A stretch of 63,667 nt of DNA, the filler included, from Choristocarpus tenellus KU-1152 (Eukaryota; Protista; Phaeophyceae): assembly GCA_964200185.2 (NCBI GenBank). It is 10 parts of 10 records of this genome, joined end to end, with 100 filler letters (N's around TTAATTAATTAA, not from the genome) between each part and the next. Parts side by side here need not be neighbours in the genome. Positions count along the whole stretch, not along the records: positions 54,059 to 63,667 come from CAXNAD020003537.1; 9 more parts are not named here. One strand, given 5' to 3'. The first letter of the stretch is position 1; each line of letters opens with the position of its first letter. The notes under the pieces are model-generated. The model saw only the letters and a program-made list of their open reading frames with translations. It had not been told where the DNA came from and did not search any database. The translations under genes and the position numbers were made by a program. Of this stretch, positions 1-63,667 are shown piece after piece.

Positions 1-39
1 CCCCCTCCCAGATACTTTGGGTCATTCCTTGTACTTCTG

Positions 40-3000
40 ACACTAAACCTGAACTCTTGGTTTGGGATGAAATATGTAACACTGGATGCTTTGACGGGCT
101 TCAGCTGGTTTTTGATTAGTAGTTTCGTAAGTCTCTCCTCTCCCCCCCTCCCCCTCTATACGTTCTTGAACTTCTCTTACCTTAAACGACTTTTGGGGAT
201 GCCCCCCATCCAATTTCTGTGACATACCTGTATTCTTAAAACCACAATCCCAACCCTATTTAAGGCTCAACCCATTGCTCAAATGTTGTCCTTGCACCCT
301 CCTCTGCCGTGCCTTGCGTAATCTGGTAGGGACTATTCTGGATGGGTTCCGTAAGGACTCGAGATTTAACATATATGTATTAGTCTAGAACATTCTTAGT
401 ACCCCAATTCTTGGCTACCCGCACACTCCTTATACCTTTGACATTAGACTACCCTTTTACTTTCTTTTATTCTTTTCTCACTTTTTTTCTACAGTTTGAG
501 ATGGAATCTTTTACGCTTAATGCTTTGACACCGTTTCCGCTGGTTTTTATTACAAGCTTCATAGGTCTACCACCCCCCCCCCCCCCATTTTCTCTATGTT
601 CTTGGACTTCTCTCACGTTGGAAAGGTTGTTGGGGATCACCTCCCTCCAGTGTCTGTGCCGAACCTATATTCTCAAGTCCACCTTCCCACCCCTAGTCAA
701 GGATCAACCCATTGCTCCAACAATGGTCATGTACCCTCCTCATCATTGTCTTGCGTAATCCGGTAGAGGCTAATCTGGATGGGTTCTGCAAGGACTCAAT
801 CGTGTATTGTGCATGTATTTTAACAGTAGTAGATGCCAGTGAATTGACTAGGACGTGGGACATTCATCGCTACATTATGTACTTACGATCAACAAGGTGC
901 CCACGTTTCTGATATAGTTCAGGGCTCATCTAAGCAATCCGCATCTTCCTAAACACTTGTTTTTGTCATTGAATATACAAGTATATATGTGTATTTTTAA
1001 AATTTAATAATGAGAGACCTGCCGCCTAATGTTCATATATCTTCCTTTCAATTAAACACATCCATTTCCACTCCTTTTGCAACTCGAATTGTTGGAGACA
1101 TTCGTGCCCTACCATCATATCTGCTTCTTCTTTTTTGTGACCTGAATCTCTCCCCCTCCCCACCCCTTTTATTGACTTGAACTGATTATCCCACTCATAG
1201 GCCATATACTTGTTTTTTTTTCTTTTCCTGTGGTGATTTTTTAAATAATTGTAGAAATTGATGCCCACGAATCTTCCTTAGGGTTAACCCTCAAATGTCT
1301 ATCATTGTAAGCAGTAGCCCCTTATCCACAAGGTCCTATCACATTTTTATGCAGGGTGGTTTCCCCACTAATGTGACTTGAATTTCTCCCGCCCTCTCCC
1401 CCCCCCCCACCCCTTTTATTGTCTTAAACTGATTATCCCACTATTAGCCACTGCCCCTTCTTTCATGATTTTCTTTCACTGTGGCGATTTGTTAATTACT
1501 GGAGAAACGATGACCCCCAAACTTCCTTAGGGTTAGCCCTCAAATGCCTACCCTTGTGAGCAGTAGCCCTTTATTCACAAGGTCATCTCAATTTTTTCAC
1601 ACAGGGTTGTGCAGGAGCTACGATTAATCACCCCCCTCCGCCCCTCTTTATATTGATGCACTCTTCTTTACCTCCATATTCTTCAATATGATGCTCTCAC
1701 CCAATCCCTTTTAACTATCGCATCTCGTTTTTAATCATCTCTTCGACTGTACATCTACTCCCAATCCCCAATTCTTACTTTCGTGGTATTCACTCCACTT
1801 CAAAACCCCACCTACCACGTATCCTCATTCAGTACTTTGAAATTATCTCTACCTACTTTCGTAGCGGCCACTCCACCTAAGAAAAAATCCCAACTACCAT
1901 GTCCCTCATTCAGTACTCCTATCTATACCGGTTTTCTATTTTTTTATTTCTTGTACCACGTCCTCTCCCAACTTGTAGCTATGCTACATAATATATGCAT
2001 GACTACTCATATTGACATAACTGTTGATTCACAGGGTATCTCTATGCCTCATAAAATGTTCCATTACTAGCCCCGTACCTTATGCGTGTGAACCTTGTCT
2101 GGGGTGGTTCCCCCTACACCATCCCACAATGTGCCCACGCTGTTCTATTTTTCTTGCCATATGGGTTGGGTTGAACCATATAGACAGCGGAAGACAACCC
2201 ACGTATTCCACCGCCGATCGATATAGACCTTATATCTGCCCCAGCTCTACATTTGAAGCCATATCTAAACTGTACTTTATCAGATTGTCGCAGGTACACT
2301 ACCTCTACCCTGACCTATTCTTTTTCTCTTTTTGTCATAAACTCCATGGGATAAACATGTTAGTGACATAAACGGCGCACTCTACTATTCGTCCCCACCT
2401 ACCCTTTACACTGTCACTCTGGCAGGGCCCTCAACCTTTTTCTGTCCTGCTGTGTGTATCAACCTATGAATTATTTTTGTTAGTGACCTGCAGTATTAAC
2501 ATGCACACCCCTCTCTGCCAAGAACATTACTGTCAGAATCGACCCGATTCGTCATTTATGCGTTTCTCCTGTTTCACTCCTCCATAACATCAATAACATC
2601 GTGGTCCGTCCTACGTAATTTCTTCTTCTATGGGTTTCCCCGAGTACCCCTCACATTGTGTCTGAATCTCTCACTTACTACACATGTCCCATTCCTGCCT
2701 AACAATCATCTACGATGTTTTTCATCGTCACAGTCATTGCCCCCCTTACCTTGTGAGCGATTCCTTACCATTTGTATATCTTGTTCTCAAGCATCCCCGC
2801 CTTTTCCACAGGGCCTTTCCCTCTTTCAACGATAAGGAAGATTGCTCGGGTTCTTCCTTAATCCACTCCGACGAAGGCTTGTTCGGGGGTCCTCTTGATC
2901 TAGCCCTCCTCGTCTTGTCACCCCAGTTTCAGGTTTCCTCTTCGATTCAATACTGTTCATTCCTTCATCCCTTGTGCTCTGTCTGCCACCTATGTTCTTA

Positions 3001-3480
3001 ACCACTCAATCAATCTCTAACTATTCGTTCCCTCCTTGATACTTTAAATTCTATACTGTCCCCTTCCTGGCCTTGTCCTCCCAACCAACCAGAATTCTTC
3101 TGCCCACAAACTCAGATTACTTCGTAAACTTTCCCATTGTTGTATTATTGTTGTGATGTGACCTGAAAGAACTACCATTGTCGCAGCACACAAAGTTATT
3201 GGTACCACATTACTCAAATTGCAAATCCTTCCTGCAACTTGTGCATCTTCTAGCAAATCAGAATTGCTCTTGTAAGAATCCTTACCTGTGTGTACTGCTA
3301 GGGGTTCCTAGAACACAAAAATAAATGCTCGCTGTTTTCCCCCCTAACATTTGACCTGGATTGGTCTACTTTGCACTTCCAACAAAACTTTGGGTAAGAA
3401 CTTATTCTCTTAAATCAAATTCATCAATAAGAGTAATTCCAATCGCGATTGAAGAACACATAAATCTTGACATATGAATA
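40..3480 (-). mobile_element. Highly degenerate repeat region, probably non-LTR retrotransposon (LINE-like) remains, with internal duplications
   Basis: Bases ~130-360 resemble ~570-800, and ~1140-1370 resemble ~1390-1610. Bases 3090-3135 (gaattcttctgcccacaaactcagattacttcgtaaactt) recur at ~24093-24136 next to LINE RT-like debris. No intact ORF. Confidence 0.4.
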
Positions 3481-4017
3481 GGCTTCTGTTACAACTCATC
3501 ACACTTAAGACTGTCTTTGAACAGTATTTGGAAAGCTATCAAAAAGATCAAGTACTCACACAGCACATCCCCTAAGAGTAAGTCTTCTCCGACCAACATC
3601 CAACAACTTCCTTTATTCCAACAACAACACGGATAAGTGTTACCGATTGTGAGGTTTAGGTTTAGGTTTGAGAGGATTGTCCTCTTCCCACAAATAATCA
3701 ATCGAAGGTCAGGCCTCCAACAAAGACTGCAGTTGGGTGGATGAAAGGGGAGCGACCGGAAGTGTTCCAGTGAAGAGTTCCCGTCCACTGGCTGTACGAG
3801 ACGGGAAACGCAACCTAAGCTTACATATCTACCTAAACAATGTATATTGAGCTGGTGCACTCTGTCATGTCGCTTAAGATGATGGCCTGGGTGCTTACCC
3901 TCTCACCTACGCACATTGAGGCGGCGACGGTTACCTTGGATATCAAAACGAGTTTACGTGAATATGTAGAGGAGTGCGTTCGGGATATGATATTTCCAGA
4001 GGGTGGCTGTGATCTGT

Positions 4018-4086
4018 TAAAACATAGGCTACTCATTTGTTTCCTGTTGATATGGTACACATTACTACCAGCTTGTACTGACTTTT
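4018..4086 (+). repeat. Dispersed repeat; inverted copy at ~61470-61538
   Basis: aaacataggctactcatttgtttcctgttgatatg...taccagcttgtactgact matches the reverse complement of 61470-61538. Confidence 0.8.
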
Positions 4087-4186
4087 NNNNNNNNNNNNNN
4101 NNNNNNNNNNNNNNNNNNNNNNNNNNNNNNTTAATTAATTAANNNNNNNNNNNNNNNNNNNNNNNNNNNNNNNNNNNNNNNNNNNN
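4087..4186. other. Artificial contig linker (first of nine; others at 8120-8219, 16957-17056, 21498-21597, 35249-35348, 38383-38482, 44163-44262, 50606-50705, 53959-54058)
   Basis: An identical 44N-TTAATTAATTAA-44N cassette with stops in all six frames occurs nine times. Confidence 0.98.
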
Positions 4187-4659
4187 CACAGGAAACGTTC
4201 TTGAAATTTGACAGGGAGTTTTTATATACCTTTTTTTAATGAATAAAGAGAACGCCCCCCCCCCCCCCCCCCCCCCCCCCCCCGTGAAAGGATAACAATT
4301 TCCCTTGTTCGTGTTAGGCGTGGCAGTTATCCAACTCCAGATGTGGTACGGAGTTGTCCTCCACGTGGCCGCCGGCTACCATACCTCTCTCTAGTTGCCC
4401 TAACGGCAGTATTGTCTGACATGACATGCAGCGGCCCAAAAAGATAATAACATTGGTAACTGTAACTGTCTTCCGCCAAAAAAAAAAAAACTGAATCGAT
4501 GCATCAATGGTTAGTGGTACCCCGGTGTGTCTAACCCTGGCGTAACAGTCTGAATACTTCTTTGTGGTTTTCCTATCACCTAGGCGTTCAAGTAGAAATT
4601 GTGACACTCTCCAGCACTGAGTCTTTGCCTGCACTTCCTCTCCTGCTGTCGATCCGTCG

Positions 4660-4701
<42 letters not shown>

Positions 4702-7700
4702 TGCCGGCCCCCCTTCCCCCTCCCCCCCCCCCCCCTCTGTGTTGGGTCTGTTTTTTTTTTTTTTNNNNNNNNNNTCAAGAAAAAATTTGGGCCCCCCCCC
4801 CCACTGGGTCTTTGCCCCCCCTGCCCCCCCCCGCCGGGGCCCCCCCCCCCCCCCCCCCCCCCCTCTCCCCAACCTCTGCTGATGTCGGGTTGCTCTTCTT
4901 CAAGCTACGGAACGGTCCCTTGATGTTGAGTGCTCTTTTTTCTTGTATTCTTTATGTACGTCGAGTTTAATTGGGGTCTGTTGATCGTGTGGCTTTTGAA
5001 CCCCCACCTGCCCTGACAATCCCCTGTCTTCCCCCCCTTTTTATACTCACGATTTATGATCCAAAAGAGGATCTGGAATAAATGTCGACCTGAGAAGAGA
5101 CAGGGGTCGGTTTCTGTTCCTGTCCTCGAGAATTGAATAATATGCTCAGATTTGTAGGCGTAAGGGTGATGAATCAGAGAGTGCTTGTTGCTGAGATGTT
5201 TCAACTTTCAAGAAAATGGGCGAGAAAATTCTTGCACTCTTGATTCTCCTCAGTATTTTTACGGTTTCATTGTAATGGGCCTCTGTTGCAAGTACTGTTT
5301 CATTGGGAGAGGGAAAGTGAGTACTCGTGTATTGTTGAGAAGACGTGTTATGGATACTGCTTGCCTTATGCTTTGCCCTTGAGTTTTTAGGTTGTATTTG
5401 TGAATTACCTAGCCCTCAGTGTTTCACTCAAGTAGACACTTTATGCTGCATATTTTACCCTGAAACAGTCGCAGAATTGCAGAATTGAGCACCTTGCCTG
5501 AGTTCATGCTGTGGCGATTCTGAAAGCCTCTAGTCCAAGCAGTTATGCAAGCCTCACCATGCACGATTTCCGTTCTTTTTACTGTGAATTTGTTGAGTGT
5601 TATAGGAGTGTTTCCATGAGGCAGACGAGACGTGAAGTTTCTTGATTGCACCGTTGCCAGTATTAGCAGGGGCAGAAGGACGCAAGAGTTTTGTCAACTC
5701 GAACTGTGGCACCAAAATTGTAGTACTGTTGTTGTTGGGTATGTTTTCACAATGCTTTGGGTTTTGGCGTTTCCTAAACACTAACCACCTGTAAGTACTT
5801 GTTCGGGCACGTATGTTCCAAAGTGTGGGGTCGGTGAGGCTTGCCAAGAACCTTTTTTTTTTTGTTCAGAAGCCTCCTGTGTTACAGGCATCTTCTTGTC
5901 CCAGTGAGTGTGGAGTAGATCTCTCATACCTGCATGATTGGTCAGTTGGTGTGTGAGTGTGTGTGTGTGTACCTGGGTGTACCTGGGTTTAGTGTCCCTA
6001 TCACCAGTCTCTTAGTCTGAGTGCATTTTTTCTGGTTGTGAGTTTCCGGGATTGGCAAGGCAGTATGTGTTGCAGTGGAGGTTGCATATTGGCGAGAAGC
6101 GAATATGAGATATTTTTGTGTGTGGGCTGTTGTGTGAAACTGCTCAATCCAGCTCCCCCAGTCCCTCCCTCGCCCCTTTATGTATGTGCATTGCAATGTG
6201 TGCTTGTCAATTATTTGAGTAAATGCTGGAAGTTAGACAAAGGACCGCAGTGTGTAATCTAAGTCAATCCCTTCATTTTTAAGCGAGATTAAACCTTGTT
6301 TTGAACCTTTCTGTTTTCCTCTCCGCCTGTTACAGTGTAGTATATCATTACAAGAACGATTGATAAGCATGCCATCTATTTCGAGGAGATTGTTGTGATC
6401 AAGGTCATCAGTTCATACAGCTGCTACTTCATTGGTGTTGAAACAAGGCAAGATAAGCCTGTTTGTAAACCTTTTTTTTTCTCTTCTATTCTTTAGTCTG
6501 ACTTCTGAGGGGGAAGATAGAACCTTCAGGAAAAGTTTTGCATTGCATTAAACTTCCACACACCCAAACCTCATTAAGGTCTCAATGCTGCTAGTTGTGT
6601 AGAATTTTGAAGAATTAAGTACTAGTAGGGTATACGCTGTGTTACTCATGCATGTATCATGTGCAACATGCTGCTACACGCTCTGGAGGAAATACCATCA
6701 TGACTGCTGCTTTTTTCCTCTAAGGGAGAGTGATAGTGGAAATGAGATGATGAGCTAAGTAATATGCGAAGGTCAGCACTTTTACATGGTCAAGAAGTAA
6801 GTCTGTATTATTTTCTTTTTTGAACACAATGATGTAAGTGTAGTACACACATATTCTGTTGTAAGGGTGCTGCTACAATGATTATTAGCTTGCAGTAAGC
6901 CGTACTATTATTGCTCCAAGTGTAGCACAGGGGTGACTCTGTCGATAATAGTTAACAGTATTATATTGTTGATCTGTAGAGTACGCTGATGACATGTCAA
7001 GATAGGTAGGTATACCTTTCTGTTGCACACAGGACCAGTGTGTGTTGGGATGACATATCCCTGCTTTGATTATGAATTATAAAACCTGCTGTTCTCACTC
7101 ACTGTGATCTTCTGGAACTAGAGCTGCATGGTTCATGATGTAATTGTGATGGGATTTTAAATATACATAAATATATATATATATGTTTTTACTCGAGTTC
7201 TCTTGTACAAGACAGGCGACGAATCTAGAGAGGTGGGACGAGGAGGTTAATGTAGTAGTAAGTAGCACATGGGGCTACAGGTATTTAACGATACTTAAGC
7301 ATTTTTGAGCTGTGTTTGTCTCTCCTTGATTACATTAAAAAATCCCAGTAAATCACACAATAAATGGCTTATCGTAAAAAGTTCTCGACACCCCACAGGT
7401 AACATGTCCTATACACCTCCACCTTGCTGTCAACATCACAAGCTTCTACTTCTAAGTAATACGTTGACACCTACTACCTGGGAAATCTGGTAGTTTTCCA
7501 CTGGAAGATGTTCCCGTTTTAAGGTCACAACAAGAGAAGAGGGAAAGGTGGATGCATATGTGTATTATTAATGGGCGTTCGAATCTTGTAACCCACTAAT
7601 TTGAAAATATAGGTAATACTAATATTAGGGGCACTCTGTACTAGAGTATACTACACTATGAAGTATGTCTCTTCTACACACCATCCCGTGACAAGGGGAG

Positions 7701-8991
7701 ATACTGATCTGGAATGGAAGTGTTGGACAACTCCAGGGACGGAATCATAAATAGGTGTAGGCTGCCTCATTTTTCTCGAGATTTTTGGTGGGCAACCTTT
7801 TTAGTGCCTGGACAAGACATACATAAAATATGAACATGTAAAAAATAAGTCTTGCTACTTTATTGGGACTGCAAAAGTTACGTTATATTTAATTCCGAAC
7901 GGAGGTAGTACATGTGGGAACACACACTATGTTACTGCATTTATTAATCATAAATTTGTCCAACATATTCCATCGAAGAAGATAGAGTCGGTGCAGATCA
8001 ACAGTACTGTTGTATGAATAAGACTGTGCGATTCAATCATCACCATGTAACAGGGGATTCGCAAAATTGAGGATGGAGCGGGACTATGAGGATGGTTGTT
8101 TTGCGAAAACGGTCTTAAANNNNNNNNNNNNNNNNNNNNNNNNNNNNNNNNNNNNNNNNNNNNTTAATTAATTAANNNNNNNNNNNNNNNNNNNNNNNNN
8201 NNNNNNNNNNNNNNNNNNNATAAGTAGCGGACTGATTGCAAAACCCCCTGACACATCTGCAAAATGTCATAGAGCATAATAATAATAAATATATAGAATA
8301 TGTGTCACACTGCTGTCGATTTCGAAGACAAATAAAAATAAACATAAACAATTCTGAGTGAAGCTGTTTCATCATACCGCTGTTGGTGTATAAGATACTA
8401 TAACGTACCGTTTAAGGTTCTTTATTGAGAATCTTGGATTCCAATGGACCTTGAAGGTAGAAAGGAGTCTTAATAAAAGGTATCAAAGATAAGAAGAGGT
8501 AAAGGTCGACTTGGTCCATCTTGTCTATCTTGGCCAGTGATTCTCTTCACCTCCTATGCCTGAGTGAACCACGGTGCTGTCACTGCTGAGATCAGCCAGA
8601 GGATTACGAAAGCTTGGAGTTATTTTTCACGAATACAGGCAAGACTCAAATGGTCAAGGCTGAATGAAGTGGTTGAAGTTCTGTAGTCCGCTTGTCAAAA
8701 ATAGACACCTCCCCAGGTTCATTATCTGACGCTCCGTTCACATCGCCACCCCAAATTCCTCCTCCACTACTGTATAGTATTCCGTGAATGGGAACGCACC
8801 GATCATGGCCTGCCCTACAGAGATGCTCGTACGAAGATTAGATACGAGAGTATCAACGCAACAATGCGCAAGCAGGGAAAGCTCTTATTTACAGGGTGAG
8901 TTGCATACATCGGGAATGAACGACCTCCCAAGGTGTTGATGTTTGGGGAGTTGCCACAGTAAAAAGGAAGCTAGGTGGACAGGAGAAGAAC

Positions 8992-9113
8992 TAACAGCCG
9001 GTTTCAAAAATTGAGGATGGAGCTTTTCATTTCGACACTTTATCCCAGTCAATTTTGGGTCAAGCCCATCCTCAATGAAAAGCTCCATCCTCAATTTTTG
9101 AAATCGGCTGTTA
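8992..9113. mobile_element. 122-bp foldback MITE with 40-bp terminal inverted repeats; related ends at 8048-8119 and 21598-21652
   Basis: TAACAGCCGGTTTCAAAAATTGAGGATGGAGCTTTTCATT (8992-9031) is the reverse complement of 9074-9113 with one mismatch. Confidence 0.85.
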
Positions 9114-9407
9114 ACTGATGGACATGCCTCCAAGACAACCTTGGGAAGTTTGAGATTGCAGTGGACGGTTGGAAAACCAAGGCAACTAACCAAAAAGAGG
9201 CGATATGAGTGTGTGTCTGACGAAGCCACAAGTGACATGGCAGAGTGGCGTACCAAGTAAACTTCCATAGCTAATGTACGTGACATCAAATATATTGCCC
9301 TCTTTGAACTACCTTTTCGGGTCTGGAATGCCTGAGAAGCGTCACTCACTCTCGTTTCTTAGTGTCACTTTGATGTGGACTGAGGAGCCACCACTATTGT
9401 CAATACT

Positions 9408-9620
9408 TTTTTACTTCACACACAGGTCAGGTTTAGGTTTTGAAATGTGTGTCAACATGTCTAGAAGATATCATAGTGGCGGTTCCTTGAGAGGTGGTGG
9501 TTCTCCACACGTGTACACTGTACTGCTATTCCATAGTGTGAAACTTCTTCCCACAAAGGCTCCTAGGCTGGTTGAGAATGTTTCTCATACACAAGTGAGG
9601 ATTAGGTTTGAGGTTAGGTA
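9408..9620 (+). repeat. Dispersed repeat carrying telomere-like TTAGG(G) motifs; inverted copy at ~32595-32798
   Basis: ttcacacacag(g/a)tcagg...ttaggttttgaaa...aggtggt(g/c)gttc...tacactgtact aligns with the reverse complement of 32595-32798. Confidence 0.65.
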
Positions 9621-9632
9621 ATCCTGTCAATT

Positions 9633-9848
9633 GGGTAGGTTAGGTAATCCTAAGATTTTACAGAGGGAGGAGCTCACAATTGACAGGTCAAGTTAGAAGT
9701 CTACAACAGGCTGAAGTAGAGGGTACATACTAGATAATTACAAACAAGTTTATGTTCCACCCTCCGCTATTCAACTTCTTTTCTCTCCATGATTGTCAAT
9801 TGTGACCTCCTCCCTCTCTCTAATATATTAGGATTACCTAACCTACCC
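9633..9848. mobile_element. 216-bp MITE with ~55-bp imperfect TIRs (GGGTAGGTTAGGTAATCCTAA...)
   Basis: The left arm gggtaggttaggtaatcctaagattttacagagggaggagctcacaattgaca pairs with tgtcaattgtgacctcctccctctctctaatatattaggattacctaacctaccc. Confidence 0.8.
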
Positions 9849-10849
9849 TTACCTGTCGTGTCAAAAAGCAGACCACAAATAGAAGAAAATCCAGCACCCA
9901 CCCACCACCCACCACCTCGGATTCATTTTTTTTCTCCAAGCTCAAAACGTACAATCGGCTGGGCAGTTAATTTGGTTTGCATTTTGTTCCATAGCAAGAA
10001 TAAAGGTTGTGTCATGTTATTATGTGGCAAATCCTCTATTGTCATTCTTTGCAGATAAAAATAATCATTAGACATAGATGTTCATCCCAGGTTGCCTAAA
10101 GAATGTGGTCTTTTATTTTAGCATGATGACTGAACCAATCCCCATACATGTTCTTCATAGACCTTACAGTGTTCCACATAGATGTATGGAATATACATTT
10201 CAATCGACTGGTGCACATCATGTCGAGCTTCAAGCCCTCCCCACCCTCCTTCCTCTCCCACACAGTGTGGATAGGATAGCTCTTCTGACATACATTGATG
10301 TAGTGTATTTCGTGATGAAGGTGTTGCCTTGCTGCATAGAGCATACACATACACATACATTTGTCCTAAGTAGACTTGTATGGTCACAAGATACCCCCCT
10401 TACAATGTTGACTCCCATCAAAACTTGTACCCACAAATACACCTACTGATGAAAAAAGTCAGAATGACTGGTGAGGGATGTGGTCTTACAGGAAATACAT
10501 CATTCTGATGACACTAAAATACAAGGCATTTGTCGTGGTGGCCACCTTTGCATCTCTGCACTTGGCTAGTACACTACTTAATACATCAGACATCACGTCC
10601 TCTCCCTCCTCAACTCTTACTCAACAACCAAGGTTGTTCCTAGACATCTCTCTACATCATACCTCCCACTGAAAAACTCCAAGTTGCCCCTCCTCCTACA
10701 AGTACCCTGAACTATATCTCAATATACTACATAAAAGAAAATGCATCTCCAAAGAGATGTATCATGATCATCACGAGACGATTTGCACACATAAACTGGC
10801 AATCAAGCTCCTCATTCGATCAGATTACCTCTATCAACAGACTGATTCA

Positions 10850-11100
10850 TGCCAAAACATGAATGCTCACTTTGCACATTCTTTTTCCTCATCTTTTGGC
10901 GGGTGTCAATTCAGAGGGTTTTTAAGCAGCAAAGCTACCAAGAAACATCATGCTGTCGATCGAGCCATCACTGTGAACAGTCATGTCTCAAACATTTCTA
11001 CAACTCAATACAAATACTCTAGAGTGCATGGTGCCACCTATCTATCGAAATACAGATAGGGAAAGAGCACCAAGGCACTATGGACATCCATTACATCTCT
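10850..11100 (-). mobile_element. Very degenerate copia-like RT fragment
   Basis: The minus-strand translation GCP*CLGALSLSVFR...VLSCRNV*DMTVH resembles the copia 'PYREVVGALLYLS..TRPDI..AV..LSR' block. Many stops. Confidence 0.35.
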
Positions 11101-11489
11101 TACTGGTCATAAAAATGCTGCACATTGAAATGTAAAGAAAAGCACTAAAAAATGTGATGCACACAAAGGTAGAAAGTAACCCCAACCTATCCATCAGCGC
11201 AAAACCCATGGTGTGCTTGAGAGGGCTATGTGTAGGTGCTGAGTCCATATCAATTTACACAGAGACAAGGATAGCATATGATAATTGAGTGTGTGTAATC
11301 CATTGGTACAAGTTCCACAGTCAAGAAAGACTGTGTCACCCACCCACTCTCATTCCCACATAAAAGCACAAAAATAAAAAAATACAGAAATAAATGGAAG
11401 TAGCCCTTTGAGATATTTCCTGAGTCACAACAAAATGAATATGATATGAACCATGGAACCGAAACATCCCACCTTACCACCTCAAATCA

Positions 11490-14400
11490 ACCTCTTGCTT
11501 CCCCCCACCAAAGAACAGGATCACACATCCACCACCATGTAGACTCCTTGATGAATTTTTTGGACTGATACGCACTCAGTATACTGGCTTGAAAAGTGAT
11601 GAAATGGACCAAATCAGAGAGACGTAAGCTTCCTGTGCTGCTGTAGAGATGCCTGGCATGCCCGAAGGTGGTGCTGTATGTTGACATCTTCCACTTCAGA
11701 TCCTGCAGCATACAACCTTAATTTCTCCCAGTGGTCTCTGAAATCTCGCTTTAGTGGTCATCAGATAAGGGGGCATGAAAAGAGAGTAGGGTAGGTGGAA
11801 ATTTTAGCCAACCGAAATGAAAAATGAAGAATTGGGGGAATCAGAGGTAGGGAGTGGATGTACATCACAACAAGAGGAAAATGGGGGATGAGGGATAGGG
11901 TACATCGAAAGGGGAGGCACCTGCGTTGAAGTGGTACACCTGACCTCATTGGCTTTCACTGCATTACAGATACCATGCAACCTAATACCTCGTGTGCCAT
12001 ATACACTCTGCATTGTGCTGTCAGGGCTGATCAAAGATTGACAAACAACAATTGAGAATACAAGTAACATACAATATACTCGCAAAAATATTGAAATCAA
12101 CTCTCTTACCCTATCAAGGGCCCCAGAGTCCTTCACAAGGAGTGAAAGTGCCCTCATGCACATCCTTCTTGTTCCGATCTCTTCTCCCTCTTGATCAAGC
12201 TCCTTGTATCCTGTCTTCTCATTTGAAGCTCTCTTTGCACCTTTGTTCAATGCCAGGCGCACAAGAAGCCCCACAACATTTTCCTCCACCCCCTCCCCCT
12301 CTTCATTTGACGCAACCACACGAGCATTGCAGGTGTTTTCACAATGATCACGCCCAGTACTAACAGAACGTGTGGGAGCAGGTTTTCCTGCAGAGATCAC
12401 AGCATCTGCCTCGGAAGTAGTATCAGCAGGTGATACTTTTAGGTGCTGAAATGAGGGAGCAATCACTGGTGTCCAAATATCCTTCTTCTGCAAGGAGATT
12501 GACTGCAGCAAAAGATTGCGGAGCACTGGGTTCCCACAGAGGTTGAAGATCACCACAGCAGCTTGCCTCCTCACAGGGCGAACCGATGTCCCGAGGAGCT
12601 TAACTGAGGCAGAGACCAGGGTCCCTACCTCTGGGGCCTTGGGGCACATGGCGAGGGCCTCAACAAAGTAGGCTGTTGTATGTTGGAGTTAAGAAGGGGG
12701 TGTAAAGGGAGAAGGAGAGCACACACGGCAACATTTGGGGGTACAGACGAGAGTGAAGCGGTGTAGGGTTAGGGTTAGGGTTATACAGATTCATCTGCAT
12801 TTGCCTACTTCTACAACAACAACAAAAAAACTAGATTCAGGGGGCAACAACTGTCCACTTACTGCACATTCTAGAGTTATACTTGGAAACACTCATCAAT
12901 CTCAAGTTGCAAGTTACCCTCAACCTACAGCTGTAAAGCTGTATGGGGAAAGGCTAGCGCGGGCGTGGATGGGGTAAGCTATAACAGGGGGAGGTTGTGG
13001 GACAGACCTACTTTCTCCATCTTCCGTGGGACAAAGGAGGCATTTTGTCCGTGTTGTAACGCTTATTTTCTGATGTCTAAGGAGCAATCGGATTTCATTC
13101 TTATCTGAACATTTAGCAACTAAAGAATCCACAATAAAATCTGAAAAGGAAAAGGAAGATTTGCAGCACCATCAAAAGCATCCTTACACCGTGCTTAATT
13201 CTTACAAACCTTTCGAGATCCAAAAACGTCGGCGTCCCCCTTTGAACCACCACCTGAAACAATTTTTGAGGGGTATCTGCATGTCCAACTCAAAGAGAGA
13301 AAATGCCAAACATTTACACTGAGAAGAGCATCATCAAGATTTTGTTTGCACTTGAGGACATTTACCGCTCACACTCAGCACAGTCTTCAGTAAGGATCAA
13401 TTAGAAACATCGACATCACACAAGCAGACAGTATTCTTGGCTCTGTAGGAGAGCCACTATTGTATTATCATGTGCATCTTTTAAACACCATCTTTGCTTC
13501 CACCCCTTTATTAATTGTACGTACCATTGCTTGTTAGTTCAGCAGCAGCATTGGTGGCATCAGCTTGCACATCAATGTATTCCCCCGCCATCATCTCAGT
13601 CACCCTGCCCACATCCTCAAGCATGATTTTATGTGTGGACTGTTCAAGAAAAGGCGATCCACCCGATTATCCAGGTTTGCAAACAAAAGATTTGAAGACA
13701 TGCAGGGAGCGGTAGGTGGAGGGGGGGGAGGGAAGAGGGAGTGATCAATACAAAAAACTGAGTCGGGTTTGGGCTATGGGAGAGGTGTTGAGGTGCAGGA
13801 CTGTTGGATCCCAATCGTAACTGATCCATTGCCTGTTGAGTATCTTCCTTTTATCTCTCCAACCCCTCCTCCTCCACACAATTAACCTTACATTTTCCCC
13901 TGAACAACACTAAATTATGCACCCTCTCCCACCTCACCTTGTCATTATCTCGAACCTTGCCTTCTGCCATGCATTTTTCATGCTTGATAGAGCCCTCCGC
14001 AATAATATTTTCAGGCACAGCCTTGTCATCCATCATGGAAGGAAGAGTTACTTCTGACTGGCAGGGTTGCAGGGGTACAGCAGCTTGATCTACAGATGTG
14101 ACACGTGCTAAGCCATTCCAAGGTGGCTTCGAATAGGATATCCTCTCCAGCCTTAGCTTCTTGTTTTCACCTTCATAGTCATAGTGGCAAGTTCCTAGGA
14201 CATCAACACCTTCTTTGCCCTGCATTTGGAATATGTGGTATGGGTAGATTGATGTGGGATAGATGGAGTTAGGTCGAGATTCCAGCCAACATACATGCAA
14301 TAGACTCTTCAATCACTAATGCAAAGAAGGCAATGCCAACAAATTGCGGTAGAGTCAACTTGGGACCGTTTCAGCACGGGAGGTAAGGCACCACTCAAAT

Positions 14401-15840
14401 GACAAACAGTAGCCATAACGAATAGTTAAGACACACAAGTGCGCATTGACTCCTTTCAATTGCTTTGTCAAAAGTTCAACAGTTTGTAATGTAAACGCGA
14501 GTCATTCACATATAAAAAAACTTCATCACTTTCCAAGAACATGGATTTCTGACCTTGAACACCATCAGAATCTTCATGAAGATCTCATGGAAGAGGAAGC
14601 GGTCTCCCTCACAATGCTGCATTTCTACCATGCAGCCGCCACCACTGCCGCAGGAATCTCCGCGCTGCACTGAAGACCTAGTATCGCTACATTCACCTCC
14701 TCTTTTTCCTGCAGGGAATGTTTTGGTAGGGTCCCCATCAGTATCACGACCGGGGCAAGGTTGGTAAAAAACACATGGTCTACAGATTAGACCTACTTGA
14801 TCAGTCACATATTTTCTTACCTTCCTCTACAACTCGAAATTGATCTTGACCTTGACCCCAACACATATCATGTGTGTATGCACCTTGGCATCTATCCAGC
14901 TCACTGGCGCCGACGGAGGACTCTCCACCCACAAGCAATGCTGACTGTTGTTCCTGGGCCTTTCCTTCTGCGCCTTCTTCAACTTTCATTTTCACATTTT
15001 GGATCTTGGTAGCCTTAGCACCCCCGCCAAGGCCTCTGTCTGCGATGGTACACCTCCCTGGCGCGGCGGTAGATGCAGCTGTAGACGCTAGTTTGTTTTC
15101 CTCACGACGTGCGTTGTTGCACTGCATGCATTGAGGCGGAAGAAAGGGGGGGGGGAGAGAGGGTTAATTAAAATTAAAATGCATTCATTCACCATCGAGA
15201 CAAAAGAGAAACCAAACAAACAGCCTTCGCACTCTTCTCCCTCATCCCCATGCCTCCAAAAAACCTCACAAGCATGTGCAGCGCAACAAATCCTTTTCCC
15301 ACCCGGGACAAAATATTTCTTGAGCAGCCCATCAGCAGTGCTACACAATCTTATCCAAAAAAGGTTGAAAAAAAAATTAACCCTGCTCCCTACCTCGCCT
15401 CCCACCAATTCCAACGACTGAACCATGACGCAAAAATAAAAAAAGCTATATAAAAAATAAAAATGCTATATAACCAATGGAAAAATCAAGACTTCTCACA
15501 TCTGGAGGCGTAGGCGGAAGAGTCAGGTTCTCCAAGTCCTTGGGAGGTGTATATATGTTCAGCGTAAAGGCTGCAAATTGGGGGCCGCGTTGGATGCTAG
15601 CATCCAGCTGGAAGAGGGGGAAGATGGAGGGGGAACACACAGAGATAGGGATCTCATAAGTGCAAGGAAGGCGAGAGGTATGCCTCTGCAATCTGGTGTG
15701 AACCAAAAAACGTCTACATTGCACCTTGTGTGTATCACCATTGCCTCTGCAATAAATGAACTTTCCATCGAATATTAATGATGCTGCCATTGCTTTGCCC
15801 GTCTTTGTTTCAGAGAAGCAGAATCTTATCATTCCCATCT
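11490..15840 (-). CDS. Multi-exon gene, helical/armadillo-repeat-like protein (partial; exon structure only partly resolved)
   Basis: Exon 12672-12110 is bounded by AG and GTAAG and reads YFVEALAMCPKAPEVGTLVSASVKLLGTSVRPVRRQAAVVIFNLCGNP...RMCMRALSLLVKDSGALDR. Exon ~13665-13525 reads EDVGRVTEMMAGEYIDVQADATNAAAELTSN. Further open segments with splice donors lie at ~14790-14553, ~14220-13885, ~13140-13010 and ~11705-11490. Confidence 0.5.
12764..12783 (+). repeat. Interstitial telomere-like (TTAGGG)n; also at 20090-20113 and 20471-20506
   Basis: Three to four tandem TTAGGG units. Confidence 0.75.
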
Positions 15841-17213
15841 CTCTAGTTATCAGAAAAGAGAATGCCTCTAGGGTTAGGGTTGTGTACTCTTCAATCAGAA
15901 AAAGCAGGCAGGTGAGTAAAAAAAAGAGAACACATCAAGCACTCATCAGATAGCTGCATAAATCTAAGCTTACTACCTCCGCCCAGGTGCTCCCCCCTCC
16001 CCCTCCCCCCCCCTCCCCCTCCCCCCCCCCCCCCTTTTCCCCCCCTCGACAAAAAATTTTTTTTTTTATAAGGGGGGGTTTTTTGGTTACCNNNNNNNNN
16101 NAGAAGGGAACACATGGCGCCATAAACATAGACTTACCCACTGCTCCGCTCCCTCCCCCCCCCCCCCTCCCCCCCCCTCCCCCTCCCCCTCGCCCTGTAT
16201 CGCTCTGCTGAATAACAAGTTTTTTTATTGAAGATGGGGAATTCTTGGGATCACTCTAACCAAGTCAAGTGACAAGGCCCTATTCAAATTCCTGAAAATA
16301 ACCATACGGGCATTATCAAAGGTAATACTCACAAGGAAAAAAAAAAAGATTGCATGGTGTTTGACACTTGACACTGGGGATAGGGGCTGATCAGGCCGAA
16401 GTTGGGTCTCCATACCTTACACTCCTCTTCATCAAAGGCCAACACGTCACCCCCGACTTCCTCAATGGAGTCCTTCACATGCACCAATTAACACACACAC
16501 ACAGAAACACACACACACACACACAAAAAAAAAATACATTTAAAAAAAAGGCGAGAAAGGGCAAAGAGGCAAAAATCACATTTCATGTCATCAAGAGGTA
16601 CATGGTGATGGTGTGATGGTGTGAGGGTAGGAGCGGGGCGGAGGGGGGAGGGGGGGCAAGGGGACTTTAATAGTGGAAAGATGGATCGAATCTAGTTCCG
16701 AGCAACAAGTGATGCAAACAATGCGTGTAAGAAGACGTGGCATGGTGGGAGGAGGCGTACCAAAAAAAAATTAACGTTAAAATAAAAAAATACAAATACA
16801 GGATGGACTGTGATTTTTTTTTTAATCCTCTAGCATTGGATTACCATTGACCAAAGACAACCCAAGTCTTGATTCAAGCAACGCAAGGTATGATACACAA
16901 GGTCCAGAGGAAAAGCGGGGGGGGGGGGGGGGAAGTCCAGAAAAAAAAAGAACTCANNNNNNNNNNNNNNNNNNNNNNNNNNNNNNNNNNNNNNNNNNNN
17001 TTAATTAATTAANNNNNNNNNNNNNNNNNNNNNNNNNNNNNNNNNNNNNNNNNNNNCCTCTTTCCCCTCCCCCCCCCCTCCACCCCCCCCCCCCTCCTTT
17101 TTTCAAATCTTTAAACTTCCTCCCCCCCCCCTCCCCCCCCCCCCACTCTTCTCTCCCTTACCCCCCATGTACATTGTACATTCAATATGTGATGGACTCT
17201 TGGGGTGGGGCAG

Positions 17214-20200
17214 GAAGAAACGGCGTTGCTCAGGCGTTTCCGAACCCCCAGTCAATCCCCACTCCGACCCAATCACCCTGTTGTTCCATCTGGCATGGCA
17301 GGATGCCAAGAAGGCAGGGGTGCCAACAATTACAGTGGTACTGCAAGCAAGTCTGTGAAGGCCCACACAACCAGCGGTGAATTGTTGTTGGGCAGAGGGG
17401 AGCCTAGTACTGTGGGGTGGGTGGGGACTGTTCCTGGTCCAGTCCCTGGCCGTGGAGCACACCTTTCTAACCAAGACACTTGGCATGGTGACAGTGATTG
17501 TGGGGGGGGTGCTCCCGGCGTATCCGGGGTTTCTATTAGTAGGAGGCGAGTGTTGGACTCTGAGACGAGGATGAAGGTCACGTCAGAAATTGTGGGGGCT
17601 GGTGATGGTGGTGGTGGAGAGGTTAAGGGAGGGGGAGGTAGCGAGATGTCACTGAAGCAGCTTAAGGTGAGAGTCATTGCATGGGTTTTGAGAGAGGTGG
17701 GGGATGTGTGTACATGGGGTTTGCTATAGGAGTACTGCTATTGGATGTGTCGAAAAGGGACTCGTGAGGATGGACTGAGCACAATCATGGTCATTGTAAT
17801 GGGAGAGAGAGATGTGGGCGTACTGTTTTTGTAGACAGTGTGATTAATGAGTAGCGTGATTAATGTGTCGTGTGATTAATAAGTAGTGTGATAAATATGT
17901 TGTGTGATTAATGTGTCGTGTGATTAATAAGTAGTGTGATTAATAAGTAGTGTGATTAATGTGTCGTGTGATTAATAAGTAGTGTGATTAATATGTCATG
18001 TGATTAATATGTTGTGTGATTAATAAGTAGTGTGTAAATGATTGTAAAAGTGTTGACTCTTGTGCTGCATCTTGTCTAAAGTTAATCTCAAGAGAGGTGC
18101 TCTCGTGGCTGCTGTGACACCCTGGTGGCAAGAGTGCTTCCAAATGTGCAGGATTGTGTATATGGCGCCTTTCATATACAGCCATCACTTTCTTAGTACA
18201 TTCCGTTGATCAGGGGTAGTCACCTTTTTTGTTCACATGAAAAAAATAAAATATAATAAGAATAATAAGAATAATAGTAATTCCACACCGACAGACCTGT
18301 GTGCCCTGCCCACTACTGAGAGGAGATCGAGACAGACACCAAAAAAGAAAAGAAAAGAAAAGAACTCTCCTTTGGTTTTGCACATCCTGTCGTGGGCGTT
18401 TTGTGACCTCGACACAAGAAACCAGTCCCTGATTGATACTTGTCCCATGTCCCCGAACACACGTAGGACTTGATCCACCAGGTGTATGTTTCTAAGGAAG
18501 CGTTCGACAGTCGTTGCACCTCTCAGCGGCTATGCACTGAGACAATGGAACGCCATCTAGGTTCTTTCCTACTGAATAGGTACGGCCTGCGCCCCCTTGC
18601 TGAGGGACACGCCTCCAAAGTCCTTCGAGCGGTGTCCAGATGGGGCACAGAGGATAATGATGTTCGGGTGTTTGGAAAGATATTGGCCAACAAGGTGAGG
18701 GTTGTTTGTTGTGGGGAGGCGCCTGTATGCCCGTTGGAAGGAGGAGTAAAGCATACACATACCTTGGAGGGAGAGGTGTGATTGATGGGTGCAGATTGTT
18801 TTCTGTGTTGGCAGAGGGGTTCTTGTGTCAAACTTTAGTGAAGTAATGTAGTGGTGTATATACCATACCGCCTTGATAAGTGGAAGGTGCACGGGCTATG
18901 ATTGGGACCCTGAATGGAGTCGTGGACCCTGTTACAGTAGATGCCTCAAGAAGAGAGTGCCTTTTCCGGGATATGGATATGCTCTCGGTGTGTAGTTGAA
19001 AACACACCGGCGATGGATGCATTCATGGTATGTAGTAGAGTAGACTACACACTTGTGCCTGTTGGGTGCCAGTGAAGGAAAATTGATTGAGACTCAACGT
19101 TCACATTTGTATCATTGATTGCACATTTGTTATCATTGATTGCATATTTGTTATCAAGGTGTGTGTTGTCCTTGTGTGTCTAAGCGTACTGCTCTCTCTG
19201 AGTGATAGGATGCTAGGACTCTCGTGTTCTGATGCTGTGTGTCTTAGTGTGTTGGGGAGTCGGGTGAGCATGCGCACCGACACCTACCTTTTTCATTCTT
19301 TTTTTTTGTCCGAGGCATTGGTGTGCTCTGGGCGCTCTGGAGTAATTTTTTTGAATTTCACTGATCTACTGTACTTGTATATTGTGTAGTGGTACATAGT
19401 CCCTGGTTTTTATTCCAGAGTATACTTTTTACTGGGTCGTAGAAATCTACATGTTCACTACAGTGAGGGAATATCCGTAGTGGATGCCACCTACCAGATG
19501 AAAGTGAAGTGCTGCGTGTACAAAAGCTTTTGGTGCATGATCCCCTTTGGAAAACCGATTTTGTGCAGGGTATGGTGAGAAACAGTCTATCCCGATAGGT
19601 CGTTATTTGCTTGCCAGTGCTATTTTATTATGGATCATATTTAGTAGTAGCATGTGCATGATGGAAGTAGTGACTGGTGTCAAGTGAGGTTTACTGGGTT
19701 GTGGCAGAGTGTGATGGAGAATTGTATTACTAAATATTGGCATTAAATTGTAGTGGTGTCTATGTATAGTAGGCCTGATGGTATCAATCAATTTGAGTGG
19801 GTTCACAGACTTGTCCATTGTTTATGCCCTAGCAGTGGATGCCAGAGTTGTGAGGTGCAGCTAGTAGGTCAAAGCGCTGCGATGTTCATGGCTCCGTATA
19901 CAATATTTGTGGTGCTACGTGGTGCTGCAAGCATCAATAGGTAGCAGTAACAATTCCTTTTGTGAATGATGTGTACCCCTGCCCAACCAAAACTCTTCTA
20001 CCAGATATTGCTGGGCCTACCTTGTGAAAACCACAGCTTAAAACAGCATATTTTGGGGTATCGCAGGGTGGGTTGTGTGCCCAACGAGAGTTAGGGTTGG
20101 GGTTAGGGTTAGGAAGTGGAGGTTTCTTTTTGCTGCCGTTCTTAAGTGAAAAAATGTGACACTAGAGATGGGGTTGAACACATCCCACATGAAAAAAGCG

Positions 20201-21497
20201 AGTGGCTCGTCTCTATATAGGGGTAACAAAATATATCGACAACCAAGGCGATGATGAACATAGGAGGGTTGAAGGGGTTGAAGGGGTTGAAGGCGGGGAG
20301 GGATTGGTGTCGTCATTGTGGTTTTGAATGAGAAAACCTGGGGTTGAGTTCTACGTAACTTTGTTGGGGTGGGGGCGTTTTGCTGTCTCCTTCGTTTGCA
20401 ATGAGGGTCAATTGGCCCACGAGTGCTGAGCAGTAGTCAGGGGTGGAGGACTATCGCTTTTCGATCACATTTAGGGTTAGGGTTAGGGTTAGGGGAAACT
20501 GGGTTAGTATTAGTAAGTAGCGTGGGAAGGGGGGGGGGGGGGGGGGAGATGTGATCAAGAGTCGAAAAACGCTTGAAGTATGCATGGGTATTTGGGGATT
20601 GTTTGTCCTCGCTCTGACCCTTCCTATCTTCTCAAGCTTCTGTTTTATTCCTTGTGCACCAGTACATGCTCGGGGACCCCCCTACATTACTACTTCTAGA
20701 ATATTATAGCAGCAGAATTCGTCTTTCCACCCAATTGACGTTCACAACACCACCGCCTTCCCAGTAGACACTCTTGCTCACATCAACGCATAGATGAGAC
20801 CACGGCCTGACATAAACACCAGACCAAGGTATACCTCCCGAAGCAACATGTCCCCACTCTGTAGACTCTGCTGGTTAACCCTTCCTTCAATGAATGTCAC
20901 AAAGCTGCGCCTCTGACCCCCTGTAACGCTAAAACGATGGGGATCAGCTCGATACTGTGATAGCTTTAAACCCCAAGCACCCACAGGCATGCGCACAACT
21001 GTCAGACTCTAATATCCCCTCTCCTCTCTCTGTAGAGCACCATTAGAAACTGGCAATTCTCCCTCCTTTGTACCTCTGGAGTCACCTGTCTCAACGACTA
21101 CAAACAACTGCAAATCTACAAACACAATTGTGTGTCCAAGGTGGACCAACAGTTCCCCACAGTTCAGCGCAGGCTCAAGGAGACAGTGGTTGACCTATTG
21201 AGGATACGCCTTCGGGAGAAGTACCCTCGCAAGGTCGAGGCCTCCATCACTGCACTCCTGAGACACAAGACACATGTGATGGCCCCAGTGCTGAGAGGCG
21301 ATTGGGAGGGCATCGTCAGACACATGTATAGTGATGAGGATGCTACCATGCTGGGGCTTATGATCCGGGAGGCTGCGACACAGGAGGGGGGTGATGGCCC
21401 CAGGGGGGGGGGGGAGGGGGAGGATGGCGGGCGGGGGGGGGGGGGGTTTGGAAAGTTCGTTCAGATCTTGCTGGATTTTCAGTTGTACAGTCATGAG
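17214..21497 (+). CDS. Conserved uncharacterised protist protein (possibly distantly TSNAXIP1-like), partial; exons 17214-17666, 18467-18694, 21141->21497
   Basis: Phase-0 GT-AG splicing gives ...MSLKQLK/DLIHQVYVSKEAFDSRC...ETMERHLGSFLLNRYGLRPLA...EDNDVRVFGKILANK/VDQQFPTVQRRLKETVVDLLRIRLREKYP. I recognise this motif series from ciliate and stramenopile hypothetical proteins. Confidence 0.75.
17838..18034 (+). repeat. Intronic 16-bp minisatellite, 12 units (GTGTGATTAAT + 5 variable nt)
   Basis: Units such as gtgtgattaataagta, gtgtgattaatgtgtc and gtgtgattaatatgtt repeat with exact 16-nt period. Confidence 0.95.
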
Positions 21498-21922
21498 NNN
21501 NNNNNNNNNNNNNNNNNNNNNNNNNNNNNNNNNNNNNNNNNTTAATTAATTAANNNNNNNNNNNNNNNNNNNNNNNNNNNNNNNNNNNNNNNNNNNNTCA
21601 AACCCATCCTCCATAGTATGCCTCATCCTCAATTTTTCTGAGAGGCTGTTAATTCGCAGTATCAACAGCGAAAAATTTACTCTCTCCAATTAAAATAAAG
21701 GTTTCGTTTTAACCGTACATTATTCTTTTCCACAAATTGTTCGAAACCATCCTTTACAAAACCTTGCATTATTTTCGTCGCACAGCTCTATATGGATTGG
21801 ACATGAACGATTGACAACTCACACTCCCTTCCTTCGTCTCACTTTTTTCTCTACCAGATACAAACGAGCTAGAGGATCTTCTACTCGGCGTCTGGGGGGA
21901 GCACAAGAAGCACGACGCTTCT

Positions 21923-22181
21923 GAGTGAAAGTATCTTAGAGGGTATGAGTTTTGCCCTGTTTGTCCATTTGGGGCTTGGCTTCCCATGGGTTCTTTTATG
22001 ACATTTTCCTACTCCGAAATGTTTCAGAGTAGGGAAACTGTGTACACTATGAAAATGTGTGTCCGAAACATGAATATTGATACTTCCTAACAGACACGAT
22101 AGCCAAAATTACATCAAAATCGCAACATTAGATTTTAGCCCTCAAATGGACGCAGCTCTACCCTCTAAGATACTTTGGCTC
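21923..22181 (+). mobile_element. 259-bp MITE family A, copy 1 (TIR GAG[TG/CC]AAAGTATCTTAGAGGGTA), TTCT target-site duplication
   Basis: 23-bp TIRs, an internal hairpin (ttttcctactccgaaatgtttcagagtaggga) and TTCT on both flanks. Confidence 0.92.
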
Positions 22182-23499
22182 TTCTGGCGTAAGTGCATTT
22201 CGCCATTGTCCATATTTCAACGTGAAACGTCTCCCGTTGGAAATATCAAACAACTTTCCATCCAGCACATACGTACGCACTACAGTAAAGATGCATGCAT
22301 TTGTACATTTTAAAATAAAACTAAATCTACAACATAGGTTGAATATATATTTTTACCAAACAATATTTACCCATAAATTTTATGAAAAATGATGTGAATC
22401 GATTTTGTGAAATAAATGTTATATGTAGTCTTTTCCATTGTCTTTTAATTTTAAACGTTTGTTTATCTACGGATAAATTAGCATGATCTTCTCTTATAAT
22501 AGCATTTGCTGTTGACAGTAACAGAAATTGCACATAGTGACAAACACTAAGGGTTATATTCCTTGCTTATGAAAGGTGTCAACACACATCATGTTCACAC
22601 CTGCTTCAGTGATTAAAGTGTCGCCCTCCCCTCAACGCATTGCATACACCCCCCCGACCAGGACAAGTTCGACTTTAGGGCGGTGCACTCCTTCACTGTG
22701 CTGTGTATGGTACGCCAACCCAGATGTGGCCATTGAGTCACTGAGGAAGAGTGGGGGGTTCATCCATGTCTACAGAAAGCAGGTGGCCTAACCCTACCCC
22801 CCCAAACACTGGAACTTTGCGGCCGTATCTATGTGGTTGTGCTTGGTGGCATTCGATAATTGCACAGAATATATTCCCCCGTCTGCACAATCTTCTGACC
22901 CTTCATTCTTCCAATCCTGACCGCACGTACCCCGGTTCCAAATTGAAACGTGTAATATGTCCCTCCCTTTGTGTAGGTCACTAAAGAGATCAGGGAACAG
23001 CATTTCGCAAGAATGTGCACTGATGTCCTGGTTGGGGATGGACTTTCCATCTCAAGAGAAGAGACCCTGCAATACTACGATTGGAGCGACATTGCCGCGC
23101 ATGTCTTCTCCCAGCAGGCAGCCAAAAAACTATAGTCAGACACGCTCTCTCTCTCATACGTGGTTGGCACGGAGACCTTCCCAGATGAATGGGTACGACC
23201 AATCTTGAGATTGATTTTGCTTAGCTGCTGCAAAAACGTGTGCACTACTCTGACGCTGCCGCAACACAAAGTATCATTCACTCGTTGACCCACAACTCAT
23301 GATTTTGCCCACTCCCCATTCACTCCTCCATGACAGTTCTCCAAGACTCAGAGGTCAAAGGAACAAACGGCCCGAGACCAACCCCCGTGAGGATAAACCC
23401 AAGAGGGGACGAGGGAAGGGGAAGAAAAATTTGCCAGGGACCCCGGATGCCACCTTGAAATCCGCGTCACAAACCGATTTTCCACTCAACACTCCCAAG

Positions 23500-25330
23500 C
23501 TACAATGTGTATATCTAAGGAGGATGTACTTTTAGCGTGTCCTCATCGAAGGGGCTGTCCTCGAGGTCGCTATCCAGGTCATGAATAACCTCAAGAGGAA
23601 GGACGAGCTCGGGATCGACCCCACTGCCAAAGGCTCCTCCAATGGGACTCCAAATAATTACACCCTGTCCGTAGAGGTACACAGGGGTGTGAGGTTCTGC
23701 TCTGGACTGTCGTTCGTATTGTCATTCCTTACATTTCACAAACTCGACAACCCCTCTGATCAACATTCCCCAAACCCTGAAAATTTGTCAGGTGATAATA
23801 AAGGACCTCGTGTTGCAAGGTGTGGAAAAGAGTTGTCTATTCTTGGACATCGTGAAATACTCCAAGGGTGTTACCCTAAGGCCGGCGACGAACACGAAGG
23901 CAAGCTGCCAAAGCATCGTACAACATACAACTATATCTGCATCTTCCTACCTTGTACCTCCACCTACCTTCCTTTAACTTCTCCCACCTCTTCTGCCTCC
24001 TAACCACCAAGTCCGTAACGTCTCGTCAAACTTTCATCTCTTTTCTCTTTTCCCATGCCAACACTCAGCATACTGTAAAGTAATCTCTTCAACGAATTCT
24101 CCCACACACAAAACTCAGGTTACTTCGTAAACTTCTCTTTGTTCTCACTCCCCTATATTTCTTGTTTTTCATATTGATAATAATATAAATAGTACTCGCC
24201 TATTACCTCCTCTGTTGTCCAGTCTGGACTCAGTCCCATATGCTGTGGGGCATGAGTTGAAACAGTTTGAAGGAATCTTCCACACGCAAGATATGTCACA
24301 GTTTTACTCAATTTGTGGTTTACACGTCAGTAGACACAAACAGGTTGCTAAGGATTTCCTATGACTTCACGTCCGGTTATTTTGATGATCCATACTCTCT
24401 ATTGAAATGCAAATAGATATAGTTCAGTATCCCCACCCTGTGAGGACCTTTCTGTTACGTTTCCTTAGTGTATGACTGTTCACACATTAAGAATACAGAC
24501 CTGTTCTGTATATGATACATTATTTCTCCCTCTGAGATTTTGCAGATGTGTGAGGGAAACCACATGTGTATCACGAGGACCCCTCTAAAAATTACAGTTA
24601 TCATTAATGCAAAAGATACCTCTCTGAAAAGGTTTACTCTGTGATAACTAACATTAACGCTCCCTAGAATTGAAATTTAGAACCTATAAATTTTATACAC
24701 TGCTGGTATGCCTCCAACGTACCTTTTAGCCCTACAAACCTAGGGAAGCATCCCAAACACTCGAAAGGTCCCTTCTCACCCACCTTCCTGGTGTCTCTGA
24801 CTTGAAGTGCATGGCGCGTATTGGAGAGAGCCGCTTGTCCAGTGACATACACTATCTGCCTCGAACGGAAGTTGACAGTCCCTTTCCTACATTTCCTCGC
24901 AACCCTTCTTCCCTATTGCATGGGTGGCTCAGTCATGCAAGAAAAGCTCAACATGATTTCCAAGGCGCCCAAACCTATATACCGATAGTATTGAAATTAG
25001 AACACTGTATACTGATATAATTCGCAGTTCCACTCTCTATGGTCAAAGTTACTCTTGTCCCAAGGAATTGGTAGTCTGCATCCATTGTACCAACTCTGTA
25101 TGCCACCACTTATGCGTGAGACATACATGTCGACAAAGATTTAGACTTGACTTGATTCTTCATTTTTTGGTAGGACAGGAAACCCTGGTATCTGACTGTT
25201 GATACTCTGAAGACGTTTCCCCCTTGTGAGGTCTCGACCTTACTCTGCATTAAGTATACATTGATGCACATCTGGATGGGGTATCTTTTATACACCTCCA
25301 ACTTCCCTCACAATCTAACAAGTCTGTAGT
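23500..25330 (-). mobile_element. Degenerate LINE-like retrotransposon fragment
   Basis: Minus-strand remnants VSTVRYQGF (YLG-like block) and SVLISILS..GLGA. Shares sequence with 2950-3140. Many stops and frameshifts. Confidence 0.4.
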
Positions 25331-25499
25331 CAAAGCACCTGTCACTATCCAACACTACAGCACTGATTTGCGCTGTACTGTAGTGTGTTAACAAAGCCTC
25401 TTCGAAGAGTGCACCATTGGACTCATCCCGTTGGATTTCATCAGTGCTTCAGTGAACTGGACAACATCTTTGCTAGCACAAATATTCCAAGCCTCTACA

Positions 25500-25758
25500 G
25501 AGTGAAAATATATTAGAGGGTACGAGTTTTGGCCTGTTTGTCCATTTGGGGCTTGGCGTCCCACGTTTTTTTTTTATGATATTCTCCTACTCCAAAGTGT
25601 TTCAGAGTAGTAAAATGTATATGTTATGAAAAGGTGTAACCGGAAAATGGATATTGACACTTCCTAACAAACACTATAGCCAAAATTACATCAAAATCAC
25701 AACATAGGACTATGGTCGACAAAAGGACACAGCTCTACCCTCTAAGATACTTTAGGTC
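25500..25758 (+). mobile_element. MITE family A, copy 2
   Basis: Collinear with 21923-22181 over its full length. Confidence 0.9.
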
Positions 25759-26539
25759 ACACAATGCACTTCAATTCAATCAACACATTACGGTCGACCC
25801 CCAGTTCTGAGCTCAACTTTATCTATTTAAGATTTCAATACTCTCGTGAGATCCTCTCCACTCTGCACTCCTGCACTTTCCACAAAGTAAATTTAATCTT
25901 CTTGGTTATGGTCCATCTTCCTCCATCTGGTCTATCATGCCTGGCGATCCTCTTCACCACCCTTGCCTGAGTGAACCATGCTACCAAAGAACGCACGACT
26001 CACATTGACAACATCAGTGAGCTCAGATATAGGGTGAAGGGAACAGCTTCAACCTCTATGCCAGTATGCTGAATGCCAGAAGAGACAACACCATTGGTAG
26101 CAAGAGTTTATGACAGAAGCTGATTATGCAGACTTAGCCCTTCCACCATGTCCCTTGAGTGTAATGTTAACTTAGGCAATCTTGACACTTGTTGGGTCCT
26201 ATTTCGGGACACCCCACCTTCCTCACCATGCTCTAGAGGTTGAGAGGTGACCACTTCGCAGGAGCAATTTAGCAATGCTATGTCTGGGTTTATCGCACAT
26301 CATCCTCAACGAATTACCGAAAGTAGACTCTGTGCCATCTCCAGAGCTGCAGTATCTCCTCAAGTTGCAGGCTCGTCAAAATGTTGACAAAGATCGTGTA
26401 AGAACAGCAGATTCTAGTCGTAGGGATGTTTCTCCACCCCAGGATCCCCACGTTTTCAGTTTTCAATTTCAGACATTTCCACTGGTCTTACAAGTACGGG
26501 TTCTAGAGAGGTGGACTCCTACTATTTTCTAAGTGTCAT

Positions 26540-26995
26540 CTCCCTGCATCTTAAATATTCTTGTCAGTATAGAGGTCAGGATCCCCTCGCACCATCGACA
26601 CGTTTCGATTGGTTAGCGACCTTACCCATTTACAATCTTCCCCAGTCCCAAGACGCCCATCCTCATTACCCCCGCAACCCCATGGGAAGAACTGCAGTCC
26701 TGCTGCACAAACATGGTGTGTCGTTATAGCCATCTAGGAATGCGGACCTTGATTGACAGGATGATATCCTCGATCATGAGCTTTTTATACCTCTCTCCGT
26801 CCACCATGGTCGACACAAGCACCTTGGTTATGTGGGGCGGTGTTTTGCTGGAGCGCTGAGCAAGCCTAGTGTCTACGATTGGCCAGATCTCGATTTTCCC
26901 ATTGAACCATTCCTCGTTGGAGAGGTTCCTACGACGGGTCACAGCTGCAAGGAACATCACCTTCGTAACGCAACACTTATTTTGTCCCTGATGGG
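26540..26995 (-). mobile_element. Tc1/mariner (DD39D plant-mariner-like) transposase remnant
   Basis: QNKCCVTKVMFLAAVTRRR...WFNGKIEIWPIV...AQRSSK...RYKKLMIEDIILSIKVRIP...FVQQD matches the KVMFLAAVARPR / FDGKIGIWPF / IQQDNA motifs. Contains an in-frame stop. Confidence 0.82.
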
Positions 26996-27178
26996 GGGTG
27001 TTCAATTAGACTCTTCCAACTCTATCGATCAGTTGTGGGGAACTATATATGGAGTAAGAGAACAATAATTAGTTATGAAGTTATCAGATCATTTCAGTAG
27101 TGTTTAGCTATATGAGAACATTTGTCGTACATATTTTTTAATTTTGTTGGGTGCTGCATGTGTGCAAATTTTCCTTGG

Positions 27179-27437
27179 GAGTTGAAAGTATCTTAGAGGG
27201 TAGATCCGCGTCCATTTGGGGGCCAAAACCCAATGTTGCGATTTTGATGTAATTTTTACTGTCATGCTTGTTAGGAAGCATCAATATCCTTGTTCGGACA
27301 CACCTTTTCATAACGTACACTTTTTAACCACTCTAAAACGTTTCGGAGTAGGTAAAACGTCAAAAATAACCTGTGGGAAGTCAAGCCCCAAACGGACAAA
27401 CAGGGATAAAATCTCACCCTCTAAGATACTTTCAATC
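27179..27437 (-). mobile_element. MITE family A, copy 3 (inverted), TTGG target-site duplication
   Basis: Reverse-complement match to copy 1, with TTGG on both flanks. Confidence 0.9.
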
Positions 27438-27879
27438 TTGGGAGGTAATGCTATTGATAGCAGTGAAGATACAAGGTGTGAAGCCTCACACAGTTCCCCG
27501 TTGTGAACGTGATTACATGGTTGAAATTAGAAGAGTGACCTTTGTGGGGTGTTTTCTCATTGCCTGTTTATTATTATTTGTGCTTCCTACCTAAGTCAAC
27601 GGTTATGTCAAAGTAGGTGAATGCGGAATAAATACCCATACATAATCCGGATGTACTATCTCGTTAGTTACACCACATGGACTCAATTCAACACAATTAT
27701 CTCATATACACAAAATAAGGTACACCTCACTATTGTCCTATTTTGCACAGCATGCTCCACTTAGCTTTAATCACTCTACAGACATATCGAGTAACCTCCC
27801 TGGGTTTATCACCTTTTTTCTTTTGAATGATTTTGGCGATACTTCAACACAATATGTTGGATCTTAGGTTCCTAACCCA

Positions 27880-30800
27880 TCATTTCATCATGTCTATACA
27901 TGGAGATGAGATTCTACCTGTTCCTGCCGAGGGCTCATCTGTTTAAGAATTCAAACAGCTTATGGCGGCGGTAGCGGATCTGTCAAGAAACGTTGGCAAT
28001 CTCATGTTACAGTCCAGGCCGCTGTACCCAGCACACGGCCCCTGGGTGGGCACTTACCAGTCGAAGTGGGAGGATGCTATCAATGGACCTTGTTATCTCG
28101 AACAAGCTACTGCTCCTACAGGTTCTGAGTGCTCTCGGATCGGATTACCATACACCGAGATACGCATGATGGCCTTGCAGAGGACACTATGTCGAGCAGA
28201 TGTGGAGAAAACTGTTAGAGAGCGATATGCTTCCCTTCATGAGGGGAAGGACTCAAGACACAAGAACAGTCAAGCTTTGATTGTTAGCAGCTCATCACAG
28301 AGGAAGAATCAATCTCATCGTAAGGGCCAAGGTCGTGGGGTCGAACGAAAATTTCATTGTGCAAGAAAGAATATGGTTCTAATTCCAACCCTAAAGGTTC
28401 CGAGAAGATTCCTTGTGAGAGGTGTGGTAAGAATGGACACAAGAAGGGACCTTGCCCAAGCCGCATTTGGACCAAGTGTGGTGGACGTGCCCATGATGCT
28501 ACAACATGTACTTCAGTGTTCATGACTACAGTGGAGTCTGGGAAAGAAAAGAACGAGACGAAGGCAAAATCTCCTCACATTACTGTGGAAAGTGCGACCA
28601 GCTGCGACGACAATGAGCGGTACGTACTACTGGCCACCATCGAGGACTCTACGAGCAGCAATGCTCCAGGCAAGTGAGGGATAAACGATTGTTTGGTGTC
28701 AAGTGTTGGGGTTGGCCGCGAGAAAGATGAGTGGATTTTCGACAGTGTGTCATCATATCACATGACAAGCATGGTGAAATACATGACCAACTACAAACAA
28801 GCCTTGTGTAGGAGATCGAAAGGTAGTCACTGCCAGTCAAAATTCCTTTCACATCGCTGGTCATGGTAATATATATCTTGTTTCCCTCATGTGACAACAA
28901 GGAAGTAGAGATCCTCCTTCAAAATGTGGCCCATGTCCCACATCTTGGATTTAATCTTTTTTCTTACCAAGCCACAGCTGATATGAGTGCGAAATGCATT
29001 TGCACAGCCAGTACATTTTCACTGCTAGATGGCAAACTTATCTTCTCAAGAGATCCACGGTCAACACATATTACCGCAACCAGGTCGAAATGCTGAAGTT
29101 GCTTTGGAGGCCACCGTAGCCCCCTCACTTGCACCTCACGCTCCCCACACCGACATCGACATTAACATCTCTTCCATCGCTCTTATGGCCACACACACGA
29201 GGCATTGCTCAATTCCACCGCCACTTCAATTGGCATTACATTGGTGGGTGAGCTGGAGCCATGTGTGGGTTGCTCTTTGAGCAAGGGCATACGGAAGGGC
29301 GTCCGGTCCAGCATGTCTACACAAGGGTTGTGAGAAAGCAGGGTCGGGTTTTTGTCGATCAAAGTGGGAAGAGGGCTATCCTTTCAATTGGGGGTAAACA
29401 ATACACCATGATAATCCAGGACGATTATTCTCGTTTTGTTTGGAAGAATTTCCTTCATGCTAAGTTGGATGCCGTCGAAGCCTTCAAGAAGTACCTGGTT
29501 GATATCCGGGTTGACGGTACTCCCTTTCGGGTCTTATGCGTGTGGTCTGATAATGAGAGGGAATTTTACGAGGGTGCTTTCAGAGCTCTTTGCCGTGATT
29601 GCGGGATAAAACAGGAGGTTACACCTGCAGACAGCCCTCAATTTAATGGAGTTGCTGAACGCATGCTGGTTATTATCGGTGAAACTTCAATAGCTGCCTG
29701 CCTTCAAGCTCCACTACTTTTCCCCCATGTCACTATCCCCAAGACAGACTCTCTATGGGCTGAAGTTCAACATTATGTTTGTGACTTGCTCAATCGCACA
29801 TCGACCATGGCCAATCCCGGTTATAAATCACCATATGAAATATGGTATGGCACCCCTGCACCCCTGTTGACCAACCAATTTCTTCAACCTGGTTTTTGCC
29901 ATCTTAATAAAGCCCGTAAGACTTTCCAAAAGGCTAAACGGTGTTTTGACCTGGGGCCAGGGATCAATCACCCCCGTAATTGCGTACCGTGTTCTTACTT
30001 TGACCGGTGCCATAGTTACTACACGTAACCTGACCTGATTGTCCTGTAAGGATCTCAGTATTCCCTCTGTAGGAGAGGGTGCCCCTGCTTTGCGAAAGGG
30101 TGTGGAGGAGCTTGATGCAGACCCTCGTTCTGAGGACGAGCTCTCCTATCCCAAAGCAGGTGACTCACCATTAGATGTACAATCTATTTTTTTCATCTCG
30201 CTCCTCCACTTCATCCATCTCTGACAACTCTTCCTGTAGCGACGGACGTGAGGACAGGTTTGTTCTAGGTGAGAGGCCGTCCTTTACTAACAAAGAAGGA
30301 GATAGTTTGACTAATGATCCTCCCCCCGGTGAAGGTAGCATAGGTCAGATTGTCAAGATCTGGCTGTTGACCCTTCTCCTAGTGATGGGGAGGGAGGTCA
30401 AGTTGACAGGAGTCTGTCCAGCGACACCACCCGTGATGGTGAAAGGAATGTAGGACATGTCTCATCCTTGAGTTCAAAGCACTAGCCTCAGGCAGGTGCT
30501 GACCCAACAGCTGCCCGTACTGCAGCTCGCCAGCTGGAAGGCTTTCTTCCCAATCCAGTCCGTGAACCTTGTGTTGAGTTGGGTAGGACTAGACAAACAA
30601 CTCGTGCCAGAGCTGAAGAGAGAGCAGGTGTTGATAATGTGATGTCTCTTATTGGTAGTGTAGAGAGGCAACATACTGCTTATGCCTTGGCTGTACAGCC
30701 CACACCTGAATCAGTGTTGATTTGTGCCCCCCTGCATGATCGTCTTTTTTCTGAGTTGGGATCAGTCCCTCAGTCTCATGCTGAGGCTCAACAGCCTAAA

Positions 30801-31760
30801 TACTGGTCGGTATGAGAAGAGGTCATGTCTAAAGAGTTCCACGGTTTGTTGGACACGGGTACCTTCAGTGTTGCAGATGTATCTCTAGGTCGTAAGGCCA
30901 TTGGTTCCAAGGGGGTATTTAAGTGGAAGAGTGACCCTTTTGGAATGTTTAATGGGGCTGAGGCTAGGTTAGTTGCTCAGGGTTTTGTTCAGGAATATGG
31001 TCTTGATTATTTTGAGACCCCTGCCCCCACTCCTTCCCCCTCATCAGTTAGGCTGATGGCCAGTATAGTATGTGAGTTGGACTTGACATTGTGGCACCTA
31101 GATGTGGAAGGCATTTGTTCAATCTGACTTGGATGAGGAAGTGTACATGTGCCTCCGACAGGGATGTGAAGATCTCTCCTATACGACCGTACGCCTTCAC
31201 AGGTCCCTGTATGGTTTAAAGCAAGCCTCCAGGACTTGGAATACCAAGCTGGTTTCCACCCTTAAGCGCAATGGTTTTGAGCAATGTCTGATTGACCCAT
31301 GTATATTTAGACTCAGGAGGGATGGTGTTGTCAAGATGATGCTTGCCGTTCATGTAGATGTTAGGATGATTTTGGCGACTGGAGGTGATTACAATGATCT
31401 TTGTGCTTCCCTGAATGAAGAATTCCCAACCAAAAACCTTGACTTATTGTCTCAGGTTTCTGGTTGCACTTACACAAGAGATTGGAAGCGTGGTACCCAC
31501 TCCATTACTCAGACTAACTATATTGATAAATTTTGTGAACGTTTTCCCATCCAATCAACCACTCCCATCCCCACAGCCCCATCCAGAAAGCTTGGGATTA
31601 GGGAGGGGGACAAGATCTCAAAGCATTGTCCCTTCCGAGAGGCGGTTAGAGGATTGACGTGGGTCAGCAACATGACCAGGCCAGATATGGCTAATGCAGT
31701 AATAGCTGTTGCCCGTCAATCGCATGCTCCGAGTCAAGTACATTGATGGCAGAGATATCA
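27880..31760 (+). mobile_element. Decayed Ty1/copia LTR retrotransposon (gag-PR-IN-RT), 3'-truncated before RNase H
   Basis: Zinc knuckles CERCGKNGHKKGPC and KCGGRAHDATTC. Protease WIFDSVSSYHMT (~28731). Integrase DDYSRFVW, SDNEREF, TPADSPQFNGVAER. RT KWK...ARLVAQGFVQEYGLDYFET, LHRSLYGLKQASRTWN, VHVDV, NMTRPDMA. Copia domain order with many frameshifts. Possible 5' LTR at ~27606-27849 (TG...CAACA), unconfirmed. Confidence 0.93.
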
Positions 31761-33338
31761 TGGGTAAGGAAATGGTGTGGTTTCCCCTACAAGAGTTCAA
31801 CTTGCATTGCTGTGCCCATATAGTGTGTATGTGGAAAGACTCCTGTACCCACAAAGAAGAATTTTTCAAGTGATAAAATGTTCAGCAGTAAAAATAATAT
31901 TATTCCGTCATAATTTCTTTTGGGTAGAAATGTGTTTGGCACAACAATGCACCCTTCCAAAATGATATACTTCAAAGCAGGATCAATGCTCACAGTACAT
32001 GACGGAGTAGTGGGCAAAAAAAATAATTCTTCCTTGGAGTAATGAAACAAGTCATTCTTTCATTTTGCTTCAAGGTTGAACTAAATGTTCATGACACGGG
32101 TCATTTCGAACATGACGTATTTTAAACTAAGTCCCTCAGTCTCATATGACCTTCAAAACAAAAACAATGGAATAGCAAAAATGTGGAGGAATTTCATCGA
32201 CACGTGCAGAAAAGGGAGGAAAAGTGTCCTGAGAAAATATCCACAAATTGTTAAAAACGCCAAAAAAGAAGTAAAAAAAAAGTAAATCGCCTCATTACAA
32301 AATTCTGGGGAAGTGGTATCTCCTAAGCATGGGGGGCACAAACCAAATAACATGTGCAGCCTCCTAAGGAATTGCACTAGTCTACAACGATGAGCACATG
32401 GGGAAGGTTAAAATGAGAATGACTAATACCAAAAACACCAAATCTAAAGAGAAGAAAAACAACTTCATACTCGACACTGACAAACAAGGCATAAAAAGGC
32501 ACATTACAGCACACAGGGCAGCCTCTCTCGTCTTCGGACACAACCAATTTATTACACACACACACTTCTTCACTTTTCGGACGCATTTTCGAAAGAGTAA
32601 CCCTATCCCCAACCCTGATTTTTGCGTGGAACATGCCCATGACCATCTAAGGAAACATCCTAAAAGAAGTGCTTTCAGCAGTAGTACAGTGTGTACTTGG
32701 GAACGACCACCTGTCGAGGATCCACCACTTACCACCTTTTAACATACATTTTCAAAAACCTAATCCTAAGTCTACCCCTGATCTGTGTGTGAAAATAACT
32801 CTAAGTTTCATTTGAAGAAACAAGACAAGTTTGACAGCGGTGGTTCCCCATTGCCAGTGTTGATTCTCGGAGACGGCTGAGTTCCCCTCTGCCCTCGAAA
32901 ACCTCATGATCAGACACAAACTCAGGACACGAAATACCCGTAACAGAAAATGCTTCAGACAGAAGCGTAGGTGTTACAACCAATCGGGATGTGCCATGAG
33001 CACTATTTTCTTCTCCCAGCTTTGACTGACTCAAAAAGAGGAAGCACAAGCAGAGATCTCATTGTCTGTGGTACCCATGGCTCTCTAATGCTATTGCCAC
33101 TGAGTGTAAGACTAAAAAAGGAATTAGGATCCACAGCAGTTCGTCAAGATACAACTACACTTCACTATGAGCTACACGTGTAGTACACTTGTCCATTATT
33201 TTGAGGTCCTTTCTACGGCTTGTGTTACACAGACAACCTGTCGCCCTACATAGGAAGGTGGGGCCCACAACAATATAGGCTCTCAGTACATGGAGTTCAA
33301 CCCTGCCAAAAACCTTCCAGGCGGGCTACAGGGTGAGA

Positions 33339-35248
33339 TCAGCCCCACGAATTCTCCTGGAGCATTATGGAAACCTTTGAAAAAGAAGGGCGTGCCTCCT
33401 GTTCCTTCCAGCATTCCAGCATCAGCTTCCTGCGAGCATCATACATAATCTCATCAGAAAAAATAGGGTAAATCTTTCAGACACTGCCCACTATTGTATT
33501 TGTAGTCTGTGTAATAATAATGCTGCAATAATGAGCAAGAGGAAGATGGCTTGAAAATAATGAGCTGACACGCACATAGATAAATATTACACACAAAAAA
33601 AGGACTCTGGGCCTCTTGAACTTAACCTAGCAAACATACACAGCAGAAGGTCAAGGTATAAGAAGGCATCAACCATTGATAAATGGCACTACAGACTAAT
33701 GAAATAACGGATAATGCGGTCATACAGAAAGATTGATGACAAGGTGGACAGAAAATGTACAACATCATTAGACACGACAATGTGCATTGCTTCTTCATCA
33801 CAAGGGTAATCAATTCCAAGCAGTGCTGTGACTTGTCAGAGGGACAAGGGCGTAGAAACTACAATTCAATTGTAAGACCCACCCACCATCCACTTCATAT
33901 TCATCAGCAGCTTGGCCTCAGACACAACCCATTCTGTAACACCTCATACTTTCTTCCTTCTTTATACAACAGTACTCGCTCGGTATCCAATTTTGGGCTC
34001 TGCCTTTATGCTCTACCTCCTCTGTTCAGTATCAGTTCAGTTTGAAGAGCAGGAAAAGTATGCACCGGGACGACAGCCTATGTCCAAGTCGGAGATCACT
34101 GAGATTTTAGGGTAACCTTATCAAGGGTTTTTGCAAGACCCTAACAAAAAATAACGAAACTCCAATACCACATTGTGCATTTAGAGTCTGTGTCCCACAA
34201 ACTGTTCAAACTGATGCCGAGCAGAGAAAGTATGCAAAGGCATACTTCAAGCAATACTTGAATATTTCATTAGATATTTAACACTTGCATAACTAATGAA
34301 GGTAGGTCACGTCATAGACACATTTGAACAAAAGCCTGGTTAGTAATGGCAGCAATGATTTTTGTTTTGTTATACTTCTCCGGGGTATATTTTAAGAACA
34401 ACTGCCATGAAGCTTAGCAGTCAAACAACCCAGTCAAGAACAACAAAGAGGAAACAATCAGATTAACGATATTGGTGGGGTTGGGAACGAGAGACAAGAA
34501 AGAAGGGCTCCCCAGGAAGTCAACAAAAGAAATGAACCGACTTACGTGGCTCCAAAGGGGCAACCTGTAGGAATGAACAGCTGAGCACCAGCCATCACTC
34601 TCCGCATGACCTCATCTGCTGAATGGTCTTGCCATGGACGCTTTCCCTCCCCACACATCACCTCCCACACGATGACTCCAAAGCTGCTCCATATTCACAA
34701 TAGCATCAGTTGTGGTCCCAAATATGTTGGAATCGCACCAAAAATAGCAGCCAAATCCTCATAGTTAGCGTTTTAAAGTCAACGACCAAAATATGTAGAA
34801 CAGAAACACCCAATTCGCTCTAATGCAACACAGGAGGCTAGTCTATCGGAAATACTATCTACATTGCCTTTTGTGCCGTGTCCATACCCTTCAATACTGG
34901 CATATTTTCACTGCCCAGCCTTCAGACTTAGTAGTACAGATCCATTGATCCGGAAAATACTACATGCGTTCCCTGCAACCGTGCTCCACCCTTCCCAACC
35001 CATCCACCAAAACACCGCAGACAAGCTCCTCAACAGAGGAACCCAAAATTTATCGCAGTACAATTTTTCCCAGCACAAGGATGGAGCCATATGCAGACTC
35101 CCTCGTTGGTTGCTATTGGGAAATTGGAACATAAAAAATGGAAGCCTTTTCACCTTACACAAGGCATGAGGACTACACAGCACCAATGCCTTGGAACCCC
35201 CGTCACCTGTACACATCAGACTTCTCAGTGAAGACGTCCACCTCCACC
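33339..35248 (-). CDS. Protein kinase C-terminus (tyrosine-kinase-like, subdomains IX-XI); exons <35248-35207, 34683-34546, 33429-33339
   Basis: The spliced product is VFTEKSDVYS/FGVIVWEVMCGEGKRPWQDHSADEVMRRVMAGAQLFIPTGCPFGAT/KLMLECWKEQEARPSFSKVSIMLQENSWG*. Both introns are GT-AG, phase 2. Confidence 0.9.
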
Positions 35249-35348
35249 NNNNNNNNNNNNNNNNNNNNNNNNNNNNNNNNNNNNNNNNNNNNTTAATTAA
35301 TTAANNNNNNNNNNNNNNNNNNNNNNNNNNNNNNNNNNNNNNNNNNNN

Positions 35349-35518
35349 TGTGAGGGGTGTGGGGGGTGGTTGTGGAGGGGCGTCCGTTTCGGTCAAACAA
35401 CTCTTTTTTTTGCTGACATTTCAAATCCGAAACGGGCGACCAAATCACACCAAAAAGTAGAAATCGAAAAAAGGGTGAAAAACGGACGCCGGCACTCCCC
35501 CCCCAGATACTTTGACGC
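35349..35518. mobile_element. MITE family B (terminus GGGTCAAAGTATCT-polyG), near-complete copy; ends also at 1-23, 38483-38529, 44263-44352, ~50584-50605 and 63615-63667
   Basis: poly-C followed by agatactttgaccc recurs at contig edges. Bases 63615-63667 are the reverse complement of 35466-35518, and 38483-38500 match the opposite end. Confidence 0.75.
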
Positions 35519-37275
35519 ACAAGGCTCTCAGGATACTCCGATAGTCAAACAAAATCAGGTCAGCAGATAAAGGTTCTTTTCTCAATCGATAGCCACTAAT
35601 CTGTGTCGGTTAATATCAATTAAAAAAAGTGATCGTGTGGCGATGAACCCCTCTTTTTGTTCACATCCTGCACCATTTATTTTTATTTACAGACACAAAA
35701 ATAATCTGCAAACCGTTGCATACACACTCATATTACAGATCTTACTCTGCAACTTTTAGCAAATCGGAGTTCTCCCTTAAGGTATTCCCCACGCGTGTAT
35801 AATGCTAGCGCTTACAAGGGCATGGGAAGAAATACTTGTGCTATTCGCCAGTACCAAAACTCCTACTCTCTTAGACGCTTTGACTCTTCCCCCTTTTCCT
35901 TGGAAACAACTTGAACTAAAAACGGAGTTCTGCTCTATATACTACGTACATGCGCATTTCAATGCACCCAGCTGCCTACCTGGACGTGATATGTAGCTCC
36001 AACCCTTAAGCCTGTGGGTTGAAGGTGAGGCTCAAAGATGGCACCTCGAAATGGGTGGATGCCTGAGAAGTGAACAGAATGATATTTGTTGCTGTCAGAC
36101 TGTAGTTCTGACGAACATGTAAGTTTTTTCCAAAGATACATGTGTAACTGACCTCATCATTCAATCATGTGTAAGGGATCCACAATTGCAATATTAAAAG
36201 TTGTAGGTATTGATATTCTGCGTATACCTCATCTGAAAACTAGCGATTTTTCTCAAGCTGAAGGTTTATATTAATGTATCTATGTCGTATGATACGGCGA
36301 CTTGAACTCGCCCCTTCAGGCTGTCTGCACGAATATTCACTGCTCGAGCAGGTTAGAGCGCGAGTGGCAATTTATAAGCCAGTCACCTTTCGCACACTCG
36401 ATGACTACAAAAATCAATAGCTGTTGACAAAAGATTGTCAAATGTTGCCACAAGGAAGTTTTAATGGTTAACAATATTCAGAACAGTGAGTCTGTAAACG
36501 AGAGAGAGCCTTGGCCGTTTTGCATTATAAGTCAGTTTTTAAATATTTCGCAACTCACCCATGCTTTTATGTATGAAGTGTTAAATTCGACATCAGAGAG
36601 TTGATTTCTCTATTGTTTGGAACTTTTAGACACACTTCGGAAAATATCCTCTTGTCTCTGTACCAAAAGACCAATGTTGCAAATTTTGTAAGCATCCTGA
36701 AAATGCAAGCCTGGGTACCCCTCATTTACTTTGACTTACTGACTACAAGTGTAATAGCGCAGAAATTACACAACCGTGATGATGTGTACAAGAAAAAAAA
36801 TGTTATCCTTCCACAGGTCAAATCAGAGTTGGGGTAGCCACCATCAGGTTCCTTGTGAAGAATAGACCCTTCTGGACATGGCATTGCCAGCAATCTGTCA
36901 AGCATAACCCTAGCACGAGTCAAAATGTAGAGCCCTTCCTTACGAAGAGTTAATCTTATCTGTTAGTCTAACAAAACTTGCTCCGTCTACAATACGACTA
37001 CTTCATCCCTCCATAATGTAGATAGTATATTATTGAGTGTACACATCAGTCACCATCACTGACTGTCACAACTCAAAAACAAGACAATATCTTAATCAAC
37101 CGTAGCAATCGCTAACATAGTGTTTTAGAGTACCTAGCAAATTAGCTTCGTGATACTGATTGTTACGCCTATTTCCTGTTTTGAATTGGTGTTTTGATGT
37201 TCAAGAATATCCTCTTTCGTTATGCATACGTGTTTATATTTATAGATTATATTAGATAATGATAAAATTATATGA

Positions 37276-37346
37276 GCGCCAGTAGTTCAGTGGTAGAATA
37301 CGTGATTGCCATTCACGTGGCCTGGGTTCGATTCCCGGCTGGCGCA
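37276..37346 (+). tRNA. tRNA-Gly (anticodon GCC), intronless
   Basis: Acceptor stem GCGCCAG/CTGGCGC, D-arm with TGGTA, anticodon stem CGTGA/TCACG with loop TTGCCAT, T-loop GTTCGATTC. No encoded CCA. Confidence 0.96.
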
Positions 37347-37351
37347 TTTTT
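37347..37351 (+). terminator. RNA polymerase III oligo-T terminator
   Basis: TTTTT immediately follows the tRNA discriminator base. Confidence 0.75.
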
Positions 37352-38124
37352 AATTTTCGCTTTTTCAGTAAAATTGTAATAGTGCTAGTTATATATACTA
37401 TAGGAATAAGTTGTAGTAGGAAGTAGAAGTAACAGTGTTATGAAAAGAAAACAAACGGTGGAAAAAAAATAAAGGGAAGAAAAGGAATGTAACGAGAAAA
37501 GCGCCATAACCCTAAAACACGATGGGACGAGAAGAAAGAAAATAAAGAAAAGATGGAAGAGATTAAGCCCCCCCCAAAATCAGCATCTAGCAGACAGTGA
37601 TGGTGATAGTGGTGGCTTAAGCGACCTTACCTGCTGCTTTTGACCATGAGAGTTATTGAAGGCTGCTTGTTACCTAAATGAATTCGTGAGTTTGACCCCC
37701 ACCAACGCCAGAGACCTCTTTTCACGGAAATCATGATTTAATTCTTGTCCAACTCCACATGGCAGGCAAAATGGCCTGTATCATCTGGGGCTTTCCTGGA
37801 TCAGGCATGGTGGGTCTGGCTGGATATTATAGTCCCTGCACTGAAGTTAAGTCAGTAATGTATAATTTCCTCTCTGTTCAGCATAAATTCAAACAGTTGT
37901 GGGGTAGGCTACAATTAATTGCACAAGATGGGATTAGATTTCCGTCAAATCTGAGGGTGTAGAAAAAAATTCGAGATGAGGTTACACCAAAATCTCAACG
38001 AAAGTTGACTTCGTCTAGAATATGTTTGTTTTAGGCCACTCATCGGAAAGCCGCAAGAAATATCTTCTCAATGAGGTCATCATTTAACCGCCATTAAAGG
38101 TTTCAACTGATCCTGAACAGACGA

Positions 38125-38273
38125 CCTTGCGACGATACTCCCCCCAGAACCCAAAGACTTTGATTTCTGGAAAGGTGCTAGCGGAGTCGTTAAACAAAAC
38201 CAACTGCCAATCCCTAGTCAGCATAGTAGTTAATGGCCAACAATACAATAATATCTAATTGTCTTCAATTCCC
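38125..38273 (-). pseudogene. Decayed 18S rRNA gene fragment
   Basis: ccttgcgacgatactccccccagaacccaaagactttgatttc...aatccctagtcagcatagt...tatctaattgtcttc is the reverse complement of the conserved eukaryotic SSU segment just 3' of V4, with many substitutions. Confidence 0.8.
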
Positions 38274-38639
38274 GAGAAAATAGATAAATGCAGATCGGCA
38301 TATCTGACAGGGTAGGGGGGGGGGGGCAGATCGCAACAAACGATATCTCGGGCATGACTGGGATATTCGTACAAAGAGGTCGNNNNNNNNNNNNNNNNNN
38401 NNNNNNNNNNNNNNNNNNNNNNNNNNTTAATTAATTAANNNNNNNNNNNNNNNNNNNNNNNNNNNNNNNNNNNNNNNNNNNNGGACGCCCCCTCACAAAT
38501 CCCCCCCCCCCCCCAAGATACTTTGACCCATTCTGGCAGCTCATGACGCCAGGATCACAAGGAGGGCTCAACACGAGGTCACTCGACTCCTGAACAGGGT
38601 TCATTTTGATTCCTTCTGGACACAACTGGCCAGCCTTCC

Positions 38640-39500
38640 AAATGAAGTACAACAGGGAAAGGAAAGCTCCTCACCAGACCTAGCACACTACCGTAGACAG
38701 TGTGGACAAGGGGCAAACGCATGGGTCTCAACACAACCCCTGGAGCCGGCATGACAGTTCCCTCCCGCAGAGTTCAAACTCACCACCAGCAGATCCCTAG
38801 GGAAGGAGGAGGCCCTGTCAAACAGGTGCCTAGTGACTGGATGCAGGAGGCAAAATGTCGACACTGGACATGCCCGTACCTGCCCCAGGGCAGGAGGCCA
38901 GGTGCGACAACACATCCCTATGGTGAAACGTCTCAGCCAACTATGCAAGGGGATGGCATCCCTTGCACTACGGAGGATGGTAGCTCCTTCACTGTTGGTA
39001 GGAATTTCCGCATGGATCTAGTCTTCCATGCAGGGGCACCTGCAGGGGCAGGATCAGCCCCCTACCGGGACAAAGGCCTTCTACTCAATGTTACGTTCGT
39101 GGAAGTACAGGCCACCTCCCGCCTCCCACACTCATCCACCAGCAATGGTGTAACTGTTGTTGCAGCTGAGGCGCGAAAGTGCAAGGGCTCTTTTGACCCT
39201 CCTAATTATAACCTCAACACCTTTACAGTGGAAAGTTTTGGGCTCCTCGGCAAGCAAGCAGAACGTTTCCTGGATGAGCTAGCTACACACACAGTAGGGG
39301 GGAGAGAAACTGGAAGCTACAGCAGAAAAGGAGCCGTCAAATCCCACCTACGCCAGATAGTCTCAGTCACAATACAAGTAGCCCTATCTTGACGGGTCAC
39401 GCATCTTAAGCTGGAGTCACTAGGGAGATGGGCAAGGAGGGGTTTGTTAGATTCTTGGGATGCTTCCCTAGCTCCTCACCCTGGGGTGCAGGAGTAGGTT
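38640..39500 (+). mobile_element. 3' portion of an RLE-type (CRE/R2/NeSL-like) non-LTR retrotransposon
   Basis: ORF 38700-39392 contains RMDLV...LLLNVT...AAEARK...TFTVESFGLLG, the layout of a PD-(D/E)xK restriction-like endonuclease. Two more truncated copies occur in the window. Confidence 0.75.
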
Positions 39501-41108
39501 TGAGACACAGGAAGGCAGTAGTACAACATAGATACGTAGTAGTAAAATAGGAAATAGATTACCATTTTTCACTTTTGTGACAACTGTTACTCTTCAGGGA
39601 TTTTTCAGACATGTGAATAGTTTTCACTAGTTTTTCCCCTGGCACACCTGGAAAATGTCAGCGGGCATAACAATATACATAAAATGAATTAATACTAGTA
39701 GTGCAGTATTACCGTTTTTCACCAAACACGTTAGACGTGACAAGACCAGGTTATGGGCTGGTCTGGGTGAAATACGTTTTCAATGGACCGGTCCAGGACC
39801 ATCAGAAATCAACAGGTCAGATCCAGTTGAACACTAAATACTACATAGTACAAGGATTTAACAGGGCTCACCCACCGCTCCACACCTTGCATTGCTGATG
39901 CAATCACTAATACTTATCTATAGATTATGGCTGGCACCAGGGACACCTACAACAAGTAGACGAGATATGTATAGAAAGTCATAAAGGGGTAGAGGAGTGA
40001 GAATGCACGTTCAATGTTTTTCCATCACCCTCAGCCTGTCTGATCATCAAAGATGGATTCGAGAACAGCCATAACTCCTCACTCATCAAACAGGATCAAG
40101 AAAGGTACCTCCAGTTGAAAAACTCCTTACTTTTGAAGAGCTAAATGAGGACAAGAGAGGAGCAATATCACCACTGTTGCTAATGTGTTAGATGAGTTGG
40201 GAGCAAGAAGCAATACAATACAGCAGTGGTGAATCTGCAAAACACAATGGAGACAACACCTCACTTGTCTATGGTAGTCCAATTGACATTACAACAGAGG
40301 AATACTTGAGTGGCATGTCTTTGGACAAGGTGAAGGTGGCAAGGAGATCCACCCAAACCACATGTCTTCATGTCTTAGTCGATGGAAAGGAGGAATTTTC
40401 TCTACGCTGAACCGTCCAATAAAAGGCCTCTATTTAATACACTTGTGCTTGCTTTCATTGGTCAAAAATTTATCCGTGCTTCAAAAAAAAGGTGAAGGAT
40501 CCAGTTAAAATTGTAATGGGAAAGCTACAGGACCGCTATATACGGGATAGATAACACAACAAAATAAATACTTGTCTCTTGACTGCAGCTCCATCCACAC
40601 ATCCCAAAGAAACATAAAAATATTCTTCCCAAACTATTTATAGGCCACCACATCTCTCAGTATATCTAGGAGAAGAGGGGGGGGGGGGGCAAGCACTGTG
40701 TTGAGGAAACAACAAGCACACTCACGGCTTGGTAATCAGACACATCCTACTTCACTTTTATGTATTTTGAATCACTAGAGCATATGAGAACGAGCACTAC
40801 AAAATTTAACTTTGAAAGCACTTTAATGAGATTATTAACGCGATGATGGAGTTGGGGCACACCTCACCTTTGTACCACTCACTGCCTTATCCACTGATAA
40901 GAGGAACGGTGAGGTTTCCTGACAGCACTACACTGTACCACCAACAGAAAAAAAACATATATGACCCAGCACAAAGACTGTGACAACACACTTCAAAAGC
41001 ACTGAGCAAAACACATGCAACATTAAACATTCGTATATGAGGTATGCACACTCATTAACAACAACGACCTGGGACGTAAGTCATCAAACATCAGCCATTG
41101 CGACGACC

Positions 41109-41820
41109 TCAAAAGAGTCCTCCAAGAGACTCTGTCATACGGGCAAAGTCTTCAACCTCCTCAGTTTCCCATTCCTCTCCTCCCCATTTCCCGACCCCCC
41201 CAGGGCCCCCAAGGTTGCAAGACCCCCCAGGACCTGATGAATCCAATGGAAGAAGCAGGCGTAGCTTCATTGCATCAGGGTCCAGGAAGTGCATTACCAT
41301 TGGGCCTGCTAGATTTGGCACCGCTTGAGCCGCCTGAACCATGGCAACAGCCGAAACAAGCCAGGCACGTAAAGAAGGGTGAGCCCCATTGCAATGCAAT
41401 CAAAGAGTCAAAGTCGGCGAGAGGTTCCCAGGGTTGCATTTTAAGGATGCCCGCAAATACCTGCAAAATTCGGCACTTTTTACAAGCGGTGTATATGGGA
41501 ATGTTTTCCGAGTTATGTTGAAATTTTTTCCAACAGTGGAGAAATCAACCGCCCTCGAATCAATTTTAGTACTTCATCCACAGAAAAAAAAAAGTGGCTT
41601 GAGATGCAAAAACAGTCAAAACCTGGGTTCCTCTAGTTTTTATATTGACTCAAAAAATGATAAAAGAAATATTACATTTAAACAGGGCACGTGAAGGCGT
41701 GTCTATTCAAACAGTGAGCGGGATGGCATTAAAAATACATACACCTCTTTGCATCAACGTGTACTATGTCAGTAGAAGAATAAATGGATGGCATGCACAT
41801 TCCATTATCACATGTGTGTA

Positions 41821-41858
<38 letters not shown>

Positions 41859-42651
41859 GCTCTCCAACGCAGTTATTGGATCATTCTGTCCTCCCCAAAA
41901 CAGAAAAATATAGGAGTGTTACAACACTGCATCAATTTCATTCTCAAATACCTCCTCCACATGGCAGTCGTTTCTGTGTCTTTTACAATGAAATACTATC
42001 GGATGACCACCTTACATCTCATTCCAAGGGCGACAGCTGCCAAATGATATCCCAAGACAAGGTAAGCGTGCCTGCAAACTTCAGGGCCCAACATAGTACA
42101 TTTTCCAATGCCAACACCATGCCATCGATGCACCAACTGCAAACAAGAGGCTGCAAGTGTTCAGACACCAGAGGTCCTCTCTCCTCTCCCAAAACTCTCC
42201 CCACTCCGAAGTACACCAAAGAACCCCTCTTCACTGCACACGCCACCAGCTCTCTATAACACACACCGCACGTACTTTCAACACAACCCCCGCCCCTCAC
42301 CTTGACCACTCCCTGAATATACACTTCCAATGCAGACCGGCGGACGTCTAGGTGGCCATGATCAAGCTTGTTCAATCTCCATGTCCTCTTGGGCAGCTCA
42401 GGCCCTAAGTCCAACTCTCTCCCTTGTAAGCCACTGGAGTCCCCCCCGCCTGACCCATTTCCTCCAACACCAGCCCCAGCACCCGCACTGTTCCCTTTGC
42501 CCCCAGGGGCCACCACCACTCCGAGCCTCAGCAAGCGTTTTCGAAGCTGAACAAAATCTCGATATCGCCGTTGAACTTCCCAAGTCTCATGAGTGACTGC
42601 AACTCGAGTACGCACTACAAACTCAGCATGTGGACGCTCCCCGCCAGACAC
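41109..42651 (-). CDS. PX (Phox homology) domain protein, 3' exons 42651-42301 and 41333-41109
   Basis: HAEFVVRTR...WEVQRRYRDFVQLRKRL...PELPKRTW...LDVRRSALEVYIQGVVK/AAQAVPNLAGPMVMHFLD. Phase-0 GT-AG intron and a terminal stop. Confidence 0.88.
41405..41651. mobile_element. MITE family C (GAGTCAA...TTGACTC ends); related partial copy at ~50352-50580
   Basis: Short TIRs. gagtcaaagtcggcgagagg...aggatgcc...gttgaaattttt aligns with the sequence from 50352 onward. Confidence 0.55.
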
Positions 42652-44897
42652 CTGTCTCTCCGTAAGCAACACAGGATTAAGGTAAGAGGGAGGTGAGAGG
42701 GGAAAAGGAGGGGAGAGTGTGTCTGTAAGGAGAGAGGAGTAATGTGAGGTGACGACTTGTCTTAGCCTGATGGAAGGAGGAATTTCGGCGATGGAAAGGA
42801 TACAGTGCATCAACACAGAGGTTGCGGGGATTGTAATGCTTGTCATGCGTTGTTGCTGTACCTATAGATGGCATCCTCAATGAGGATTGGAAAGACACAG
42901 GCATACACAAATCATCTCACCACACCAGTCTCTCTACACACAAGAAAAACGGAAACTTGACAGAAGGTGGCACAAAAGAGACAGGATCCACCAGACTACT
43001 TGATCAGACACACAAATACACACATACACACTCAACCCAAAGACAATTGCTAGGACCCACATCTCCGCAGGCCGATCTGATGCCACCCTTAATACAACTA
43101 ACGCCATGTGCAAATAGGCTTGCTATACTTAGGCTGGAGTGGACAAGCCCTTATTCCACTACCATCCCATACCTCCGCTACCATAGCCCATCTTCGCCTA
43201 CCTGTTCCACGCACAGTCTTGCCTCTCTTGACACGGCAACCTTCCCCTCCTTTCGAGCAACAACATAAACCAATAACTAAACACTGCAAGTACTCTAGGA
43301 TACTCCCCTTACAAGACAGTAGCCAAGGAATGATTTCGGCCACGAAACAGAACCTACTTACAAATGGGTACGCCTGCCTGTGTGCATTCAAGTACTGCTA
43401 CTTCCTACACACGATCATCTCAGTTCCACAACATATTCCTTGCCTCACCTCTATCCAATCTGTGACGCGAACATCCAAGTGAGTTCCTGTCAGTACGGAC
43501 ACAACTGGTTCCGGAAGCGAGGCAAAGGGGTTCTTGAGTGCACCACTTGCAAAAACAAAAAGCCAACCCACGGCATCATCAAAACATCTTTTCAGATTTG
43601 TACTGGCCTCTGGTCATCACCAGTGGAAGGGGTGAGGGCAAGAGCATGGGGGCAAGAGATGAGGGTAAGATTATGAGGGTAAGAGTGTTTCCTCATTCTT
43701 ACAATCCCTTCCAGGGTATGAACAGAGGATGCTACCACCCTCTTGTTGTGCTGACCACCTCATGCTGCGAGTGTCAGTAGGCAGTGGAGTGGCTTGTGCT
43801 CGCCCACAAAAACTGCAGACAATACCCACACCCTTGCCAGGAGAGCACAACTCTGCTTGTACATGGTTTGCGCGTATATGTTTGTGAGTGAAGGTGACGA
43901 ATCGAAAGGCCTCAGGAGACTTATGAGAAGCCTCTATTGCAATGTACAACACTGCCATGCTCAAGAAGCTGCTTTTACACAAGAAACAGGACTCTAAACA
44001 AGAGTAACAGCAAACACTATTAATACAACAAGAAAGGCCGTCTAACCTGCACGGGAACAGCAGTAACCCCCCCTCCCCCCACCCAGCCATCTCCCAGCCC
44101 CCGCTACCTACCAGACCATGAAAGCAAGACAGTAGTGGACAGCAAAACCACAAGACAACACGNNNNNNNNNNNNNNNNNNNNNNNNNNNNNNNNNNNNNN
44201 NNNNNNTTAATTAATTAANNNNNNNNNNNNNNNNNNNNNNNNNNNNNNNNNNNNNNNNNNNNATGGAGTAAGAAGTAAAAAAAAAAAATGTTCAGACGAA
44301 GCGGAGGCCCTCTCACAAACCACCCCCCCCCCCTCCCCAGATACTTTGACCCGTGGTAATCTTCGTATCAGCAAGTTCCTTGATAGTGACAGAGCAAGAA
44401 GAATGTCACTCCTCAACACTTAAAAAATATATATCTTTGTGGGTAATTGAGTGATATCAAGAGAGTATGCGGAAAACAACTCTTGGTCTTGATGTAGAAA
44501 AAACCAAAGTTCTCGAGTTATAGCTCTATGTTTTAAATCATATGCTCATCATGGAGTACACACCAAAGCCTTCTGGGCTGGGGGGTTTCATTTGCAGGAA
44601 ACGAATCTAAGCAGAAATTAGAGGATGAAAACGATTTGGATCCAATCAAACTCTGGTGGACCCCTAGACTTTCCGAAAACCCTTCTTTTTTGCCTTGATT
44701 TTTCCTCGAGGTCTCCCGAGTAAAGGTTTGTGCTATAGAGCCATTTTCTAAGTGGGGGCTTTTTTAAATTGTTGACATCTTGACATCTCTCCCTTAAACT
44801 GATACCTATCACTCATCATATACACAATGTTTTCACCTCCATTTTCTTCTCTCTGCTCCCATTCTTGCCTTTTCATTCCCTCTCTCTCCACATGTAG

Positions 44898-47800
44898 GCA
44901 TGCAATCTATTCCGACTCTACAATGGGAAGGCAGCAGAGACTGAGCTCAAAACTCTGTCAGAACGTGGGCGTAATATTCAGGTGTGGTACGCCTGCACTA
45001 CTTTCTTGACAAGCAGTGAGATGTTTCCAGAACTGACTTTGTGCTGTTCAACCCTATACTGAAATTACTCAGACAATTGACCCTGTTGAACTCTTCTGAT
45101 GGCACCACTTGCTACATATGGCATGCTTTCTATACAACCCTCTTGGAATGAGCCTGAGGCCCTTCCAAGCACTAGAGTCTAAGATCAGGATGGTCTACTG
45201 GAGTGTATGCCTATGACACCCTGAAGGAGAACAAAGCTTGTGGTAATTCAGATTAGAAGAAGCATGCTCCGCAAATCCTTAGAACCCTTATTGTCCCATG
45301 GATTTTCCTACGCGGTGAGATGGATATTTTTGCACCCACTACCTCTCCTCTGCTTTAAGAATCACCCTCCTTTTGCCTTGGTGAACTTTGCTATGCTCAA
45401 CGACATGTAGAGAGCAAGTCATATTCTACACAGGTGTTCTTCCTGTACTACCTTGTCCTCTTTTTGTGTTCATGTACACTGGTACTTTGTGCTCTGTGTA
45501 CTCCATTCACCGCATTCCAAACTCCAGCTCATCTTCTCCCCAGCAGGGTTCACACCTCGTGCAAGACTCATGATTATGTTAGAAATGTATACCCCCTCAC
45601 AATTTGCGCCCACAACCCGCTTTTTCCCTACCCTCAGGGAAATGATTTGATTCGTCACAACATGATCGTATTTGCCAATGGAGAAGGATCACTCAAGGTC
45701 CTGCCCTCCCTCATTGATTTCATCTCCGAGGCCAGGCTCAATCTCGTGAGTTGGGTCAACTCTTTTACCCTTGTATTGCAGTGTGGGTAGTCAAAACAAA
45801 CTCTCTCTCTCTTTAGATATGTTTGGAATTGACAAGGATTGGTTTATATATATATTGCCAACTTTGGCCAGCAATAGGTATCTATCCAAGAATAATGCCC
45901 GTTTTGGTTGCTATACTTCTCTTGACTTACATTGCATGGGAGAAAATTGGGGGAATATGTGACTGGCATTGATAAGTCGTCAACATTCCTTGCTCAAGCA
46001 GTTACAGAGTGAGCCTGCATATGCCTTTATAAACACCAGGGACGGAGGGTGGGGCTGGCTTGCACTTGAAACTGGATGAAAAAGTCAGGCAGAAATAATA
46101 ATTGGCTTACCTCTGATAGGTTCATATTATGGGTCATTGTCTTATAGAGCAGGAGACATAAAGGAAGAACAGGGCAAATTAACAAGAACATATGATTTGT
46201 TTTCTAAGATTGGGTTGAAGATAAAATTAGGGGAGCTTTGTGGTGAAACTTATTTTGACCACCATCCACTTTGTGTAATGTGCAACGCATACTTGACTAA
46301 CTAAAGAGAGCGACAGTATCTTAGAGGGTATGAGTATTGCTCTGTTTGTCCATTTGGGGCTTGACTTCCCATGGGGTATTATTATGACATTTTCCTACTC
46401 CATAATGTTTCGGAGTAGGTAAAATGTATACATCATGAAAAGGTGTGTCTGGAGTAAGGATATTGACACTTCCTAACAAACACAATAGCCAAAATTACAT
46501 CCGAATCGCAACATTGGATTTTGGTCCCCAAATGGACGAGGTTCTACACTCTAATATTCTTTGGCTCAGAAATTGTTCCAGTGCAATACCTAAAATCTGA
46601 CCAGGACAGTACATGAGAGTATGGATGTACCGCTGGTCCATCAATGAAGCTCAGAGTATTGTGCAAGATTAGTAATAGTGCCTTGATCAAACAGTTGGAT
46701 GCCAACATCTCCACAATAGTCAGAAGGCAAAAGTTCGAATCCTGACCGAGGCAAACCGCTTTCTCAACCTCCCATTACTCTTGAGTTATTTTAGGGGCAA
46801 TGTTCAAGGCAACAGTACTTCCAGAATCCAAGATCTAGGCTGTTGATGGCGAATGTAGGTATTCACCTTCTAGATCAGTTCATTTGCCTTAACTATGCTG
46901 GTTAGGACTCAATTAATAGTTCTTTTGCTGTCTAATCCTCACTTAAGGTAGGACGGTATTGTCAGGAGAAGTTTTTTCTGTGGTCAACTTGGAAGATCCA
47001 TGCTCATGATGTGGGTCTACCTACAACCCAAGGGGGTAAGGGTTGGTTGTTGCTGAAATTGCATGACTACAAGAGATGGAACAAACGTGATCAAAGGTAT
47101 TGCCTCAGAGCACGGGGTAGGGTGTCATCTTTTGCTGGTCAACAACGAAATTCGAGGCTGAAGATTGCTTGATGCAGCTGTACCAAGAAAGAAAAAAACT
47201 CTCACTGCCCGCTAGCATACCCAAACCATGGTCTTATTCCCGTCAAGTGTTGGCCTGTAATATTTCCTACGTTTTCTTATATCCCCTTACACTGTCTACA
47301 CTCCACAGCTTGGTTTTGCCAAGCTGTCCAGTTTTCCCCATTGCAGCAGTAGTTTGGTATGTATTGTACAACTTCAGTGCAGTACCATGATACTTCACAA
47401 TTACACACTTGAAATGATCTCAAGGTGAAGATTGACTGGAATAGATGGACATACCTGCTTACCATCCTAGGTAAACCTTCCCTCGCTGTGCTTCAAAGGT
47501 GATCTACTACCTAAAGAACGAGAGCATCCAGGAAGCATACGAGCTGATCAAGGACATGGAGCCATCTACCCCACAGGAGTACATCTTGAAAGGCAAGATG
47601 ATTGACAGTTCAGAGAGGACAATGGTGGTGGCTGTTGGAGTATTTTCTTGTAATAATGTGATATGGTGAAATCATGCCCTTGCTCTGCCATGTAGCACAG
47701 CTTTGAAACTTAAGGCAAGAGTTCTCAGTCAGAGTACTGTAAAACCTCAATCATCCACACGCCAACATTATGGTCTGCAGTTTATGTGCCTCACTTCAAA

Positions 47801-50170
47801 AAATTGTTGATTTGTTGCTTGCAATATTGATCAGAGGTCAACCGCATCTCCCCAGTTGTTTCTACTCACCAACATTACTGAGAGAACATGCCCAATACTG
47901 TTCAACCCATGTCTCCATGGGATGGTTAGGTGTGGTTAACGCCTCTGTTGGGCAGGCTATGGGATCGAGGGAGCACCTGAAGATGGCGCAGCAGTATTTC
48001 CAGGTGAGCATTGCCAGCAACAGTGACAACAAGTTATACACAACTGAGACAAAACCCCATCAATTTGCAAGGACCAGGTACCACTACTGGAAAAAAAAAG
48101 CTGTGCTATTGCCACCATGTAAGAGGTGATAAAGGGTAAAAGCCCCCTTGCCAGAGAAGGTCAGGAGGCAGAAATGATGACTTCTTCCTTACTCACTCTG
48201 ATTTGTTAGGATATCAATAAATGTTTGGGTAGCCTCATTCTTCAGGCCAAGGTGGATAGCTGATATGTTCTAGCCCCCAATTTAGCACGTTGGTGATCTC
48301 CAAGTTGGGACAATACATGAGTGCAGGCGGTGGAACTATGTGAAATTGCAGAAAATACTGTGGGGGTACATCGAGATAAAACTGGACTACACAACTCACT
48401 GGAAGATAGGAAGCTTGGGTGAGGGTTGCTCAACAACGAAGTTTGTACTCCCGGAGTAGTAAACAGAAACTGGGCCATGTCTTGGTGATTTCATGAGTTG
48501 AGCTTCAAGCTGCCTCCTCTGGCTCTGCAAATGCAAGCAGGAGCGACCAGAACTACCTTGCCAGTGTGCTCAGCACCTGACCAATTCTCAAAGCTATTTT
48601 CTGTAAATCTTCTCCAATTGTACCTTATCCTTGTTGTGAATGACCATAGCTTGTCGGTGCTTCAGCAAGTGAGTGTGACACAATCCCTGGGCGGCAGTGC
48701 ATGGCTTCATGCTTCTACCTGCTCAAGCAGTTTGAGGATGTCAACATCTACCTGAACTCTGTCAAGGTGTGTGTGTGTGCGGTAAATACTGAGCAACACT
48801 GTTGGTCTTCCCTTGTTTGCTTGCATCTACTACCTTGGTCAATAGATCATTGGATTGTGTGACTTCTTTGAGTACGGATGTAGTCATAGTGTAAATACAT
48901 AGTTATTTTCCATAGATCATCCGCTACATCAGTTAGTTAATAAATTCTGATAAGGGATGTCTTGCTATCGAGCTAGCTTTAAGGAAAGAGACAGCAGTAA
49001 TACACCAATAACTTGGTGGTCTCAAAGCATCTAACCCTAGCCATGTGTACACTCCCTAGTATTCCAGAGCCGACGTTGGAGCCTTCACAATGAAGAGAGT
49101 ACAACACTGGTGCTAGATGAGTGTGTTGGAATTTCATTCTGCCAAGGGGGGTCCATCAGCAAACGAAGTCTGTGATGGTATGCTGAAAATACCAGCAATC
49201 GAAATCATATTCAGTATCATTGCGCGTCTAAATCCAGTTTAAAACAGTATAAAACCATAGCATAGGTCTGTGTTTTTTTTTGTATAGGTGGTTGTAATGT
49301 TTGCTGCTGCCTTCATTGCCGTGTACTATGTTGATGGAAAAGATGGAAAACTAGCTAATGGTGGTGCCGATTCAAAGTATGAAGATCTGGATGTGCAACT
49401 GCCACGTTAGCATCGTGGTTGCTAGGTGCGTATGACTTCTTCCAACTGCCAGGGATCCTGAATCTTCACCCCAATCTTCTGACATATTCAGTACTCCGAT
49501 TCATATGTCAGGCATATATGTACAATGATGACGACTTCAACTGGAATCATGGGATCTCTCTAGCCTCCACTGGAAACTTCAAGGTACGCCTTCACTAGGA
49601 GCTCTCATGTAATGATGCCTGTTGTTGCTGGATAGCAAGAGAAAATTGATCCAACACGGTAAAATTGTAGCACTCACGGATTTATCCTTCCCATTTTCAT
49701 ATCTCATGAGAGCGGCTCCATGTTCTAATTTCATTGTACAAGGCAACATATTCTTCTCGAACAGTGTTTTTTCCTTTCCCACTGAGCTAGCTCTTTTGTT
49801 CTAGTCCCCTGACTCGCCCCAACATTTCCTTCCATGCACTTTCTAGTCTCAGTATCATCAAAGCGTGATGAAAAGGGACTACCCCTAATATCAAAAGCAA
49901 GATAATAGGTTTGCAAACACTTATGCCCATCTCCATCTCCTGCTTCACAAGCATGTATACTTTCCCTCCTTCCTTTCTCATGGGCCCACACATGAATTAT
50001 GACCAATGAATTTCATGGAGACGGGTGGTTTTAGCTCTTGTGTGAATTGCAACAGTCATCTTCCTGCGATATCCCCTGGTTGCCCTGGATCAGGCAGCTG
50101 AGGAGGCCCTGCTCCTCATCCAGAATGAGAAAATCAAGCAGGAATACTGCTACATCAGCTGGCTGGCCAG
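44898..50170 (+). CDS. IFT56: Intraflagellar transport protein 56 (TTC26/DYF-13), internal 7 exons: 44898-44981, 45638-45745, 47499-47592, 47930-48003, 48650-48766, 49512-49583, 50094-50170
   Basis: The spliced product is [18 protein letters not shown]...[142 protein letters not shown].../[10 protein letters not shown]. These are diagnostic IFT56 motifs. Confidence 0.97.
46308..46567 (+). mobile_element. MITE family A, copy 4 (in an IFT56 intron)
   Basis: Collinear with 21923-22181. Confidence 0.9.
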
Positions 50171-51090
50171 GTGCAGTCTTCATCCTTCATGTACTTACTT
50201 CATTGGTTACACCACTATATCCCTCATCAGAAAATATCCTACCATACCTTCATATTGCTTCCTTGCAACACCAACATTCCACATTTTCTTATCATATTCC
50301 TGATATGTGGCAATGGTTTCTTGGTTGTGGAGCAAGCTCCTAATGTGCTAAGAGTCGAAGTAAGCAAGAGGTACAAAGAGCTTCAAATTTGAGGATGCCG
50401 GAAAATTTGTGAAAAATGCGGATTTTGGTACGAATTCGTAAAGGATATTTTCTGAATTGAGTTGAAATTTTTCAATCCATAGGGAAACCAAACCTCTCAA
50501 GTCAAATGAAGCACTTCATCCATAGAAATGTGTGTGACTTGTAAAAGATTGAAAAACTGGCTTACAATGCAAGACGGTCAAAAGGCTCAGAGCATCTGGG
50601 GGGGGNNNNNNNNNNNNNNNNNNNNNNNNNNNNNNNNNNNNNNNNNNNNTTAATTAATTAANNNNNNNNNNNNNNNNNNNNNNNNNNNNNNNNNNNNNNN
50701 NNNNNGTCTCTACGTCTGGTCTGCCCTCTGTGGGTATGGCCCATGAAGCTGGAAGTTCATGCTGCTTAACCTGGCGATTAGTGTTGGTTGATGGCAATTA
50801 CCCAACAAAATTATTGGGGGGGGGAGGAGAATTGCACTGAACAGTGCTTATGGTGTTGGGACTTGAATTTTTTTTTCTCTAATTGTCAGTTATAGAACAT
50901 GTCTTTTGTGGTATATTGTATCCCAAATTTTTGTTGAGTACAAAGTGAAGAGTTTGTGGTGGTTAGTTGTGTACTCTCCATGTGTATGAGAACAAAGTAT
51001 GTAAAATGACCTTGCAAGGGGCTTACACGTTGTGTACAGTCCCACACCACTCCAAATCAACCACAACTTAGACTTTTTTATCGTATGAAG

Positions 51091-53658
51091 GGTGTTCGAC
51101 CAAGGGTTGGTGAGAGATTTGAAGTGGAGGTCGAGACTAGGGTGGGACAAAAACGCAAGGGTGCTCCTGGGACCAAGGTCAGACCAAGGGGCAGACGGCA
51201 GCGGTTGACTGTAGCGAAGAGTGGAGCTGGAGGTGAGCTGTTTCAGTGGGGAAGGGGGGAAAGATAACATTTTTTTCAACTAATCTTGAAATATGATACC
51301 ATGGTGGAATTGGGTCTTGCTTCTGAATCCACATATCCTCTGTTTTGGAGTCCATAATTGAGTCCTGAGCTGTCAAACACTCTTATGGACACACATTTCC
51401 CCCCTTGTTGGTTGGTTGCTGTTGCTGTTGTACATGAGGCAGAGGGGGACTTGGGTGCTCTCCTTCAGAAGCCCTTGGGGAGCAAGTTGTTTGCCCATGG
51501 TGTGGAGGGTGTGAAGAAAAGGGGGAAGCGGAGTAGGGTGGAAACAGTAGCACCTGCAGAGGCCTGGCCAGAGGTTGCAGAGGCTTTGGTCCCCTCACCG
51601 GAGAGGCTGCTACTAGACCGGCGACTTAAGGAAGTATTGGACAGCATTTCAGACTGGAGGTATGAAAAAAATTGGTGTGGAAAGTAACAGGAATTTCTTT
51701 TTGTGTGGTTAAATTCCTATAATGTTTTTGTGAAGAACACCTTCCATTTATCTTAAAATTGGAGGGGAGTGTTTTATTTTGCATATATTTCAATACATTT
51801 TGGGGGATTTCACTTGAGATTATTTATTTTCATGCCGATGTATATATTTATATATTATATATAGAACTGTACCTAAATTTAAGAACACTTTTTTTTGTGA
51901 GTTGGGGCTTGAATCCTCTCTGTAGGGGAGCGATATTTTTTTAGTGCGGATTGCTGGGAGATGGGTAAGGCAAAGAAGGACAGGAACAAACTCTGATATT
52001 GCAGGTTTCCTCTGCCATCCCCTTCTTCTGCCAGCATTCCCCACTCCTTGGGCAAATATCTTGTTCCACAAGGTAAATCACAGGACAGCGTTCCAAGTCC
52101 CTGAATCTTCAACAATCATGTCCCTTTTAGAACTCAGGTACAGTGTATAATGAAAAGTATGTTTTGACCTGTACGAAGATCTACTCGGATTCCCTGTCAA
52201 AGATGGCTGAACAAGGTGAATACAAACAACCCCCCCCCCCCCACAAACCTCTGCTGCCACAAAACTTAGCATCTCCAAGCACAATGATTGTTTCAGTCTG
52301 CTACATGTTTTAAAAGAAAAAAGTATGTTAGATATCTATATACCTTTTACGTTCTATCTGTTGCCAGAAGCAATAGTACTGAATTGTCGTGAGGAAATAT
52401 CATCGGAAAAGAAGATTAAAAAAAGCTCTAAGCATGCACATGTGTGTGAGGTGGAGATTATACAGGCAGTCACTCAAAACCCTGGATTCGATGTTTTACA
52501 TTTTTTTCCCCCCTTGAACAAATTTGTAAAAATAGACAGTCCATAAACTTGCGATACTGAGAACCTGTGTGAAGGACTTACTACCCAGGCACCTACTAAA
52601 CGAGGACGGCAACCTTTTTGGGGGTGGTCAACTAGAGTTGTGCACCTGCAAAATGCGCCCAAAAATTGCAACATTGCAACATTGCTCAGGTTCAACAAGA
52701 GAAGCCACTTGAGTGATTCAATAATATTTATCTCACTTCACGATTCATGCATTTTAATCCCCTTCCCCCCCCTCCCCATACCTGTTTTTGGTATCATGAC
52801 ACGTATTTGCAACTATTGTATGTATGTACACACAGGGTGCCTGTATCGAGCGTGGAGTCTCCTGAGATGTGGAAGACCGTTGATGAGCGTGGCACCCGCC
52901 TCTTGGGAGAACTCTTCATCCAGATCCCAACAAAGGAGGCCTACCCTGAGTACCATCAACGGGTCAGGCAGCCAATGGACCTACAGACAATGGCTATCAA
53001 GGTGAGGTCATTTTGAAGGTACAACCTGCAGCTACCTTGTTTATCAAGTGTGTGTTGGTATGGTGAGGTTTGAGTTGTACCTGGGAAGGCATGAGCCATA
53101 GAGCTGTGGGATAGCTTTGTTGTATCAATACTATTTTGTCTTGAATGCTTTGAAACATTTGACTGACAGAAACTTGACCTTTTTCCTTTTTGTCCAAGTC
53201 CCGATCTCTTCATCCTCAAGTACGATACAGGTATTCAAATCCTTGTATGTTCTCTATGCCTATACATTTCAGGTTTTACAAAGAAGCTACAATGATTGTG
53301 GTGAGCTTGAGGCTGATGTGGCCCTCATGCTGGCCAATGTCAAGAAGCTCGGTAACCCTTTGGTGAGAAAGTGATTGCAATCCCCAAGAAATTTTTGAGA
53401 TTTCCCTCATAGCAGTCTATAGTGAAATTTGAGCTATCTTCAAACCATCAAACATATGGGATTTTAAATCTCCCTCTTTTGTCATCCTTTCCTGTTGCGA
53501 TGCGAACTACTGATCTTGTAGCCGAAAACATACACAACGATTTTGGACTTTGTTCTAGTAAATATATATCTAATTTATATTGTATGTTTGAACAGGTGGA
53601 GAAGGACTGCAAGGAGCTGCTGCGACTGACCAAAGCCGCCATAAAGAGAACCTTCAAG
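51091..53658 (+). CDS. Bromodomain-containing protein, partial; exons 51091-51232, 51443-51659, 52836-53001, 53273-53362, 53596-53658
   Basis: LKEVLDSISDWR...LLGELFIQIPTKEAYPEYHQRVRQPMDLQTMAIK/VLQRSYNDCGELEADVALMLANVKKLGNPL/VEKDCKELLR is a polybromo/SMARCA-type bromodomain. Splice phases are compatible. Confidence 0.85.
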
Positions 53659-53896
53659 GTATAATTTTACATGATGGAGTCATAGTGTTACGGCAGTCCA
53701 AAAATATTTTCCCAGTTGTTAGTATTTGCACCTTTGATAACTGTGGTTTGATAATTGTGGTTTTGCTGGTGGCAATGTTTTAAAGATGGATATGTTTACT
53801 AATTGTGAGGAATTTTGTTTGGTGGTATTGTATGACTATGGGAGAAAATGATGTCATTTTGGGTGAAAAATATACTGCCAGTGGATGCCTCCATAG

Positions 53897-53958
53897 GAGC
53901 CAAAGTATCTTAGAGGGTAGAGCCGCGTCCATTTGGGGTTCAAAATCCAATATTGCGA
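53897..53958 (-). mobile_element. MITE family A, copy 5 (cut by the contig end)
   Basis: gagccaaagtatcttagagggtagagccgcgtccatttgggg matches the family A terminus. Confidence 0.88.
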
Positions 53959-56484
53959 NNNNNNNNNNNNNNNNNNNNNNNNNNNNNNNNNNNNNNNNNN
54001 NNTTAATTAATTAANNNNNNNNNNNNNNNNNNNNNNNNNNNNNNNNNNNNNNNNNNNNAAGAGTTCAGTCCGGTGATTGTGATTGCCCCCTTGAGAAAAA
54101 AAGAACTTGGCACCTTTGACACTTTCACACTTACAATTTTATAAAATACAAATCACATACTTTTTTGTTCTTGAACGTTTTTATTCTTCAGAAAACAACT
54201 TTGTTTGAGCTCCGGGCGATCCGTGGGACCACCCTGAGATCCATTATCAGGAAAATCCGTGCATTGTGATTTTCGGGAGTCGTAAATCAGATCATATCCA
54301 TACTTACAATTATCTTAAATACAAAGCACATACTTAATTGATCGTGTACGTTTCCAATGTTCAGAAACCAAAAAGGTACAAAAAAACTGGCACCCTCTAA
54401 TTTTTTAGTACAAACTCCTAAATTGTTGGACATTTGTATTCTTCAAAATACTAGAGACAACAAAAAGCGGTTCTTGAGTTTCGGTGATTTCTCTTTCCGT
54501 TGACAATTGTGTTACATGAAAAAAGGAATATCGAACAGCATACGATTTCAAATTGAAAAGAGGCAGAGAGTTAACAGTTTTTTGTGATCCTTTCGTTTTG
54601 GACGCTTCACCTCAAAACCGCACCTGCGACTGGTGCTGCTAGAATATGCAACCACCCAGAGTCTGAGTCACGATGATCATGTCATAACATTGAATGAGTG
54701 CTGATAGTTGTGATATACGAGAAAGGAAAAGCAACAGCAAGTGCTGATCGTCACCTAGAAAAAAGATAAAGCTACTATTACTTAAGAGAGTACATTAGAC
54801 ACAAAAAACAATAAACAAGCACCACAGACTAAAGGCGCAGGACACTCACTGCCCAACAACAATATATCACTATTATTTTATTTTCTTCTCCACATATTTG
54901 TTATGCACTAAAATTATCTGCGGTGGTACCCGCCTGAAATGTTCCAATACTCACCTGGCAGGATTATTGTCAACACAATAATCCAAGCGCATCCAACTCT
55001 CTGCTGGGGTGAAATCTTTTGAAAAAATATAAAAAAATCAAAGGGTAATGTGCAATATATCCCTCTGCACAGAAGACTCAATGATTCTACCTACATGGCA
55101 GACAAATACGTGCAAGCCCCTCACTCATGTCAGGACGGTCAAGACGTTTCAAAAAGGATTCAAAAGAAAGTACCAGGAGAAATTTTAGTTCAAGGCTAGG
55201 ATATTCATCTAACATCGCACTAGTACCAAGTAAAACAAAGGGAAGAAGGAAACGGGATACCAGGCTGCTTACACCTAAAATCAACAGTGGAATAGCAGGG
55301 ACACAATACACAATACTCAAATATAATAATAATATCGGCCAATGGGTGATAATATCTACTCTTGTTTTTTCAAGATCCACAGTCAAAATACAACCACAAC
55401 AGATGTCCTCTCACTACCAACACCATTTCCAGATTGAGGTACATACATTGAAGCCAGTCAACACATATTATACTCATTAGGCACAGACAATGCAGTAATG
55501 TTCCTTGGGAAGACATGAACCTTCTCCCAAATTTCAAGATTTGGTACAGAAATTACTGCTTTTAATAATTTCCAGTCAAAACACATTTGTACCAATAGTA
55601 CAACAGATCACAAAAACATACCAGACACGGGAAAAGGGGACAACGAAAAACACTGTCACAAAAAAGAGGATAAAACATCTCTGGAGGAGCTCATCTTCAC
55701 CCCCAAACCCATCCAAATACAAAACACACATCAATTTTCCTCGCTGCAGTCTAGTCCTTGTTCCCCGTCAAGTCCTCCTAAAAAACAAAACAGTTCCAAA
55801 CAGATTTATATTGTTAGTGGGTGGTGATGGAAGATTTTAGAGAAACGAGAGGTTATTAAACCCATTCATCACATGCATGTGATTATTGCAACCTTGAAAT
55901 AAAATACAATTCATTCATCTGGGAAATTTTTTACATCCAGCAGGAAAGAGAACATCAAGTAAATAAACATTTCAATCAATCCAACAGCCTGCAACCGTAA
56001 AATGTGAAGGTGATAATACAAATTCACTTCGTGACCTCAGGCACTACCTCCTTAGTGTCAACAGTTTATGCTCCACTACCTAGGGACACACATCCCATCT
56101 CCTTCCAAGTCCACCACTCAAAAAACAAACAAACACCACAGTAGCCGAGAAGGTCACCACCACCACCCCAACCATAACAATCACCACCATCTCATAGCCT
56201 TGCCCACAAAAAGACAAAGATGAAAACTGAATGTAGACATTGACAGCGTAAACATCCTCCAACATTTGAAAATGTCGACGGAATCATGAGCCTCATCTTT
56301 TAAGACCAAATAATAAATGTTCACCTTAGAGGCTTCTAAATAAGTCTTTCCTAATCAAAATACAAAATCAATCCAACTAGAATATTAGTGTCACCATTTA
56401 ACGTTGGATGATACACTACAAACAATACACTTAACCACAAATTTCAAGACGACAGGTTCAAGGTATATTTCCAAAATATAACTA

Positions 56485-58713
56485 TTCAAAAAATGCAACC
56501 GTACATCAGCCGGCCTCCGTCCACCTACTGCAAATCTCATCTTTATGCCCTCTTCTTTTGTCTCATCCCCAACAACCCTTACAATATTTACAGACAAACC
56601 ATTCACATTCTCACCTGAGCTTGAAGCAAGCCACCGAATTATCCCTTCCAGGTAGCCACACCAGGGTGACTTGATCCCAATGTTTCTTCAGCTATCCTTA
56701 TCACCTTACGGTACAGTTTCTCCGCCTCGTCATATTTACCCTGCATTATCAAAGTCACGAAACAACACATGTCAGTGAATCATACAAATCATACTCAGTG
56801 ACTCACCAAGTACAGGTACTTTCATGCTTATTTCAACACACGCCTGTTTCACACTGGATATCCACACACTACAACCATTCAACAAATGCAAACGTACATC
56901 AACCAGCCTCCGTCCACCTACTGCAAATCTCATCTTTAGAGCCTCTTCTTGTATCTCATCCCAACAACCCTTACAATATTTACAGACAAACCATTCACAT
57001 TCTCACCTGAGCTTGAAGCAAACCATCAAAGTTCCCCTGGAAAGCAGCCACATGAGGGTGACTAGATCCCAATGTTTCTTCAACCATCCTTATCACCTTC
57101 CGGTACAGTTTCTCCGTCTCATCATATTTACCCTGCATTATCAAAGCCACAAAACAACACACGTCAGTGCATCATACAACTCATACTCAGTGACTCACCA
57201 AGTACAGGTACTTTCATGCTTATTTCAACACACGCCTGTTTCACACTGGATATCCACACACTACAACCATTCAACAAATGCAAACGTACATCAACCAGCC
57301 TCCGTCCACCTACTGCAAATCTCATCTTTATGCCCTCTTCTTTTGTCTCATCCCCAACAACCCTTACAATATTTACAGACAAACCATTCACATTCTCACC
57401 TGAGCTTGATGCAAACCAGCCAAGTTTCCCTTCCTGGTAGCCACACCAGGGTGACTTGATCCCAATGTTTCTTCACCCATCCTTATCACCTCACGGTACA
57501 GTTTCTCCTCCTCTTCATATTAACCCTGCATTATCAAATCTACAAAACAACACATATCAGTGCATCACACAAATCATACTCAGTGACTCATCAAGTATAG
57601 GTACTTTCATGCTTATTTCAACACACGCCTCTTTCACACTCGATATCCACAAACTACAACCATTCAACAAATGCAAACGTACATCACCCAGCCTCCGTCC
57701 ACCTACTGCAAATCTCATCTTCAGAGCCTCTTCTTGTGTCTCATCCCCAACCACCCTTACAATATTTACAAATCATTCACATTCTCACCTGAGCTTCAAG
57801 CAACCCAGCCAATTTTCCCTTCCTGGTAGAAACACCAGTGTGGCTTGATCCCAATGTTTCTTCAGCTATCCTTATCACCTTACGGTACAGTTTCTCCGCC
57901 TCGTCATATTTACCCTGCATTATCAAAGCCACAAAACAACACATGTCAGTGCATCACACAAATCATACTCAGTGACTCACCAAGTACAGGTACGTTCATG
58001 CTTATTTCAACACACGCCTGTTTCACACCGGATATCCACACACTACAACCATTCAACAAATTCAAACGTACATCACCCAGCCTCCGTCCACCTACTGCAA
58101 ATCTCATCCTTATAGCCTCTTCTTGTGTCTCATTCCCAACAACCCTTACAATATTTACATACCATTCACATTCTCATCTGAGCTTGAAGCAAATTAGCCA
58201 AGTTTCCCTTCCTGGTAGCCAGATCAGGGTGACTAGATCCCAATGTTTCTTCACCCATCCTTATCACCTCACGGTACAGTTTCTCCGCCTCGTTATATTT
58301 ACCCTGCATTATCAAAGCCACGAAACAACACATGTCAGTGAATCATACAAATCATACTCAGTGACTCACCAAGTACAGGTACTTTCATGCTTATTTCAAC
58401 ACACGCCTGTTTCACACTGGATATCCACACACTATAACAACCATTCAACAAATGCAAACGTACATCAGCCAGCCTCCATCTACCTACCGCAAATCTCATC
58501 TTTATGTCCTCTTCTTGTGTCTAATCCTCAACTACCCTTAAAATATTCACATACAAACCATTCACATTCTCACCTGAGCTTGAAGCAACCCAGCAAAGTT
58601 TCCCTGGAAACCAGCCACAGTAGGGTGACTTGATCCCAACGTTTCTTCACCCATCCTTATCACCTCACGGAAGAGATTCTCGGACTCGTCATATTTACCC
58701 TGCATTATCAAAG
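56485..58713 (-). repeat. Tandem array of ~390-bp exon+intron units (about 5.7 copies, six exons)
   Basis: Exon-to-exon periods are 396, 389, 389, 393 and 392 bp. Introns are near-identical between units. Confidence 0.97.
56615..58699 (-). CDS. Six 126-nt phase-0 exons, each encoding one 42-aa kinesin-light-chain-type TPR: 58699-58574, 58303-58178, 57914-57789, 57525-57400, 57132-57007, 56740-56615 (three are disabled)
   Basis: Each exon is bounded by TGCAG| and |GTGAGA (ATGAGA in the second). An example translation is GKYDESENLFREVIRMGEETLGSSHPTVAGFQGNFAGLLQAQ, with the hallmark GKYxEAExLY...LGxxHPxVA...NLA. Confidence 0.92.
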
Positions 58714-60490
58714 CAATTGAGCTTTTATGTTAGCGGACCAACTAGGTCATCCTTAAATTTCTGCAGATTTATTTTATGTTACATCAATTGTCAGGTGAGA
58801 CCACGGCATGATAAGTATGATTTTCACCAAGCATACGATGCAGTATCACTCCATGACGTTGAGTCATCATTGCAGATAAAGGATGATTCTCTCCAACGCC
58901 AACTTCATCTGTCGTCTTGGTTGAAGTAGTGACCAATTTAGCAGCTTCATTGTATTTACCCTATGTAGAAAATCGGGAGTTAGGGGGTATGTTAGTAGAT
59001 CATAATTAACTATAATTGGAGCATTGGTGATAATTGTTACATACATTCAACTGCATACAGTTGATGGAGAATATACAATCGAGTTGATGTAGGTCTGTCC
59101 GTCTTCTTTCGGAAATATGCATTATATTTATGCGCTCCCTAATATTCATGTTGTCATGGACAACGGATCTACCTGAGAACTATTTCCACCATGGCAACTT
59201 CAAGCAATCTATTATGAACAGCTTTGTTGACAGAAAAAATGTGCAATATTTTTTCAAGAGGTAACTGGTTATGTGATGTAGAACTAGATACAGACTTCAA
59301 GGCTTTACAGCAAAACAGACCAAGGAACACTACCTATTCTATATACTTCAGACCTTTTACTTGTCGACAGAAACTGTACTATGTAACTCTTGTAGGATCA
59401 GGGCACAGGTCATTAACTTTGTTTTGTTCAATGCATTCTTGCCTATCTCTTCCTGATTGCAAGATATCTTAACCTCTGGGGAAGAACAGTACATCATCTA
59501 CAAAAACCTCAAAATGTTAGAGCACTTCATCTTGAAAAGGTTGATGGGTTTAATTTAGAGGTCGGCTTTGAAGTTGTGTTCACTTTATATACATTAACCC
59601 TAACCTTAACCACACCCTTGAAGGCCCAGAGCAAGCTTTGATGGGGATGGGGAAAGGACATACAAAGGCATTGCAATCATCAATCCTCATAATGCCATGT
59701 AATTATTATAAAATATATTTTGATACCTAGGAGACTAGCTGTAAGGGAGTTTCAATTATCATCCCTCCAGCACACACCCTGTAAGTGTCACAACAATTTC
59801 TGCTGGGGACTGGCGATGGGTATTCAAAGCAGAATATATAGTGTGGTTAGGAGGTGTTGAGCAACATTACGGTGCCCACATCCAACCTCAAGAGAACCAA
59901 AATGCACAGAAAACAATGGGGGCGCAGTTTCCTCATTTTCCTCAGAATATGATCAGATGTATCTCAGTGTGGGTTAAGTTTTCAAATGCCTAGGTTTGGA
60001 AGTTTGGTCAGAAGTGATCGCTATATATCTCTACATGGGAATGTATTTCTGTAGGGCTGATGATTACAAGGTTTGATCAATATATCGTATGAAGCAAAAC
60101 TGTACTTGATCAGATGTATGGAGGTCGACTCCAGCCTCGTCCGTACTGACACAAAGGAGGTATGGCATGGAAGATTCACTGAAAACAACTAATTTGTCTG
60201 GCAAAAACATTTTTACATGTGAAACAATGAATCACCATAGGCCAATTATTTGCCTTTGTGTTACAAAAATATGAAACCTTACCATTTGTTCTTAACATGA
60301 ATGAAGTCATTTGTTACAGAAAAACTCAAGTCAGCACGGTTTGGCACCCAAAGATCCCTCACAATATTACACATTTCGAAACATACCTAATGCTGTAGTT
60401 TTCAAGGTTGTAACACATGTCATTGAGTGTCAAGACTAAGCAGGAATGCATTGTCATAGCAATATTGTACACCAAATATTTCATCCTCAC

Positions 60491-61071
60491 TTGTGCAATC
60501 ACTGAAGGAACCATGTTACAGACTGTTTTTACAACAGCAATTACAGCTCTTCGAATGTCAGATCCTGAAGTCTTGGCTTTCTCCAATTGATCAAGTTTTG
60601 TTTGGTGTACCTGGAAGAGCACAGAAGGTACCAGGAGCACATGTTACCTTTAAGCCAAGTCAAACTGTGCATTTCGTAACAACAAAACAAGTTCAATTTC
60701 CACACCTTTTTCCACTCCTCCACTGATTCGTTGTATCTTCCAACCATGTGCAGTGTTGCTGACAACGTATCCCCCAGTCCATTCCAGTTCTGCTTCCCAA
60801 GAAGGATCATTTTCTCAGTGACCTCATTACTCCAGTTACGGAAAAGATGAGAAGCCTCCATTGAATGTGTGACCTTCAGTTCTCTTGCCCACTCATATAC
60901 TTTGTGTGACTCTTCCTTGAGGTCATAGAAACCTTTCAGATGTAGCTGGACCTCGCACAGGTGCCCCGGACCACGGTCTTGTGAGATGACCATGTTCATT
61001 TTCACATCCCGATACCCTCCTGGTGTGTAGCTGAACCGGAATCCACTGCTCACTCTTTTCACATGCAACTC
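60491..61071 (-). CDS. RelA/SpoT-like nucleotidyltransferase domain exon (61071-60706) plus a helical linker exon (60610-60491); likely the same gene as the TPR array
   Basis: ELHVKRVSSGF...GGYRDVKMNMV...HLCEVQLHLKGFYDLKEESHKVYEWAREL resembles the RSH synthetase GY(R/Q)(D/S), E(V/I)Q and H..Y motifs. Both exons (366 and 120 nt) are phase 0 with canonical AG and GT sites. Confidence 0.78.
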
Positions 61072-61883
61072 CTAAGAATATAGCGAAGGAGAGCGAAGAT
61101 AATACCTGGCAAGAGCGCGTCTGGGGCACTATTGCAGAGTGGCGTTGAGGTGCTAACTGAGGGAACAATGACAATCAATAAAATAATAAACAATTACCGT
61201 GCATCTGGGGTCTTGCTCATATAAAAAGGAAGAACAGAGATGGCAACAACAACAAAATAGAAAGGGGAACACAAGGTAACAGTGGAACGCACTTGATGCA
61301 AGTTCCGAAGTAACTTGGATGACGTGTGCTATGATGTTCCTGTGTGTGATGTGGATCAACTGAATATCAACTGATGCTATACTTCTATCTACTGTCATCG
61401 ATGTGATGATGAGTTGGAATGCGCAATAAATAAATGAACACTAACAACCAGTGCAGTGCACCAATCAATAGTCAGTACAAGCTGGTAGTGTGTGTCTCAT
61501 ATCAACAGGAAACAAATGAGTAGCCTATGTTTTAACATCTGCAAAATATCAGAGGACAATATTTTGTTATTATGCCCTCTGATATTTTGCAGATGTGTCA
61601 GGGTGAAAACAAATGAAAAGTATACATATGTCAGTATAAGCCCTAAAGAAATAAAATATCATTAATGTGAAAACACTATAAAGCACTGTAAGTGTGAAAA
61701 CCACCACTAATCTATCAGGTACTTCACCATTATCAATATTGTACTGCCTTCCTGTGCTTCCCATCTACCTACTCCTGCACCCCGGGGGGGGGAGCTAGGG
61801 AGGCATCCCAAGAATCCAACAAACCCCTCCATGCCCATCTCCCTGGTGACTCTAGTTTAAAGCGCACGGCATGTTGAGACAAT

Positions 61884-62142
61884 GAGTGAAAGTATCTTAG
61901 AGGGTACGAGTTTTTCCCTGTTTGTCCATTTGGGGCTTGGCTTCTCACCGGTATTTTGATTACATTTTCCTACTCCAAAATGTTTCGGAGTAGGTAAAAT
62001 GTATACATTTTGAAAAGGTGTGTCTGGAACATGGACATTGACACATCCTAACAAACACGATAGCGAAAATTACATCGAAAACGCAACATTGGATTTTGGG
62101 TCCCAGTTGGATACGGCTGTACCCTCTAAGATATTTTGGCTC
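61884..62142 (+). mobile_element. MITE family A, copy 6
   Basis: Collinear with 21923-22181, both TIRs present. Confidence 0.9.
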
Positions 62143-62214
62143 AAAATGCCACTTGCATAGTCACCGGAACAATTTGGCGTAGCCGGTATTTAACTACTCC
62201 TTTCCTACAATATC

Positions 62215-62347
62215 CTCCAGCTCCTCTCCCCCCTGCCATGTGAGCAGCCAGCGCATCCAGGAAGCATTCCGCTTACTTGCCAAGGCGTCCAAAACTTTCC
62301 ACCGCAAAGGTGTTGAGGTTATAACTACGAGGATCAAAGGGGCCCTC
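62215..62347 (-). mobile_element. Truncated copy of the RLE retrotransposon 3' end
   Basis: The reverse complement tttgatcctcgtagttataacctcaacacctttgcggtggaaagttttggacgccttggcaag matches 39191-39255. Confidence 0.85.
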
Positions 62348-62589
62348 GTATTGGGTATATTATTTTGGGCAATAACGACGACATTTCCTGAAGTTGTGTA
62401 GGAAAAAGAAGAAGCATAGAGTAAGGAAAACAACAGACGGAGCAAAATAGTGTAAAAGAAGGGACATGGTAAAATAAACACAACAAAGCATTACTCTTGT
62501 AATAGAGAGGTTGATCACATACTCCAACAAGGGTTGTAGTCTATCTCAAAACAATAAACAACTTCAATTGAAAATGTTCCTAGCCATAC

Positions 62590-62880
62590 ACTGTGTGGGC
62601 AATCAAGTCCACGAGTCAGTCAAACGCCTCCTAGCCGACTAACCTGGTGCCTCTGGTTTAAAACACATGACGCGCCTGGAGATTGCAATTTGAGGAGTTC
62701 TTTCAGAGGTGCGCGTTCACTGACCCTTTCCAACTGAAGCCCTCTGCCCCCGTACCCCCCACCATGTAATTCACCAGCTCTTCCAGAAATTGCTCTGGCC
62801 TATGTGCCTAGGCACCTGAAGCTTTTCACCACGAAGGTGTTGAGGTTAAAACTACTACGAGGGTCATAAGATCCCTTGTA
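62590..62880 (-). mobile_element. Second truncated copy of the RLE retrotransposon 3' end
   Basis: The reverse complement gaccctcgtagtagttttaacctcaacaccttcgtggtgaaaagcttc...ttctggaagagctgg...gggggg matches 39190-39440. Confidence 0.8.
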
Positions 62881-63018
62881 GTAGTTAGTTGCACTTTCGG
62901 ACCTCGATTGCATTCATACGTAATAATACTTGTTCTACACTCGAGCACTCCAATTCAAAACATACGTCACACATGTACATTTTGAGGCCTGCAACGATAC
63001 TCAACAAGACGAAAATAA

Positions 63019-63028
63019 CATACATACA

Positions 63029-63059
<31 letters not shown>

Positions 63060-63089
63060 ACGCGCGCGTGCGCGCGCACGCACACACAC
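63019..63089. repeat. Compound (CA)n/(CG)n alternating purine-pyrimidine microsatellite
   Basis: About 70 nt of uninterrupted RY alternation, including (CG)6. Confidence 0.9.
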
Positions 63090-63667
63090 CAAATCCTCGA
63101 GAGTAGTATATGTTCCCTTGTAACAGTCCAGTCCGTAATGCGCATGGCATACACTTCATAATATATACTTTCCCTCTGTTCGATACTGAACAGATGAAGT
63201 AGAGCTAGTGATGTCAAGCTAGTAACAACAATAAAACAATAGTCGAGAGGAAAACATGGCAAGTATGTGTATTTACATTTCATTATGTTACAATTGTGTT
63301 GTGTTGTCAAAGGTATGAAGTGTTTCTCTAGACACTTATCGTTTCCTTGCAGAGCAATTACAGTAGGAACTTGACGATATTGGCGGCGTTAATGACCTTC
63401 TGTCCCATATTATTCGATGCAAATAGTTTGTAGTTGCTGGGTCTTGGGGTACCTTTCTTCAACTGAGCATACACAACTATTCTGAACAAATCTGGAAATA
63501 TACTGTGTTGTTCCCCCCCCAAAAAAATATAATTTTATGGGTACTTGCTATTAATATTGCTCATATGAGGAATTTCTTCCACAAGGCAAATGGATGTGTG
63601 AGGTGGTGATAATTGGGTCAAAGTATCTGGGGGGGGGGTGTCGGCATCCGTTTTTCACCTTTTTTTC

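Follow-up and report, generated by a model that had tools for sequence, protein, structure and literature searches.

Several described systems are close to the locus reported here. Tas1/Apk1, a T6SS effector of P. aeruginosa, and the MuF-fused Apk2 are (p)ppApp-synthetase toxins (PDB 6ox6; PMC10083569), and they come with PAAR or MuF delivery and with immunity proteins. The SAS enzymes RelQ/SAS1, RelP/SAS2 and SaSAS are bacterial and stand alone. CapRel, an anti-phage tRNA pyrophosphokinase (PDB 7ztb), is also bacterial and joins in one chain a toxic synthetase of RSH type, at the N-terminus, to a sensing part at the C-terminus, the sensor being a small pseudo-zinc-finger domain. Fungal NLRs that begin with a RelA_SpoT effector are multi-copy and variable, and have been proposed to serve in nonself recognition (Dyrka et al. 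2014, PMC4986451); at their centre lies a NACHT or NB-ARC NTPase, followed by WD40, TPR or ANK repeats. In the brown alga Ectocarpus, the NB-ARC-TPR and ROCO families contain inactivated exons and show high birth-and-death rates (Zambounis et al. 2012, PMC3341825). The NB-ARC-TPR genes have an NB-ARC NTPase as N-terminal module and one 42-aa TPR per 126-nt phase-0 exon, and include pseudogenes.

We analysed a window of 63,667 nucleotides, the whole stretch of DNA under study, which includes, whole, a contig of 9,609 bp from the brown alga Choristocarpus tenellus. On the minus strand of this contig, an exon for part of a RelA/SpoT-homologue (RSH) synthetase-like domain precedes a series of TPR exons (Table 1). 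The locus is quite probably a 5′-truncated, decaying paralogue, a fragment or pseudogene, of a brown-algal RSH-TPR multigene family, for whose intact members a mechanism is proposed below.

Table 1 Features of the locus, numbered along the window
Feature	Position	Strand	Remarks
Breakpoint and high-copy dispersed repeat	61108-62400		Where paralogues have the N-terminal catalytic exon
RSH-like exon, 366 nt	61071-60706	minus	Acceptor AG, donor GT
Helical linker exon, 120 nt, phase 0	60610-60491	minus	P0004 residues 176-201, 65% identity
TPR-like linker exon, 129 nt	58960-58832	minus	Homologous to P0004 residues 202-245
TPR exon 1	58699-58574	minus	Intact, GT donor; TPR_10 1.7e-7
TPR exon 2	58303-58178	minus	Frame open, donor AT not GT; TPR_10 1.1e-10
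TPR exon 3	57914-57789	minus	Intact; TPR_10 2.3e-7
TPR exon 4	57525-57400	minus	In-frame TAA, codon 2
TPR exon 5	57132-57007	minus	Intact; TPR_10 2e-6
TPR exon 6	56740-56615	minus	In-frame TAA, codon 34
Tandem array	56480-58714		389-bp unit, 5.7 copies, 90% identity

The RSH-like exon, the helical exon and the six TPR exons, 126 nt each and all phase 0, lie where an earlier note on this DNA had placed them, although that list overlooked the 129-nt linker exon. The RSH-like exon encodes VKRVSSGF-x6-GGYRDVKMN-x11-LCEVQLH-x10-SHKVYEWAREL, the first spacer being read as six residues and not five as before. The claim that any combination of exons would splice in frame stands as to phase but not as to coding integrity, which is broken by stops and lost donors. 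All four TPR exons tested exceed the gathering score of the proposed TPR_10 model (28.1-41.5 bits, cut-off 27.5). The repeated 389-bp unit consists of one TPR exon plus intron, and the identity spans the introns, far beyond chance. The array in the paralogue L001 is shorter, with only ~2.7 units (L001 3822-4866) versus 5.7 in the window copy; arrays of one 42-aa TPR per phase-0 exon thus vary in copy number. In the deposited annotation the locus has a gene model of 181 aa, P0001, a fragment whose start falls within the 366-nt exon.

Searches were run on single exons or on natural full-length homologues. With the 122-aa RSH-like exon alone, nothing usable was found in Pfam, NCBIfam or PDB sequences; the RelA_SpoT model (PF04607) invoked earlier does not match it at E ≤ 10, and the sole NCBIfam traces are XopAD/skwp (E 0.047) and PRK09169 (0.083). 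A word-indexed protein search with the exon, restricted by a length window, returned three proteins. On the other hand, phmmer with the exon against 1.84 billion representatives gave 148 matches at E < 1e-3, 49 of them below 1e-10. In an alignment of 45 domains of the family (A1), D77, G124, E145 and H161 are invariant, and at least 90% of the domains have K54, K62, R80, Y125, R126, D127, H142, Q147, Y164 and R168. The exon keeps all family-invariant residues of the C-terminal half, with the motifs GGYRD, GHLCEVQLH (containing the catalytic Glu of E.Q) and SHKVYEWAR (H..Y).

When the A1 profile was compared with PDB sequences, the top match was Tas1 (6ox6) at E 2.7e-15 and the second RelP/YwaC at 1.2e-7, with RelQ/YjbM (~1e-4) and SaSAS (2.2e-4) further down; in the profile alignment, the GGYRD/EVQ/H..Y motifs line up with those of Tas1 and RelP. 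As judged from sequence, the closest relative of the algal domain is the Tas1 toxin domain, with which the LK..R...K, D..R, GY, E.Q and H..YE motifs align. Weak RelA_SpoT matches occur in 18 of the 45 A1 members, all below cut-off (best 6.9e-5), and no family member examined reaches the PF04607 gathering score of 27 bits (P0051 19.7 bits, P0004 16.8 bits). In UniRef, the members from Guillardia already bear the name 'RelA/SpoT domain-containing protein'. PADLOC gave no meaningful match on the 45 members, three of which hit PDC-S33 at 0.0014.

The synthetase fold was tested on residues 95-321 of the Ectocarpus homologue P0008, the window fragment itself not being modelled. The AF2 model (pLDDT 86) has an alpha/beta synthetase fold built around a mixed central sheet, and its best 50 Foldseek PDB matches are all RelQ, RelP, SaSAS, Tas1, CapRel, Rel or SpoT with probability 1.00, CapRel being at ranks 27, 41 and 48. 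A comparison with RelQ and CapRel was suggested in the earlier note, and both are among these matches. With RelQ/SAS1, RelP/SAS2 and SaSAS, the algal family shares the fold (TM 0.52-0.68) and the order of catalytic motifs, at 12-20% identity. The model supports assigning an RSH-synthetase fold to the family. A complex prediction for P0006 residues 1-300 with 301-628, meant to probe intramolecular docking, had a score of 0.33 (mark 0.34) and speaks neither for nor against such docking.

These matches bear on whether the GGYRD/EVQ/H..Y likeness could be a chance motif match in an exon unrelated to RSH. The lone exon does lack a Pfam, NCBIfam or PDB sequence match, and a protein atlas by features scores only 0.82. 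Yet the family profile meets Tas1 with its motifs aligned, the fold search is unanimous and the UniRef naming agrees, so that a coincidence is scarcely credible; the Tas1 profile match and Foldseek refute it for practical purposes. The earlier assignment to RSH synthetases is upheld, and the profile and fold matches support the 366-nt exon as the C-terminal half of a genuine RSH synthetase-like domain.

Full-length brown-algal members have the order RSH-like domain, short helical linker and TPR_10/12 array. In P0006, P0007, P0012, P0027 and P0040, the domain ends at about residue 300 and the TPRs start at ~330-370, leaving a gap of only ~40-70 aa. No NTPase family (NB-ARC/NACHT) was found in nine members of full or nearly full length, in the partial P0004 (311 aa) or in the precomputed Pfam lists of 56 full-length brown-algal relatives (348-1,076 aa), which give only TPR and other helical-repeat families. 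The placement of the synthetase directly before the TPR array, with no NTPase, is thereby seen in full-length homologues as the earlier note had supposed, and a brown-algal architecture of RSH-like domain plus TPR array free of NTPase is supported on the basis of these protein sequences. The family is multi-copy in brown algae with varying repeat number, so the contrary picture drawn in that note, of single-copy and invariant orthologues only, does not hold. The matches also cover cryptophytes, foraminifera and uncultured protists. The RSH-like domain is unrecorded in the Pfam lists of the brown-algal members, at least one of which is named 'kinesin light chain-like' and others 'unnamed protein product'.

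Compared with the Tas1/Apk toxins, the algal proteins are intracellular predicted synthetases with a C-terminal TPR array; no PAAR or MuF delivery module was met in them, only TPR families standing beside the domain. The single non-algal family match with MuF, P0117, has its synthetase-like domain at the C-end. The SAS enzymes differ in standing alone, and the algal family stays below the RelA_SpoT gathering score. The one-chain order of CapRel recurs, with the TPR array as the candidate sensor in place of the pseudo-zinc finger. The fungal RelA_SpoT NLRs offer a parallel in joining an RSH-like effector to repeats, whereas the brown-algal family is without their central NTPase. For the idea in the earlier note there is thus a published precedent in these NLRs, although the fungal proteins do possess a NOD module. 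The exon structure is likewise that of Ectocarpus NB-ARC-TPR, with inactivated exons, but the N-terminal module here is an RSH-like nucleotidyltransferase domain instead of an NB-ARC NTPase.

On the contig, the window copy itself is reduced to the C-terminal enzyme half, the linker exons and six TPR exons of recent duplication, and it departs from its paralogues on the 5′ side. In L001 and L003 the N-half of the domain lies just upstream of the C-half exon, within ~130 nt. In the window, homology to L001 reaches no further than 36 nt upstream of the 366-nt exon, to 61107. Beyond that point the DNA is repetitive: 62142-61883 matches L001:8800-9059, elsewhere in L001, and thousands of contig pieces carry the repeat with unlike flanks at 61883/61884. 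The N-half was not found on the contig, either by tblastn with N-half queries at E ≤ 10 over the whole contig or by six-frame reading of 2.6 kb upstream, in agreement with the earlier failure to locate it; the N-terminal ATP/Mg motifs (K...K, D..R), kept family-wide, are absent from the contig.

Downstream, four of the seven exons are damaged, two by a stop codon and two by loss of the splice donor. The donor of the 129-nt linker exon is mutated from GT to CT (window ATG/CTTGGT versus L001 ATG/GTTTGT). The comparison with L001 counts 18.5 changes as nonsynonymous and 2.5 as synonymous, a pN/pS of ~2, which on 21 changes is also compatible with diversifying selection. The suspicion of decay voiced in the earlier note is borne out. 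Its idea of a working defence enzyme made by this locus is not, given the four exon lesions; without the N-terminal catalytic half, what lies on the contig cannot yield an active enzyme.

Contigs were obtained from three sequencing runs of one study (X1, X2 and X3), whose type is unrecorded. Those of X1 and X2 behave as DNA. X3 has spliced contigs with GT..AG joints on the minus strand, 60706 to 60610, 60491 to 58960 and 60491 to 58699, the last being the junction that the earlier note had asked for. Between these contigs and the window copy there are 1-5 mismatched letters, however, and the difference counts to L001 are not matched exactly either; the window copy itself is told apart from L001 by 9 diagnostic differences in the RSH-like exon and 2 in the helical exon. 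The X3 contigs therefore show splicing in the family and not of this copy, whose expression they leave undecided. Since all exons are phase 0 and the helical exon is joined in X3 either to the linker exon or to TPR exon 1, lesioned exons may be skipped.

Such skipping would be needed if the gene were intact and split by assembly, with a repeat or transposon in the short intron before the 366-nt exon, the N-half beyond the contig end and 3-4 TPRs in the product. The contig does end within repeats 2.6 kb upstream of the exon, so that an N-half exon may lie past that end, and the C-half retains every conserved residue. We nevertheless regard a split gene as unlikely: the ~130 nt or less in the paralogues contrasts with unrelated repeats over 2.6 kb or more here, the four exon lesions are independent, purifying selection versus L001 is not seen, and the deposited annotation models only the 181-aa fragment. 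Moreover, contigs of other repeat copies run past 61110 with a shared flank, which argues for a breakpoint and against a clean insertion.

Alternatively, the locus might not be a protein gene itself but be retained as a store of exons, for TPRs and also for the domain, from which intact paralogues are supplied by shuffling or gene conversion; such a role has been proposed for inactivated LRR/TPR exons of Ectocarpus. The 90% identity among the 389-bp units and their different number in the two paralogues would suit such a role, as would the inactivated exons and high birth-and-death rates of NB-ARC-TPR as well as ROCO genes (Zambounis et al., PMC3341825). But ordinary tandem duplication followed by decay accounts for the same data, and a dedicated reservoir seems more improbable still than a split gene. 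A truncated, decaying paralogue remains the preferred reading.

Intact members consist of a helical N-terminus of ~90 aa, a putative nucleotide 3′-pyrophosphokinase domain of ~210 aa resembling Tas1 and small alarmone synthetases, and a short helical linker leading to 42-aa TPR_10/12 repeats, one per phase-0 exon. The TPR array would act as a ligand sensor that holds the synthetase off, and ligand binding would free the domain. Once freed, it could transfer pyrophosphate from ATP to the 3′-OH of a nucleotide, the acceptor most likely being adenine nucleotides, as for Tas1/Apk, or else RNA, as for CapRel. ATP depletion or a block of translation might then lead to cell arrest or death.

An immune role of the intact members, and the product proposed for them, are inferred. 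A fuller version is more tentative and on balance doubtful: the family would consist of NTPase-less, single-chain intracellular sensors, Tas1-like adenosine/guanosine 3′-pyrophosphokinases gated by exon-shuffled TPRs, that on meeting a ligand stop or kill an infected cell by a flood of (p)ppApp/(p)ppGpp or by tRNA pyrophosphorylation, with degenerate loci as exon reservoirs.

The window locus, as a dead copy, has value only as a sign of birth-and-death turnover. For annotation, dozens of brown-algal proteins carry an unrecorded N-terminal RSH-like domain. To our knowledge, alarmone-type or ATP-depleting nucleotide chemistry has so far been described in bacterial toxins, in toxin-antitoxin defence and in organelles; if intact members are active, it would enter eukaryotic cytosolic sensing, and the family would be a third candidate receptor family of brown algae with one repeat per exon, beside ROCO-LRR and NB-ARC-TPR. 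If the proposed mechanism is true, brown algae, and also cryptophytes, foraminifera and uncultured protists, would possess a eukaryotic equivalent of the CapRel/toxSAS defence of bacteria.

The RSH-like, helical and six TPR exons described in the earlier note for this locus of Choristocarpus tenellus, an early-branching brown alga (assembly GCA_964200185.2), are all present on the minus strand with canonical AG acceptors, and a GT donor follows every one except TPR exon 2. What had been overlooked or treated lightly are a linker exon, two TAA stops and lost donors. Exons were searched one by one, and domain-level analyses were performed on natural full-length homologues. All four TPR exons tested exceed the TPR_10 gathering score.

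Features of the RSH-TPR locus and its surroundings (window positions unless L001, a paralogous locus of the same genome, is named)
Feature	Position	Strand	Remarks
Locus contig	54059-63667		complete contig, 9,609 bases, G+C 37-45%
RSH-like exon	61071-60706	minus	366 nt; encodes ELHVKRVSSGFRFSYTPGGYRDVKMN...GHLCEVQLHL...SHKVYEWAREL, 122 aa
Helical exon	60610-60491	minus	120 nt
Linker exon	58960-58832	minus	129 nt; homologous to residues 202-245 of P0004, product of paralogous locus L003
Six TPR exons		minus	126 nt each; one 42-aa TPR unit apiece
Tandem array	56480-58714		389-bp unit (exon + intron), 5.7 copies, 90% identity
Stop-free ORFs	56824-58633	plus	211 and 262 aa, Ser/Thr/His/Pro-rich, antisense to TPR array
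Dispersed repeat	61110-62400; also about 62800-62870		high-copy; in place of N-terminal half of domain
Microsatellite	about 63040-63100		(GT)n/(GC)n, upstream side of contig
LRR_8/LRR_4 gene	L001:8563-11927		~4 kb from the RSH-TPR gene of L001, closest paralogue of the window copy

The long antisense ORFs have no family match and recur with the 389-bp unit, which makes them most likely an artefact: on the plus strand the repeat is strongly skewed towards C over G (skew about -0.5).

When the product of the RSH-like exon was searched alone, no match was found in Pfam, NCBIfam or PDB sequences. With phmmer against 1.84 billion cluster representatives, it found 148 relatives at E<1e-3, 49 of them below 1e-10. 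In most long matches the homologous part lies at about residues 185-295, so about 180 residues precede it. In A1, an alignment of 45 homologous domain segments, D77, G124, E145 and H161 are invariant (A1 numbering), and K54, K62, R80, Y125, R126, D127, H142, Q147, Y164 and R168 are at least 90% kept. They follow the established RSH synthetase order of basic residues (ATP phosphates), Mg-binding Asp, GY loop, catalytic Glu (E.Q) and H..Y.

Against PDB sequences, the A1 profile matched Tas1 (6ox6, the type VI (p)ppApp-synthetase toxin of P. aeruginosa) at E 2.7e-15, RelP/YwaC at 1.2e-7, RelQ/YjbM at about 1e-4 and SaSAS at 2.2e-4, with the synthetase motifs aligned. An AlphaFold2 model of the Ectocarpus homologue P0008 (residues 95-321), built on A1, reached pLDDT 86, and its 50 best Foldseek PDB matches were all small alarmone synthetases, Tas1, CapRel, Rel or SpoT (probability 1.00, target TM-score up to 0.68). 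Because of these profile and model matches, the RSH-synthetase assignment, as judged from alignment and predicted fold, is sound for the family, upholding the motif reading first made from the exon; the closest branch is Tas1/Apk. The RelA_SpoT profile, proposed earlier as a check, matches 18 of the 45 A1 members, all below threshold, but not the exon alone. Weak matches to the XopAD/skwp NCBIfam type III effector model occur in 15 of the 45, at its extreme C-terminus (about 2000-2103 of 2133), and PRK09169 is matched by 14; these bacterial effectors may carry a related domain of the RSH-like type as their C-terminal module.

A synthetase domain directly before TPRs, with no NTPase between, was the architecture initially proposed, and it was found repeatedly in full-length brown-algal homologues: P0006 (Pylaiella), P0007 and P0012 (E. 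fasciculatus), P0027 (Ectocarpus sp. CCAP 1310/34) and P0040 (Ectocarpus sp. 4). Their common layout is a helical N-terminus of about 90 aa, an RSH-like domain ending near residue 300 and TPR_10/TPR_12 repeats beginning near residues 330-370; none matches NB-ARC, NACHT or any other NTPase family. A second search gave 56 full-length relatives from Ectocarpus species, Pylaiella, Hapterophycus, Laminaria, Ascophyllum and Sphacelaria, and separately Discosporangium. Their lengths of 348-1,076 aa and the many paralogues per species (at least 12 in E. fasciculatus) bear out the anticipated repeat-number variation and multiple copies. Their precomputed Pfam lists contain no RSH and no NTPase family, and one of these relatives is labelled 'kinesin light chain-like protein'. 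Given these members, the architecture is real and recurrent, with variable repeat number.

The domain also occurs in Guillardia theta (UniRef name, RelA/SpoT domain-containing protein), Hanusia, a foraminifer and metagenomic TPR, LRR or Arm proteins. P0117, a phage Mu F-like protein of metagenomic origin with 2115 aa, carries it twice, once at the C-terminal end. It resembles MuF-fused Apk2 (p)ppApp-synthetase toxins (PMC10083569).

The window copy itself had been suspected of decaying. L001 is about 96% identical to it over exons and introns, and L003 is at 67% protein identity. In both, the C-half exon is directly preceded by the N-terminal half (N-half) of the domain, which in L001 is ORF 994-1425, encoding ...VKAPLKTKESILRKANMPWAGGNLRLVTDMARISVVC.... 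DNA homology between the window and L001 begins at 61107, just 36 nt ahead of the 366-nt exon, and tblastn queries comprising the L001 ORF and four proteins that include the N-half found no N-half on the whole contig at E<=10. It is possible, though unlikely, that an N-half exon lies further upstream, past the contig end, as the contig terminates in repeats 2.6 kb upstream of the exon. The best reading is that the window locus is a truncated, decaying duplicate, one of the family's dead copies, because besides the missing N-half it has in-frame TAA stops at codon 2 of TPR exon 4 and codon 34 of TPR exon 6, and donors changed to AT after TPR exon 2 and to CT after the linker exon, where L001 has GT. 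Over 615 coding nt there are 18.5 nonsynonymous and 2.5 synonymous differences from L001 (pN/pS about 2), therefore no purifying selection on this copy, and the deposited gene model P0001, the one database protein with 100% identity, has only 181 aa, starting inside the 366-nt exon and ending by intron read-through.

Contig pieces in their thousands, drawn from three sequencing runs, stack up at 61050-62400, and hundreds of differing flanks meet at 61883/61884. The stretch 62142-61883 recurs in L001 at 8800-9059 (84% identity). Degenerate ORF pieces in the dispersed repeat, such as FDPRSYNLNTFAVESFGRLGK with two occurrences, look like transposon remnants. With the LRR gene, two kinds of repeat-receptor-like gene adjoin on the L001 contig.

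The region is covered by three sequencing runs of one study. Spliced contigs in one run (X3) have GT..AG joints on the minus strand at 60706|60610, 60491|58960 and 60491|58699, the last being the junction singled out earlier for checking, and one 569-nt contig leaves the stretch at the 61071 acceptor, thus continuing into an upstream exon. Between these contigs and the window copy there are 1-5 letter differences, counts close to, but not the same as, those for L001. They show, at the level of the family rather than the window copy, that members splice as predicted and that the linker exon is used alternatively. After each TPR exon, GTGAGAATGTGA stands at the donor (e.g. 58573-58562), so intron retention appends only V-R-M and a stop; any TPR unit can serve as terminal exon. 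Retention of this kind ends many of the deposited models for homologues (e.g. ...QVRM, ...QVNR).

Bacterial proteins that fuse a sensor to a toxSAS are known. Published fungal NLRs include repeat-bearing receptors with a RelA_SpoT effector domain (PMC4986451), and receptors with one TPR per exon have been described from the Ectocarpus NB-ARC-TPR genes, in a paper that also mentions 'other repetitive TPR loci' without further characterisation (PMC3341825). The algal family shares RSH effector and repeats with the fungal NLRs but lacks their STAND NTPase. No literature that connects alarmone synthetases and TPRs with brown algae came up in full-text searches, a blank that is not proof of absence. 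Against this background, the family pairs, in eukaryotes, an RSH effector with a putative TPR sensor, and does so with no STAND NTPase.

The fold, the family's conserved catalytic residues, the direct TPR fusion, the variable multi-copy family and the degenerate window locus are established. Members of the Tas1/Apk branch make pApp/ppApp/pppApp and deplete ATP (PMC10083569). Intact proteins of the algal family would be putative ligand-gated 3'-pyrophosphokinases, in which the TPR array is the putative sensor and presumed inhibitor of the synthetase domain. Their output could be ATP-consuming (p)ppApp/(p)ppGpp synthesis, as with Tas1/Apk, or RNA pyrophosphorylation, as with CapRel, and either would lead to growth arrest or death.
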